DNA of 64,000 nt from positions 93,006 through 157,005 of the forward strand of contig CABYCL010000001.1 in the NCBI GenBank assembly GCA_902517505.1. Direction: 5' to 3'. Made by a program: the position numbers and the translations under genes. This document shows, one piece after another, positions 1 to 64,000 of the stretch. Under the pieces are notes generated by a model. The model ran no database searches and was not told the origin of the DNA. It saw nothing but the letters and a program-made list of their open reading frames with translations. Numbering within the stretch: position 1 is the first letter of the stretch; each line of letters begins with the position of its first letter. The DNA comes from an uncultured SAR86 cluster bacterium. Its GTDB lineage: Bacteria; Pseudomonadota; Gammaproteobacteria; Magnimaribacterales; D2472.

Positions 1-528
1 TTTGCCTGTTTGTCTGTCTCCAATTATTAATTCTCTTTGGCCTCTTCCGATTGGAACCATGGCGTCGACTGCTTTCAAACCAATCTGAACTGGTTGATCA
101 ACAGATTGACGAGCGATAACACCTGGAGCAACAACCTCAACAGGCGCAGTATTTTCTGCTTTTATTTCACCCTTTCCATCAATTGGAGCACCCAGAGTAT
201 TTACTACCCTTCCTAACATAGCCTCACCAACTGGAACCTCTAAAACTTTTCCTGTACAAACTGCTTTTTGGCCTTCAATTATTTCTAAATAATCTCCTAA
301 GACAACTGCTCCAACTGAGTCTTGCTCTAGGTTTAGAGCCATGCCCTTAGTGCCATTTTCAAACTCTATAACCTCACCATACATTACATCTCCCATGCCA
401 TGTATTCTTACAATACCGTCAGATACGCTAACAACAATACCTTCATTTTTTCTTTCTGCAGAAAGATCCAGACCAGCAATTTTCTCTTTTAGAACACTAG
501 ATATTTCTGATGGATTTAATTGACTCAT
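1..528 (-). CDS. atpA: ATP synthase F1 alpha subunit, N-terminal part (gene runs off the window start)
   Basis: Hand translation from ATG at 528..526 gives [23 protein letters not shown]... It is still open at base 1 in ...[15 protein letters not shown] (Walker A). It follows atpH in canonical operon order. It is absent from the ORF track because no stop lies in the window. Confidence 0.9.
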
Positions 529-537
529 TTTTTCACC

Positions 538-1074
538 TTAAAAATTTAATTGGTTTACAAGTTTATTGACCTTTCCTCTAATGGAGAGGTCAAGTGTTTC
601 GTCGCCTATCTTAATTGATAAGCCGCCCATCATTTTTGGGTCTTTTGAAAAATAAATGTTGGCATCTTTGCCATATGTTGACCTTAGTTTTTTCTCTATG
701 CTATTTTTAGCTTCCTCTCCAGGCTCAACAGCAACATAAACCTGGATTGAATTTTGCTCTTTATGTTTCTCTAGAAGACTTTGGTAAATAGAATATATAG
801 GCTCAAGTAAATTTAAACGCTTGTTTTCAGCCAATATTTCAATAAGTTTTATTAAGGTATCAGAAGTGCTTTCTTCAAATAATTTAACAAGAATTTCTAC
901 AACCTCTTTTCTTGAGAAAGAAGGATTTTCTATAGTATTTTTAACACCTTCTGTTTGTGAAGCAGCAGCCATTATCTTAAGTTCTTCTGCCATTTCATCA
1001 AGATTGTTTGACTCCACAGCTGAGGCAAAAAGAGCTTTTGCATATGGTCTAGCTAAAGGTGTTAATTCAATCAT
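538..1074 (-). CDS. atpH: ATP synthase F1 delta subunit (OSCP)
   Basis: 178 aa. Position between atpF and atpA. N-terminus LARPYAKALF is typical of the delta subunit. Confidence 0.9.
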   Translation of the reverse strand: MIELTPLARPYAKALFASAVESNNLDEMAEELKIMAAASQTEGVKNTIENPSFSRKEVVEILVKLFEESTSDTLIKLIEILAENKRLNLLEPIYSIYQSLLEKHKEQNSIQVYVAVEPGEEAKNSIEKKLRSTYGKDANIYFSKDPKMMGGLSIKIGDETLDLSIRGKVNKLVNQLNF

Positions 1075-1077
1075 TAT

Positions 1078-1548
1078 CTATAATTCCTCTGCTGCTTTTT
1101 TGAGAATAGCTTCGTGTTTTTCTTTTGAGATTTCATCGCCTAGAATTTTTTGGGTTGTATCAATAATGATGTCTGACATTTGTTCTCTTAGTTCTTCTTT
1201 CGCTTTATTGGTTTCATTCTCAATGGCCGTTGATGCTGATGCCATTATTTTCTCTGCTTCAGACTCTGCTTTTTTTGATGCATCTCCAACAATCTGGGAC
1301 GCTCTAGTGTTTGCCTTCTCAAGAATTTCGGCGGCCTCACTTTTTGCTTGATTTAACTCCTTATCAAAAGCTAATTTGGCCTCCTCTAGAGAATCGTCTG
1401 CTTTTTTGGCTGCCTCTAATCCATCAGAAATCTTTTTTTCTCTTTCTTGCATAACCGAAAGTATTGGAGGATAAATATATCTCCAACATATAGCCACAAA
1501 AACAATCATTACGACTGCTTGAGCAAGTAAGGTTGCGTTTATATTCAT
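1078..1548 (-). CDS. atpF: ATP synthase F0 subunit b
   Basis: 156 aa with an N-terminal TM helix and a long charged helix. Operon position. Confidence 0.9.
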   Translation of the reverse strand: MNINATLLAQAVVMIVFVAICWRYIYPPILSVMQEREKKISDGLEAAKKADDSLEEAKLAFDKELNQAKSEAAEILEKANTRASQIVGDASKKAESEAEKIMASASTAIENETNKAKEELREQMSDIIIDTTQKILGDEISKEKHEAILKKAAEEL

Positions 1549-1563
1549 ATCTTATTTGTTATC

Positions 1564-1794
<231 letters not shown>

Positions 1795-1808
1795 CTATAA
1801 GTTGAGGA

Positions 1809-3106
<1,298 letters not shown>

Positions 3107-3136
3107 GTTGTTTTTATCTTAATTTTTTAAACTTAA

Positions 3137-3976
3137 TTACTTTTTTAGTTTTGAAATAATAATATCAAGCTCGTCTAGGGTCTTATAAAAAATACTTACT
3201 TTGCCGCTTTTTTTATTTTTTGATTCTATTTCTATCTTATGTCCAAAATCTCCAGACATCTCTTGCTCTATATTTAAAATATCTGTGTCTTTGTTGTTTT
3301 TATTAACGCTTTTAGATGTTTTTTTATGGTTCGATAGTTTATTTAGATCTTTGACACTAAGCTTGTTTTTTATAATATTTTCGGCTGCTTTTTCTGCCTC
3401 TTCTGGATCAAGGGATGCAAGGAGTTTAGCGTGCCCTTTTTCAATTTGCCCAGCCGAAAGCATATCCAGAACCCTGGGTGGAAGAGATAATAACCTCAAG
3501 GAGTTTGCTATAGTGCTTCTAGCCTTTCCTGTAGAAGTAGCAACCTCTTCTTGGGTTAGACCAAACTCTCTTTTTAGTCTGTCTAGGCCTCTTGCCTCCT
3601 CTACAGGGTTAAGATCTTCTCTTTGTAAGTTTTCTATAAGGGCCGATACCAACGCATCTTGGTCTTGTTTTTGGTCGACCAAACATGGAATTGTTTTTAG
3701 TTTAGCCATTTTTGAGGCCCTTAATCTTCTTTCTCCTGCAATAACCTCATATTCGTTTAAGCCGAGCTCTCTTACTAAGATTGGAGATAATACCCCTTGG
3801 TTTTTTATCGAGGCTGTTAGCTCTTCCAGTTTTTCGCTATCAAAATTTGATCTTGGTTGGAATCTTCCTGGTTTTATTTTGTTTAGGTCAATTTCTTTTA
3901 CCGCTCTTTGGTTTGTGTTTGATTGACCTAACAAAGCATCTAGTCCTTTGTTTAATGTTTTTTTGTCTTCAGGCAT
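3137..3976 (-). CDS. parB: Chromosome partitioning protein ParB (Spo0J)
   Basis: 279 aa with the GERRLRA box and an HTH region. Overlaps the parA stop. Confidence 0.9.
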   Translation of the reverse strand: MPEDKKTLNKGLDALLGQSNTNQRAVKEIDLNKIKPGRFQPRSNFDSEKLEELTASIKNQGVLSPILVRELGLNEYEVIAGERRLRASKMAKLKTIPCLVDQKQDQDALVSALIENLQREDLNPVEEARGLDRLKREFGLTQEEVATSTGKARSTIANSLRLLSLPPRVLDMLSAGQIEKGHAKLLASLDPEEAEKAAENIIKNKLSVKDLNKLSNHKKTSKSVNKNNKDTDILNIEQEMSGDFGHKIEIESKNKKSGKVSIFYKTLDELDIIISKLKK

Positions 3977-4730
3977 ACTCCACCTTCCTAATTACCTCAC
4001 CAGCCAGGGCTAAATAAGCCTTAGCACCGTAAGAGTTTGGCATATATTTTATACCAGATATTCCGTGGCTGGGGGCCTCGGCCAGTTTTACATTTCTTGG
4101 TATTAGTGTATTAAAAACCAAATTCTTAAAGTGCTTTTCCAACTCATCAGAAACCTCTTTTGCTAGGTTGTTTCTCATATCAACCATTGTTCTTACAATA
4201 CCAATAACCCTGTTAGATGACATGTTTTTGTCTGAAAGTGTTTGAATGGTTGTCATAAGACCAGTAACCCCTTCCAACGAATAATACTCACACTGAAGTG
4301 GTATTAGCGTTCCAGACGCACAAAAAAGACCCTCTATTGTTAGTTGATTTAATGTTGGGGGTGTATCAATAATTGTATAGTCATATTTATTAGAAATCCC
4401 TTCTAGGCTTTTCAAAAGAAATCCTTGTTTGTTGTCGTTTCTAATTGAAACCTCAAGCGCAATTAACTCTTCACCCCCAGGGATGATGTCGTACCCGTCT
4501 TTACTTGAGTATGTGCAGTCCTCGATTGGGATGGTATCAAAATAATGGTTGTAAAGCGTGTTTGGGTCCTCTGTTAGAATGCCTGCTGCTGTGCTGGCAT
4601 TTCCTTGGGGGTCCATGTCAATTAAAAGAACCTTTCTTTTTGTTGCTGCAAGGCTTGCTGAAAGATTAACTGCTGTTGTTGTTTTGCCAACTCCTCCTTT
4701 TTGGTTTGCAATTGCTATTATTTTATTCAT
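3969..4730 (-). CDS. parA: Chromosome partitioning ATPase ParA/Soj
   Basis: 253 aa with deviant Walker A KGGVGKTT. Confidence 0.9.
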   Translation of the reverse strand: MNKIIAIANQKGGVGKTTTAVNLSASLAATKRKVLLIDMDPQGNASTAAGILTEDPNTLYNHYFDTIPIEDCTYSSKDGYDIIPGGEELIALEVSIRNDNKQGFLLKSLEGISNKYDYTIIDTPPTLNQLTIEGLFCASGTLIPLQCEYYSLEGVTGLMTTIQTLSDKNMSSNRVIGIVRTMVDMRNNLAKEVSDELEKHFKNLVFNTLIPRNVKLAEAPSHGISGIKYMPNSYGAKAYLALAGEVIRKVEYA

Positions 4731-5314
4731 TTTTCTCTTATCAAAACCACATGCCTTTCTTCGGGGCCAAGCTCTTGTTTAATTATTTCATATATGTGAG
4801 TGTTTTTGTTTATGTCTTTTAATTCTTGTTTTATGGTTTTCTCTTTGCCTTTTAGTAAAACATATTTGGATTTGTTGTTTGTGTTGTTTTGAGTAAGGTC
4901 TATTATGTTTTTTATGTTTGAAAAGGCTCTTGCTGTAATGATATCGAATGTGCCAAGGGTGTTGTTTGTGGTTATCTTTTCATTAATTATGGTTGTGTTG
5001 CTTAAGGAAAGTTTATCGACAGCGGTCCTTAAGAAATAGCATTTTTTAGCGCTGCTTTCTATTAGATATATTTTGTTTTTTGGTTTTATTATTGATAAAA
5101 GAATGCCTGGAAACCCTCCTCCAGACCCAAGGTCTAGAGTTGTTTTTTCCTTTTTTAGGTATTGGATTATTGGTTGGCAATCAAGAATGTCTTTATAAAA
5201 AACCTCTTGGTTGTCTGCTCTTGAAAAAATATTGTGTGTTTTGTTGAATTCTAGTGCGAGATCTATAAATATGGATATTTTTTTATTTTGTTCTTTTGTG
5301 AACAGGTTATGCAT
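4727..5314 (-). CDS. rsmG: 16S rRNA (guanine527-N7)-methyltransferase
   Basis: 195 aa with SAM motif [11 protein letters not shown]. Lies between mnmG and parA. Coding strand is unusually A+C rich. Confidence 0.85.
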
Positions 5315-7154
5315 CTTGTTTTTGCAGCTCGTTTTTTTTCAATTGTATTAGTATTAGATTAACCGCTGCTGGGGTTACACCCTCAAGCCTTGAGGCCATA
5401 CCGATTGTTTCTGGTTTGTGGTTTGTGAGTTTTTCTTTTACTTCATTAGAAAGCCCAGCTATATTTGAGTAGTTAAGGTTTGGTGGTATTTTTTTCTTGT
5501 TTTGTTTTTTTGTTTTTTTAATTTCTCTTAATTGTTTTTTAATATATCCTTCGTATTTTGCTTCCCTTGCTGCTCTTTCAAAAAACTTTTTTTCGTTTAT
5601 TTTTGTTTTGTAGATTTTTTTGTTGTCTATGTCTGTTCTTTTAAGTAATTCGGTGATGTTTTTTTTCTCTGGTAAATCAATTTTCTCATTTTTGTTATTT
5701 ATAAAAGATTTGATTTTTGTTTTTTTTAGGGTGTTTTTTATAAACTCTTTGTATTCCTGTTCTTTTTTTACGAATTCTTTCTTTCTGTTTTTTTCAATCA
5801 GCCTTAGATCAAAAGCTTTGAGCAGTAATCTTTGCTCAGCGTTGTTTTGTGATAAAAGGAGTCTGTGTTCTGCTCTGCTTGTAAACATTCTATATGGCTC
5901 GGTTATTCCATGGTTTGTGAGATCGTTTATAAGTACTCCTATATAAGCCTCGCTTCTCTCTAAAACAACCTCCCCTTTTTTTTGAATCGACCTTGTTGCG
6001 TTAACCCCTGCTATGAGCCCCTGTGCCGCCGCTTCTTCATAGCCTGTGGTTCCGTTAATTTGTCCGGCTAAATAAAAGTTTTTAAAAAATTTTGTTTCGA
6101 GGGTTTGTTTTATGTTTCTCGGGTCTATGAAGTCGTACTCAACAGCATAACCATACTCGGTGATGTTGGCATTTTCTAGTCCTTTTATTGAATAAATAAA
6201 ACTCTCTTGTGTTTTTTTTGGAAGGCTTGTTGATATTCCATTTGGGTAAACGAGGTCTTTGTTAATTCCCTCTGGTTCGATAAAAATCTGGTGGCTTTGT
6301 TTGTTTTTAAATTTATTTACCTTGTCTTCAATTGAGGGGCAGTACCTAGGCCCAATTCCAATTATGTTTCCTGAATACATTGCAGAAAGGTGTGTGTTTT
6401 TTTCTATTATTTGATGGGTTTTTTTGTTGGTTCTTGTTATAAAACAAGATAGTTGTTTTTGGTGTTTTTTTGGTCTGTTGTAAAGAGACATCCAAGGGGT
6501 TGGTTTTTCGCCAGGTTGTTCTTCCATTTTGTTTAGGTTGATGCTTGATAGTTTTATTCTTGCTGGTGTTCCTGTTTTAAGTCTTCCCATTGGGATATTT
6601 AAACTATAGAGTTTTTCTGAAAGCGGTATTGCAGAACCATCTCCAACCCTACCCCCAAGGGTTACCTCGTCTCCTGTATACATCCTACCGTTTAAAAAAG
6701 TTCCGGTTGTTAAGATTGTTCTTTTTGCTAATATTTTATGCTTGTTTGTAATAACGCCTTTAACTGTTTTTTTGTCTGTTATAAGGTCAATTACCTCATC
6801 CTCGATAATTTCTATGTTTGTTTTTTTAAGAATTTTTTGAACAGCTTTTTTATAAAGATCTCTGTCGCATTGAACCCTCAAAGCTTGAACTGCATCTCCC
6901 TTCCTTGTGTTAAGTGTTCTATATTGAATGCCTGACATATCTGTTGCTATAGGCATTAAACCCCCCATTGCTTCGATCTCTCTTACAATGTGAGATTTAC
7001 CCAGCCCTCCTATTGCTGGGTTGCATGACATTTGACCTATTGTTTTTAGATCAAAGGTAACCAGGGCGCATGAGAGTCCCATTCTGTTTACAGCATAAGC
7101 AGCCTCAACACCCGCATGACCAGCGCCCACTACAACCACATCGAATTTATACAT
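5307..7154 (-). CDS. mnmG: tRNA uridine 5-carboxymethylaminomethyl modification enzyme MnmG (GidA)
   Basis: 615 aa with N-terminal FAD fold [14 protein letters not shown] and conserved MnmG blocks. Confidence 0.95.
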
Positions 7155-7368
7155 AAATAATTAAATAATAATATCTATATTATATACTTTTTGTTATTTC
7201 TATTAGGTTTGATTTTTTTGTTTATAAGTGTTTGTTTTGCCTTCCTACTAAGGAATTCCGGTGATTATAACAGTTGTATAACCATGTTCTACTCGCTTTA
7301 AGTAACAGTTAATAAACTGTTGACCAAAAAAAACCATAAAAAAAAACAACAAAAAACTAACAGGTTAT

Positions 7369-8685
7369 CTACTTACCAATACAATAATTATTAAATATAT
7401 CCCCCAGCAAAGAATCAGAAAACTTCCTACCCACCAACTCATCCAAAAAACTCCTAGCAATTTTAAGATCTTCCGCAACAAGCTCTAAAGATTCACCAGT
7501 ATTTAAACTATTTAAAACCTGGTCTAAAACACCAACAACAGACTTAAACAAATTTTCATGCCTGTCCCTTACTATATATTTATAATCCTCTTTTTTAATT
7601 CCCTTTTTAAACCCAGAAACAATCAAACCCTTTAAAACATCAAAACCCTCACCAGTCTTTGCAGAAACACAGCAATCAAAAACACCACCATCAAACAAAG
7701 GACTAATATCTATTTTATTTTGAACAGAAATAAAAGGCACATCACCACATAAACCCTTAAATTTTTTTATTAACACAACATCATTTTCTTCAAAAACCCC
7801 AATCACCAAATCAGCCTGATTAATTTCAGACAAAGAAAGTTCTATACCAGCTTTTTCAACAACATCTGAGGTGTTCCTCACACCAGCAGAGTCAAAAATT
7901 GAAAATGAAGAAGACTCATAAAACAATTCACTACTAACAATATCCCTAGTAGTTCCAGGAACACTGGAAACCAACGCCCTCTCAAAACCAAGCAAGCGAT
8001 TAAAAACAGACGATTTACCAGAATTAACCGGACCAACCAACAAAACATTGTTTTTTTGGGAACAAACCTTTTTATTTACACAACCACCCACAAAAAGATC
8101 AAACCTATTTTTTAATTTGTTTATATCATTAACAATAGACTCATCCATATACTCTTGGCCTTCATCAGAAAAATCTATTTCCGCCTCAACCCTTACTCTT
8201 ATCTGATCCAGCTCATCAGCAAAAACAACAATATTTTTAGACATCTCACCAAACAGAGAACCGCCAGACAAAGTGACACCAACCTCATCCACGGAATCAA
8301 TCAAATCTGCAACAGATTCAGCCTCATTTAAACTAATTTTATTGTTTAAAAAAGCACGTTTGGTAAACTCTCCGCCAACCGCCTCCTCAAACCCCACACC
8401 TTTGAAAGATTTAATAAAAGAAGACATAACCCCCAAACTTCCATGAGCGTAGACCTCAAAAGAATCTTCACCTGTATAGCTGTTAGGCCCTTTAAAAACA
8501 ACAAGACCGGCCTTATCAATCAGAACATCGTTATAAAAAAAACCCCTGACATGAAATTGACCAATATTGAAACCTTTATTTTTAATTAACTTTTTAAGAT
8601 GTTTGTGACATCCAGGACCCGAAACCCTAAAAACACATATTGCTGATTTAGCTGGCGGAGTAGCTAAAGCAAATACCGTTGACAC
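7369..8685 (-). CDS. mnmE: tRNA modification GTPase MnmE (TrmE)
   Basis: The track ORF 7369..8973 carries a 96-codon N-terminal extension that overlaps yidC. Homology starts at VSTVFALATPPAKSAICVFRVSG, so the start is re-called at GTG 8685, 3 nt past the yidC stop. G1 motif GPVNSGKSS, TTRD, and C-terminal CIGK are present. Confidence 0.85.
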   Translation of the reverse strand: MSTVFALATPPAKSAICVFRVSGPGCHKHLKKLIKNKGFNIGQFHVRGFFYNDVLIDKAGLVVFKGPNSYTGEDSFEVYAHGSLGVMSSFIKSFKGVGFEEAVGGEFTKRAFLNNKISLNEAESVADLIDSVDEVGVTLSGGSLFGEMSKNIVVFADELDQIRVRVEAEIDFSDEGQEYMDESIVNDINKLKNRFDLFVGGCVNKKVCSQKNNVLLVGPVNSGKSSVFNRLLGFERALVSSVPGTTRDIVSSELFYESSSFSIFDSAGVRNTSDVVEKAGIELSLSEINQADLVIGVFEENDVVLIKKFKGLCGDVPFISVQNKIDISPLFDGGVFDCCVSAKTGEGFDVLKGLIVSGFKKGIKKEDYKYIVRDRHENLFKSVVGVLDQVLNSLNTGESLELVAEDLKIARSFLDELVGRKFSDSLLGDIFNNYCIGK

Positions 8686-8687
8686 AA

Positions 8688-10232
8688 CTAACCCGCACCA
8701 GGCCCGTGACCCATTCCTAAAGCACCATGTTTTTTGTATAAGTAACTCTGCTGCGCAAGCTGTACTCCGGTGTTTACAACTGTATACAAACAAAGAGCGG
8801 CTGGAAAAAACAAAAAGAAAACAGAAAACATAACAGGCATATATTTCATAACCTGGGCTTGTGTCGGATCCATACCAGCTGGTTGCGGATTTAACCTTTG
8901 AGTTAAAACCATTAACAAACCAAAGGCAGCAGGCAAAATAAAATATGGGTCTGGTGCTGAAAGATCCGCCCAAAAACCCAAAGTGCTAAACCTAAGCTCA
9001 ACCATCTCCCTCAATGCAAAAAAGAAACCAATAAAAAATGGCATTTGAATTAACAATGGCAAACAGCCACCCAAAGGATTTGCTCCGTGTTTCTTCATCA
9101 GCCTCATGGTTTCAGTGCCTTGGCTTTGGCGATCGTTTTTAAATCTTTCTTTTATTTCGTTCAATTCCGGTGTTATTTTTCTCAGAGCGGCCATAGACTT
9201 AAAGCTTTTCGCAGTCACAGGCCAAAACAAAAGCTTAATAAAAAGTGTAAAAATAATAATTGTTAGACCCCAACTATTAACATAACCATTTATAAAATCC
9301 ATCACAAAAACCATAGGTTGTGCTAAAAACCAAAACCAACCCATATCAATAGCAAGCTCCAAATTGTCTGCCCTCTGCATCAAATCTTTCCTTATTTTAG
9401 GCCCAACAAAAAGTCTGTGCTCATGACCATAAACCACATTAGAGGCGGACGACCCCTCAACAGTGTAACCCATTCTAAAAAACCCAGATTCTTTTGGTAA
9501 AACATAATAGTTATATATATGCTCATCCGAACCCAAAAGAGCAGCGAAGAAATATTTTTGAACAAAACCAATCCACCCCGACCTTGATAACACCTCGACA
9601 GGCTCATCTATTCTACTTAATCTTGATGTTGTGTAGGGGTCTGACTCAGAGCTGATAGCAACACCTTCGTAGGAGCTGTTGTTCATCATCCCACCCTCAA
9701 GAGCACCTCTTTTTAAATCAAGGGCCTTACCATCTGACCTGTAAAGACCAGCATAAGACTTACCTTTTATTCCTGAAGATGAGGAATCATAAATAGAAAC
9801 CTCATAAGGCGCGGCTGAAAGAGATATTCTTTTTGAAACACCCAGGCTTTCATCCACCAACTCAACATACCCATCCCCTAGATCATAAAGCCGATATTCT
9901 GGAACAACCCCAGTAAAACCACTTTTAAAATAATACTTAAAAGAAGAGCTTTTAGAAGAACCAAAAACCCTAAAACCAACAGAACCATCAACATTTTCTA
10001 CAGGATATTCCTTCAATCTCGATTCAACAATAGACCCACCAGAAACAGAAATAACCAACGAAAGCAAATCATTTTCTATTGAAACATAATCAGGATTTTG
10101 AAGATATTCAGACGATTTAACAGATGACAAATGATTTTCAATAGACTGGTTTTTTTGATCAGAGTTCCACTCATACAAAAGACCAAGCGACGACAAAACA
10201 ATAACAATTAAATAAATGCTTCTAATATTCAT
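8688..10232 (-). CDS. yidC: Membrane protein insertase YidC
   Basis: 514 aa with N-terminal anchor, large periplasmic domain and conserved C-terminal core (GANPLGGCLPLLIQMPFF). Confidence 0.95.
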   Translation of the reverse strand: MNIRSIYLIVIVLSSLGLLYEWNSDQKNQSIENHLSSVKSSEYLQNPDYVSIENDLLSLVISVSGGSIVESRLKEYPVENVDGSVGFRVFGSSKSSSFKYYFKSGFTGVVPEYRLYDLGDGYVELVDESLGVSKRISLSAAPYEVSIYDSSSSGIKGKSYAGLYRSDGKALDLKRGALEGGMMNNSSYEGVAISSESDPYTTSRLSRIDEPVEVLSRSGWIGFVQKYFFAALLGSDEHIYNYYVLPKESGFFRMGYTVEGSSASNVVYGHEHRLFVGPKIRKDLMQRADNLELAIDMGWFWFLAQPMVFVMDFINGYVNSWGLTIIIFTLFIKLLFWPVTAKSFKSMAALRKITPELNEIKERFKNDRQSQGTETMRLMKKHGANPLGGCLPLLIQMPFFIGFFFALREMVELRFSTLGFWADLSAPDPYFILPAAFGLLMVLTQRLNPQPAGMDPTQAQVMKYMPVMFSVFFLFFPAALCLYTVVNTGVQLAQQSYLYKKHGALGMGHGPGAG

Positions 10233-10546
10233 TTTAAACTTAAATCACCCGACAATGACTTTACCGCCTCATCAACCTCTAACAAAGCTTTTTCATATGA
10301 TAACTCCCCAAAAGGTCTAAATACAGAAAAAATAATAACCCCATCACCTGGAATAACAATATTAAGAGACCTAAAAATTTCTTTTATGTGTCTTTTTATT
10401 TTATTTCTTTTTACGGCTAGCCTAAAATATTTTTTTGATATCGAAATTTCTAAACCACCTTTAGATGAAGGCTTATAAAAAAGCCTAAAATTTTTACTTG
10501 AATAAATACAATTATAAGAATTAAATTTTTGATTTGAACCAGACAA
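10229..10546 (-). CDS. rnpA: Ribonuclease P protein component
   Basis: 105 aa, TTG start, RNR-type motif AVKRNKIKRHIKE. Lies between rpmH and yidC. Confidence 0.8.
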   Translation of the reverse strand: MSGSNQKFNSYNCIYSSKNFRLFYKPSSKGGLEISISKKYFRLAVKRNKIKRHIKEIFRSLNIVIPGDGVIIFSVFRPFGELSYEKALLEVDEAVKSLSGDLSLK

Positions 10547-10547
10547 A

Positions 10548-10682
10548 TTATGCGCTTAAAACCTTTCTTCCCTTTTTTCTTCTATTAGACAATACCGCCC
10601 TTCCTGCCTTGGTGGCCATTCTTGCTCGAAACCCATGTGTTCTTTTTCTTTTAAGGTTGCTTGGTTGGAAAGTTCTTTTCAT
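10548..10682 (-). CDS. rpmH: 50S ribosomal protein L34
   Basis: Not in the ORF track (44 aa). Hand translation gives [44 protein letters not shown] with a TAA stop at 10550..10548. Confidence 0.95.
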
Positions 10683-10779
10683 AATAAAATTAAGGTCAAA
10701 AAGTGATGAGAATTATAGCGCATTAATTTTTGAAAGCTAGGAAATGTACTATAAAAAAACAATTTTTTTTATATACAAC

Positions 10780-10788
10780 TTATCCACA
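10780..10788 (+). promoter_or_regulatory. Perfect DnaA box TTATCCACA upstream of dnaA
   Basis: Exact 9-mer consensus 75 nt upstream of the dnaA start. It is the only perfect box in the 180-bp rpmH-dnaA spacer. Confidence 0.6.
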
Positions 10789-10862
10789 GCAAATTCGTAT
10801 ATTTATTCTGTAGATATCTTGTGAAATTTTTAATAGACTATCTAGTCTAATAGGAGAAAGAA

Positions 10863-12155
10863 TTGGAACTTTGGAATAAGTGCTCAGAAAAGCTTGAAAA
10901 CACACTATCGCAAGAAGATTTCAATACCTGGATTAGGCCTCTTAAAGCTAATATTGATAAAAACACTTTGGAGCTAGTCGCCCCAAACGATTTTATATTA
11001 GATTACATAGAAAAAAATTACGCAAAAGACATAAAATCTATTTTAAAAACCGAATCTAAAAAAAATATAAATTTAGTTTTTAAAACCCATACAAAAGAAA
11101 CATTTGTTGATAAATACAAAAACAAACAAAGTTCTGGTGTCAAGCTTGTCGAGGGCTATACATTTTCAAGTTTTGTTGAGGGCAAATCCAATCACTTAGC
11201 TTTAGCAGCAGCAAAACAGGTTGCAGCGAACCCAAGAGGAGACTATAACCCGCTATTTATTTATGGGGGCGTAGGCCTAGGAAAAACCCACCTTATGCAC
11301 GCAGTTGGAAATCAAATCTTAAATAATGAACCTAAAAAAAGAATCGTTTACGTTCACTCAGAAAAGTTTGTTTCAGATATGGTAAAAGCACTTCAGCTCG
11401 GCGCGATGAGTGAGTTCAAATCTTTTTATAGAAATGCCGACGCACTTTTAATTGACGATATACAATTTTTTGCTGGAAAAGAGCAATCGCAAGAAGAGTT
11501 TTTTCACACATTTAATGCATTATTGGATAGAAACAACCAAATGATATTAACTTGCGACAAATACCCAAAAGAAATTGATGGATTAGAGGAAAGATTAAAA
11601 TCAAGACTTGGTTGGGGTCTGCCGGTTGTAATTGATCCACCTGAGCTTGAGACTAGAGCCGCAGTTCTGTTAAAAAAGGCTTCTTCAATGGGGGTCTCTC
11701 TTCCAAATGACTGCGCGATTTATATTGCTCAAAGAATTAGATCGAATATTAGAGAACTAGAGGGTGCTCTTAAAAGGGTTGTCGCCAACGCAAGGTTTAC
11801 AAACCAAGAGGTTGATTTAGCTCTTGTTAAAGATGCACTAAAAGATCTTTTTGTAATTTCTGCAAAAATGGTAAGTGTAGAAAATATCCAAAAAACAGTC
11901 GCAGAATACTACAATATTAAGTTATCTGATTTATTATCTAAACGCAGAAGCAGGTCTATAACAAGACCAAGACAAATGGCAATGGCGCTAACAAAAGAGC
12001 TTACAAATCATAGCCTACCAGAAATTGGAGAGGCTTATAATGGAAGGGATCACACAACAGTTTTACATGCATGTAAAAAAATTAAAGAACTTAGAAAAGA
12101 GAATCCATCCCATGAAGAAGATTACAGAAATCTTAATAGGGTACTAACAAACTAA
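10863..12155 (+). CDS. dnaA: Chromosomal replication initiator DnaA
   Basis: 430 aa. TTG start preceded by AGGAG at 10852..10856. Walker [11 protein letters not shown] and a C-terminal DNA-binding domain. Confidence 0.95.
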
Positions 12156-13258
12156 TGGATTTTTATATTACAAAAGAAGAGGTGGTTAAGTCTTTAAATC
12201 AAACCTTGGGAGTTGTTGAAAAAAGACAAACACTACCAATTTTATCTAACGTTTTAGTTGAGGTAGATGAATCATCCTTAAAATTAACCGCAACAGACCT
12301 TGAAAGCGAAATTTCAACAACATCAACTATATCTAACTTTAAAAGCAGTGGAAAAACAACAGCTCCTGCAAGAAAACTGAGTGATTTGTGTAGATTACTA
12401 CCAGATATGACTGAAATACACTTTTTTCTAGATGGAGACAATCTTAGAATTGAAACAGAATCTGGAAAATATAACCTTTCAACACTACCAAGCGAGGATT
12501 TTCCTGTGTTTGAGATAGAAGAAACCCAATCTCAAATCAATATTTCATCACAAAATCTTAAGAAGTTGATATCAAAAACAGCATTTGCTATGGGAAATCA
12601 GGATTGGAGACATTATTTAAACGGACTTTTTTTATTGATAGACGATAAAAGTATAACAACTGTTGCAACAGACGCTCATCGATTAGCTTTAGCACACTCC
12701 TCTTTAAATGAAGCTGTTTCTGAATCAACGAATGGAATTGTTCCCAGGAAGTCAATCAATGAAATAGGAAAATTAGTTGGAGAAGGTTCTGAAAATGTTG
12801 TAATTAAACTTGGACAAACGTCTATCGCAGTAAATGTTTCTGGCACCACATTTGTCAGCAAATTAATAGAAGGTAAATTTCCTGATTACGAACAAGTCAT
12901 TCCATCGGGTGAAAGCTCTTTATTGGTTGTGGATAGAAAAAATTTTTCTGAAAGTCTAAGCAGGGTTAGTGTGTTATCGAGTGAAAAATACAAAGGAGTG
13001 AGAATTTTGACAAAAGAAAACTCTTTAAATATTTCTGCAAATAATCCAGAAAAAGAACAGGGCGAAGAAAATGTTGAATGCGAATATCAGGGAGAAGAAA
13101 TCGATATAGCTTTCAACGTTAATTATTTACAAGAAATTTTATCCACATTAGATTCTGAGAAAATTGAGATTAATTTCTTCGGTTCAGAAAAAAGCTGCCT
13201 AATTACTGATCCTAATTCTAGTGATTTAAAATATGTTGTAATGCCACTTCTTATTTAA
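12155..13258 (+). CDS. dnaN: DNA polymerase III beta sliding clamp
   Basis: 367 aa. TAATG overlap with dnaA. Typical clamp N-terminus and C-terminal MPLLI. Confidence 0.95.
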   Translation: MDFYITKEEVVKSLNQTLGVVEKRQTLPILSNVLVEVDESSLKLTATDLESEISTTSTISNFKSSGKTTAPARKLSDLCRLLPDMTEIHFFLDGDNLRIETESGKYNLSTLPSEDFPVFEIEETQSQINISSQNLKKLISKTAFAMGNQDWRHYLNGLFLLIDDKSITTVATDAHRLALAHSSLNEAVSESTNGIVPRKSINEIGKLVGEGSENVVIKLGQTSIAVNVSGTTFVSKLIEGKFPDYEQVIPSGESSLLVVDRKNFSESLSRVSVLSSEKYKGVRILTKENSLNISANNPEKEQGEENVECEYQGEEIDIAFNVNYLQEILSTLDSEKIEINFFGSEKSCLITDPNSSDLKYVVMPLLI

Positions 13259-13259
13259 A

Positions 13260-16961
<3,702 letters not shown>

Positions 16962-16963
16962 TA

Positions 16964-18310
16964 TTATTTCTTAATCAAATCTTTTATATACATAGCTAAC
17001 TCTTTAACTTGAAGCCTTGTTTGATTCATTGAGTCCCTATCTCTTAAGGTTACTGAATTATCATTAAGAGTATCAAAATCAACAGTTATGCATAAAGGTG
17101 TTCCTATTTCATCATGTTTTCTATAACTTTTTCCTATATTGCCTGTATTTTCAAGAATTATTCTACCCAAACCTATTTTTTGAAGATCATCTTTTATTTC
17201 TTTGGCAGTATTTACAATATCTTTATTATTCTTCTTTAGAGGTATAACTGCTGCTTTTACAGGTGATAAATGAGGTTTAAGTCTTAATACTATCCTATTT
17301 TTTCCGCCCTCCAATTCCTCATTTGTATACGCTTCATTTAAAATTGCTAGAAACCCTCTTTCGACACCTGCAGATGGTTCAATAACATAAGGTACAATCC
17401 AATCACCTGAATCATTTTTAACAGCCATCTTGCTATTAGAGTGTTTGTTTTTCTTTACATTTGAAGATATTTTAAGTTCATCCTGTTTTTTAGAATGGGA
17501 ACCTAGATCAAAATCAGTTCTGTTAGCTATACCCTCTAGTTCTTCTAACCCATGAGGAAATTTATACATTAAATCAACAGTCTTTTTTGAATAATGTGCT
17601 AACTCATCTGTGGGTACATCGTACAACTCAATACTTTTTATGGGTACACCTTGATTACTCCACCAGTCTAATCTTTTTTGTACCCATGATTCATGAGCAT
17701 CTTCATCTTCACCTGGCATTACAAAGTATTCTAATTCCATTTGTTCAAACTCTCTAACTCTAAATATAAAATTTCTTGGAGTTATTTCATTTCTAAATGC
17801 TTTACCAATTTGAGCTATTCCAAATGGTATTGGTTTAGATGTAGAATCTAATACATTTTTAAAATTTGTAAATATTTGTTGCGCTGTTTCTGGTCTAAGA
17901 TATGCATAATTAGAGCCATCTTCCAATGGTCCAACACTTGTTTTAAACATAAGATTAAATTGTCTAGGCTCAGTTAAATCCTCTTTTTTGCAATGATCTG
18001 GAACTTGATCCTCTCTGAACCTTAAATTGCATGATTTGCAGTCAACCATAGGATCAGAGAAGGTTTCTTCATGGCCTGAATACTTTAAGACTAGTGGATT
18101 TGTTAAAATTGATGAATCTAGGCCTTCAATATTGTCATTTTCATAGACCATTGCTTCCCACCATGCATTCTTAAGATTATTTTTTAACTCAACACCAAGG
18201 GGGCCAAAATCATATGTTCCCTGAAGGCCGCCATATATTTCGCTTGATTGAAATATAAAGCCTCTTCTTTTGCATAAAGCGACAATTTCATCCATGTTTT
18301 TAGCTGGCAC
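16964..18310 (-). CDS. glyQS: Glycine--tRNA ligase, single-chain dimeric (alpha2) type
   Basis: 448 aa, GTG start. N-terminus ...[31 protein letters not shown] is typical of GlyQS. No separate glyQ/glyS pair is present here. Confidence 0.9.
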
Positions 18311-18375
18311 TTTGTTTCACTCCTTTTATCGACAAATGTCTACTATTTATAATTATCAAATTAAACTAATATTTT

Positions 18376-19293
18376 TTGTATATTTTATCTATTTATGATT
18401 ATATATCATGCAAAATCATAAAGTTGATGATAAAAGCATTATTTTACATACTTTCTAGGTTACCAAGAGCATTTTTTGTAATCTTAATTGATATTTATCT
18501 GTATTCACGAATTTACAAGCTTTTCGTTTCATATAAAATCACAAAAATTAACCTTAAAATCGCCTATCCTGATCTTAATAATTTAAATATTGAATTATTA
18601 GCGAAACTAAGTATTCGTGAATCTTTAATTTCGGGATATGAAACTATTTACACATGGGGAAGCAATACTCACGATTCAAATGAAATGATCTTTAGAATCG
18701 AAAATAATTTTCTATTAAACAATTATATACTTCAAGGAAAGGGCATGATTTTAGTTGCACTCCATAATAGAAGTGTTGATATGTTGCTTGCCTGGATTTG
18801 CTCTCAAACGGCTACCGTAAGTTTATATAAAAAAATAAAAAATAAAGCTCTTGATTTGTTTGTTAAAAATAAAAGAGAATCAGATGGCTCTATTTGTGTA
18901 GAAACTTCTATCACAGGCGTAAGGAAAATATATAAAGCATTAAAACAAAATAAGGTTATATGTTTTGCAGCAGACCAAGTTCCACAAAGAGGAATGGGAG
19001 AATACATTAAGTTTTTTAATAGGGATGCATATTCAACAACTTTAGTTCAAAGCCTAGCTTTAAAAACAGGATGCCCTTTAGTTTATTTTTATATTAACTC
19101 AAACAAAGGTAATTATTTAACTGTTACGTTAGAAATGATTAATGAAAGTATTTATAGTGATAGTAAGCGCTCACAGATTATTAATACAGGGATTGAAAAA
19201 ATTATTAATAAAAGACCTATAGATTATTCATGGGAATATAAAAGGTTTAAAAAAAGCAAATCTGATCAACAAGATCCATATTCAGGAATCTAG
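18376..19293 (+). CDS. Lipid A biosynthesis (Kdo)2-lipid IVA acyltransferase family protein (LpxL/HtrB-like)
   Basis: 305 aa from TTG, with an alternative ATG at 18427. HX4D motif HNRSVD. ADQVP... block is typical of the LpxL/LpxM family. Confidence 0.7.
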   Translation: MYILSIYDYISCKIIKLMIKALFYILSRLPRAFFVILIDIYLYSRIYKLFVSYKITKINLKIAYPDLNNLNIELLAKLSIRESLISGYETIYTWGSNTHDSNEMIFRIENNFLLNNYILQGKGMILVALHNRSVDMLLAWICSQTATVSLYKKIKNKALDLFVKNKRESDGSICVETSITGVRKIYKALKQNKVICFAADQVPQRGMGEYIKFFNRDAYSTTLVQSLALKTGCPLVYFYINSNKGNYLTVTLEMINESIYSDSKRSQIINTGIEKIINKRPIDYSWEYKRFKKSKSDQQDPYSGI

Positions 19294-20730
19294 TTATTTA
19301 GCCCAAAACATTGGAGTTAGTATTACAAGCAAAGTAAAAATTTCTAACCTTCCTAACAACATTGCAAATGCTAAAATTCCTTTTGAGTATGAGCTTATAC
19401 TTGAGTAATTTTCAGAAACAATTCCTAAGCCCGGGCCTAAATTATTTAAACATGCTCCAACCGCTGAGAATGCTGATTCAAGATCTAATCCAGTGACCAA
19501 TATAGCCAGCAGCAGCACCATAAAAGAAATTACATAAATAGAAAAAAATCCCCACACGGATGTGGCTGCTTGGTCATCAACACTTCTTGTTCCAATTTTT
19601 AGTGATACTATTGAGTTAGGATGTATTATTTTCATTATATTTAAATAGGCATGATTAATCATAATCATAACCCTCCAAGATTTAATACCTCCCCCAACAG
19701 ACCCAGAACAAGCCCCAATAAAAGCACCCACTAATAATAAGAAAGATAACGAAAAAGGCCAATCTGAAGAATTTGAAACAGTAAAGCCTGTAGTGGTGAC
19801 CATGGAAACAGTATGAAATGCAATATTTTTTATTTCATTTGCAGTTATATTATTTGATACCACACTAATAATTACTGCTAAAGCAAAAATAAGAATAATT
19901 ATTCCAACAAAAAACCTTAATTCAGGATCATATAAATATTTAAGAGGCTTTCTTTTATATAAAGCAAAGTAATGAAGTGTGAAGCTAAAAGCAGATAAAA
20001 GCATAAAGACCATGCAGATAAGCTCAATAGAAAAGCTGTTAAAGAATCCAATGCTTTCGTTGTGGGTTGAGAAGCCACCAATAGCAACTGTAGACATAGA
20101 ATGTGACATAGCATCAAAGACAGACATACCACTGATGTAATACAGCAAAGCACAAATAACAGTTAAACCTAAGTATATTGACCACAAAGCTTGTGCAGTT
20201 TCTTTTATCCTGGGTGTAAGTTTTTGTTCACCCATTGCACCAGGAATTTCAGTTTTATATATTTGACCCCCACCAATTCCTAACAAAGGCATTACGGCAA
20301 TCGCTAGAACTATTAAACCCATTCCTCCCATCCACTGTAGTAACTGTCTGTAAAATAACAAAGACTCAGGCAAGACATCAATATTTGAAATTACAGAAGC
20401 CCCTGTTGTAGTGATACCTGACATTGACTCAAAAAAAGAATCAATCATGCTCATTCCACTCATATAAAACGGAACTGATCCAGCAATGGATAATACTATC
20501 CAAAACATTACAATTATTACAAACCCATCTTTTTGAGAAAGATCATTTTCAATATTTCTTGTTAAAAGCAACCCCAACATTCCTAAAGAGCTAACACCAA
20601 CTAGAGTTTTAATGAATATATCAAGAGCTCCGTCTTCAAATATTATTGAGACAATAATAGGGAATACATAAGAAAAGCTAAAGAATAAAACTAATATGCT
20701 AAATAGATTTACTATTGATTTTGGGTTCAT
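19294..20730 (-). CDS. trkH: Trk-type potassium uptake membrane subunit TrkH
   Basis: 478 aa polytopic protein with repeated M1-P-M2 motifs (TTTG, GGFS, TTTGF). Adjacent to trkA. Confidence 0.9.
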   Translation of the reverse strand: MNPKSIVNLFSILVLFFSFSYVFPIIVSIIFEDGALDIFIKTLVGVSSLGMLGLLLTRNIENDLSQKDGFVIIVMFWIVLSIAGSVPFYMSGMSMIDSFFESMSGITTTGASVISNIDVLPESLLFYRQLLQWMGGMGLIVLAIAVMPLLGIGGGQIYKTEIPGAMGEQKLTPRIKETAQALWSIYLGLTVICALLYYISGMSVFDAMSHSMSTVAIGGFSTHNESIGFFNSFSIELICMVFMLLSAFSFTLHYFALYKRKPLKYLYDPELRFFVGIIILIFALAVIISVVSNNITANEIKNIAFHTVSMVTTTGFTVSNSSDWPFSLSFLLLVGAFIGACSGSVGGGIKSWRVMIMINHAYLNIMKIIHPNSIVSLKIGTRSVDDQAATSVWGFFSIYVISFMVLLLAILVTGLDLESAFSAVGACLNNLGPGLGIVSENYSSISSYSKGILAFAMLLGRLEIFTLLVILTPMFWAK

Positions 20731-22085
20731 TAGTTTGTTTTAAATAGAACCTCGACTTCTGAAACCATTTTTTTATCTGCTAGAAATATAATTAGACGAT
20801 CATTTAAAGAAAGCTCTACATCAGAGTTTGGCATTAATAGATCTCCATGTCTAACCACAGCCCCGATAGAAGCACCTTCAGGCAATGGAATTTCTTTTAA
20901 TGACTTTCCAAACAAATTAGATGTAAATTCATTAGCATGAACAACGCCCTCAATCGCTTCAGCCCCAGTATCCATTTTTAGTAATACATCTTGTGTAACA
21001 TCACTCTCTCTAAGATCCTGCAGAACAGAAGAGACTGTTAATCTATACGGAGCTATATAAGTATCAATAAAGCCAGGAACCAATCCCAAGTAAGAAGGGT
21101 TATTTAAAATTATCATAGTTTTCTTTGCTCCCATTTTTTTTGCAAGCAAGGAAGACATCAAGTTTGTTTCATCGTCGTCGGTTAATGCACAAAAAATATC
21201 TATATTTGAAATATTTTCACTTTTTAAGAGATCCTCATCTGTAGCTGAACCATGAAGCACTATTGTTTTATCTAAATTTTTAGATAATTTCTTGCATTTA
21301 TCTTTGTTTGAATCAATTAACTTGATTTTGTAACCATCTTCAAGCTCTTTTGCCAAGGAATAACCAATTTTACCACCACCAACAATCATCACTCTTGAGT
21401 AAACATCACCCTGATCTCTGAACTCATTTACAATTTGATCGATGTTTGAAGCTGAAGAAATGAAATATATTTCATCTGATTCTTTTATAACTGTATCCCC
21501 AGAAGGAATAAAAGGCCTTCCTTTTCTATAAATTGATGCGACAAATGCATCTGTCTCTGGCATATCATCTTTAATGCCTTTTAATTCTCTTCCTACAAGC
21601 TTTGCTTTCTTTTTAGCTTTAACACTAACTAGATTTACTTTCCCTTCAGCAAACTGTTCAATTTGTTCAGCACCTGGATGCATAATCAACTCTTTAAGAT
21701 GGTTCATAACTTCTTTTTCAGGATTTATAACAATATCAATAATATTTTCTCCAAAAACATTAAGATTTTTTGTATATGATTTTTCTGAAAGTCTGCAGAT
21801 TGTCTTTTTTACATCAAATTGTTTCTTTGCAATCTGACATGCAATTAAATTTACCTCATCATTAGATGTTACAGCTATTACAGTTGTTTCATTATCAGCA
21901 CCAGCTTTTTTTATAGTAATAGGATGAGAAGCATGACCTTCAACTGTCAATATATCTAACTTATCTTCCAAGGATTCAAGGACATTTTTGTTTAGATCTA
22001 TAATAGATACGTCATAATTATTATTAACCAAAGCCCTGGCAAGACTTCCACCAACACGACCAGCACCTAAAATTAGCACTTTCAT
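20730..22085 (-). CDS. trkA: Trk system NAD-binding subunit TrkA
   Basis: 451 aa with two RCK/KTN Rossmann repeats (ILGAGRVGG, IVGGGKIG). Confidence 0.9.
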   Translation of the reverse strand: MKVLILGAGRVGGSLARALVNNNYDVSIIDLNKNVLESLEDKLDILTVEGHASHPITIKKAGADNETTVIAVTSNDEVNLIACQIAKKQFDVKKTICRLSEKSYTKNLNVFGENIIDIVINPEKEVMNHLKELIMHPGAEQIEQFAEGKVNLVSVKAKKKAKLVGRELKGIKDDMPETDAFVASIYRKGRPFIPSGDTVIKESDEIYFISSASNIDQIVNEFRDQGDVYSRVMIVGGGKIGYSLAKELEDGYKIKLIDSNKDKCKKLSKNLDKTIVLHGSATDEDLLKSENISNIDIFCALTDDDETNLMSSLLAKKMGAKKTMIILNNPSYLGLVPGFIDTYIAPYRLTVSSVLQDLRESDVTQDVLLKMDTGAEAIEGVVHANEFTSNLFGKSLKEIPLPEGASIGAVVRHGDLLMPNSDVELSLNDRLIIFLADKKMVSEVEVLFKTN

Positions 22086-22141
22086 AATGTGTAAATTAAA
22101 CCTCTTTTGTTAGAAATAAAAGACTTATCTTAAAATATATT

Positions 22142-23062
22142 TTATTGAAAGAATTTTTTATAAGAATTGAAAACATCAGATGAAGATATTATTTTTTTAT
22201 TTGGAAACTGTAAGTAAGTAATTACTACCACTTTATCGCCTGTATTTACATATAAACCTGTCATATCTAACTTTAATATTGTACCTGGTTTATTTGTACT
22301 TATTTCATTAGTTCTATGTATTCCATGGATTTTAATATTAATATCTTTATATTTAAAACATAGCCCTGGCCATTCATAATACGCTCTAAATTTGTTAATT
22401 ATGTCGTCGCTAGTCTCACTGAAATCAATAACCGAATCTGTTTTTTTAATTTTTTTACAATAGGTAGCTCTTGAATGATCTTGAGCTTCAGATTCTATTT
22501 TATTGTCTTGCATATTTCTTAATGTTTCATAAATTTTAGCAATACACTTTTTAGTTAACTTATCTTCAAGAGTTAACTTATTATCATCTTCATTAATTTT
22601 TATTGTAAATGCGGAAATAATATCTCCAGCATCAAGATCTTTTGTCATTTTAATAATTGATATACCAGTATCATTATCACCATTCAATAATGATGCTTGT
22701 ATTGGTGAAGCCCCTCTATATTTTGGCAACAAAGAGAAATGTACATTGATTGAGGAATTATTTGGTAATTCTAATAGCCACGAAGGAATAATTTTTCCAT
22801 AGGCAATTACAATTAGAAAATCTATATTTAAAGCACTGATAATTTCTTTAATTTCATTTAAATCAATGCTTTCAGGCTTATATGTATCTAATTTTAAGGA
22901 TTTAGCCTCAATAGATACAGGTGATTGGATTAAATTACTACCTCTTTTACCTCTTTTATCAGGTTGTGTTAAAACGCCTTTTATATTTATATGCTTATTA
23001 TTTGCTAAGTTTCTTAGTATTATAGCGGAGCTTGATGGTGTTCCAGCATATAAGATATTCAT
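22142..23062 (-). CDS. fmt: Methionyl-tRNA formyltransferase
   Basis: 306 aa with HFSLLPKYRGASPIQ motif. Lies downstream of def. Confidence 0.9.
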   Translation of the reverse strand: MNILYAGTPSSSAIILRNLANNKHINIKGVLTQPDKRGKRGSNLIQSPVSIEAKSLKLDTYKPESIDLNEIKEIISALNIDFLIVIAYGKIIPSWLLELPNNSSINVHFSLLPKYRGASPIQASLLNGDNDTGISIIKMTKDLDAGDIISAFTIKINEDDNKLTLEDKLTKKCIAKIYETLRNMQDNKIESEAQDHSRATYCKKIKKTDSVIDFSETSDDIINKFRAYYEWPGLCFKYKDINIKIHGIHRTNEISTNKPGTILKLDMTGLYVNTGDKVVVITYLQFPNKKIISSSDVFNSYKKFFQ

Positions 23063-23086
23063 AATTTCTTTTAATTACCTATAATT

Positions 23087-23590
23087 TCATGTATATTCTT
23101 TTAAAAGCTTACTTCTTATTCGATCTCTTTTAAGTGCGCTTATATAATCAACCATTAATTTTCCATCTAAATGATCAATTTCGTGTTGAATACATACAGT
23201 TAATAGACCCTCAGGCTTGTCTATATGCTGATTGCCCTTAATATCTTGCCATGTAAGCTCTATTTTATCAGGACGAGTAATGGTTTCATTAAAGCCAGGA
23301 ATTGAAAGGCAACCCTCTTCAAACTCAAATAATTTATGATTTTTAAGTATTTTGAATGTTGGATTGATAAAAATCCTAGGATCATCTCGTTCTTCTGACA
23401 AATCCATCACAATTAGCCTAATATGACGATCAACTTGAGTTGCAGCAAGACCTATTCCATTAGCAATATACATTGTCTCTAGCATGTCATTTGCTAGACT
23501 TTCTAGACTTTTGTCGAATTTTGTTACTTTTTTTGCAACTTTTCTTAATCTAGGGTCAGGAAATATTAAAATTTTCAATTTTTTAGCCAT
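23087..23590 (-). CDS. def: Peptide deformylase
   Basis: 167 aa with motifs GIGLAATQV, EGCLS and HEIDH. Confidence 0.95.
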   Translation of the reverse strand: MAKKLKILIFPDPRLRKVAKKVTKFDKSLESLANDMLETMYIANGIGLAATQVDRHIRLIVMDLSEERDDPRIFINPTFKILKNHKLFEFEEGCLSIPGFNETITRPDKIELTWQDIKGNQHIDKPEGLLTVCIQHEIDHLDGKLMVDYISALKRDRIRSKLLKEYT

Positions 23591-23654
23591 TTTTGGTATT
23601 TTTTATTATAATTGCGAGATTATAATCCAGTTAACAAATTAAGAGTATATCAAA

Positions 23655-24155
23655 ATGACAAACGAAACAGTTCAAGTATCAATAATAATGGGTTCTGACT
23701 CAGATTTGCCTGTAGTAGAGGCAATTTTCCCTATTTTAGAGTCATTTGGGGTTAAATTTACTAAAAATGTTATGTCTGCACATAGAACTCCGCATGATGT
23801 TATGAAATTGATCTCAGATTCAGAAAAAAATGGCTGTAAAGTATTTATTGCTGCAGCAGGCATGGCAGCCCACCTTGCTGGAGCAGTAGCAGCGCACTCA
23901 ACAAAGCCTGTTATTGGCATCCCAATTGAATCAGGTGGTATGGGTGGAATAGATTCATTGCTTTCAACTGCTATGATGCCACCAGGTGTTCCAGTCGCTA
24001 CTGTTGCTGTAGGAAAAAGCGGTGCTAAAAATAGCGCAATTCTGGCAGTTCAAATTCTAGCAACAGGAAATGAAGACTTAGCTAAAAAATTAGTTGAGTA
24101 CAAAGAAAATATGAGGAAAGAAGTTTTAGATAAAGATAAAAAACTTAACTCGTAA
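23655..24155 (+). CDS. purE: N5-carboxyaminoimidazole ribonucleotide mutase
   Basis: 166 aa with IIMGSDSD and the AAAGMAAHLAG class I-like loop. Confidence 0.9.
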   Translation: MTNETVQVSIIMGSDSDLPVVEAIFPILESFGVKFTKNVMSAHRTPHDVMKLISDSEKNGCKVFIAAAGMAAHLAGAVAAHSTKPVIGIPIESGGMGGIDSLLSTAMMPPGVPVATVAVGKSGAKNSAILAVQILATGNEDLAKKLVEYKENMRKEVLDKDKKLNS

Positions 24156-24716
24156 TTGAATAAAATTTCATTAAATCTTGACTCATCTATTGAGTGGCTT
24201 AATTCAGGAAAAACTTTAATTCATCCTACAGAATCAATTTGGGGAATAGGTTGCGATGCATTTAATAAAGATGCTGTTGAAAATATTTTTAAGTTAAAGA
24301 AAAGACATAAAAATAAGAGTTTTATTTTATTGGTAGATTCACTAGAAGCAATTGAAAAGTATTTGCTGAAAATTAATATAGATGATAAAAACCATTTGAT
24401 GAAATACTGGCCAGGCGCATACACTTTTTTAATTAAATATAATAATAAACTGCCTACACATTTACATAATGAAACTGGAAAAATAGCTATAAGAGTAAGT
24501 AATCACTTACCTATAAATACATTAATTAAAGCTTTTTCTGGTTTCATGGTTTCTACATCAGCAAATATCTCTGGAGAAAAAAATATTAATAATCCTATGG
24601 ATATAATTAATTTTTTTGAATATGAAGAATTGGCATACTATGATGAGTATCTTGGTAAAAACACCTCGCCATCAAAGATAATTGATTTAGAAACAAAAGC
24701 TATCATTAGAGAATAG
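24156..24716 (+). CDS. tsaC: L-threonylcarbamoyladenylate synthase (YrdC/TsaC type)
   Basis: 186 aa YrdC-domain protein with a TTG start. Conserved neighbourhood with aroE. Confidence 0.75.
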   Translation: MNKISLNLDSSIEWLNSGKTLIHPTESIWGIGCDAFNKDAVENIFKLKKRHKNKSFILLVDSLEAIEKYLLKINIDDKNHLMKYWPGAYTFLIKYNNKLPTHLHNETGKIAIRVSNHLPINTLIKAFSGFMVSTSANISGEKNINNPMDIINFFEYEELAYYDEYLGKNTSPSKIIDLETKAIIRE

Positions 24717-24717
24717 A

Positions 24718-25623
24718 ATGATAAAAGAATTAGAGCATACATTTAAGAATATTCAGTCTCAAATCCGTAAGGAATTTGAAAATTTAGAGACATCAAAAAA
24801 CTCAGAAATAAGTTATGACTCATGGAAAAGAGAAGAAGGCGGGGGCGGTAAAACCTTCATTATTGCAAACGGAAGGTTGTTTGATAATTGTGCGGTTAAT
24901 TTTTCTTCAATATATGGAAACCAATTACCAGATTCTGCTCTTCCAAGCTCTTTAAAGAAAACTATTAAAAACGGTTATCATGCAATGGGCATTTCTGTAA
25001 TATCTCATCCAAAAAACCCTAATATACCCTCAAGCCATATGAATGTTCGTCTGTTTGCTATTTTGGATAAAAAAGGCGAAATTGATAACTGGTGGATTGG
25101 TGGAGGATATGATTTAACACCATATATACCCTTTGAAAAAGATATCGTTAATTGGCACAAAGAAGCGAAAGCTTCATTAGAGCCATTTAGCAGTAGTTTT
25201 TATAAGCAGTTCTCTGAAAACTGCAACGAATACTTTTTTATACCGCATAGAAATGAAAGAAGGGGTGTTGGCGGCATATTTTTTGACAATTTATCAGACT
25301 TGAGCCTCGAAAACAGCTTAAAAATGCTTGAATCAGTTGCTTCTTCTTATATCAATTCATACATGAGTATATTAAACAAAAGAAAATCAATTAAATTTTC
25401 CAAAGAAGATAAAGAATTCCAGCTCATTAGAAGAGGGAGATATGCTGAATTTAATCTAATCTATGACAGAGGCACTGCGTTTGGTCTAAAATCTAATGGA
25501 AGAATTGAATCAATATTGGCTTCTTTGCCATCACATGTAAAATGGTCTTACAAAAAAAACCAAAAATATATAGACCTAGAAAAAAAGTTATTGAGAGTCA
25601 TTAATAGAGATTGGAATGTCTAA
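24718..25623 (+). CDS. hemF: Oxygen-dependent coproporphyrinogen III oxidase
   Basis: 301 aa with WKREEGGGGKT, HRNERRGVGGIFFD and RRGRYAEFNL blocks. Confidence 0.9.
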   Translation: MIKELEHTFKNIQSQIRKEFENLETSKNSEISYDSWKREEGGGGKTFIIANGRLFDNCAVNFSSIYGNQLPDSALPSSLKKTIKNGYHAMGISVISHPKNPNIPSSHMNVRLFAILDKKGEIDNWWIGGGYDLTPYIPFEKDIVNWHKEAKASLEPFSSSFYKQFSENCNEYFFIPHRNERRGVGGIFFDNLSDLSLENSLKMLESVASSYINSYMSILNKRKSIKFSKEDKEFQLIRRGRYAEFNLIYDRGTAFGLKSNGRIESILASLPSHVKWSYKKNQKYIDLEKKLLRVINRDWNV

Positions 25624-26431
25624 AAAATATAGATTAGGAGTTTTAGGTGATCCAATAGAACACTCACTATCTCCTTTTATACATTCTAGGTTTGCAAGAA
25701 ATGAAAACATTAATATTGAATATCTACCCTATAGAGTTAAAGAAGTTGATTTTGATCAATTCATAAAAGAGTTTTTTTCTGACAAGCTCGCGAAAGGTTT
25801 GAATATAACATTGCCTCATAAGAAAAGAGCTGCAAAGATCGAAGGCAATATTTCTAAAGAAGCAAAATACATTAATGCTGTGAATACTATTTATAAGGAT
25901 GGAAATTTACTTTCTTTATCTTCTACTGATGGTATAGGGTTTATAAATGATATAGATAATAAGGGCTTTGAATTAGAAGATAAGAACATCTTAATAATTG
26001 GCGCTGGAGCTGCAATAGAAAGCATTTTATATAGAGTTGCAATGAGTAGCCCCAAAGAAATCTCTCTAATTAACAGAACTCAAGAAAAGGCAAACAGGCT
26101 AATACGAAAATTTTCAAATATGGCCCTGATAAAAGCTGGCTTTAGTGGTGATGCTAAATACGATTTGGTGATAAATGGATCTTCGGCTGGGTTGACTGGT
26201 AATTTTGAGCCAATAGATGACTTGCCTGTAAACTCAAAAACTTATTTTTATGACTTAAATTACTCTTTAACTGTTACTCCTTTTTGTAAGTGGGCAAAAG
26301 AGAAATCAGAGAATGTTTTTGATGGAACTGGCATGTTGGTTTACCAGGCTGCACATTCATTTAAAAAATGGTTTAATGTTTTTCCTGAAGCCTTGACAGT
26401 TATTAAGGATTTAGAAGAGCTAAGAGAATGA
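25616..26431 (+). CDS. aroE: Shikimate dehydrogenase
   Basis: 271 aa with GDPIEHSLSP, NITLPHK and a GAGAA Rossmann fold. Confidence 0.9.
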   Translation: MSKKYRLGVLGDPIEHSLSPFIHSRFARNENINIEYLPYRVKEVDFDQFIKEFFSDKLAKGLNITLPHKKRAAKIEGNISKEAKYINAVNTIYKDGNLLSLSSTDGIGFINDIDNKGFELEDKNILIIGAGAAIESILYRVAMSSPKEISLINRTQEKANRLIRKFSNMALIKAGFSGDAKYDLVINGSSAGLTGNFEPIDDLPVNSKTYFYDLNYSLTVTPFCKWAKEKSENVFDGTGMLVYQAAHSFKKWFNVFPEALTVIKDLEELRE

Positions 26432-26637
26432 AGAAATTTGTTCAATTCATCGCAGGAGCGGTATGTCCAACTTGTAAATCCCAAGACACAATTGCATTGA
26501 ATCCTTCTGATGACGAAATATATTGTGTAAAGTGCGATTTTGTTGAAAAAAGACCTAAAGAAAAAAACATTCTTGATAATGAAGAAATTAAGGTTATTAA
26601 CTTAGATGATTTCAAGAAAAACAGAAGCAAAAACTAA
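26428..26637 (+). CDS. yheV: YheV-family zinc-ribbon protein
   Basis: 69 aa. FIAGAVCPTCKSQDT...CVKCDF parallels the E. coli YheV N-terminus. ATGA overlap with aroE. Confidence 0.65.
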   Translation: MKKFVQFIAGAVCPTCKSQDTIALNPSDDEIYCVKCDFVEKRPKEKNILDNEEIKVINLDDFKKNRSKN

Positions 26638-26775
26638 TAGAAATTAAAGTTTCAAACATATATCATACCTAGCATAAAAAATGTGTATTTTTGCTTTGTT
26701 GTATTTATATAAATAGCTTATAATGTAATATAACTATTTTTTATTATAAAAGGCACACTTACTTTTGGGCGAACA

Positions 26776-27924
26776 ATGATTTATAAACTTTTTAATCTAT
26801 CTAAGAAGAATATATCTATATTTTTATTTTTTGTTGCTTCACCAATAATTAAAGCTGATTGGTTTGCTCTAAACATGACTAGAGGCAGTACCGACATTAG
26901 CAACGAAGTTTTTGAACTGCACATGTTAATTTTTTGGATATGTGTTGCAATCGGTGTTCTTGTTTTTGGCGTAATGTTTTACTCAATGTGGGCACATACA
27001 AAGAAAAAAAATCCAGTCCCTGCAACATTTCATGAAAATCATAAGCTTGAAATAGCTTGGACCATAATACCATTTCTTATTCTTATAGCGATGGCAGTTC
27101 CAGCTTCTAAAACACTAGTAAAGATTTATGATGATGAAGCAGGAGATATAAATATTCAAGTTACAGGATATCAATGGAAATGGCAGTATAATTACCTAGA
27201 AGATGATGTTAGTTTTTTCTCTAATCTCTCAACAGATCTCGATGAAATTTACAACTTAGTTCCAAAAGGGGAAAATTATTTACAAGAAGTTGACGAAATG
27301 GTTGTTATACCTGCTGGTAAAAAAGTAAGATTCTTAATAACTGCAAATGATGTTATTCATTCATGGTGGTTACCGGCATTTGCTATTAAGCAAGATGCTA
27401 TACCAGGATTTGTAAATACAGCATGGACGGTGGTTGATAAGCCAGGAATCTATAGAGGAAAATGTACTGAACTATGTGGCAAAAATCATGGATTTATGCC
27501 TATTGTTGTAAAAGTAGTTGAGCAATCTGAATATGATGATTGGGTATATGGCAAGAAACAAGAAGCCATAAAACTTGCTGAACTTACTACTAAAGAATGG
27601 ACAACTGGGGAATTAATGGAGCGAGGTGAAGGCATCTATCAAGTTAACTGTGTTGCATGTCATCAAACCTCAGGAGAAGGAATCACAGGAATATTCCCTG
27701 CTTTAGCTGGTAGTGATATTGTCATGAACAATAAGGATAGGAATATTGAAATTCTAATGGAAGGAGTTCAAGGAGCAGCCATGAATTCTTTTAGCTACTT
27801 ATCAGAAGTTGAATTGGCCGCAGTGATTACTTACACAAGACAATCATGGGGTAATGCAGAAAAAGGGGATGGAGAAATAGTAATTCCAAAAGACATTGTA
27901 GATTATAAAGAACCAAAGATTTAA
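26776..27924 (+). CDS. coxB: Cytochrome c oxidase subunit II with C-terminal cytochrome c domain
   Basis: 382 aa with CuA site CTELCGKNHGFM and a C-terminal CVACHQ haem c motif. Confidence 0.95.
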   Translation: MIYKLFNLSKKNISIFLFFVASPIIKADWFALNMTRGSTDISNEVFELHMLIFWICVAIGVLVFGVMFYSMWAHTKKKNPVPATFHENHKLEIAWTIIPFLILIAMAVPASKTLVKIYDDEAGDINIQVTGYQWKWQYNYLEDDVSFFSNLSTDLDEIYNLVPKGENYLQEVDEMVVIPAGKKVRFLITANDVIHSWWLPAFAIKQDAIPGFVNTAWTVVDKPGIYRGKCTELCGKNHGFMPIVVKVVEQSEYDDWVYGKKQEAIKLAELTTKEWTTGELMERGEGIYQVNCVACHQTSGEGITGIFPALAGSDIVMNNKDRNIEILMEGVQGAAMNSFSYLSEVELAAVITYTRQSWGNAEKGDGEIVIPKDIVDYKEPKI

Positions 27925-27938
27925 GATAGGAAATTAGT

Positions 27939-29522
27939 ATGAGCGCAGTAATAGAAAATCATCATGACGACCATCATCATGGGCCTGCTAAAGGCATAAC
28001 AAGATGGTTGTATACAACAAATCATAAGGATATAGGAACTCTTTATTTATGGTTCAGTTTTGCCATGTTCTTAATTGGTGGAGCAATGGCAATGGTTATA
28101 AGAGCAGAGCTTTTCCAGCCTGGAATGCAAATAGTTGAACCTGAATTTTATAATCAAATGATTACGCTGCATGGATTGATAATGATTTTTGGAGGCGTAA
28201 TGCCTGCTTTTGTTGGATTAGCAAACTGGTTAGTTCCAATGATGATTGGAGCACCAGATATGGCTTTACCAAGAATGAATAATTTAAGTTTCTGGATACT
28301 GCCTTTTGCATTCTTTATTTTATTATCATCATTATTTATGGAGGGTGGAGCTCCAAACTTTGGATGGACGTTTTATGCTCCGCTTTCAACAACCTATGCA
28401 CCTCCGAGTGTTACCTTTTTTATATTTTCTGTTCACATAATGGGAGCATCTTCAATAATGGGCTCAATTAATGTCGTGGTCACTATTATGAATATGAGAG
28501 CACCTGGCGTAGATTTAATGAAAATGCCTTTGTTCGTATGGTCATGGTTAATTACCGCATATTTATTAATTGCAGTGATGCCAGTTCTTGCTGGTGCTGT
28601 AACAATGATGTTAATGGATATTCATTTTGGAACGAGTTTCTTTAACGCTGCTGGAGGTGGAGATCCAGTTTTATTTCAGCATATATTTTGGTTCTTTGGT
28701 CACCCAGAAGTATATATAATGATTTTGCCCGCCTTTGGTATTGTTTCACATATTATTGAAACATTTTCTAGGAAACAGCTCTTTGGATATTCCTCAATGG
28801 TCTGGGCAATGCTTTCAATTGCCATACTCTCTTTTGTAGTTTGGGCACATCATATGTTTACTGTTGGACTGCCATTGGCTGCAGAAATATTCTTTATGTG
28901 GGCAACCATGTTGATAGCTGTTCCAACAGGCGTAAAAGTTTTTAATTGGGTAGCAACGATGTTTAGAGGTTCGCTTACTTTTGAGACACCTATGTTATTC
29001 GCTATTTCTTTTGTTGTTCTTTTCACAATAGGTGGATTGTCTGGCTTAATGCTTGCAATTGTTCCAGCTGATTTTCAATATCACGATACCTACTTTGTTG
29101 TTGCGCATTTTCATTATGTTCTTGTACCAGGAGCAATATTTTCTATTATGGCCGCTGTTTATTATTGGATTCCAAAATGGTGTGGCAATATGTATGATGA
29201 AAGATTAGGTAAACTACACTTTTGGTTGTCATTTATCGGAGTTAATGTAACCTTTTTTCCTCAACACTTTATTGGTTTAGCAGGAATGCCAAGAAGATAT
29301 CCTGATTATTCTTTAATATTTGCTGATTGGAATATGGTTTCGAGCGTTGGAGCATTTTTATTTGGATTTTCACAACTATTATTTTTGTTTATTGTTATTA
29401 AAACTGTGATGGGTGGTAAAAAAGCAACTGATCAAGTTTGGGATGGCGCAAAAGGTCTTGAATGGACAGTAGCATCCCCGGCTCCTTATCACACTTTCTC
29501 AACACCACCGAAGGTTGATTAA
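27939..29522 (+). CDS. coxA: Cytochrome c oxidase subunit I
   Basis: 527 aa with canonical haem-copper oxidase motifs (WFFGHPEVY, HHMF). Confidence 0.97.
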   Translation: MSAVIENHHDDHHHGPAKGITRWLYTTNHKDIGTLYLWFSFAMFLIGGAMAMVIRAELFQPGMQIVEPEFYNQMITLHGLIMIFGGVMPAFVGLANWLVPMMIGAPDMALPRMNNLSFWILPFAFFILLSSLFMEGGAPNFGWTFYAPLSTTYAPPSVTFFIFSVHIMGASSIMGSINVVVTIMNMRAPGVDLMKMPLFVWSWLITAYLLIAVMPVLAGAVTMMLMDIHFGTSFFNAAGGGDPVLFQHIFWFFGHPEVYIMILPAFGIVSHIIETFSRKQLFGYSSMVWAMLSIAILSFVVWAHHMFTVGLPLAAEIFFMWATMLIAVPTGVKVFNWVATMFRGSLTFETPMLFAISFVVLFTIGGLSGLMLAIVPADFQYHDTYFVVAHFHYVLVPGAIFSIMAAVYYWIPKWCGNMYDERLGKLHFWLSFIGVNVTFFPQHFIGLAGMPRRYPDYSLIFADWNMVSSVGAFLFGFSQLLFLFIVIKTVMGGKKATDQVWDGAKGLEWTVASPAPYHTFSTPPKVD

Positions 29523-30079
29523 TGAAAAAAGATGCCAAGAAAACATTAATTAAATTAGTAGTTGCTGTTCCATTAATGTTTGCTTTTGGCTTTGCGCTTG
29601 TGCCTCTATATGATGTCTTTTGTGAAGTAACTGGCATTAATGGAAAAGTTTTTCAATCAGAGCATTCAGAAGACCTGATCACGGATGATGGCAGAACTAT
29701 TGCCATTCAGTTTATATCTACTAATAACGAAAACATGCCCTGGACCTTTAAACCTTCAGAGCAAGTAATGAAAATCGAAACTGGGAAATATCATGGCGCT
29801 ACTTTTTATGTAAAAAATACAACAAATAGAAAAATGACTGCTCAGGCAGTTCCAAGTGTTGCCCCATCAAATGCTGCAGCACATTTAAAAAAACTAGAAT
29901 GTTTTTGTTTCGAACAACAAGAACTAATGCCCGGTGAAGAAGCCCTTCTTCCTGTTAAATTATTAGTTTCAAATGAACTTCCATCAAATATAAAAAATAT
30001 AATTTTGTCATATACAATTTTTGATATTACTGACTATGATGATGAGGTTTTAGCACATCACCAAATAGAAGCGGAGTAA
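29522..30079 (+). CDS. ctaG: Cytochrome c oxidase assembly protein CtaG/Cox11
   Basis: 185 aa with a TM anchor plus the CFCF copper motif (KKLECFCFEQQ). Confidence 0.9.
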   Translation: MKKDAKKTLIKLVVAVPLMFAFGFALVPLYDVFCEVTGINGKVFQSEHSEDLITDDGRTIAIQFISTNNENMPWTFKPSEQVMKIETGKYHGATFYVKNTTNRKMTAQAVPSVAPSNAAAHLKKLECFCFEQQELMPGEEALLPVKLLVSNELPSNIKNIILSYTIFDITDYDDEVLAHHQIEAE

Positions 30080-30086
30080 GCATGAA

Positions 30087-31001
30087 ATGAGTGGAGGAAG
30101 TTACTACGTACCTGATCAAAGCAGGTTTCCAATATTTATGGCGGTATCCTTATTTCTGCTTGTAATGGGGGCCTCCAGCACAATAAATAATTTAGACGAT
30201 CCTACTAGTAACTCTGTTTATATATTATATCTTGGTTTTGGATGTCTTTTTTTAACTATGTTTTTTTGGTTTAGACAGGTTATTAAAGAACACCTTGCCG
30301 GTTTAGACTCAAATCAATTGAAACAATCATATGTTTATGGAATGGCTTGGTTCATTTTTTCTGAAGTAATGTTTTTCGCTGCATTTTTTGGAGCCTTATT
30401 TTATGTCAGAACTTTGGCTGTACCATGGTTAGCAGGAGAAGGCTCAAAAGGAGCTTATATCTCAGCCATTGAACTATGGCCAGCTTTTGAATCAACATGG
30501 CCAGTCATAACGACTCCTGATCAAGGAACTGCATATGAATTAGCTGATAAGAGTATGGCATGGCCTGGATGGGATCATGCTCTTAAGTGGCTGCCACTTT
30601 GGAATACGATTGTGCTTCTAAGCTCATCTGTCACAGTTCATATAGCTCATCTTGGATTAAAAAAAGGTAATAGAAAAAGATTTAATACTTTTTTAGGAAT
30701 AACAGTATTCTTAGCTTTAATTTTTGTTGGATTACAAGCTGCAGAATATTACGAAGCTTATGCACATTATGGACTAACTTTAAACTCTGGAATATATGGG
30801 TCTACCTTTTTCATGTTAACAGGTTTCCATGGTTTCCATGTAATGATGGGCGGTTTTATGTTGGCAATTATGCTAGGCAGGTCTGTTTTTGCAGGGCACT
30901 TTGAAGAACATGATCACTTTGGATTTGAGGCTGCCTCATGGTATTGGCATTTTGTTGATGTTGTATGGGTTATGCTTTTTTTGTTTGTATATATTCTTTA
31001 A
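30087..31001 (+). CDS. coxC: Cytochrome c oxidase subunit III
   Basis: 304 aa seven-TM protein with FHGFHV motif. Confidence 0.95.
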   Translation: MSGGSYYVPDQSRFPIFMAVSLFLLVMGASSTINNLDDPTSNSVYILYLGFGCLFLTMFFWFRQVIKEHLAGLDSNQLKQSYVYGMAWFIFSEVMFFAAFFGALFYVRTLAVPWLAGEGSKGAYISAIELWPAFESTWPVITTPDQGTAYELADKSMAWPGWDHALKWLPLWNTIVLLSSSVTVHIAHLGLKKGNRKRFNTFLGITVFLALIFVGLQAAEYYEAYAHYGLTLNSGIYGSTFFMLTGFHGFHVMMGGFMLAIMLGRSVFAGHFEEHDHFGFEAASWYWHFVDVVWVMLFLFVYIL

Positions 31002-31220
31002 TTACGAAGCTTCCCAGGGAACGCTATTTCCAAGTTCACCAGTGTAAAGTCCAATAGCAACTAATATGATTAAAACTGCAGCAAAGAAAACTCTAAGGCC
31101 AAGTAAGTAAACTGTTCTTTTTCTTCCAGTATCGCCTTTATCTACGAGCAGAAAGAAAAGGCCACCAGCAAGAGAAAGAAGCAATAATGGTAAAACGATA
31201 TAAATCAAAGTAGTAATCAT
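31002..31220 (-). CDS. Twin-transmembrane small protein (DUF2909-like)
   Basis: 72 aa with two TM helices. Sits between coxC and SURF1, as in other gamma/betaproteobacterial cox clusters. Confidence 0.55.
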   Translation of the reverse strand: MITTLIYIVLPLLLLSLAGGLFFLLVDKGDTGRKRTVYLLGLRVFFAAVLIILVAIGLYTGELGNSVPWEAS

Positions 31221-31254
31221 ATTAAAATTTTAAAGCATATATACTTCAATAGAT

Positions 31255-31956
31255 ATGAAAAAAAATAAATTTAATCCTGGAATAAATATCACAATATTTT
31301 TTGTTTTTTTTGCCACTTTATTTTTTTCTTTAGGACTATGGCAAATTGATAGAGGACAAGCAAAGACAGTTTTATTAGATGAATTTGAAAAAAATTCCTT
31401 CAAAAGTCCAGAATATATAAGTAAAGACTCAAAAAAATGGGACAGAGTTTATGTTGAAGGGGCATGGGACGGCTCTAATCAATTATTAATTGATAATATT
31501 ATTAGAAAAGGTATTGCCGGATACAAGGTTTTAACACCTTTTAGACTAAAAAACACTAACGAAATTATTCTTATCGACAGGGGCTGGATACCAAGAAACA
31601 GAAACATGGAAGTCCTTCCAAATATTGATCTTATTAATTCAAATGAAAGAGTTAGTGGAATCTTAGAATCTCCTGAGCTAGGTCTTACGCTTTCAGATGA
31701 ACTTGTTACAGATGCATGGCCAAAAGTTTCACAAACCAAAAACTTAGAAGTAATTTCAAAAGAATATAGTGATTTAATATATCCATTTATTCTATTAGCA
31801 GATCCAACAAGCAGAAATAGTCTTGAATATATTAAAATTAACCCAACAAATATGACACCAATAAAACATTATGGTTATTCTGCGCAATGGTTTTTAATGT
31901 TTATAGTTTTATGTGTAATGTATGTTTGGTATGGAATCAAAAGAAATGAGAAATAA
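31255..31956 (+). CDS. SURF1/Shy1 family cytochrome oxidase assembly protein
   Basis: 233 aa with N- and C-terminal TM helices and the GLWQIDRGQAK and IDRGWIP motifs. Confidence 0.85.
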   Translation: MKKNKFNPGINITIFFVFFATLFFSLGLWQIDRGQAKTVLLDEFEKNSFKSPEYISKDSKKWDRVYVEGAWDGSNQLLIDNIIRKGIAGYKVLTPFRLKNTNEIILIDRGWIPRNRNMEVLPNIDLINSNERVSGILESPELGLTLSDELVTDAWPKVSQTKNLEVISKEYSDLIYPFILLADPTSRNSLEYIKINPTNMTPIKHYGYSAQWFLMFIVLCVMYVWYGIKRNEK

Positions 31957-32497
31957 ATTTTTTCTAGCGGTATTACTACTTACGCCAATACTGGTTGTTA
32001 CATTTTCAACCCTTTATTTTCTTAAAGGAATGTCTCCAGAGGGAACAAAAAATAATGGAGTTTTTTTTAAAAGTTATTTCGATTTAAATGACTTTAAAAA
32101 TGGCGAAGGAAAGCAAGATTTAATAAGCTTTGAAGATGGAAAATGGGTTTTGTCTGTATATGTTACAAACATCGAAACTAGCGAACAATCAATTTACTTA
32201 GCTAGACAATTAAACGTTGCTTTAAACAGAGACATAAATAAATTAAAAAGAGTTTTATTTTATTCAAATAAATTGCTCGAACCTAATTTAAAAAATATCA
32301 AATCGCAGTATCCACGAGTTGAGATTGTTGAAGACAAAAATGGAGTGTTGTTAAATGTCTTACAAAGAAACTCATTACTGGACTTTAATGCTGAGAACCC
32401 AATTTTTGTTATAGATCCATATGGAAGGGCGGTTATGTATTTTTTACCTGATACAGATCCTAAATTAATTTTAAAAGACTTAAAGGTGTTAATTTAA
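31922..32497 (+). CDS. Hypothetical membrane-anchored protein of the cox cluster
   Basis: 191 aa with one N-terminal TM. A likelier start is ATG 31946. Conserved position between SURF1 and cox15. No recognisable catalytic motif. Confidence 0.5.
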   Translation: MFGMESKEMRNKFFLAVLLLTPILVVTFSTLYFLKGMSPEGTKNNGVFFKSYFDLNDFKNGEGKQDLISFEDGKWVLSVYVTNIETSEQSIYLARQLNVALNRDINKLKRVLFYSNKLLEPNLKNIKSQYPRVEIVEDKNGVLLNVLQRNSLLDFNAENPIFVIDPYGRAVMYFLPDTDPKLILKDLKVLI

Positions 32498-33471
32498 TGA
32501 ACCAAATTAAAAACTTATCACTATTTGGAATATGCATGGCATTTGTTGTAATTGCATTAGGGGCATGGACTCGTCTTGTAGATGCCGGCCTTGGTTGTCC
32601 AGATTGGCCGGGGTGTTATGGTTTTGTTGTTTTCCCAATAAATGAAGCTGAAATTGCTATTGCTGAAAGTAGATATCCAACCTTTCCTTATGATATAAAT
32701 AAAGCAATACCTGAAGTTGTTCATAGGTACTTTGCTGCTGCTCTAGGGCTTCTAGCAATTTTTTTAGTTTACCTATCATTAAGAAAGACAAATGATAAAT
32801 CTATTCAAGGCTGGTCTTGTTTTTTATTAATTTTTATATGTCTCCAAGGCACTTTTGGATATTTAACAGTTAGTTTAAAGCTATTACCGATAATTGTTAC
32901 GATTCATTTATTTGGTGGTTTCACGACTCTATTATTGCTTTATTTTATTTATTTAAAATCCCGTAATTTTGAAATATTTAACCAAATAAATATCTCTAAT
33001 TTAAAAGTAATTTCAGGCATTGCTTTAGCTGTTTTAGTATTCCAGATTTTTTTAGGTGTATGGACTAGCACTAATTATGCTTCTCTGGCATGTGCAGACT
33101 TTCCAACATGCCAAGGCTCATATTTACCTGAAATGGATTTCAAAAATGGATTTAATCTAAATCAAGAAGTTGGCCCAAATTATTTATATGGGTTATTAGA
33201 CAATCCTGCTCGAGTTGCAATACATTACTCTCATAGAATATCAGCTCTTCTTGTAACTTTTATATTCTTAATACTTATGTCTAGGCTATGGTTCTCAGAA
33301 GCAGCTCCTCTTGCATCGACTCTTGGAATATTATTATTAACACAGATAACACTAGGAATTATTAATGTTGTGTATGTTCTGCCTCTATATGTTGCTATTG
33401 CGCATAATTTAGTTGCAGCCTGCTTACTCTTAGCGACATTTACTGTTAGTTATCTAGCTTGGAAAAGATGA
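32497..33471 (+). CDS. ctaA: Haem A synthase (COX15/CtaA)
   Basis: 324 aa polytopic protein with N-terminal GLGCPDWPGCYG and paired His-containing helices. Confidence 0.9.
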   Translation: MNQIKNLSLFGICMAFVVIALGAWTRLVDAGLGCPDWPGCYGFVVFPINEAEIAIAESRYPTFPYDINKAIPEVVHRYFAAALGLLAIFLVYLSLRKTNDKSIQGWSCFLLIFICLQGTFGYLTVSLKLLPIIVTIHLFGGFTTLLLLYFIYLKSRNFEIFNQINISNLKVISGIALAVLVFQIFLGVWTSTNYASLACADFPTCQGSYLPEMDFKNGFNLNQEVGPNYLYGLLDNPARVAIHYSHRISALLVTFIFLILMSRLWFSEAAPLASTLGILLLTQITLGIINVVYVLPLYVAIAHNLVAACLLLATFTVSYLAWKR

Positions 33472-34334
33472 CACTTCTCAAAAGTTATTATGAGCTCTGT
33501 AAACCAAATGTAGTTTACATGATGTTAATTTGTGCTTTTGTAGGAATGTTATTAGCGGAGGAAACAGTTGGTTCATTTTGGTATCTGTTTATATCTTTAT
33601 CTGGTATAGCATTTTGCGCTGCGTCTGCGGCAGCAATTAATCAAGTAATTGATAGAAATACCGATGCATCGATGACAAGGACTGATCAAAGACCTCTTCC
33701 GCAGGGAGAGCTTTCAGCTACTCATGCTTCAATTTTTGCACTAGTGATAGGAATTCTAGGAGCATTAATTTTATACCTATACGTTAATACTCTCACAATG
33801 ATTCTCACTTTAGCATCTTTAATAGGGTATGCATTTATATATACCGTTTATTTAAAAAGAGCTACTCCACAAAATATAGTAATAGGTGGATTAGCAGGTG
33901 CGGCACCGCCTTTATTGGGCTGGGCATCTGTATCAAATACCATCGAGCCTTATGCTTTGTTGTTAGTTTTAATAATTTTTGTATGGACGCCACCTCATTT
34001 TTGGGCTTTAGCAATTTACCGAAAAGATGAATATGCAAAAGAATCTATCCCTATGTTACCTGTAACCCATGGAGTTATTTTCACTAAATTACAAATAGTC
34101 TTATATACAATTATTCTTTTTATAGTAAGCCTATTGCCCTATGTTGTTCTAATGTCAGGAGAGATATATTTATTTTCTGCATTGGTCTTAAGCACATTAT
34201 TTTTATACTATTCAATAAATCTTTATTACAGCGAGGATGATGAAGATGCTATGAAAACTTTCCAGTTTTCCATTTATTATATTTTCTTAATTTTTTTAGC
34301 TTTGTTGCTAGACCACTTTATAATTATTAGTTGA
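33459..34334 (+). CDS. cyoE: Protohaem IX farnesyltransferase (haem O synthase)
   Basis: 291 aa UbiA-family protein with NQVIDRNTDASMTRT and a WTPPHFWALA block. Confidence 0.92.
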   Translation: MEKMTLLKSYYELCKPNVVYMMLICAFVGMLLAEETVGSFWYLFISLSGIAFCAASAAAINQVIDRNTDASMTRTDQRPLPQGELSATHASIFALVIGILGALILYLYVNTLTMILTLASLIGYAFIYTVYLKRATPQNIVIGGLAGAAPPLLGWASVSNTIEPYALLLVLIIFVWTPPHFWALAIYRKDEYAKESIPMLPVTHGVIFTKLQIVLYTIILFIVSLLPYVVLMSGEIYLFSALVLSTLFLYYSINLYYSEDDEDAMKTFQFSIYYIFLIFLALLLDHFIIIS

Positions 34335-34969
34335 TGACAATAAAAAAGAATTTATTAATAATAGCAATTTTCATTCTGACCGTTCTAGTCCTTTTTATAA
34401 ATAAATTAACAACCCCAAGAACTCTTAGCACGAATGAGCTTTTAATCAATGGGCTCTTCTTGTTTGAAGCTCCTAAAAAAATTTCTGATTTTAGTTTTTT
34501 TACTGCCGATGGCGACGAATTTAACAAATCCAATCTTTTGGGAAAATGGACACTGATGTATTTTGGATTTACAAGATGTCCGGATGAATGCCCAACCACC
34601 ATGTATCAACTTTCTAAGCTTATAAAAGTATTGAAAGAAAAGGAATTTCCTTTAGATAATAAACAATGGGTTTTAGTTTCTATAGATCCTGAAAGAGATT
34701 CACCTCAAGATATAAATAAATATGCTAAAGGGTTTGATCCTTCTTTTATTGGAATATCTAATACAAGGCCAATGCTTCTTAGCCTAGCAACACAATTATC
34801 AGTCAATAATGTTATGCCAAGCAACGACAATACTAATCATTCCCACCTAGACAATCATGTTAATAATATTATTTTATTAAACCCTGATGGTGAGTTTGCA
34901 GGATTTTTTAGGCCGCCATTTGATATTTCAAGATTATCATTAACTTATCAATCAGTAACTCAAGACTAA
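34331..34969 (+). CDS. SCO1/SenC copper chaperone
   Basis: 212 aa with a TM anchor and thioredoxin-fold CxxxC (FTRCPDECP). Confidence 0.85.
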   Translation: MMTIKKNLLIIAIFILTVLVLFINKLTTPRTLSTNELLINGLFLFEAPKKISDFSFFTADGDEFNKSNLLGKWTLMYFGFTRCPDECPTTMYQLSKLIKVLKEKEFPLDNKQWVLVSIDPERDSPQDINKYAKGFDPSFIGISNTRPMLLSLATQLSVNNVMPSNDNTNHSHLDNHVNNIILLNPDGEFAGFFRPPFDISRLSLTYQSVTQD

Positions 34970-34971
34970 AC

Positions 34972-35970
34972 TTATATTTTGATGATTACTTTACCTTTAG
35001 CCTTTCTATCTTTTAAGTGAGCAATTGCCTGAGCGCCATTATCTAAGGAGAATGAATCAGAAACCTCTGGATTGATTTTACCATCAGAGTGAAGCTGAAA
35101 AAGTTCCTGGAAATTTTTTTTATTTTCTTCAGGAAACATACCAACCCAAGCACCCCAAAATACGCCGACTATTTTCATACCTTTTAACAGGGCAAGATTA
35201 ATGGGTATTTTTGGGATTTCACCTGCTGCAAAGCCAATTACTAAATATCTTCCATCCCAAGCTGTTGCCCTAATGCATGGTTCAGAATAGTCATCTCCAA
35301 CAGGATCATAAACAACATTTGCTCCCATTCCTCCAGTTAATTCTTTAATTTTTGAAGAGAGTTCTTTTTGCTGATTTCTATCAAGTTGGCCAGTAGGGTA
35401 TATAAAGCCTTCATCAGCACCATGCTGTATACATAAATCTACTTTTTCTTGAGTTGATGCTGCTGCTATAACTTTTGCACCCATTGCTTTTCCAAGCTCA
35501 ACTGTTGCCAGCCCAACACCACCTGCAGCACCTAAAACAAGAAGCGTTTCTCCTTCTTTTAATTCAGCTCTTTGTTTTAGAGCATATAAAGATGTTCCAT
35601 AGGTCATTGGAAGCGCAGCTGCAGTCTCAAAATCCATGCTTTCAGGAATTTTTACAACAGCATGTTCTGGGGCAACTATTTTTTCAGCAAAAGCTCCTAA
35701 CCCTGTCATTGCAAATACTCTATCTCCAACAGAAATATTTTTTACCCCTTCTCCAACAGAAGATACAATTCCAGCAGATTCACCTCCCGGTGAAAAAGGC
35801 AGCTCTGGTTGAAATTGATATAAGCCTTGAATCATTAAGACATCAGGAAAGTTAACACTAGCTGCTTTGTTATCAATCAAAACATGTCCAGGAAGAACCT
35901 CAGGATCAGATATTTCATTAACTTGCAATTTATCTGGCATGCCGAGTTCAACACATTGTAAAGCTTTCAT
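34972..35970 (-). CDS. NADPH:quinone oxidoreductase (MDR/zeta-crystallin family)
   Basis: 332 aa MDR-fold protein with nucleotide motif LVLGAAGGVG. No structural zinc motif. Confidence 0.75.
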   Translation of the reverse strand: MKALQCVELGMPDKLQVNEISDPEVLPGHVLIDNKAASVNFPDVLMIQGLYQFQPELPFSPGGESAGIVSSVGEGVKNISVGDRVFAMTGLGAFAEKIVAPEHAVVKIPESMDFETAAALPMTYGTSLYALKQRAELKEGETLLVLGAAGGVGLATVELGKAMGAKVIAAASTQEKVDLCIQHGADEGFIYPTGQLDRNQQKELSSKIKELTGGMGANVVYDPVGDDYSEPCIRATAWDGRYLVIGFAAGEIPKIPINLALLKGMKIVGVFWGAWVGMFPEENKKNFQELFQLHSDGKINPEVSDSFSLDNGAQAIAHLKDRKAKGKVIIKI

Positions 35971-35979
35971 AATGTCCCC

Positions 35980-37488
35980 CTATAAGTTTAAATTGTAACT
36001 TTTGACATATTCATCCATTTCTTCATTAGAGTTTTTATGGATTTTGCTAAGTTCTTCTAATGATAACTCTGCTTCTTTTTTTATACCATCAATATTTTTT
36101 GAATCATCTGATCTTAAAATTTTAGTATTATTTTTTGCTTTTTCCAGACCTTCATCATGAAAAGCATTATCTGAAATGATTCCCTTTCTTGTTTTTAAAA
36201 CATGTTCTATTGAATCTTGAGCTTTATCGTTTTCTGTAAGATGTCCTGCAATAAGCATTAGGTCTTTTATAACTTTTTCTTTAGCACTTCCAATATCTGT
36301 TTTTATACCATTTATAGATATTTCAGTGCTTTTGTCTCTACCCTCATATATGGCTTTATAGTCATTTGAATCAATTTCATTCTTTTCATCATTTGATATT
36401 TCTGGACTTGGATTTATTAAACAATAAAGAAGAATTAAATCTAAAAAATGTATTTGATGAACTGACATACCTGTTAAATCATTGGGTGAAATGTCGATTC
36501 CTCGTATTTCCACATATTCGATGCCAAAATTCTTTAGAAGCTCATACGGCCTCATGTTATTAGACGATGATCTTTTTGGTCTTATGGAATCATAATATTC
36601 GTTTTCAATTTGAATTATTCCATTAGAAATTTGATGTAAATCCCCGTTAGAGTTTCTAAGCCCCCTTTTTTCAAACTCTGGGTAGGGCATAGTGATGGCA
36701 TCCTTAATTTTCTTAAGAAAACCAGGCAGAGAGTTATATTTAATACATAAATCTTTTTGTGCCTTGCTTTGATAGCCTATTTCACTCATTCTGAGAGATG
36801 TAGCATTCTTGAGATACATATCTTCATCATTTAACTTTTTAAGAATATGATCTCTGTTATTTACAAATGTTTTGTCAACAACATTTGTTTGCCCAAATTC
36901 TGATAAGACGAACCAAAACAGTCTTTTAAAGTTTCTTATTAGTCCAAGATATGCATTATCAATATCTTTTTGATCATTCGATTCAGTAAATATAGCCAAT
37001 GAGCTTGGCTTTATTGAAAAGTTATAATGCATGCCAGAAACACATTGCATTGTTGGACCATATCTTACTTTTAAACCCCTTCTATAAACATGTTTAAGTA
37101 ATCCAATGTTGCTTTGATGATAATAACCAAGATGTATATCAGACTCTTTTTTAATTTTTGGAGGCATTGAAAATGGCCACAACAATTCATTCTTATCTAT
37201 ATTTTGAGCAACAAATAAATGAAGAGAATAGAGAAAATCATAAAGATCATTTACATCTTCAAAGACTGGGGTAACAAGTTCTAGTTGAGCTTCAGCAAAG
37301 TCAGTCGTTATATACTTATTTGTTAAGGCAGAACCAAGAGATTCCGGATGAGGTTTTTTTGATACATATCCATTATTGCTAACTCTAAAGAATTCTTTTT
37401 CAATACCTCTTTTAATAACTAAATTATTAAAAAACCCATCGTCCTTTAATTTACTTAGTTTGCTTTTTAATGATTCATTAGTCATCAA
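35980..37488 (-). CDS. gshA: Glutamate--cysteine ligase
   Basis: 502 aa. [23 protein letters not shown] and SGMHYNFS blocks align with enterobacterial GshA. Confidence 0.88.
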
Positions 37489-39022
37489 ATCCTGGACCGG
37501 CTGACACTATTTCTTGATTTACATCATATTTTTTAAAATTTTCTTGGAATTGTGAGACTAAGTCTTCTAACTGTTTTTGATATTTACTTTTATCATCCCA
37601 ATTTTTAATTGGATTTAATAATTTTGAGTTCACTCCATTTACAGACTTGGGTATGCTCAAGTTTAAACCAGGAATCTTCAATGTTTCTACGTTATTTAAC
37701 TCTCCATCCTGAATTGCATTTACTATTCTTCTAGTGATTGGAATATCAAACCTAGATCCGACTCCATAAGGACCCCCTGTCCAGCCAGTATTTACAAGAA
37801 ACACCTTGGAATCAAATTTCTCAACACGCTTCATTAAAAGATCTGCATACACGCTTGCTGGCCTTGGAAAAAAAGGAGCCCCAAAACATGTAGAAAACGT
37901 AGATTGAATAGGAGCCCCAGCTCCTCTTTCTGTCGAGCCAAGTTTTGCAGTATAACCACTTAAGAAATGATAGGCTGCACTTTCTCTGGATAATATTGAG
38001 ACTGGAGGCATTACACCAGTAAGATCACATGTTAAGAATATAATGATCTTTGGTTCTCCTGCTGCATTTTCTTTAACTGCATTCTCAATGTGTGATCTTG
38101 GATAACAACATCTTCCGTTCTCTGAAATCGAAATATTAGAATAATCAGGTTCATTATTATCATCTATGTAAACATTCTCAATTACACTACCGTGCTTTAT
38201 AGCGTTGTAAATTACTGGCTCGTTTTCTTTTGACAAATTAACAGTTTTTGCATAACAACCACCCTCAAAATTAAAAACAGCTCCTTCACTCCAACCATGT
38301 TCGTCATCGCCTATGAGTGAACATTTAAGATCTGCTGAAAGCGTTGTTTTACCTGTTCCTGAAAGTCCAAAGAATAGAGTAACGTTACTATTTTTATTTA
38401 TATTTGCTGAGCAGTGCATTGGCAATACATCTTCGTCAGTCAATAAGAAATTTTGAACAGAGAACATCGATTTTTTTAACTCGCCAGCATATTTCATGCC
38501 TGCGATTAAGACTTTTCTTTCCGAAAAGTTAATAACTATACAACCTTCTGAATTAGTCCCATCTTCTTCAGGAATACATTCATAATTTGCAGCGCTTAAA
38601 ATTTCCCACTTTATTTTATTTAGTGGATTAAAATTATCTGGACTTATAAAAATTAATCGAGCAAACAATGAATGCCAAGCCGTTTCAGTAGTAACCTGAA
38701 CGGGTAAATAATGTTCTGGATGCGCGCCTACGTGAACATCTGATATATAACTACTTCTTTTGGCCAAATAAGATTCAACTTTATCCCACAAACTATTGAA
38801 TTTTTCTCTTTCAAAAGGCCTATTTACCTCACCCCATTCAATTAGATCCTCTGTGTGTGCTTCCTTTACAATAAATCTATCTTCAGGGCTTCTTGAGCTC
38901 CTGTCGCCAGTAGTTGTAGAAAACGCACCATTACTTGCAATAATACCTTCTTTATTTGCAACAGCAGCATCAATTAGTTGATCAGTGCTAATTCGAATAG
39001 ATTCTTGTGATTGATTACTCAT
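37478..39022 (-). CDS. pckA: Phosphoenolpyruvate carboxykinase (ATP)
   Basis: Kinase-1a loop [11 protein letters not shown] and IGDDEHGW. The track ORF starts at TTG 39034. ATG 39022 (MSNQSQ...) is preferred. Confidence 0.92.
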
Positions 39023-39026
39023 GATT

Positions 39027-39111
39027 AATAACAAATATTATAGGTACTTGGGGGGAATAATTATATATATAGAGGAAATAATTATGTACCTATAATATTT
39101 TCTTTGTTATT
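39027..39111. repeat. Long inverted repeat spanning the pckA translation start region
   Basis: Arms are 39027..39047 and 39086..39111. The arms pair over 15 bp plus 6 bp, with a 5-nt bulge. The spacer is 38 nt and carries a direct repeat of aataattat. Each arm contains TATAAT, one copy per strand. Confidence 0.7.
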
Positions 39112-39173
39112 AATAAAGTGAGTTATTATGTAGTGCATTAAAAAATATATGTACATGAAAGTCAATAAATTAT

Positions 39174-39199
39174 AAAAATACTATAGATATAGTATTTTT
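39174..39199 (-). terminator. AT-rich 12-bp-arm palindrome downstream of dsbB (possible weak intrinsic terminator)
   Basis: The sequence aaaaatactata-ga-tatagtattttt is perfect. On the minus strand it is followed by a T-rich tract. The stem is almost all A/T, so function is uncertain. Confidence 0.3.
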
Positions 39200-39238
39200 A
39201 AAGGATTTTATTTGTAGTTTTGCTACATATTTAATGAA

Positions 39239-39748
39239 TTAATCCCATTTTCTGTACTTATATATACTGCTAATTAGATATATAGCAAAAAATAAAAATC
39301 CCCATTCTGCAAAGTTGAATACAAATCTCCATCCATCCTCTGCACAACTAGGTCCGCCTGCAAGAGTCCTATTTATTGCTTCAATGAGACCAAAATATTC
39401 TACTTGAGTGTTAAAAGGCATGCTGCATCCTGAAAGTTGAGCAATTTCATCAATCGACATATTCTGAATATATATCTGCCTTGAGGTAACGAATAAACCA
39501 ATTACTGATGACAGTATAATAAAAATTCCGCCAACAAGTTTTTTCTTAACCAAAATGCCAATTATTGCTGAGATACCAATTAGCCCAAAAACGTATCTTG
39601 TTAGTATGCATAACGGACAAGCCTGTAAATATAAAAACTTATCCATTACAACAGCTATCAAGATTATTAAAATAGCTGAAATTGCTATAGCCCATTCAAA
39701 ATAATCTTGGAAAATCTTTTTTATTAAGCCTGAAATTGTTTTATACAT
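39239..39748 (-). CDS. dsbB: Disulfide bond formation protein DsbB
   Basis: 169 aa four-TM protein with a CPLC pair in loop 1 and a second Cys pair (GCSMPF...GPSCAEDGW). Confidence 0.85.
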   Translation of the reverse strand: MYKTISGLIKKIFQDYFEWAIAISAILIILIAVVMDKFLYLQACPLCILTRYVFGLIGISAIIGILVKKKLVGGIFIILSSVIGLFVTSRQIYIQNMSIDEIAQLSGCSMPFNTQVEYFGLIEAINRTLAGGPSCAEDGWRFVFNFAEWGFLFFAIYLISSIYKYRKWD

Positions 39749-39811
39749 TTTTATTTAATTTTTTCCATTATAGAAAAACAGGAGTCATAATACATTAAAT
39801 AAAAGACAAAC

Positions 39812-42484
39812 ATGAAAGATAGAATTTTTGTAATAGACGGATCCTCATATTTATATAGGGCATTCCATGCAATGCCACCCCTGACCACTTCCTCTGGCAA
39901 GCCTACAGGAGCAGTAAAGGGAGTAACAAATATGCTAATGAACCTTAAAAAGGATAGCGAGGGCTCTCCAATAATTGTTGTGTTTGATGCGAAAGGCAAA
40001 ACTTTTAGAAACAATATTTATTCAGAATATAAAGCCAACAGACCGCCTATGCCAGATGAATTAAGGGATCAACTTATTCCTGTTAAATCAATATGCCGTG
40101 CAATCGGATTTCCTTTAATTGAAGTTGAAGGAGTTGAAGCTGACGATGTCATAGCAACAATTTCACAGATGGCAAAAGATGCAAAATATAAATGTGTTAT
40201 TTCTTCATTGGACAAGGATTTGATGCAACTTGTTGAAGATCCACATACGACAATTATGGATACCATGAAGCATAAAATATTTAATGAAGAGAGCGTATTT
40301 GAAAAGTTTGGCGTAAAGCCTAACCAAATAAGAGATATGCTCGCTCTAGTAGGTGATTCCTCAGACAATATTCCTGGAGTTCCAAAAGTTGGACAAAAAA
40401 CTGCAGCTAAATGGTTAAACGAATATGGTGATATTCAAAGCATTAAAGATAATGCGGATTCAATAACAGGTGTTGTTGGAGAAAACCTAAGAAATGCACT
40501 TGATGATATCGATAGGAATATTGAACTGGTTTCATTAAAAACCGATGTTGATTTGAATCAAAAATTTGAAGATCTTTTGGTCTTTAATCCTAATGATGAA
40601 GAACTAGATAAAATTTTTTCAGACTTAGAGTTTAAGTCAGTTGATAAAAGCAAACAAAAAGAAGATTTAAAGAAGGATTCAAATTATGAAACAGTTCTAA
40701 ATGAAAAAAGCCTTAAAAACTGGATTACAAAAATTGATAAATCCAAAGCTTTTGCAATTGATACAGAGACAGATTCTGTAGATACAGTGTCAGCCAACTT
40801 AATAGGAATATCTCTTTCTGTTGCTGAGAGCGAAGCATGCTATATCCCGATAGCTCACTCTTATGAAGATTGCCCAAAACAATTGAGTATGGAGTATGTA
40901 GTAGAGAAGCTAGGACCAATAATAGAAAAAAATCAGGATAAGGCCATAGGACAAAATCTAAAATTTGACATACCTATCTTAGCTAGACATGGAATTAGAA
41001 TCACAAGATTTCTTGCTGACACCATGCTCATGTCATATGTATTAAATAGCACAGCAACTCGCCATGGAATGGATAAGCTTGCAGACTATTATTTAAACTA
41101 TACAACTACTAAATATACTGATGTAACCGGAACAGCATCAAAACAAATAAGCTTTTCAGAAGTTAAACTGGATGTTGCATCTGATTATGCTGCTGAAGAT
41201 GCTGATATAACTTTTAGACTTTACAAAGTTTTAGCACCATTGCTCAAACAAAAACCAAATCAAGAAAAATTATTATGTGACATTGAATACCCACTTGTTC
41301 ATGTTCTATCTAGAGTAGAACAAAATGGAGCAAAGATAGATAAGAAAAAATTAGCCAAACATTCTAAAGAACTTGGTTTAAAAATAGATGACCTTTCATC
41401 TCAAGCTTATAAGATTGCTGGTGAGAATTTTAATCTAGATTCTCCAAAGCAATTACTAGAAATCTTATATGAGAAACAAAAACTTCCTGTTCTAAAAAAG
41501 ACTCCAAAAGGACAACCCTCAACAAATGAAGATACTCTTAAAAGGCTTTCAGAAGAATATGAGCTTCCAAAGATTATTTTGCAATATAGAACTTTAGCAA
41601 AATTAAAATCTACTTATACCGATAGCCTAATAAATATAGAGAATCCAAAAACAGAAAGAATTCATACTTCTTACCAGCAGGCTGTAACTTCAACTGGAAG
41701 GCTCTCATCCACCGAACCCAATCTTCAAAATATTCCAATTAAGACTGCGGAAGGCAGAAGAATTAGAGAGGCTTTTGTTCCAGAGAAAGGCAACACCCTT
41801 ATATCAGCAGATTATTCTCAAATTGAATTAAGAATTATGGCGCATTTATCTAACGATAAAAATCTGACTCATGCATTCAACAACAATACTGATGTTCACT
41901 CATCAACTGCCGCAGAAGTTTTTGGTGTTTCAATAGATGATGTAAGTCAAGATCAAAGAAGAAGCGCAAAAGCAATTAACTTTGGTTTAATGTATGGGAT
42001 GTCAGCTTTTGGTTTAACAAGACAGCTTGGTATCTCTAGAGCAGAAGCACAAGAATATCTCGACACTTATTTTGCTAGATACACTGGTGTTAAAAATTAT
42101 ATGGACAATATAAAAGCTAAGGCAAAAGAAGATAAGTTTGTTGAAACGATTATGGGTAGACGACTTTATCTAAATGAAATTAACGCAGCTAATGGTTTAA
42201 GAAGACAAGCAGCGGAAAGAGCTGCCATTAATGCTCCACTTCAGGGTTCAGCAGCAGATATTATCAAAAAGGCTATGCTCGACATTGATCAACTTTTATT
42301 AAAGGAAATGCATGAAGTAAAAATGATTATGCAGGTTCACGACGAATTAGTTTTTGAGTGTCCAGAAGGCAATGCTGAAGATGTTATGAATAAAATGAAA
42401 AGCACAATGGAACAAACTGTAGAGCTTAATATTCCATTAATTGTTGAAGCTGCGATTGGTAAAAATTGGAACGAGGCCCATTAA
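39812..42484 (+). CDS. polA: DNA polymerase I
   Basis: 890 aa with 5-prime nuclease, 3-5 exonuclease (DTETDS) and Pol A motifs (DYSQIELR, QVHDELVFE). Confidence 0.97.
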   Translation: MKDRIFVIDGSSYLYRAFHAMPPLTTSSGKPTGAVKGVTNMLMNLKKDSEGSPIIVVFDAKGKTFRNNIYSEYKANRPPMPDELRDQLIPVKSICRAIGFPLIEVEGVEADDVIATISQMAKDAKYKCVISSLDKDLMQLVEDPHTTIMDTMKHKIFNEESVFEKFGVKPNQIRDMLALVGDSSDNIPGVPKVGQKTAAKWLNEYGDIQSIKDNADSITGVVGENLRNALDDIDRNIELVSLKTDVDLNQKFEDLLVFNPNDEELDKIFSDLEFKSVDKSKQKEDLKKDSNYETVLNEKSLKNWITKIDKSKAFAIDTETDSVDTVSANLIGISLSVAESEACYIPIAHSYEDCPKQLSMEYVVEKLGPIIEKNQDKAIGQNLKFDIPILARHGIRITRFLADTMLMSYVLNSTATRHGMDKLADYYLNYTTTKYTDVTGTASKQISFSEVKLDVASDYAAEDADITFRLYKVLAPLLKQKPNQEKLLCDIEYPLVHVLSRVEQNGAKIDKKKLAKHSKELGLKIDDLSSQAYKIAGENFNLDSPKQLLEILYEKQKLPVLKKTPKGQPSTNEDTLKRLSEEYELPKIILQYRTLAKLKSTYTDSLINIENPKTERIHTSYQQAVTSTGRLSSTEPNLQNIPIKTAEGRRIREAFVPEKGNTLISADYSQIELRIMAHLSNDKNLTHAFNNNTDVHSSTAAEVFGVSIDDVSQDQRRSAKAINFGLMYGMSAFGLTRQLGISRAEAQEYLDTYFARYTGVKNYMDNIKAKAKEDKFVETIMGRRLYLNEINAANGLRRQAAERAAINAPLQGSAADIIKKAMLDIDQLLLKEMHEVKMIMQVHDELVFECPEGNAEDVMNKMKSTMEQTVELNIPLIVEAAIGKNWNEAH

Positions 42485-42490
42485 CACATA

Positions 42491-43396
42491 TTATTTGATA
42501 CTATCAATGAATTCTTGAGCTACTTCTCTTTCTATACCAGTGGAAAAAAAATGACCGCCAGAATATTTTTTAACTGTTGGGTTGTGATATTTTTTAATTG
42601 CTTCTTCAACTAGCTGTGAATCTATTTCTGTATCATCTTCTGCATAGGCAAAATAGCTTGGTATAGATTTATTTCCGATAATACTATGGTCTTCAAGCCT
42701 ATTTCCCATAGCATTTCCCAAAAAGAATTTTTTATAGAAATTTTCAGTTCCTTTGACCTCAAATTGTCTAATGTAATGATCTAATAGCTTTTTACTCATT
42801 AAATCCTCATATTCTTCTATTCTTTTTAAAACACCAGGAACTAAAAGACCTCTAGATAATAAGTCACCGTATAAAGGAATTTTTACTATTGATAATAAAG
42901 GAACATTTGCAGAATTAATAACTGGAACTTGGTAGCCCATAAAACTAATTTTTTCTGGATTATTTGAGGCATATTTAGCTACAACTGCAGCACCAAAAGA
43001 TACACCATATAATATTACATCTTCAACTTCACAATGCTCAATCAGTTCTTTTAGTTGTTTTTCCATAAGTTCAATACTTACGTCACTGTGTATTCTATCT
43101 GAATAACCTCTGCCATATTGGTCATAGGTTATTACTCTATAGTTATTTTCAATAAAGACATTTACATATTCTTCATATGCAAGTGATCCAAAAGTGGCGC
43201 CATGAACTAAAACAATAACTTTGTTATTTTTATCTCCAATATCTTTGTAAGAAGTTATACCATCACTTAACTTAACTTCTTCATATCCAGAATTTAACCT
43301 AAACTCATTTATATCAATATTTTCTCTGTTCAGAGCGAGATATAAGCAACCTGGAATAACAATTAATATTGAGATAAGGAAGAGAACCCTTTTCAA
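42491..43396 (-). CDS. Alpha/beta hydrolase with N-terminal membrane anchor/signal
   Basis: 301 aa with HGATFGS oxyanion region and nucleophile elbow GVSFGA. Substrate unknown. Confidence 0.65.
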   Translation of the reverse strand: MKRVLFLISILIVIPGCLYLALNRENIDINEFRLNSGYEEVKLSDGITSYKDIGDKNNKVIVLVHGATFGSLAYEEYVNVFIENNYRVITYDQYGRGYSDRIHSDVSIELMEKQLKELIEHCEVEDVILYGVSFGAAVVAKYASNNPEKISFMGYQVPVINSANVPLLSIVKIPLYGDLLSRGLLVPGVLKRIEEYEDLMSKKLLDHYIRQFEVKGTENFYKKFFLGNAMGNRLEDHSIIGNKSIPSYFAYAEDDTEIDSQLVEEAIKKYHNPTVKKYSGGHFFSTGIEREVAQEFIDSIK

Positions 43397-43900
43397 TTAA
43401 TGAACTCTCTCTAATGGAATGTACATCATTTCCTCAGGAAGAAGAACTTTAATACCATGCATTTCTCTTAGAACCGAAATTTTCATTGAGAGATACTCTT
43501 CAGGCATTTTAAATGGCCATTTTTTCTTCATCTTAAAGGTTCTAAATATGACCTTTCTTTTAATACCACTAAGCTTCCATAGAATTTTAATGAATCCAAA
43601 ATATCCTATTTCATTTACTAAGTCTTTATAAAGTTTTTTTATCTGGGGAAGTTTTTGATAACCTAATAAATATTTTAATTCCCATTTGCTTCCCCATAAT
43701 ACCCAACTATCAAGAATAGACTCTTGCTCAATAGAAATATCTAGCCCAAAAATTACATGTGTACAGTCATGGTCTCTAAGAAGGGTTCCAGACTCATTAT
43801 TATCTCCAAATATTTCTGTGGTTTCAGGAAAAGATTTGTAGTAACACTCTAATCCTTCTTGTAAGCTAAGATCACAGTTTTGTTTTTGATATTCAAGCAT
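43397..43900 (-). CDS. Small protein with COQ4-type HDxxH-x11-E metal-binding motif
   Basis: 167 aa. Residues 44-60, HDCTHVIFGLDISIEQE, fit HDxxH(x)11E exactly. Otherwise uncharacterised, and shorter than typical Coq4 proteins. Confidence 0.45.
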   Translation of the reverse strand: MLEYQKQNCDLSLQEGLECYYKSFPETTEIFGDNNESGTLLRDHDCTHVIFGLDISIEQESILDSWVLWGSKWELKYLLGYQKLPQIKKLYKDLVNEIGYFGFIKILWKLSGIKRKVIFRTFKMKKKWPFKMPEEYLSMKISVLREMHGIKVLLPEEMMYIPLERVH

Positions 43901-44481
43901 TATTTTACAAAGTTTATTATTTCTTTGGAAAGCTTGTCAAAACCATTTTTATCTTTAGTAGATATAGCAATGGGATTTGATTCAGGAATCTTATCTTTAA
44001 TAAAGGTAATTGCCTTGTTTATATTATTATTTGATAGTTTGTCGCTTTTTGTAAGAGCCGGTATAAAAGGAACATTAAAATTCCTACAAAGGTGAATCAT
44101 CTCCCAATCACTTTCTTTAAGCGGGTGACGAATATCCATAAATATTACCACAGCAGTTAAAGCTCTTCTTTTTTGAAAATATTCTCCTAATAATGGCCCC
44201 CAATCTTTCTTTTTTGCTTTACTAGATTTTGCAAAGCCATATCCAGGAAGATCTAACAGCATAAGCTCTTCATTTACTTTAAAGAAATTAATTTCTGTTG
44301 TTCTACCTGGAGTTTTACTGATTCTTGCTAGCTTTGGATTATCAGTCAGTATATTAAGTGCACTAGATTTACCAGCATTAGATCTACCAGCAAGCAAAAC
44401 CTCGCTTCCAATATCTTCTGGAAGATTTCTATAGCTTGTAACGCCAAAAACAAACTCTGTATTTTTAAAAAGGTTTTTCAT
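43900..44481 (-). CDS. engB: Ribosome biogenesis GTP-binding protein EngB/YihA
   Basis: 193 aa with GRSNAGKSS (G1) and DLPGYGFA (G3). Divergent from cytochrome c4, as in pseudomonads. Confidence 0.9.
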   Translation of the reverse strand: MKNLFKNTEFVFGVTSYRNLPEDIGSEVLLAGRSNAGKSSALNILTDNPKLARISKTPGRTTEINFFKVNEELMLLDLPGYGFAKSSKAKKKDWGPLLGEYFQKRRALTAVVIFMDIRHPLKESDWEMIHLCRNFNVPFIPALTKSDKLSNNNINKAITFIKDKIPESNPIAISTKDKNGFDKLSKEIINFVK

Positions 44482-44548
44482 TTAACCGTTTATATCATAT
44501 CAACCTATGTTTATAATACACACCAACAAGACACACAATTTATATTCA

Positions 44549-45214
44549 ATGAAGCATTTTCTAATATTCTATATTTTCTTTAGCTTTGCTGGCGCATTAA
44601 GTGCTGCTGATGATAAAACTAAAGAAATAGAAATGCCAGAGTCTTTTATTTCAGGTAATGCAAATAAAGGATCTTTGTTGGTTGAAACATGCGCAGCATG
44701 TCATGGAGTAGATGGAAATAGTATTAGTACTGATTGGCCAAAACTTTCAGGTCAGAATCAAAGATATCTTTATGAGCAACTAAAATATTTTAGAGATGGA
44801 GATAGGATGAACGTTCTTATGATGTCAGTTACTCCTTACCTTCAGACATTAAGTGATGATGATTTAAAAGATATCGCTGCTTTTTATTCTCAATATAATT
44901 CAACCGTAGGCCAGGCAAAAAATGATGAGGAGCTATTATCACTAGGTACACAGCTATATAGATTTGGAAATATAAAAAAACAAATACCTGCTTGTACATC
45001 CTGCCATTCTGTCTACGGAGAAGGAAATAGTTTAGCTGGCTATCCTTCTATAGCAGGACAACAAGTTGGGTATTTAACATCAACGCTGAAAGCTTATAGA
45101 TCTAAAGAAAGAAATGCTGGAGAATCTTCAGAGATTATGCAGTCAATTGCTGAAAACCTTTCTGATTATGAAATAGATGCTTTGGCCAATTATATACATG
45201 GGTTATATCAATGA
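44549..45214 (+). CDS. Dihaem cytochrome c4
   Basis: Two CxxCH motifs (CAACHG, CTSCHS). Start re-called at the ATG that gives signal peptide MKHFLIFYIFFSFAGALSA. The track ORF begins at 44507. Confidence 0.85.
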   Translation: MKHFLIFYIFFSFAGALSAADDKTKEIEMPESFISGNANKGSLLVETCAACHGVDGNSISTDWPKLSGQNQRYLYEQLKYFRDGDRMNVLMMSVTPYLQTLSDDDLKDIAAFYSQYNSTVGQAKNDEELLSLGTQLYRFGNIKKQIPACTSCHSVYGEGNSLAGYPSIAGQQVGYLTSTLKAYRSKERNAGESSEIMQSIAENLSDYEIDALANYIHGLYQ

Positions 45215-45834
45215 AAAAATACATAAAGAATAGTTTAATTTTCATATTTGTCATATCTTTTACAGCATTTACTAATGCTGAATTCAGGCTTGGCGTAGAT
45301 TATCGGATTGTAGACAATCCTTTACCTGTTAAAAGAGATGGCGTTGTTGAGGTTTCTGAAACGTTTTGGTATGGATGCAATGCTTGCTATCAATTTGATC
45401 CTGTAATTAACGCATGGGAATCAAGACAAACAGATGATGTAAAGCTATCCAAAATACCTGTTACGTGGGGAGGCATTCATCAACTCCATGCTTCTTTGTA
45501 TTTTACCATTGAGGCATTAAAACTAGACCCATCTACACATAATGCTGTTTTTGTAACCATTCATAAAGAAGGTAATTTTTTACAAAATCCAAATACTATT
45601 CAAGATTTTTTAGAAAAATTTGGAGTAGCTCCAGAGGTTTCATCGCAATATCTAAATTCCTTTACTGTTAAACAGCAAGTTAATAGGGCAATCAAGCATG
45701 CAAGGCAGCTTAAAGTTTCATCAGTACCAATGATAATTGTTGACGGTAAATATATAATTGAACCAAAAGGTTCTTATGAAAAGTTATTAAAAGTTATAGA
45801 TCACGTCGTAGAGCTGCAAAGACCTAATTCTTAA
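45211..45834 (+). CDS. dsbA: Thiol:disulfide interchange protein DsbA
   Basis: 207 aa with a signal peptide and active site WYGCNACYQF. Confidence 0.88.
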   Translation: MKKYIKNSLIFIFVISFTAFTNAEFRLGVDYRIVDNPLPVKRDGVVEVSETFWYGCNACYQFDPVINAWESRQTDDVKLSKIPVTWGGIHQLHASLYFTIEALKLDPSTHNAVFVTIHKEGNFLQNPNTIQDFLEKFGVAPEVSSQYLNSFTVKQQVNRAIKHARQLKVSSVPMIIVDGKYIIEPKGSYEKLLKVIDHVVELQRPNS

Positions 45835-45838
45835 AAAT

Positions 45839-46426
45839 ATGATTAATAGAAAATTTTTACTAATACTTCCCTTATTTTTCTTAGTTCTTTTTAATGGAAA
45901 GAAGTATGAAGAAGCAGTTATAGATAGATTATCTGTACCTGTAAAACTATGTTTGGAAGGACAAGATTGTGGAAGTGCTGCTCAAGCGTCTCAAGTTATG
46001 GCCTCAGCTCCAATTGAGGTTAAAAAAGTAGAGTTATCTCAAGGTTCTGAACATACTATAAAAATGTTGAATTCAGGTGAAGGCGGACAAATGATATTTG
46101 AACCAGCTGTAATAAAAGTTTCTGTAGGAGATACAATTAATTTTAAAGCTGTAGATATGTCTCATAATTCTGCCTCCATTGATGGAATGGTTCCAGAAGG
46201 AGCTGAAGATTGGGCTGGTCAAATGAATATGGATATTAGCGTCACCCTTGATACAGAAGGCGTATATGTTTATCAATGTGATCCTCACGTAATGATGGCA
46301 ATGATTGGGGTTATTCAGGTCGGCGAAGCTTTAAACCTGGATGAAATTAAAGAAGCATCAACTAAGCTTAAACCAAGTTTTGTAATGAATCCTGAAAGAA
46401 TCGATACTTACTTAAGCCAACTTTAG
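45839..46426 (+). CDS. Pseudoazurin-type blue copper protein with extended N-terminal linker
   Basis: 195 aa. Copper ligands in SHN ... YQCDPHVMMAM (C, H at +3, M at +8) and a C-terminal MIGVIQVG, as in pseudoazurins. Confidence 0.75.
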   Translation: MINRKFLLILPLFFLVLFNGKKYEEAVIDRLSVPVKLCLEGQDCGSAAQASQVMASAPIEVKKVELSQGSEHTIKMLNSGEGGQMIFEPAVIKVSVGDTINFKAVDMSHNSASIDGMVPEGAEDWAGQMNMDISVTLDTEGVYVYQCDPHVMMAMIGVIQVGEALNLDEIKEASTKLKPSFVMNPERIDTYLSQL

Positions 46427-46653
46427 TTCTTTTCTAGTTCAGAAATTCTATTCTCAAGCTCATTAATAATTTTCTCAAGGTTTTTATATTTTGATTTCTT
46501 TATATACCCACTTTGATCAATTATTTTTTCAACTTGCGGTGATATTTTACTTTCTATATTAGATATAGCTTCTTTAGGTAACAATTTACTAATTGCTTTA
46601 AGCTCTTTTTCAATAATATTTTTGATTGCTTCCGAAAGATTTTTATCGTTCAT
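46423..46653 (-). CDS. ubiK: Coiled-coil protein, probable ubiquinone biosynthesis accessory factor UbiK (YqiC/BMFP family)
   Basis: 76 aa. The C-terminus ELENRISELEKN resembles E. coli UbiK LEQRISELENR. Size and heptad character fit. Confidence 0.5.
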   Translation of the reverse strand: MNDKNLSEAIKNIIEKELKAISKLLPKEAISNIESKISPQVEKIIDQSGYIKKSKYKNLEKIINELENRISELEKN

Positions 46654-47350
46654 ATTTATTTCTTATAATCTGTTCCAAATCATGCCAAGAAGAAAATTCA
46701 TCAGGTTTCTTAAAATCTTGAGCCCAACTAACATTATTATTATTAAACCATAGTGTATCTATGCCAAGATTATATGCACAAAAAATATCATTAATTTGAT
46801 GGTCGCCAATATGAAGAATATTACCAAATGAAATATTATTGACTTGCGAAATTGCCATATCAAAGTGAGCACGATTTGGCTTACTATCTTTTGCCTCAAG
46901 AGAACTTATAGAAAACTTAAAATACTTACCTATATCAAACTTATACACATCTGCATTGCCATTAGTTAGAACTCCTAAAATATATTTTTCTGACAAGTTC
47001 TTTATAGACTCTTTAACTCCATCAAACAATTTGATTTCATGTCTTTTCTCAATGAAGATGTCGAAAGCTTTATCTACAATTTCGTCTCTAAGATTTTCTG
47101 GAGTGACATGACTAAGTTTTTTTCTAAAAATCTCTTTTCTAAGTTTACTTATATCCCATTCTATAGTCTTATCTTCTCTAATTAGATCAGCACGAAGATT
47201 TATGAAGTCATTAAAATCTCCCCATTCAACTTCTCCAACTTTATTCTCAATCCATTCTCTGGTATCAACTTCAGCTTTCATGATGGTTGGATGGTTGTCC
47301 CAAAGGGTATCATCAAGATCAAAAGTTATCATTTTGATTTGCTTAATCAT
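46643..47350 (-). CDS. yigB: HAD-superfamily hydrolase (YigB-like)
   Basis: 235 aa with HAD motif I ITFDLDDTLW. Lies downstream of xerC, as in the E. coli dapF-yigA-xerC-yigB operon. Confidence 0.7.
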   Translation of the reverse strand: MIKQIKMITFDLDDTLWDNHPTIMKAEVDTREWIENKVGEVEWGDFNDFINLRADLIREDKTIEWDISKLRKEIFRKKLSHVTPENLRDEIVDKAFDIFIEKRHEIKLFDGVKESIKNLSEKYILGVLTNGNADVYKFDIGKYFKFSISSLEAKDSKPNRAHFDMAISQVNNISFGNILHIGDHQINDIFCAYNLGIDTLWFNNNNVSWAQDFKKPDEFSSWHDLEQIIRNKYER

Positions 47351-48243
47351 TTTTTAGCCCTAGGGTGAGATTGATCATAAATCTTTGCCAGATGTTGATA
47401 ATCTAATTTAGTATAAATTTGTGTTGTGGATAAAGAGCTGTGACCTAATAGTTCTTGGATTGTTCTGAGGTCGCCACTTGATTCAAGCATGTGAGTTGCA
47501 AAACTATGTCTTAGCATATGAGGATGAATCGGAGGAAGTCCTTGTTTAACAGCCATCTTTTTAAGCCTTAATTGAATACTCCTTACAGTTAATCTTGTTC
47601 CTTTAACATTTAAAAAAAGAGCATCCGTATCGCTTTGGAGTTTATCCCTTTCTTTTAACCAATCATTAATTGCATTTATTGCAAATCTACCCATTGGAAC
47701 CAATCTTGTTTTTGAACCTTTCCCGAGTACGCGTAAGAAAGATTTATTCTCTTCAAAATCATTTATATTTATATTTACAGTTTCTGAAACTCTTAATCCT
47801 GATGAATACATAAGTTCCACAATTGCCATGTCCCTAATCTCTATCATATTTGTTGGCTTAAAATTTAACAGTTGCTCAACATCCTCAGGTGACAAAACCT
47901 CAGGTAGATTGGTAGAAGATTTAGGAGATGTAACTAAATCAAAAGGTGAGGAATCTATTAGATTATTTTTTTTTAAAAATCTGAAAAATCCTTTTGCTGA
48001 TGATAAGTGTCTTTGAATGCTCCTAGGATTATTATTCTGAGAATAAAGACTTCCTATCCACGCAGAACAGGTTTCAGAATTAATTTGTGAATAATTTGAT
48101 ATATTTAAATCTTTTAGAAATGAATTAAGTTTTTTTAAGTCCCTTTCATAAGACCTAGAAGTATTATCAGAAAGATTTTTAACCTGTGATACAAATACCA
48201 AGTATTCTTTTATATCGTTAAGAATAAATGAATTATTGTTCAT
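47347..48243 (-). CDS. xerC: Tyrosine recombinase XerC
   Basis: 298 aa with the catalytic pattern R..HxxR..Y (HMLRHSFATH, LGHSSLSTTQIYT). The dapF-yigA-xerC context supports XerC. Confidence 0.88.
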   Translation of the reverse strand: MNNNSFILNDIKEYLVFVSQVKNLSDNTSRSYERDLKKLNSFLKDLNISNYSQINSETCSAWIGSLYSQNNNPRSIQRHLSSAKGFFRFLKKNNLIDSSPFDLVTSPKSSTNLPEVLSPEDVEQLLNFKPTNMIEIRDMAIVELMYSSGLRVSETVNININDFEENKSFLRVLGKGSKTRLVPMGRFAINAINDWLKERDKLQSDTDALFLNVKGTRLTVRSIQLRLKKMAVKQGLPPIHPHMLRHSFATHMLESSGDLRTIQELLGHSSLSTTQIYTKLDYQHLAKIYDQSHPRAKK

Positions 48244-48246
48244 AAA

Positions 48247-48867
48247 TTATCTTGCTAATTTTTTCTCCAAAACATCTCTAATATATTCAATAAAAGTAGT
48301 GTCTTCATCTCCAAGATATTTTGATCTATTAAAGCTACCAAGCATTAGCAGGCCTATTTCGTCACCCATGACTATAACAGCAACGACCATTGATCCAATT
48401 TTTTTGTCATTAAAAAGAAGATTCATCTTTTCAGATGATAAAGAACCACAATGAATAGCTCCTTTATGAAAAGAGAGCCCTGTTGATTTTTCAAGCTCAT
48501 CAATTTTTTTATTTTTGTGAAATTTAAGTAAAGGCTTATCTACTTTAAAGTCTTTACTAAAGCTTTTTTCTACCTCATCAATAATTTGTTTTTTTGTTCT
48601 TGATTCAAGTATTTGAAGGGTTAAATTTTTTGATTTATTAAAAAGATCTTCATTAATAGATGCTCTTTCCATAAAGGAAGTAAGCATATTTATAAGACTC
48701 TTATGATCTTCTCTCAATTTATTAACCTGTCTTTCAAGAATAGATGAAGCGGAGCTTGATGAGTGTTTGAAACTCATTTCACTTACTAGAGACTCTCTAG
48801 TCTCAAAAAAATCTAAATTGTCTAATAAGAATAGCTCTACCTCTTTAGAATCTAACTTTTTACTCAT
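48247..48867 (-). CDS. yigA: DUF484 (YigA) family protein
   Basis: 206 aa. Position between dapF and xerC. Coiled-coil plus GAF-like C-terminal half. Confidence 0.6.
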   Translation of the reverse strand: MSKKLDSKEVELFLLDNLDFFETRESLVSEMSFKHSSSSASSILERQVNKLREDHKSLINMLTSFMERASINEDLFNKSKNLTLQILESRTKKQIIDEVEKSFSKDFKVDKPLLKFHKNKKIDELEKSTGLSFHKGAIHCGSLSSEKMNLLFNDKKIGSMVVAVIVMGDEIGLLMLGSFNRSKYLGDEDTTFIEYIRDVLEKKLAR

Positions 48868-49642
48868 TGATATTACCCTTGTATATAAAACTTGCTGGAC
48901 CTGACATTAATATAACATTTTCAACTTTTTTAAAGATTAACTCTCCACCCATTGACTTAGTCTTCATGGATAATCCATCTTTAGACAAGAAATTTGAAGC
49001 TATACATAATGAGGCTGAGCCACATGACAAAGTTTCTCCAACACCATTTTCATATGTTCTTATATTAATCAGATCACCTTTCTTTTTATAAATTGATAAA
49101 TTTATATCTAATTTTTTAATGGTTGCTTCTAGATTTTTATATATTTTATTTAAATTAACTTTTTCTATAGATTCTTTTTTTATACAAAGATGGTTATTTC
49201 CTATGTTCAACATAAAAAAATCATCATTTATTTTATTTTTAACTTTAGTAGCAAGATTATTTCCTTCAAAAGTTTCTGGAAAATCTATTGTAACTGTGAC
49301 CATATTATTTTTTTCAGGAGTACAAATAATATTTTTAGATTTTGTTTGTATATTAATTGCTTTCTTTGGAGCAAATTCATTATTCCATATATAACTTGAT
49401 GCGCATCTAATACCATTAAGACACATCCCGGCTTCGGAACCATCAGCATTAAAGAATTTAATAAAAAAATCTTTATCATCTTTTGTTGGAAGACAAATAT
49501 TTATAAGTTGGTCAAAGCCTATTCCTTTATTTCGATCAGATATTCTTGTTATTAAGTTTTTGTTAATCTTTGTTTTGACTTCAATAGAATTAATAATTAC
49601 AAAATCATTTCCATTGCCATGCCATTTTTCAAAATCAATCAT
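48860..49642 (-). CDS. dapF: Diaminopimelate epimerase
   Basis: 260 aa with WHGNGNDF and two catalytic Cys contexts (MCLNGIRC, SCGSAS). Confidence 0.88.
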   Translation of the reverse strand: MIDFEKWHGNGNDFVIINSIEVKTKINKNLITRISDRNKGIGFDQLINICLPTKDDKDFFIKFFNADGSEAGMCLNGIRCASSYIWNNEFAPKKAINIQTKSKNIICTPEKNNMVTVTIDFPETFEGNNLATKVKNKINDDFFMLNIGNNHLCIKKESIEKVNLNKIYKNLEATIKKLDINLSIYKKKGDLINIRTYENGVGETLSCGSASLCIASNFLSKDGLSMKTKSMGGELIFKKVENVILMSGPASFIYKGNINE

Positions 49643-50873
49643 TTAGATCTATCTCATTTTTAATTAGATCTTCAAACGTTTCTCTTGTTCGTACTATATT
49701 AAATTCTTTTCCATCTACGAGTACCTCAGCTGAACGCATTCTTGAGTTATAGTTTGAAGACATTACAAACCCATAAGCACCAGCTGTTTTAATTGCAAGA
49801 GTATCTCCCTCACCAGCATTAGTATGTATGTCTTTTGCAATAATATCTGACGATTCACATACTGGGCCAGCTATTATCCAGGCTTTAGAGTTACTATCAT
49901 CTTCTTTTAAGCTCCATACGTCATGTTTAGCTTTATATAGTGCAGGTCTTAAAAGATCATTCATAGCAGCATCCACTATAAGGAAGTTATCTTTTATGTA
50001 TTCAACTTTTGTTAGCAATATTCCAGCATTTCCAGAAATACTTCTACCTGGTTCAAGGATAATTCTTTCTTCCATGTCTTTTAATTCTTCTTCAATTATT
50101 GAAATTAAGTCTTGAGGTGATGGAGTATCATCTTGTTCATATGGAATTCCAAGTCCTCCACCTAGATCTAGAAAATCTAACTCGTTACCTAAATCTTTAA
50201 TTTTAAATGAGAGATCTTTAATATTTTTTGCTGTTAGTTTGTAACTCTGAAGATCTAATATTTGAGATCCAATATGACATGCTAAACCAACAAGCTTTAG
50301 ATGATTTGATTTATAAATATATTTAGCTATTTTTAAGACAGACTCCTCTGAGGATATCCCAAATTTATCTCCTTTTCTCCCAGTTTTTATATATTCATGC
50401 CCACCAGAATCAACTTCTGGATTAAACCTTATGGCAACATTTGCAACTTTATTTTCAGAAGACGCTATTTCTTCAATTCTTTTTATCTCAGATTCAGATT
50501 CAATGTTAAATGATAGAATTTCATATTTAATGCCCATAAGAATTTCATCATGAGATTTACCAACCCCACTAAAAATTATTTTTTTAGGATCGGCTCCAGC
50601 ATGCAATGCTCTTTTCAGCTCCCCTCCTGAAACAACATCAAAACCACAACCTTTTTTATTAATTAGTTCAAGTATTGAAATATTGCTTAGAGATTTAACA
50701 GAAAAACAAATAAGATTTTTATGTGATTTAAAAGCATTTTTATATACATCCACATGCCTCTCTAGAGTTTTTTTTGAATAGACATAAGTTGGAGTTCCGC
50801 ATTCTTCAACTATTTCTTGAAGATTAACGTCTTCACAATAAAGCTTCTTATTTTTATATGCAAAATAGTCCAT
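49635..50873 (-). CDS. lysA: Diaminopimelate decarboxylase
   Basis: 412 aa PLP fold-III decarboxylase with FSVKS, GGGLGIPY and EPGRS motifs. Confidence 0.92.
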   Translation of the reverse strand: MDYFAYKNKKLYCEDVNLQEIVEECGTPTYVYSKKTLERHVDVYKNAFKSHKNLICFSVKSLSNISILELINKKGCGFDVVSGGELKRALHAGADPKKIIFSGVGKSHDEILMGIKYEILSFNIESESEIKRIEEIASSENKVANVAIRFNPEVDSGGHEYIKTGRKGDKFGISSEESVLKIAKYIYKSNHLKLVGLACHIGSQILDLQSYKLTAKNIKDLSFKIKDLGNELDFLDLGGGLGIPYEQDDTPSPQDLISIIEEELKDMEERIILEPGRSISGNAGILLTKVEYIKDNFLIVDAAMNDLLRPALYKAKHDVWSLKEDDSNSKAWIIAGPVCESSDIIAKDIHTNAGEGDTLAIKTAGAYGFVMSSNYNSRMRSAEVLVDGKEFNIVRTRETFEDLIKNEIDLND

Positions 50874-50885
50874 TTTTATCTCAGA

Positions 50886-50972
50886 CTAGTAAAAGATTAT
50901 AGGTCCCTTAACCCCACAACCATATAGAATAATCAAAATAGAAAAGGCTAAGATTTTTTTATAGATATTCAC
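50886..50972 (-). CDS. lptM: LptM/YifL-like small lipoprotein (28 aa)
   Basis: Not in the ORF track. GTG-initiated MNIYKKILAFSILIILYGCGVKGPIIFY with lipobox L-Y-G-C and a GCGxKGP core like YifL/LptM. Lies immediately upstream of lysA-dapF, as in other gammaproteobacteria. Confidence 0.45.
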   Translation of the reverse strand: MNIYKKILAFSILIILYGCGVKGPIIFY

Positions 50973-50979
50973 AGCCCAT

Positions 50980-51003
50980 ATTATGAGCATAAATGCTCAT
51001 AAT
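50980..51003. repeat. Perfect 11-bp-arm palindrome attatgagcat-aa-atgctcataat
   Basis: Lies between the ahcY stop (51018) and the lptM-like start (50972). No U-tract follows on either strand. It could be a terminator remnant or a protein-binding site. Confidence 0.6.
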
Positions 51004-51017
51004 TTGAACTTTATATT

Positions 51018-52412
51018 TTAATATTTATAACTTTCTTCTTTGAAGGGCCCATCTTGAGGGACATTAATATAGTCTGCTTGATCCTGAGTAAGCTTTGTTA
51101 CAGTCCCACCAAAGCCTTCAACCATTAAACTTGCAACCTCTTCATCTAATTTTTTTGGAAGCACTTCAACAGTTATCATTTCGGCTCTTTTATCTGCATC
51201 ATTTACATTAGCAAAGCCTTGTTTGTATAAATGTATTTGTGCCAGGACCTGATTAGCAAAAGAGCCATCCATAATTCTGCTAGGATGCCCTGTTGCATTT
51301 CCTAAATTAACTAACCTTCCTTCAGCAAGTAAGATTATGTAGTTTTTGCTCGAAAGATCAGGAGTTCCATCTGGAGCAGTATCTCTAAATACTCTATGAA
51401 CTTGTGGCTTAATTTCGTCCCAATAGTAATTCTCTCTCATGAAGGCTGTATCTATTTCATTATCAAAATGGCCAATATTACATACTACGGCAGTATTTTT
51501 AAGAGTACTAATCATTGCAGAATCGCAAACATTCACATTACCAGTTGTTGTTACTACTAAATCAGTATCACCCATAACAGCCATATTGATGTCATTAGGG
51601 TCTCTTGTAACGACCCCATCTTTATAGCAAGAAACAACTGAAAAACCATCCATACAAGCTTGCATCGCGCAGATAGGATCCGATTCAACAACACTCACGA
51701 TCATCCCTTCTTGAGCTAAACTCGCAGCAGAACCTTTACCAACATCACCGTAACCGATTACAAGCCCTTTCTTTCCAGAAAGAAGCATGTCAGTTCCTCT
51801 TTTAAGCGCATCATTAAGACTATGCCTACAACCATACTTATTATCATTTTTTGCTTTAGTAACTGAATCATTTACATTAATTGCAGGAACCTTTAGCTCA
51901 CCTTTCTCAAGCATCTCTTTTAATCTATGAACCCCTGTAGTAGTTTCTTCAGATACACCATGAATAGTTTCTAACATATCTGGAAACTTTGCATGAACCA
52001 TGGATGTAAGATCACTACCATCATCAAGAATCATATTTGCATCCCATGGATTTCCATCTTTGCATATTGTTTGTTCAATACACCATTCATATTCTTCATC
52101 AGTTTCACCTTTCCAGGCAAAAACAGGAATACCTTTCGCAGCCATAGCTGCAGCAGCATGATCTTGAGTTGAAAAAATATTACAAGAAGACCATCTTAAT
52201 TCCGCTCCTAGATCTATTAATGTTTCCATTAAAACAGCAGTTTGGATAGTCATGTGAATGCAGCCCATGATTTTAGCTCCTGCAAGAGGTTGTTCTGCTC
52301 TGTATTTATCTCTTAAAGCCATTAACGCTGGCATTTCATTCTCAGCAAGAGAGATTTCTCTTCTTCCAAATTCAGCAAGATTTATATCAGCTACTTTATA
52401 ATCATTTTCCAT
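51018..52412 (-). CDS. ahcY: Adenosylhomocysteinase
   Basis: 464 aa starting [24 protein letters not shown], with NAD motif GYGDVGKG. Confidence 0.95.
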
Positions 52413-52437
52413 TATATTTCCTTATTTTAATTAATAT

Positions 52438-53592
52438 TTATTGTGAAATTTCTGAAGCCTTATCAGTCTTCTCCCATGATAGGTCAATATCTGTTCTTCC
52501 AAAGTGTCCATATGCAGCAGTCGGAAGATAAATAGGTCTTTTTAGATCAAGCATGTTGATAAGACTCTTTGGCCTTAAATCGAACTTCTCTTCGACAATT
52601 TTTTCAATTGCTTCTTTAGAAATCTTTTCGCTATTAAACGTATTAACATTTATTGATGTTGGCTTTGCTACACCAATAGCATAAGAAACTTGTATTTCAC
52701 AGTAATCGGCTAAGCCAGCAGCAACAATATTTTTTGCAACATATCTTGCAGCATAAGCAGCAGAACGATCAACCTTAGATGGATCTTTCCCAGAAAAGGC
52801 TCCACCACCATGTCTAGCCATTCCTCCATATGTATCTACAATGATTTTTCTGCCAGTAAGTCCACAATCTCCAACAGGACCTCCAATCACAAACTTACCA
52901 GTTGGGTTAATATAGATATTTGTAGAATCTAAGATCCACTCTTCAGGAACTATAGGCTTGATAATTTTTTCCATAACCCCTTCTTTAATTTCTTCTTGAG
53001 TTACATCTTCATCATGTTGTGTTGAAAGTACTATTGCAGATAAACCTTCAATAGTTTTTCCGTCATCTGAATAAATTGCACTAACTTGGCTTTTTGCATC
53101 TGGCCTTAACCAAGATAACTCATTACTTTTCATTATGTCAGCTTGTTTTTTCACTAGTCTATGAGAAAGATCAATTGGAAGAGGCATTAATGATTCAGTT
53201 TCAGTACAAGCATAGCCGAACATCAATCCCTGATCTCCAGCTCCTTGTTCCAGATTTTCTCCTTCACCTTCAGTAACACCTTGAGATATATCAGGTGATT
53301 GCTCAAAAACAAGATTAGTAAATTCACAAGTATCGCCATTAAAACCATATTCGTCAGTGTCATAACCGATATCATTGATAGTTTTTCTAACAACAGGCTC
53401 TAAATCTGGGCTGCCTAATGATGTTATTTCACCAGCGATATAAACCATATTATTTTTAATCATTGTTTCACATGCAACCCTGCTATTTGGATCTTCTGCT
53501 AAGTATGCATCTAAAACTGCATCTGAAATTTGATCACAGACCTTGTCTGGGTGACCTGCGGAAACAGATTCCGACGTAAAAATATAACTCAT
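52438..53592 (-). CDS. metK: S-adenosylmethionine synthase
   Basis: Start re-called at ATG 53592 ([17 protein letters not shown]), preceded by [16 protein letters not shown] motif present. The track ORF extends to 53628. Confidence 0.95.
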
Positions 53593-53744
53593 ATTTGCTC
53601 TCCCTGAAACTTTTGAATATGACGACACTCTTTAAAAAAGAATTCGAGATACAATTTAACTACTTTATGTGAAAAAATTCAATTTTATCTATGCATTTCA
53701 TCTCAAAAACATTATTATCCTGTTAAGCAAAAGGGGAAAATAAT

Positions 53745-55733
53745 TTGCAAAAATCAGAACCAATAAATGCTCTAAGATTTTTATCTGCTGATGCTGTTCA
53801 AAAAGCAAATTCTGGTCACCCTGGAATGCCAATGGGGATGGCAGAAATCGCTACCGCTTTATGGAGCAAACATTTAAAACATAACCCTTCAAACCCAACT
53901 TGGTTTGATAGAGATAGATTTGTGCTTTCAAATGGTCACGGCTCTATGCTTTTGTATAGCTTGTTACATTTGACTGGTTATGATCTCTCAATTGAAGATA
54001 TTAAAGATTTTAGACAGCTTAAATCAAAAACACCAGGACACCCTGAATACGATATAGATATTGGTGTTGAAACAACTACAGGTCCATTAGGCCAAGGGAT
54101 TGCAAATGCTGTTGGCATGGCAATCTCAGAAAAGATTTTGGCAGCAGAGTTTAATAAAGATGACATAAGACCCATTGATCATTACACATATGTTTTTTTG
54201 GGAGATGGTTGTCTAATGGAGGGTGTTTCTCATGAAGCATGCTCTTTTGCAGCAACTCACAATCTTGGGAAATTGATTTGTTTTTATGATCAAAATGGAA
54301 TTTCAATTGATGGAGAAATAGATAATTGGTTCACAGATGATTCTGTTAAAAGGTTTGACGGTTATGGTTGGCAAACAATTTGCGTAGACGGTCATAGCGT
54401 TGAAGAGGTCAGTGAGGCTATTTCTATAGCAAAAGAAGAACCTAATAAGCCAACAATGATTTTTTGCAAGACGACAATTGGTTTTGGTTCACCAAATAAA
54501 TCAGGAACAGCTGATGTTCATGGAGCGCCTCTAGGAGATGAAGAAATTGAAAAAACAAGGGAGGCTCTAGGTTGGAATTATTCACCTTTTGAAGTTCCAA
54601 AAGAGGTATATGATTTTTGGGACTCTAAAAAGTCAGGAGCTGGTATAAATTCTATTTGGGATGATTTAATAAAAAATTATAAAGAAAAATATCCTAATGA
54701 GTCATTGGAATTAGAAAGAAGAATAAAAGGTGATTTACCAGAAAACTTTCAACAAAGCTTCCTTAATTTTCTTAATGATTGCAACTCAAATAATTCACCA
54801 ATGGCAACAAGAAAAGCTTCTAAAGCTTGTTTAGATTTTTTTGTAAAAGAGATGCCTGAGCTTGTTGGTGGCTCAGCTGATCTAACTCCTTCTAACAATA
54901 CCTTTTCAGCTTCAAGTTCTACATTTTCTAATGAGAATCCATCAGGAAATCATATTAATTATGGTGTTAGAGAATTTGGAATGTCAGCAATTATGAATGG
55001 CATGGTTCTTCATGGAGGCATTAAGCCTTATGGGGCAACTTTCTTAGTTTTTACTGACTATGCAAGGAATGCAGTCAGATTATCAGCGCTAATGGGTTTG
55101 CCAAATATATTTGTTTACACACATGACTCAGTAGCTTTGGGCGAAGATGGACCAACTCATCAACCTATTGAACATTTAGTTACTTTAAGATCAACTCCTA
55201 ACTTGAATAGTTGGAGACCTGCTGATCTCGTTGAGACAGCTGTTGCTTGGAATAATGCTGTGAGTTCAGCAACAACCCCTACGTGTCTTATTTTTAGCAG
55301 ACAGGGAACCTCAGCAATAGAGCGAACGCCTGAACAACTTTCTTCTATTAATATAGGCGGATATCTTCTTGAAGAACATGAAGACGCAAATATAACTATA
55401 GTTGCTTCTGGAAGTGAGGTTCAGCTAGCTATAGAGGCTTCGAAAGAGTTAAAGAGTGAATCAATTAATGCCAATGTTGTTTCAATGCCATGTTTGGATG
55501 TCTTTTTAAAACAAAGCAATGAATTACAAGATAAAGTTATTAACCCTAACAAACCAGTCCTTGTTATAGAATGTGCGCACCCTAACTCTTGGTATAAGAT
55601 TTTAAATAGAAGCGATAAAGTAATCGGTATGGAAACATTTGGAGAATCTGCGCCAGGAAGTGAATTGCTTGAACACTTTGGATTTAATAAAGACAATGTA
55701 ATTCAGGCAGCAAAATCACTAATCAATGATTAA
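53745..55733 (+). CDS. tkt: Transketolase
   Basis: 662 aa, TTG start after AAGGGGA. Motifs SGHPGMPMGMA and GDGCLMEG (TPP). Confidence 0.95.
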   Translation: MQKSEPINALRFLSADAVQKANSGHPGMPMGMAEIATALWSKHLKHNPSNPTWFDRDRFVLSNGHGSMLLYSLLHLTGYDLSIEDIKDFRQLKSKTPGHPEYDIDIGVETTTGPLGQGIANAVGMAISEKILAAEFNKDDIRPIDHYTYVFLGDGCLMEGVSHEACSFAATHNLGKLICFYDQNGISIDGEIDNWFTDDSVKRFDGYGWQTICVDGHSVEEVSEAISIAKEEPNKPTMIFCKTTIGFGSPNKSGTADVHGAPLGDEEIEKTREALGWNYSPFEVPKEVYDFWDSKKSGAGINSIWDDLIKNYKEKYPNESLELERRIKGDLPENFQQSFLNFLNDCNSNNSPMATRKASKACLDFFVKEMPELVGGSADLTPSNNTFSASSSTFSNENPSGNHINYGVREFGMSAIMNGMVLHGGIKPYGATFLVFTDYARNAVRLSALMGLPNIFVYTHDSVALGEDGPTHQPIEHLVTLRSTPNLNSWRPADLVETAVAWNNAVSSATTPTCLIFSRQGTSAIERTPEQLSSINIGGYLLEEHEDANITIVASGSEVQLAIEASKELKSESINANVVSMPCLDVFLKQSNELQDKVINPNKPVLVIECAHPNSWYKILNRSDKVIGMETFGESAPGSELLEHFGFNKDNVIQAAKSLIND

Positions 55734-56880
55734 TCTATCTTCAATAGATATAACAAATAAAAATCTTGTAATACGAGTTGATATGAATGTGCCAATAAAA
55801 GACGGCAATATTTTAGATGCTACAAGAATAGAATCTTGTATACCTACAATTAATTATGTTTTGGAAAACAATGCAAAAGTTTTATTGGTAAGTCATCTCG
55901 GTAGACCAATTGAAGGAAATTTTGATGAAAAATTTTCATTAAAGCCAGTTGCAGAATATTTAGGAACAATTATTAATAGGCCTTGTGAGTTAATTGCTAG
56001 CTTGGAATCTGATGAAATTTTTAATGGTGAAACAGATATTCAATTTTTAGAAAATATAAGATTTTTTAAAGGAGAAAAAGAAAATTGCCAAGAACTAGGA
56101 AATAAACTGGCTAGTCTAGGAGATGTATATGTTTTTGATGCTTTTGGGGCGGCTCACAGAGAGCAAGCTTCAACCCACTCAGCAATTAAAAGTGCGCCTA
56201 TAGCATGTGCAGGCCTTCTTTTAGAAAGAGAAAATGAATTTTTATCTCAAACGTTAAATAAATATGAAAGTCCATATGTAGCAATAATTGGAGGAGCAAA
56301 AGTTTCCACCAAACTTGAATTAATAAAACACATTAGTTCAGTCGCTGATTACATAATTGTTGGAGGCGGCATTGCAAATACTTTCTTGAAGGCTTCTGGT
56401 TTAAATATTGGGAAATCTCTTGCTGAAGATTCAATGATAGATATTGCAAAAGAACTACTTGGTAAAGGAAAAATAGTTTTACCAAATACAGTAATAACAT
56501 CTAAAACATTTGAGGGCGAGGATATAAAAGAAATTCCTATTAATAAAGTTTTAGACGAAGAAATGATTTTAGATGTTTATTTAAGTGATGAAACAGTTGC
56601 TTTAATAGAGCAAGCTAAAACCATTTTATGGAATGGTCCAATGGGCGTGTTTGAAAATGAAGCTTTTTCAAAAGGTACTAAGAATCTTTCAGAAGCAATA
56701 GCAAAATCCAAAGCATTTTCTTTAGCAGGCGGTGGTGAAACGTTGTCGGCAATTAATAAATATATTAAATCAGATGATGTATCATATTGTTCAACAGGTG
56801 GAGGAGCCTTTTTAGAATTTATGGAAGGCAAGATATTACCATCAATAGATGTTTTAAATTCAAAGGTTACAGGGAGCTAA
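55726..56880 (+). CDS. pgk: Phosphoglycerate kinase
   Basis: 384 aa with RVDMNVP, SHLGRP and STGGGA motifs. Confidence 0.95.
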   Translation: MINLSSIDITNKNLVIRVDMNVPIKDGNILDATRIESCIPTINYVLENNAKVLLVSHLGRPIEGNFDEKFSLKPVAEYLGTIINRPCELIASLESDEIFNGETDIQFLENIRFFKGEKENCQELGNKLASLGDVYVFDAFGAAHREQASTHSAIKSAPIACAGLLLERENEFLSQTLNKYESPYVAIIGGAKVSTKLELIKHISSVADYIIVGGGIANTFLKASGLNIGKSLAEDSMIDIAKELLGKGKIVLPNTVITSKTFEGEDIKEIPINKVLDEEMILDVYLSDETVALIEQAKTILWNGPMGVFENEAFSKGTKNLSEAIAKSKAFSLAGGGETLSAINKYIKSDDVSYCSTGGGAFLEFMEGKILPSIDVLNSKVTGS

Positions 56881-56886
56881 ATAAAA

Positions 56887-57903
56887 ATGACACTTAATAA
56901 TATTGAAGAAATAGCTAGCTTTATAGTTGAAGATGGAAAAGGTATTCTTGCAGCGGATGAGAGCAATCCAACCTGTGGGAAAAGATTTGATTCTATAGGC
57001 GTTGAATCAACAGAAGAAAATAGAAGAGACTATAGAGAAATGCTTTTTAGATCAAAAGGCATGAATGGCAATATTGGCGGCGTAATACTTTTCGATGAAA
57101 CCATAAGACAGACATCAGAAGACGGAACGCTGCTTAGAGATTTAATTTTGAATCAAGGCGCCCTTCCTGGAATTAAAGTCGATAAGGGATTGCAACCAAT
57201 TGAAGATTGCCCAGGCGAGACGGTAACTATCGGACTAGATGGCTTGGACGAAAGACTAAAAGAGTATGCATCAATGGAAGCAAAATTCACAAAATGGAGA
57301 GCTGTTATCAATATTGGTGATGGAATCCCAACAGATAAATGTATTGATGCAAATATGCAGGCCTTAGCTGATTATGCAAAATGTGCCCAAGATAACGGAA
57401 TGGTTCCAATAGTTGAGCCTGAAGTGTTAATGGATGGAGAACATTCTATCGACGATTGTTTTGCAGCAACTGATCGGTCATTAAAATCTCTATTTGCTCA
57501 TTTAGAAAAGAATGACGTTAATATCAAAGGAACACTTTTAAAGCCTAACATGGTTACTTCTGGAAAAGATTCTAATGATCAAGCAGGGATTGATGAAGTG
57601 GCAACAAAAACCTTGGAATGCCTAATTAAAAATGTTCCTGCAGAACTTCCAGGGATAACTTTTCTTTCTGGAGGTCAGTCAGATATTCTTGCAACAGCCC
57701 ATCTAGATGCTATGAATAAAATTGGAGGTTTTTCATGGAAGTTAAGTTTTTCTTATGGAAGAGCTCTTCAAGCGGCAGCCTTAAAAGCTTGGAGTGGAAA
57801 ACCAGAAAATGTATTCATTTCTCAAGATGAATTATCTCATAGGGCAGAGATGAACAAACTTGCTTCTCTTGGCCAATGGGAAGAAGAACTTGAAGACAGA
57901 TAA
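56887..57903 (+). CDS. Fructose-bisphosphate aldolase, class I
   Basis: 338 aa. LAADES at the N-terminus and Schiff-base lysine context LLKPNMV are typical of class I (animal/plant type) aldolases. Confidence 0.88.
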   Translation: MTLNNIEEIASFIVEDGKGILAADESNPTCGKRFDSIGVESTEENRRDYREMLFRSKGMNGNIGGVILFDETIRQTSEDGTLLRDLILNQGALPGIKVDKGLQPIEDCPGETVTIGLDGLDERLKEYASMEAKFTKWRAVINIGDGIPTDKCIDANMQALADYAKCAQDNGMVPIVEPEVLMDGEHSIDDCFAATDRSLKSLFAHLEKNDVNIKGTLLKPNMVTSGKDSNDQAGIDEVATKTLECLIKNVPAELPGITFLSGGQSDILATAHLDAMNKIGGFSWKLSFSYGRALQAAALKAWSGKPENVFISQDELSHRAEMNKLASLGQWEEELEDR

Positions 57904-57906
57904 AAT

Positions 57907-58344
57907 TTGTTAGCCACCGCTCAAATAGTTTCAAGTGCTGAAATTATCATTGATGATAAAACTTTTTCTTCTATCGGAAGTGGCTGCTTGCTCTTTGTAT
58001 GTATTGAAGAAAGCGATTCTTTTGAGAAAGTTAAAGAAATGACTAACAAGATAATAAATTTCAGAATGCTTGATGGTCCAAAAGGCATATCATCAAAATC
58101 TTTAAAAGATTCTAATGAAGAGGTTTTGATTGTTAGCCAATTTACTTTAGCTGCAATCACTAACAAAGGCACCAAGCCAAGTTTTCACAAAGCCGCTAAA
58201 CCTGATGAGGCAAAATTATTGTATGATAAATTTTTAACAGAGTTTAGAAACTCATTTCCTAAAGTTAAAGAAGGAAAGTTTGGGGCATTTATGGAAATTA
58301 ATTTGGTCAACAAAGGACCAGTAACTTTTAACTTTAAAACTTAA
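57907..58344 (+). CDS. dtd: D-aminoacyl-tRNA deacylase
   Basis: 145 aa, TTG start, with SQFTL and NKGPVT motifs. Confidence 0.85.
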   Translation: MLATAQIVSSAEIIIDDKTFSSIGSGCLLFVCIEESDSFEKVKEMTNKIINFRMLDGPKGISSKSLKDSNEEVLIVSQFTLAAITNKGTKPSFHKAAKPDEAKLLYDKFLTEFRNSFPKVKEGKFGAFMEINLVNKGPVTFNFKT

Positions 58345-58351
58345 ATAATTT

Positions 58352-58933
58352 ATGAAGAATATTTCAATTTTTTGTGGAGCGCATGAGGGCAAAAATCCAG
58401 AATATGCTAAAGCAGCTAAGTCTATTGCAGAATTAATTGCTAAAAAAGGAATCAACGTAGTTTTTGGAGGAGGTAATGTTGGCCTTATGAAAATTATTTC
58501 TGATACTGCTTTGGATAATGGAGTTGAAGTTTTAGGAATATCTCTTGAATCACTGCATGCGTTAGAGCTTGCTAATCCGAGATTAAACGAGATAGTTGTA
58601 TCAAAGACTCTACTTGATAGAAAAGATGAGTTTATGTCTAGATCAGACGCATTTATTGTTTTACCTGGCGGTGTGGGATCATTGGATGAGCTTGCAGAGA
58701 TTATGGCAAGCAACCAATTAGGAATCATAAATAAACCTGTTGGTATTCTTAATACTGATGGATATTATGATTATCTAATTAAATGGTTTAATAAAGCAGT
58801 TGATGAGGGATTTATTTCATCTGAAAATTTAAAAGAATTATTAATTTCTGACTACCCAGATGAGCTAGTAGAGATGGTTGTAAATCATCAGAAACCCTCA
58901 GATGACAACTGGACAAAAAGGCTTGGCTTATAA
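58352..58933 (+). CDS. LOG family (TIGR00730) nucleotide phosphoribohydrolase
   Basis: 193 aa with GGGNVGLM and PGGVGSLDE motifs. Confidence 0.8.
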   Translation: MKNISIFCGAHEGKNPEYAKAAKSIAELIAKKGINVVFGGGNVGLMKIISDTALDNGVEVLGISLESLHALELANPRLNEIVVSKTLLDRKDEFMSRSDAFIVLPGGVGSLDELAEIMASNQLGIINKPVGILNTDGYYDYLIKWFNKAVDEGFISSENLKELLISDYPDELVEMVVNHQKPSDDNWTKRLGL

Positions 58934-58936
58934 TTA

Positions 58937-59527
58937 ATGTCTCATGAAGAGATCAGGGTAATAATTGTTGTTTACTTAGCAGTTTTTTTACCACTTATAA
59001 TTTATTTTAAAAATAAAACTAAATCACCTAATTGGATTCCAACTTTTTATATTATTGGCGTAGCAGTTTGTGCACTAGGTTGGGAACTTTGGTTTACCTA
59101 TGGTTGGATAGACGGAGATTCAGTAGATATAAGAAGATCTGAAGCTTTAAATAAGTGGTTACCAAAGAATGCGAATTGGTTAATGAACTCTATGGGAGAT
59201 GCTGGAACTGTTTTATTAGGCGGTACATGGCTTATGTGGATATCTCATAGAAAAGATTCAATAGTTTTTAAGAAATGGAAATGGAGTGCCTTCAGCGTTT
59301 TAATGTTCTGGTGCGTTGGTCAAAATATTCTAGTTGAGATGTTTTTGTATCATGATCAATTAGCAGATGGTAAGCCTTTATCATGGGCTCCCCTATCGCC
59401 ACTTGGACCATACTTTAATCCCATACTTTTTGAATTTAACGACCGAACAATCATGCTCCAATCTCAAATGCCTTGGTTAATATTGCCATGGTTTTTTTAC
59501 CGAACTTTAATAAATCTTAATAAATAA
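58937..59527 (+). CDS. Hypothetical Trp-rich integral membrane protein
   Basis: 196 aa with several hydrophobic segments and many W residues. I recognise no family motif. Confidence 0.4.
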   Translation: MSHEEIRVIIVVYLAVFLPLIIYFKNKTKSPNWIPTFYIIGVAVCALGWELWFTYGWIDGDSVDIRRSEALNKWLPKNANWLMNSMGDAGTVLLGGTWLMWISHRKDSIVFKKWKWSAFSVLMFWCVGQNILVEMFLYHDQLADGKPLSWAPLSPLGPYFNPILFEFNDRTIMLQSQMPWLILPWFFYRTLINLNK

Positions 59528-60253
59528 TTATTTCTCTTTAGAGAAAAGAATTCCAATTTCAAATAAAGCCCACATAGGAATTGCAAGAAATAATTGTGAG
59601 AATACATCAGGTGGAGTTAATAGCATTCCAATAACCAAGAAAAGTACAATCAAATATGGCCTTGCTTTAACTAAAGATGCTTTTGAAGTTATACCACTAT
59701 TTACTAGAAGGATAGTTGCTATTGGAATTTCAAAAGCTATGCCAAAAGCAAAAACAAGTTTAAAAATAAAGGTTAAATATTGACTTATGTCTGTCATCAC
59801 TTGAATGGAATCTGGCGCCATCCCAATAAAGAATTTAAAGATAATTGGACAAACTATAAAAAAAGCAAAGCTAACACCACTAAAAAATAAAATTACAGTT
59901 GAAAGCATTAATGGCGCAGTAAATTTTTTTTCGTTTTTATACAACCCAGGAGATATAAACATCCACGTTTGGTAAAACAGCCATGGCATTGAAAACAAAA
60001 GAGCCACATATATGACCAACTTAATTGGTGCCATGAATGGTGAAGCAACTTCAGTTGCAATCATAGAGCTTCCATCAGGGAGCAAGCTTATTAAAGGAGC
60101 TGCAACAAATGAATATATTTCAGCTGCAAATGGAATACCTATGATTACAAAAACACCAAATAGGATTATAAATTTTAGCAATCGAGCTCTGAGTTCAAGC
60201 AAGTGATTTGAGACAGACTCTTTAGTCATTTTTTGAATCTTTATTGTTTTCAA
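59528..60253 (-). CDS. tatC: Sec-independent protein translocase TatC
   Basis: 241 aa six-TM protein with HLLELRARL near the N-terminus. An alternative start is ATG 60229. Confidence 0.92.
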   Translation of the reverse strand: MKTIKIQKMTKESVSNHLLELRARLLKFIILFGVFVIIGIPFAAEIYSFVAAPLISLLPDGSSMIATEVASPFMAPIKLVIYVALLFSMPWLFYQTWMFISPGLYKNEKKFTAPLMLSTVILFFSGVSFAFFIVCPIIFKFFIGMAPDSIQVMTDISQYLTFIFKLVFAFGIAFEIPIATILLVNSGITSKASLVKARPYLIVLFLVIGMLLTPPDVFSQLFLAIPMWALFEIGILFSKEK

Positions 60254-60467
60254 GCTCTTCCATTCTTAATTCATTAAAAACATCTTTTTTGAGTTCATCA
60301 GTTCCAATATCTTTTTCAATGTCTTTTTTGAAGGCGCCTAGCTTGCTTTCAATTCTTTTATAAAACTTAATTAGTGTTTTGATAACCTCAGGCAATCTTT
60401 TAGGACCAATAATTATGAGCCCTAATATAAAAATAATTAGAATTTCAAGAAAGCCAATTTGAAACAA
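60222..60467 (-). CDS. tatB: Sec-independent translocase TatB
   Basis: 81 aa, TTG start. MFQIGFLEILIIFILGLIIIGPKRLP matches the TatB N-terminus. Confidence 0.8.
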   Translation of the reverse strand: MFQIGFLEILIIFILGLIIIGPKRLPEVIKTLIKFYKRIESKLGAFKKDIEKDIGTDELKKDVFNELRMEELENNKDSKND

Positions 60468-60469
60468 TT

Positions 60470-60634
60470 TTAGTCTTCTTCTTTTTTAGAATCTTCTTTT
60501 ACTGCTTTTTTAAAGCCTTTTATGCTAGAACCCAAGTCTGATCCAAGAGACTTAAGTTTTCCACTACCAAATATAAGAAGCACGACAACTAAGATAATTA
60601 ATAATTGCCATATACTTATTCCGCCAAAACCCAT
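60470..60634 (-). CDS. tatA: Sec-independent translocase TatA
   Basis: Not in the ORF track (54 aa). Hand translation gives [54 protein letters not shown]. Confidence 0.9.
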
Positions 60635-60642
60635 AAAAACTC

Positions 60643-62124
60643 CTAAGTAACTATTAGTATAATAGCTATAACTACAATTATACCTAAACCAAATACTCTA
60701 TTAAGATATTTTTGTTTAGATAATTGCTTTTCCAAATCTTTAACTTTGTCATTATTTACATGCTTGTTATTAGAATAGCTTCTTATTTCATCAAGAGTTT
60801 CAAAAATAATAGTTGGAATTTCTGATGCCTTGAGCAAAATATCTTCTTTGTTTTCAATAATATAATCCTTCAATTTTAATGGACTAAATTGTTCATTTAA
60901 CCAATTATCAAGATAAGGCTCTGCAATACCCCAAAAATCAAGATCAGGATATATTTGCCTTCCCATGCCCTCGATATGAATCAGTGTTTTTTGCAATAAC
61001 ACAAGAGAAGTCTGTAGCGATAATCCATATTGCCTTGTGCTTTGAAAGAGATATAAAAGCAATTTACCAAACTCAATTTCTGATAAGGGTTTTTCAAATA
61101 TAGGTTCACAACAAGCTCTTAAAGTATTTTCAAGTTCAATATTATTAGTATTTACATCAACCCATCCTGAAGTTATAAATAAATTAGCTAGAGTTTTATA
61201 GTTCTGTTTCAGGACAGACTGCAACATCCTTGCCAGAATATATCTTTCCTCATTTGATAAGGATCCTGTTATTGCGCAATCGACCGCAATATATCCTGGA
61301 TTTTCAACATTTGTCTTTGAAACAAAAATATTTCCAGGATGCATATCCGCATGAAAGAAGTTATCTCTAAATACTTGATTAAGAAATATCATTACCCCAT
61401 TTTCAGCGAGCAATTTTTTATTTATGCCATATTTTTCTATTTGCTGAATATCCGTACATGGAATGCCATCTATTTTTTCAAGAACCATAACTTTAGAAGT
61501 TGTTAAATCCCAATATACTTCTGGTATATATAATTCACTCGAATTTAAAAAATTTTTTCTAGTGAGATTTGTATTAGAAGCTTCTAGCTTTAAATCTAAT
61601 TCTTTTCTTATCGTAGATTCATAATCTAGAACAACCTCATTTGGTTTTAACCGATAACTGTCTTTATAAACATAAGAAAATATTTTTGCAGATGCTTTAA
61701 GTAATCTGAGATTATTTTTAACCTTTTTTTCTATGTTTGGTCTAAGAACTTTGATGACAACTTGGTCACCATTTTTAAGTTTTGCAGTATGAACTTGTGC
61801 TAATGACGCCGCCGCTAAAGGCTCTTTGTCGAACGATTCAAAGATATTTTCAATTGAATCGCCAAGTTCTGACTCGACTATATTGATAAGTTTATCAACA
61901 TTAAATGGCTTGCAGCTATCTGTTAAGCTTTCTAATTCTTTTGCCGTTTCTGCGTCAAGTATATCTGTTCTGGTAGAAAGCAGCTGTCCAAATTTTGTAA
62001 ATATTGGACCTAAAGACTCTAAATATGAGGCAAGCTTATTTCCATTAGGGTTATAAAATATTCCTTTTTGAACGCCAATGATAGACATTCTCAATAATTC
62101 ATAAATGACAACTATAAAATTCAT
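60643..62124 (-). CDS. ubiB: Ubiquinone biosynthesis protein kinase-like UbiB (ABC1/ADCK family)
   Basis: 493 aa with [34 protein letters not shown] and a C-terminal TM. Context is ubiE-ubiJ-ubiB-tatABC. Confidence 0.9.
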
Positions 62125-62627
62125 ATCACCTTTAGCGCTTCGAGCCTATCTAGTCTAATTGAAATATCTCTAAGTCGCTTTCTAATATTTTTATATTCGA
62201 TATCTGAATTATCATCAGACGAATTAAATATCTTTAAAACACTATATGCAAGAATAGCTGGCACGTCTCCAAAATATTTATCAATTAAGTAAACAACATC
62301 AACATTTGACTTAAGAATAATATTAACAAAAATGACAGCCAGTTCTGAATCCCCATAAATTAAATTTTTATTTAATTTTTTTGTCGCTAATAGGCTCAAT
62401 AACTCAATAAGAGATCCTTTTATCTCAAATTGATAATTATTTTTTGAAAAAGAAATATTAGAACCCTCATCATCAATCTTGATGAAGATGTTTTTATGCT
62501 CTTTGATATTTAAGCAGAACTCTATTGGTGAAATTTCTTCTAAAGATTTTTTAAGATTTGGAGATGATTCTTTAAGGTCTTTAAGAAATCTTACAAATAA
62601 TTTATTTAAATCAATCATTATAAGCAA
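62121..62627 (-). CDS. ubiJ: Probable ubiquinone biosynthesis accessory factor UbiJ (SCP2-like)
   Basis: 168 aa. Lies between ubiE and ubiB as in E. coli. Call is mainly positional. Confidence 0.55.
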   Translation of the reverse strand: MLIMIDLNKLFVRFLKDLKESSPNLKKSLEEISPIEFCLNIKEHKNIFIKIDDEGSNISFSKNNYQFEIKGSLIELLSLLATKKLNKNLIYGDSELAVIFVNIILKSNVDVVYLIDKYFGDVPAILAYSVLKIFNSSDDNSDIEYKNIRKRLRDISIRLDRLEALKVI

Positions 62628-63351
62628 TATGTATAGCCACTATCCCATTTAAAAGATTATAGAATTTGCATTCATTAAATCCGGACTCAATAATTATTTT
62701 TTTTAGCGATTCTTGGTCGGGATGCATTCTTATTGATTCAGCAAGGTATTGATAGCTTTCTGAGTCATTTGCAAGTATTGATCCAAGTTTTGGAAGTATA
62801 TTAAAAGAATACCAATCATATATTTTTGAGAATACAGGATTGATTGGCTTAGAAAATTCTAATACCATCAGCTTTCCCTTTTTAGAAAGGCATCTTCTCA
62901 TTTCTGAAAGTCCCTTTTCTTTATCTGTAAAATTTCTTAGTCCAAATCCAACTGTAATTAAATCAAAAGATCGGTCTTTAAAAGGCAAATTTTCACCGCT
63001 TAGTTGGCAGAAAGAACAATTGGAATCAAAGGCCTCGTCAATTGCCCTATTTCTACCCTCATTAAGCATGTCATAGTTGATATCACTCATATAAATGTTT
63101 GTACTAGGGTATTCTTGTGATATCAATTTTGAAATATCTCCTGTACCACTTGCGATATCTAAAATAATGTCCTTTTCTCCAATTGCAGCAAGCTCAACTA
63201 AAATTTTCTTCCATAGCCTATGCATTCCAAAAGACATCGCATCATTCATAATGTCATAATTCTTTGCTACAGAAGTAAACACATCTCCAACATATTTACT
63301 TTTTTTAGCCTCATCAACTTCGCGGTATCCAAAATGAGTCTTTTTATTCAT
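62611..63351 (-). CDS. ubiE: Demethylmenaquinone/ubiquinone C-methyltransferase UbiE
   Basis: Homology starts at MNKKTHFGYREVDEAKK... ATG 63351 is used, with ATG 63360 as an alternative. The track ORF extension to 63489 overlaps rsgA. SAM motif LDIASGTGD. Confidence 0.9.
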   Translation of the reverse strand: MNKKTHFGYREVDEAKKSKYVGDVFTSVAKNYDIMNDAMSFGMHRLWKKILVELAAIGEKDIILDIASGTGDISKLISQEYPSTNIYMSDINYDMLNEGRNRAIDEAFDSNCSFCQLSGENLPFKDRSFDLITVGFGLRNFTDKEKGLSEMRRCLSKKGKLMVLEFSKPINPVFSKIYDWYSFNILPKLGSILANDSESYQYLAESIRMHPDQESLKKIIIESGFNECKFYNLLNGIVAIHIAYND

Positions 63352-63352
63352 A

Positions 63353-64000
63353 TTACCCATGATCTCTAAATTTAATAAAGTTATTGTATCTGCTTTGATT
63401 AATTTGACCATTAGCCAAACTTTCAAGGACAAAACATCCTTCATTATTAATGTGGTTACAATCTGAAAATTTACAATATTTTGCAGCAACTAGAATTTCT
63501 TCGAATCCATTAATAATTTGTTCTTTTGGATAATCAGTTATTTCAATGTCTCGCATTCCAGGCGAATCAATAATTTTTATATTATCCTCAATTTCATAAA
63601 GAGAAGATATGGAAGTTGTATGGACTCCTTGATCATTAGATAGGGCATTTGTTTTTAGATTTTTTCCAATAAGCCTAGATGAGAGAGTCGATTTACCAGC
63701 ACCTGAATTACCTACAAAAAGAGAACATTTATCTTTTAAAAAATTTATAAGCTCTCCAATATTATCACCATGCTTCGCAGAACAATTAATGACTTTGATA
63801 TTAATTTTTTTATAAATATCCAGTTTATCCTTATATTCCCTATCAGAATCGGCATCAATTTTGTTATTTATAATGAAAGGTTCGATATTTGATAATTTTG
63901 ATTTTAATATCCATTTATCAATAAATTCTGTAGAGGTTTTTGGTTTAGGTGTAACAATAATACCAACATGACTTATGTTAGCTGCAAATAATTTTCTTTT
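63353..64000 (-). CDS. rsgA: Ribosome small-subunit-dependent GTPase A, C-terminal part (gene runs off the window end)
   Basis: Frame is open from 64000 down to the TAA at 63355..63353. Walker A GNSGAGKST and the C-terminal zinc knuckle CKFSDCNHINNEGC are present. Confidence 0.85.
   Translation of the reverse strand, partial: KRKLFAANISHVGIIVTPKPKTSTEFIDKWILKSKLSNIEPFIINNKIDADSDREYKDKLDIYKKINIKVINCSAKHGDNIGELINFLKDKCSLFVGNSGAGKSTLSSRLIGKNLKTNALSNDQGVHTTSISSLYEIEDNIKIIDSPGMRDIEITDYPKEQIINGFEEILVAAKYCKFSDCNHINNEGCFVLESLANGQINQSRYNNFIKFRDHG

Follow-up and report, generated by a model that had tools for sequence, protein, structure and literature searches.

A reversed strand-composition domain centred near the mnmE-mnmG spacer, the predicted replication origin, of SAR86 bacteria

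Introduction

The replication-associated GC and keto skew of the Lobry type is a chromosome-wide feature of bacterial genomes, with one change of sign at oriC and another at the terminus. In vertebrate mitochondria, the skew of the H-strand is reportedly proportional to the time spent single-stranded, a relation said to go back to Reyes in 1998 and to Faith and Pollock in 2003. Transcription is likewise said to leave a mark, in the form of a G+T excess on the non-template strand, in work attributed to Francino and Ochman between 1996 and 2001 and to Green in 2003. At a smaller scale, a mutation footprint of Pol I around the origin of the ColE1 plasmid has reportedly been described by Allen et al. 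in NAR in 2011. Strand skew associated with replication has been reviewed (PMC3269012).

Here we describe a strand-composition domain in SAR86, abundant marine bacteria in which the bias has altered both codon usage and amino-acid content in essential genes. The window, that is the whole stretch of DNA analysed, comprises 64,000 nucleotides of an uncultured SAR86 cluster bacterium (Magnimaribacterales; contig CABYCL010000001.1). A first-pass annotation, made from the letters alone, had drawn attention to a mirror-image G+T versus A+C bias around the mnmE-mnmG spacer. No published description of such a domain was found.

The biased domain

The observation is real and strong, and it is no artefact. 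In 1-kb blocks, the plus-strand keto skew runs from +0.17 to +0.29 at 3-7 kb and from -0.19 to -0.22 at 7-10 kb; over the rest of the 64 kb its absolute value is at most 0.16. The twelve hand counts of base composition in the first-pass annotation were all exact on recount, and its gene identities, together with the common minus strand of the genes, were confirmed by NCBIfam. Four-fold degenerate sites of rnpA-yidC-mnmE are G+T-rich on the sense strand, with a keto skew (keto4) of +0.31 to +0.64 (rnpA +0.31, yidC +0.47, mnmE +0.64), and those of mnmG-rsmG-parA-parB are A+C-rich, at -0.12 to -0.33 (mnmG -0.23, rsmG -0.33, parA -0.12, parB -0.22), against a background of 0.00 ± 0.13 in the remaining 55 genes of the window. 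The four-fold sites of mnmE hold A, C, G and T on the sense strand at.11,.07,.15 and.66, respectively. At two-fold sites, C/(C+T) reaches.52 in mnmG,.58 in rsmG,.45 in parA and.42 in parB, and G/(A+G) reaches.51 in mnmE,.46 in yidC and.30 in rnpA, each against a background of.22 ±.06. Compared with the genes of the window, the third-position skews are outliers by 4-6 SD, and GC3 at 1-10 kb lies above that of the rest of the window.

Left of the centre the plus strand is rich in G+T, and right of it in A+C, opposite to the rule by which leading strands are G+T-rich. The cumulative skew has its maximum at ~7 kb, a polarity of converging leading strands (terminus-type), so that the reversed polarity noted at first reading is borne out by the window skew. 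On both arms the skew drops to background (~0.045) some 4 kb from the centre and has no whole-replichore extent; its amplitude within the arms (0.3-0.6) is ~10 times that outside. A weak asymmetry with the sign of the right arm runs over 11-64 kb (p=0.002), and right of 10.7 kb the sign of the skew is not reversed. By the textbook rule, this weak skew would correspond to forks moving toward the locus, a point against the explanation favoured below.

The right arm (7369..10546, minus strand), delimited by keto4, G/(A+G) and pooled bins, comprises mnmE (true start ~8685), yidC and rnpA. Its sense strand is G+T-rich and A-poor, most strongly in mnmE, with pooled keto4 bins of +0.59,.58,.51,.31,.38,.44 and.25; the skew is greatest at the promoter-distal end, and the GC skew of the non-template strand reaches +0.5. 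The arm stops at the operon boundary, which also speaks against the favoured explanation. The first gene of the operon is rpmH (10548..10682, minus strand; from the sequence and an alignment of relatives), adjoined by the rpmH-dnaA spacer (10683..10862), which is conserved in relatives and forms the right border of the domain. This spacer contains one perfect DnaA box at 10780-10788 and then an A/T run, both conserved; the sole perfect DnaA box is found upstream of dnaA and not in the mnmE-mnmG spacer. The rpmH-dnaA spacer is a candidate for an alternative or second origin.

The left arm (3137..6700, minus strand), delimited by keto4 and C/(C+T) relative to background, comprises parB, parA, rsmG and most of mnmG. 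Here A+C predominate on the sense strand and G+T on the plus strand. From its peak in mnmG and rsmG, the bias falls off across parA and parB, with pooled keto4 values in 12 genomes of -0.41, -0.28, -0.42, -0.29, -0.18, -0.12, -0.17 and -0.20, then ~0. A sharp left end had been placed at the parA/rsmG boundary, but only the G>C component stops there, and the bias toward C-ending and A-ending codons persists at lower amplitude through parA, parB and atpI before it is gone by ~2.6 kb. Similarly, the four Asn codons singled out at first reading are all AAC, but they are not consecutive, being interrupted by a Thr codon (4874-4888).

The switch zone and the mnmE-mnmG spacer

Binned skew places the switch from right-arm to left-arm synonymous skew at 6700..7260, a zone that covers mnmG up to ~450 nt from its start, together with the half of the spacer next to that gene. 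A sign change near the spacer, as first described, stands, but a step there does not hold at synonymous sites, where the switch is a gradient into mnmG: pooled keto4 in 150-nt bins of the gene reads +0.18, -0.04, -0.22 and -0.41, with a zero crossing ~200 nt inside it. Raw skew was followed across the zone in 100-nt bins of 10 genomes. The mnmE-proximal half of the spacer (7260..7368, minus strand; raw skew, alignment and box-like sites) is non-coding and unconserved in sequence, yet its minus strand is G+T-rich in every relative (raw keto skew +0.38 ± 0.07 in 10 divergent genomes). The passage of the spacer from T-runs to A-runs is seen in the sequence as described, and the argument drawn from it, that coding selection is not the sole cause of a bias that reaches non-coding DNA, is upheld. 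No terminator or Rfam element was found.

Directly upstream of the mnmG ATG lies a conserved AT-rich stretch (7155..7186, minus strand) that is nearly invariant across 12 SAR86 genomes by alignment. MAFFT sets it against the 13-mer L/M region of E. coli, making it a candidate DNA unwinding element, and a promoter-like match shows that it also contains a TATAAT-like -10 of mnmG. Next to it, CTAATAGAAATAACAAAAAG (7187..7206, minus-strand reading), similar to the E. coli 13-mer R (CTAATAAGAGATC), opens with two DnaA-trio-type triplets (CTA ATA), 12 nt from a conserved DnaA-box-like 9-mer. This 9-mer (7219..7227, minus strand) aligns at the position of E. coli box R1 and reads TTATAAACA in the window, TTATTAACA in most SAR86, TTATACACA in L005 and L008, and TTATGCACA in the sister lineage L018. 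As a whole, MAFFT places the conserved block against the R1 box and 13-mers of E. coli oriC in the same orientation, at an overall identity of only 40%. The distance from box to unwinding element (12-13 nt) is that of E. coli oriC, and the AT-rich element lies on the mnmG side of the box-like site, directly upstream of mnmG, in the E. coli/Vibrio-type layout. The skew switches within ~300 nt of this block, the predicted origin.

A canonical DnaA-box cluster is absent from the SAR86 spacer, a point against the explanation favoured below; the spacer holds one well-conserved site with 2 mismatches and weaker ones, including 7365-7373 in its mnmE-proximal half. Box-like sites with ≤2 mismatches number 29 against 11.4 expected in the spacers of 11 genomes. 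Inspection of the sequence by eye revealed no GATC cluster in the spacer. The rule proposed for oriC is a DnaA box, a spacer of ≤16 nt and ≥3 DnaA-trios (PMC8287927). The window presents a box, a 12-nt spacer and CTA ATA followed by GAA; consecutive triplets after the box number four in L004 and three in L018, in all cases a weak pattern in AT-rich DNA.

Evidence for a nearby origin

The spacers of L018, L021, L045 and L020, which share the gene order, carry 3-7 DnaA boxes with ≤1 mismatch, and in L018 and L021 only one box lies upstream of dnaA. The box positions in L018 (-200, -166 and -67) match the positions of the SAR86 motifs. Since L021, L045 and L020 possess good spacer boxes without the skew, an origin alone is insufficient to produce it. 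A parS-like palindrome (TGTTCCACGTGGAAC; 14311..14326, a conserved motif match) lies at the 3' end of recF, 7 kb from the locus, and is one of three such matches in the window where 0.39 are expected. Across 10 SAR86 relatives its sequence is unchanged, including those whose RecF is only 47-51% identical, and such a site points to an origin-proximal region. The gene order around dnaA is presumably that of the Pseudomonas origin region.

No dif-like site was found at the locus in the window or in 6 relatives; the window does contain xerC at another position. The locus is unlikely to be a true terminus, given this lack of dif and the nearby dnaA, parAB and parS. The first-pass annotation had weighed fork convergence, a resected break and exposed leading-strand templates equally, a balance no longer tenable now that the terminus is disfavoured by the missing dif and the conserved parS. 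Its placing of the locus at the position of a Vibrio/enterobacterial-type oriC has fared better, being supported by the MAFFT match and the box clusters of sister lineages. Judged from these sequence features, the SAR86 origin most likely lies in the mnmE-mnmG spacer, as an oriC of the E. coli/Vibrio type with its unwinding element abutting mnmG.

Distribution, site classes and direction of substitution

The difference between keto4 of mnmE and of mnmG is 0.64-0.98 in all 15 SAR86 genomes examined, is weaker in the sister lineage L018 (+0.31), and spans -0.20 to +0.26 in 22 other bacteria, where the contrast is absent. Four-fold sites are saturated between lineages, with a pairwise identity of.32-.46 that is close to the composition-only expectation, which means that each lineage maintains the bias now. 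The assemblies include single-cell genomes, long-read MAG contigs of 0.8-0.9 Mb and one contig of 1.19 Mb, and all 15, being independent, share pattern and gene order, which argues against the chimeric joins that the first reading had wished to see checked. Identity to close relatives is unbroken across the domain borders.

Every codon family is shifted in the biased arms. Codon positions 1 and 2 are shifted relative to orthologues (position 1 keto skew of MnmE +0.30 versus +0.04 in E. coli), and the bias is equal at conserved and variable residues, so the reported reach into synonymous sites and protein composition is substantiated. The ATP-synthase (atp) genes are without the bias, atp and cox genes both being near zero. 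Because all codon families, positions 1 and 2 and non-coding DNA are skewed, and conserved residues behave as variable ones, codon-anticodon selection, gene transfer and misassembly are excluded. Translational codon selection was rejected on these observations and on the differing atp genes. Transcription-associated strand asymmetry was also rejected, as it holds for the rpmH operon, is inverted in the mnmG operon and finds atp and cox near zero.

Instead of the classic C>T signature, the main change is that one strand is depleted of A, which gives way to G at two-fold sites (A>G) and to T at four-fold sites (A>T). The equilibrium ratio for A>G is up ~4-fold, C/T ratios hardly change and third-position GC goes up. 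Damage to single-stranded DNA should be mainly C>T, yet C/T hardly moves, an observation at odds with the favoured explanation. Polarised substitutions among close relatives run in the predicted direction, with right-arm rates of.207 versus.113 in the flanks for A>G and.113 versus.182 for T>C. Reverse rates are lowered as much as forward rates are raised, and no excess synonymous divergence was seen in the arms; the pattern is as compatible with biased fixation as with biased mutation.

Explanations of the domain

The bias is real, lineage-wide, currently maintained and present in all site classes, and it changes sign at an oriC-like module. We assign a probability of about 0.4 to an origin-centred mutational asymmetry linked to initiation, and infer that the module is an active origin and single-strandedness the cause. 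Both arms would represent the equilibrium reached under substitution that is strand-asymmetric and anchored by position, with the chromosomal origin at its centre; on each side, A would be lost and T and G gained over ~4 kb by the strand with its 3' end toward the origin. The A-losing strand would be the future leading-strand template, which is why the polarity opposes the chromosome-wide textbook skew. At each initiation, helicases may outrun the established leading-strand polymerase, such that the lagging-strand template is primed and filled and the leading-strand template stays single-stranded far longer than elsewhere on the chromosome; adenine damage could then build up on the exposed template, with A>G and A>T changes becoming fixed. 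The single-stranded state may be lengthened by the flanking operons, of which that of rpmH on the right is head-on and that of mnmG on the left co-directional. The gradual zero crossing within mnmG and the end of both arms ~4 kb out favour anchoring by position, although E. coli rates predict no 4-kb helicase run-ahead. It is only tentatively proposed that, in each cell cycle, SAR86 initiation leaves leading-strand templates single-stranded, or asymmetrically copied or repaired, for ~4 kb to the left and right of a minimal oriC. Were this true, a permanent footprint of reversed polarity would rewrite the amino-acid composition of MnmE, YidC, MnmG and RsmG, and base composition would record the mechanics of initiation beyond fork direction.

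Operon-level selection on nucleic-acid composition would instead keep the rpmH-rnpA-yidC-mnmE transcript or DNA G+U-rich and A-poor and the mnmG-rsmG-parA-parB transcript A+C-rich and U-poor, possibly for the R-loop behaviour of transcripts entering or leaving the origin, for Rho/termination control or for mRNA structure. The domains roughly match two tightly overlapping operons, the skewed non-coding tail past mnmE could be a 3' UTR, the strong GC skew of the right-arm non-template strand would favour R-loops, and the unfavoured changes (right-arm T>C, left-arm C>T) are slowed with no rise in divergence, as expected of a fixation bias. We consider such selection unlikely, however, as the sign change is graded across the initial ~450 nt of the mnmG transcript with no step at its start, the left arm weakens along its operon and spills over into atpI, residues are affected alike whether conserved or variable, and neither terminator nor Rfam element came to light. 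The accompanying drag on the amino-acid composition of conserved enzymes looks costly, and we know of no function that requires 3-4 kb of opposite composition in adjacent housekeeping operons.

Conflict between replication and transcription beside the origin, which would expose the leading-strand template in both arms, is rather improbable. On the right, the strongly promoted rpmH operon would meet the rightward fork head-on, with R-loops displacing the sense strand; on the left, where the mnmG operon is co-directional with the leftward fork, restart from mRNA would leave gaps on the leading-strand template. With an origin at the spacer, this polarity suits both arms, the head-on right arm is the stronger and the arm limits match operons. 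Yet the skew is almost missing from dnaA-gyrB and from the atp operon, which is co-directional and presumably strongly expressed, the right-arm skew peaks at the promoter-distal end, and bacteria with the same layout, including a probable spacer origin, lack it.

Convergence of forks at the spacer, to which we give similarly little credence, would lend the arms ordinary textbook polarity. Either the leftward fork from an rpmH-dnaA origin would be arrested ~3.5 kb off and the left side finished by the fork coming round the chromosome, or two closely spaced initiation sites would fire toward each other. The terminus polarity, the conserved perfect DnaA box and A/T run at rpmH-dnaA, the zero crossing (~6.9 kb) midway between the arm ends (~3.1 and ~10.7 kb) and the right-arm sign of the weak 11-64 kb asymmetry are all in keeping with it. 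What it leaves unexplained is an arm amplitude ~10 times that outside, with no leftward extension into the atp operon such as replication by a single fork would give, and no sign reversal right of 10.7 kb. Moreover, the search for a dif site was negative, parS and dnaA lie adjacent, forks would run head-on into the atp and dnaA-gyrB operons, and the flanking genes stand in what we take to be the Pseudomonas origin-region order.

A further explanation is repeated breakage or collapse of forks at the origin with 5'-3' resection, which would yield 3' tails (plus strand on the left, minus on the right) that are time and again single-stranded, gather damage and template repair. The polarity fits, as the G+T-rich strands end 3' at the centre, and decay over a few kb resembles the length of resection tracts; with no site-specific break element found beyond the origin-like block, no excess synonymous divergence in the arms and a weak C>T signal, its likelihood is lower again. 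An assembly chimera, or the recent horizontal transfer of two strongly skewed blocks, is very improbable in spite of the higher GC3 at 1-10 kb and is refuted by the comparative data, which show the pattern in 15 independent assemblies, a composition shared by lineages despite saturated synonymous sites, and neither a patchy distribution nor breaks of similarity at the borders.

Comparison with known systems

The SAR86 domain resembles a Lobry-type skew in its synonymous and non-coding asymmetry and its sign change at a fixed point that is the probable origin. It differs in that the strand of leading identity is A+C-rich (reversed), the extent is ~4 kb per arm rather than half a chromosome at ~10 times the genomic background, and A loss (A>G, A>T) rules instead of C>T. 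With the mitochondrial H-strand gradient it shares one keto-rich strand, A>G as a major change on the exposed strand, a reach into amino-acid composition and a dependence on position relative to the origin. The displaced strand of leading identity is exposed there, whereas SAR86 would expose the leading-strand template, in two short mirror arms without a genome-long gradient and with a weak C>T component. Transcription-associated asymmetry has the sign of the SAR86 right arm, and the domains are roughly operon-sized, but the co-oriented mnmG operon is inverted, the sign changes gradually inside a transcript and amplitude does not track expected expression, the atp genes being unaffected.

Like the E. 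coli/Vibrio-type oriC at gidA (mnmG)-mioC, the predicted SAR86 origin adjoins mnmG with the unwinding element on the mnmG side, in the order DnaA box, 12-13 nt, CTAATA(A)GA and AT-rich repeats. Unlike it, the SAR86 spacer measures only 214 bp and lacks mioC, its remaining boxes are degenerate, and mnmG of E. coli has an ordinary positive keto skew of +0.32. The ColE1 Pol I footprint is an experimental case on a plasmid, unidirectional and produced by an error-prone polymerase, and is no natural equilibrium composition; even so, it is, like the SAR86 domain, of kb scale, decaying with distance, strand-asymmetric and tied to the start of synthesis at an origin.

Gene order around the mnmE-mnmG spacer

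The identities of the genes in the window were confirmed with NCBIfam. The minus strand carries, from left to right, the atp genes, parB (3137-3976), parA and rsmG, mnmG (5307-7154), an intergenic spacer of 214 bp (7155-7368), mnmE (7369 to about 8685), yidC, rnpA and rpmH. To the right of rpmH lie dnaA, dnaN, recF and gyrB on the plus strand, and glyS, trkHA, fmt-def, tsaC, hemF, aroE, cox, polA, xerC, dapF-lysA, metK and tkt are found further right of gyrB. The nearest relatives, which share the gene order and have MnmG proteins 67-96% identical, are single-cell genomes and metagenome-assembled genomes (MAGs) of SAR86 (Magnimaribacterales), and an exact look-up of the window MnmE protein found none on record.

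A mechanically called mnmE reading frame (7369-8973) reaches 286 nt into yidC, the true start lying near 8685, and an antisense reading frame of 241 residues runs within parB (3201-3926); both probably arise as side effects of the compositional skew. The glycine-tRNA ligase at 16964-18310 is a single-chain dimeric enzyme (NF003211, 576 bits) and may represent an in-place replacement of the two-subunit glyQ/glyS that Pseudomonas carries at this position. Between 15000 and 17154, the 3′ end of gyrB and a reading frame without a family match (16257-16961) are only 87-89% identical to the related locus L001, compared with 93-97% in the adjoining segments, a difference suggestive of local import by recombination or of rapid evolution of the gene.

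Two arms of opposite strand bias

The first-pass annotation had proposed a mirror-image strand bias about the spacer, of polarity opposite to that of a textbook origin, from base counts made by hand, all of which proved exact on recount. Skew was calculated over the 64-kb window and over relatives' loci of about 22 kb. The plus-strand keto skew (G+T versus A+C) is +0.17 to +0.29 at 3-7 kb and about -0.2 at 7-10 kb, more extreme than anywhere else in the window. At four-fold degenerate sites on the gene-sense strand (keto4), the right arm reaches +0.64 in mnmE (T 66%, A 11%), +0.47 in yidC and +0.31 in rnpA, and the left arm shows -0.23 in mnmG, -0.33 in rsmG and -0.22 in parB, against a background of 0.00 ± 0.13 in the other 55 genes of the window. 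Two-fold sites favour C over T in the left arm (.42-.58) and G over A in the right arm (.46-.51), each against a background of.22 ±.06. Amino-acid composition as a confounder of the pooled four-fold sites is rejected, as every codon family is shifted, typified by the Gly codon GGT (.66 in the right arm,.20 in the left and.32 in the background).

The main change is that A is depleted on a single strand, which is the sense strand for the right arm and the antisense strand for the left. In the right arm, the frequency of A at four-fold sites drops from.40 to.12 and that of T climbs to.65; in the left arm, T declines from.42 to.22. At two-fold sites the A/G (right) or T/C (left) ratio is shifted about 4-fold and the complementary pair is nearly static. 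When pooled over 12 genomes on the gene-sense strand, the profile approaches the spacer through +0.25 (rnpA),.44,.38 and.31 (yidC) and.51,.58 and.59 (mnmE), and continues past it through -.08, -.41, -.28 and -.42 (mnmG), -.29 (rsmG), -.18 and -.12 (parA) and -.17 and -.20 (parB and atpI) to about 0 thereafter. The switch of sign is a gradient (+.18, -.04, -.22 and -.41 in successive 150-nt bins of mnmG) that crosses zero about 200 nt within mnmG, with no step at a promoter, and each arm stops about 4 kb from this crossing, the right one at the rpmH-dnaA spacer.

A weak asymmetry is also present at the four-fold sites of 10863-64000, where keto4 is -0.036 in plus-strand and +0.054 in minus-strand genes (p=0.002); it shares its sign with the right arm, and ahcY and metK, both highly expressed, contribute to it.

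Distribution and age

The contrast, taken as keto4 of mnmE less that of mnmG, is 0.64-0.98 in 15 SAR86 assemblies, among them single-cell genomes, long-read MAG contigs of 0.8-0.9 Mb and one contig of 1.19 Mb. In 22 other bacteria whose mnmE and mnmG are adjacent, 11 of them as AT-rich, the same contrast averages 0.03 ± 0.12 and never exceeds 0.26, and nothing comparable was found in E. coli. It is attenuated (+0.31) in the closest non-core relative, the sister lineage L018, whose MnmG is 65% identical. The resemblance of four-fold sites among ten divergent SAR86 lineages does not exceed that predicted from composition, and the bias is therefore kept at equilibrium today in each lineage. The domain is a lineage-specific, local, reversed and high-amplitude form of strand compositional asymmetry, of which neither full-text literature searches nor the paper on the SAR86 isolate (PMC11582366) gave a description.

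The kind of pressure

Codon-anticodon selection (Watson-Crick versus wobble pairing) was considered because A/C-ending codons match G34/U34 tRNAs, and is rejected together with accuracy selection on four grounds. Codon positions 1 and 2 shift in the same direction as synonymous sites relative to orthologues, the position-1 keto skew being +0.30 in MnmE against +0.04 in E. coli and -0.04 in the compared locus L014, and -0.18 in MnmG against -0.08 to +0.06 in orthologues. Some 110 nt past the mnmE stop are not conserved in sequence and yet show a G+T excess in every lineage (+0.38 ± 0.07). An Akashi-type test showed no difference in the frequency of keto-ending codons between conserved and variable residues of any gene, and the bias is absent from the atp genes, which are presumed to be highly expressed. 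These findings point to a pressure acting on DNA, or on RNA, as such. No skewed oligomer (KOPS, Chi or other k-mer) was found as a driver, nor any known RNA element or tRNA, nor an intrinsic terminator in the spacer, and a conserved DNA element embedded in the 5′ part of mnmG is rejected, since synonymous sites are saturated there.

Third-position GC is raised in both arms, which argues against classical C>T deamination as the main driver. It ranges from 0.24 to 0.35 in genes left of dnaA (1-10232) and from 0.16 to 0.27 in the rest of the window, and such a net AT-to-GC shift in both arms is unusual for a mutational bias.

Singletons were polarised among five close genomes, and in a three-genome version, with the reservation that counts are small and that parsimony is biased when composition is skewed. 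A>G reaches.207 in the right arm (flanks.113), where T>C is.113 (flanks.182); for the left arm, the value of C>T is.273 (flanks.413) and that of T>C is unchanged. These directions match the composition, indicating an ongoing process. The drop in reverse rates is as large as the rise in forward rates, a pattern as compatible with fixation bias as with mutation bias, and local hypermutation is rejected, since synonymous divergence in the arms is no higher than in the flanks.

A candidate origin at the centre

Across SAR86, the 80 nt or so of the spacer that adjoin mnmG are nearly invariant. Reading toward mnmG, they comprise a DnaA-box-like 9-mer (TTATTAACA, TTATACACA or TTATAAACA), 12-13 nt of which the last few are G/C, and CTAATAGAAATAACAA, followed by an AT-rich run to the mnmG ATG. 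Box-like sites with up to two mismatches peak in the mnmE-mnmG and rpmH-dnaA spacers; a canonical DnaA-box cluster (up to one mismatch) was found in neither SAR86 spacer, and the rpmH-dnaA spacer holds one perfect, conserved box. The densest box-like cluster of the window, with four 9-mers (one perfect, three with one mismatch) in about 500 bp, is at 46941-47433, within xerC and its upstream gene.

A perfect, parS-like palindrome at the 3′ end of recF (14311-14326; TGTTCCACGTGGAAC) recurs without a change in 10 SAR86 relatives, including those in which RecF identity drops to 47-51%, and is probably the chromosomal parS. A search for a dif site or terminus found none. From these sequence features we conclude that the region is origin-proximal, with the mnmE-mnmG spacer as the best origin candidate and the rpmH-dnaA spacer as an alternative or second half.

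Interpretation

On either side of the centre, the G+T-rich strand has its 3′ end toward the centre. If forks diverge from the spacer, this strand would be the leading-strand template and the polarity would oppose the textbook rule, as the first-pass annotation held. The favoured reading, to which we assign a probability of roughly 0.4, is that SAR86 initiation leaves leading-strand templates exposed, or asymmetrically copied or repaired, over the first 4 kb or so, which would leave a local footprint much stronger than chromosome-wide skew. Against it stand the degeneracy of SAR86's own boxes, the better origin-like spacers of relatives without the skew, the weak C>T component, the lowering of reverse rates like the raising of forward rates without elevated divergence, and the faint same-sign asymmetry reaching 64 kb.

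Selection on composition at the level of the operon would act on DNA or RNA as such and fits the polarised rates as a fixation bias; the sign switches by a gradient within mnmG, and we consider this explanation unlikely. Somewhat less likely, and on a par with each other, are a replication-transcription conflict close to the origin and forks that converge or are arrested at the spacer, for which the dif search offers nothing. Recurrent breakage with resection about the centre is slightly more doubtful again. An artefact is exceedingly improbable, as the 15 assemblies agree and identity is unbroken, which also rules out assembly chimera and horizontal transfer.

If initiation does leave this footprint, the arms offer a sequence-only read-out of events in the first few kilobases after initiation, where single-strand exposure in vivo is, to our knowledge, hard to observe. 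A local substitution regime of only about 8 kb can evidently override genome-wide codon usage and alter the amino-acid composition of universally conserved enzymes. SAR86 is among the most abundant bacterial orders of the surface ocean, and proteins encoded at this locus serve as phylogenetic and genome-completeness markers, so that their distortion could bias tree placement and marker detection. In a closed SAR86 genome, 10% of gammaproteobacterial markers went undetected (PMC11582366). As a cultured isolate, Magnimaribacter mokuoloeensis HIMB1674, exists, these predictions are directly testable.

Comparison with known systems

No bacterial origin that we know of is flanked by so short and strong a skew domain with inverted polarity, and the SAR86 locus would be the first. 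The gene order of the window reproduces that of the origin-proximal region of Pseudomonas. In relatives that share this order, boxes with up to one mismatch number three in the spacer of L018 (one perfect), four in that of L021, three in L045 and seven in L020, with a single box upstream of dnaA in L018 and in L021, and the SAR86 motifs occupy the positions of the L018 boxes. The DnaA-box clusters between mnmE and mnmG in L018 (5060-5280) and L021 (7300-7510), both non-SAR86 gammaproteobacterial loci, suggest that a gidA-adjacent origin without mioC may be widespread beyond the Vibrio/enterobacterial group. The SAR86 block partially matches the box-spacer-trio rule (PMC8287927). MAFFT aligns it, at 40% identity overall, with E. 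coli R1 (TTATCCACA), the 13-nt spacer and the 13-mers R (CTAATAAGAGATC), M and L, and its orientation relative to mnmG (gidA) is identical to that of E. coli oriC.
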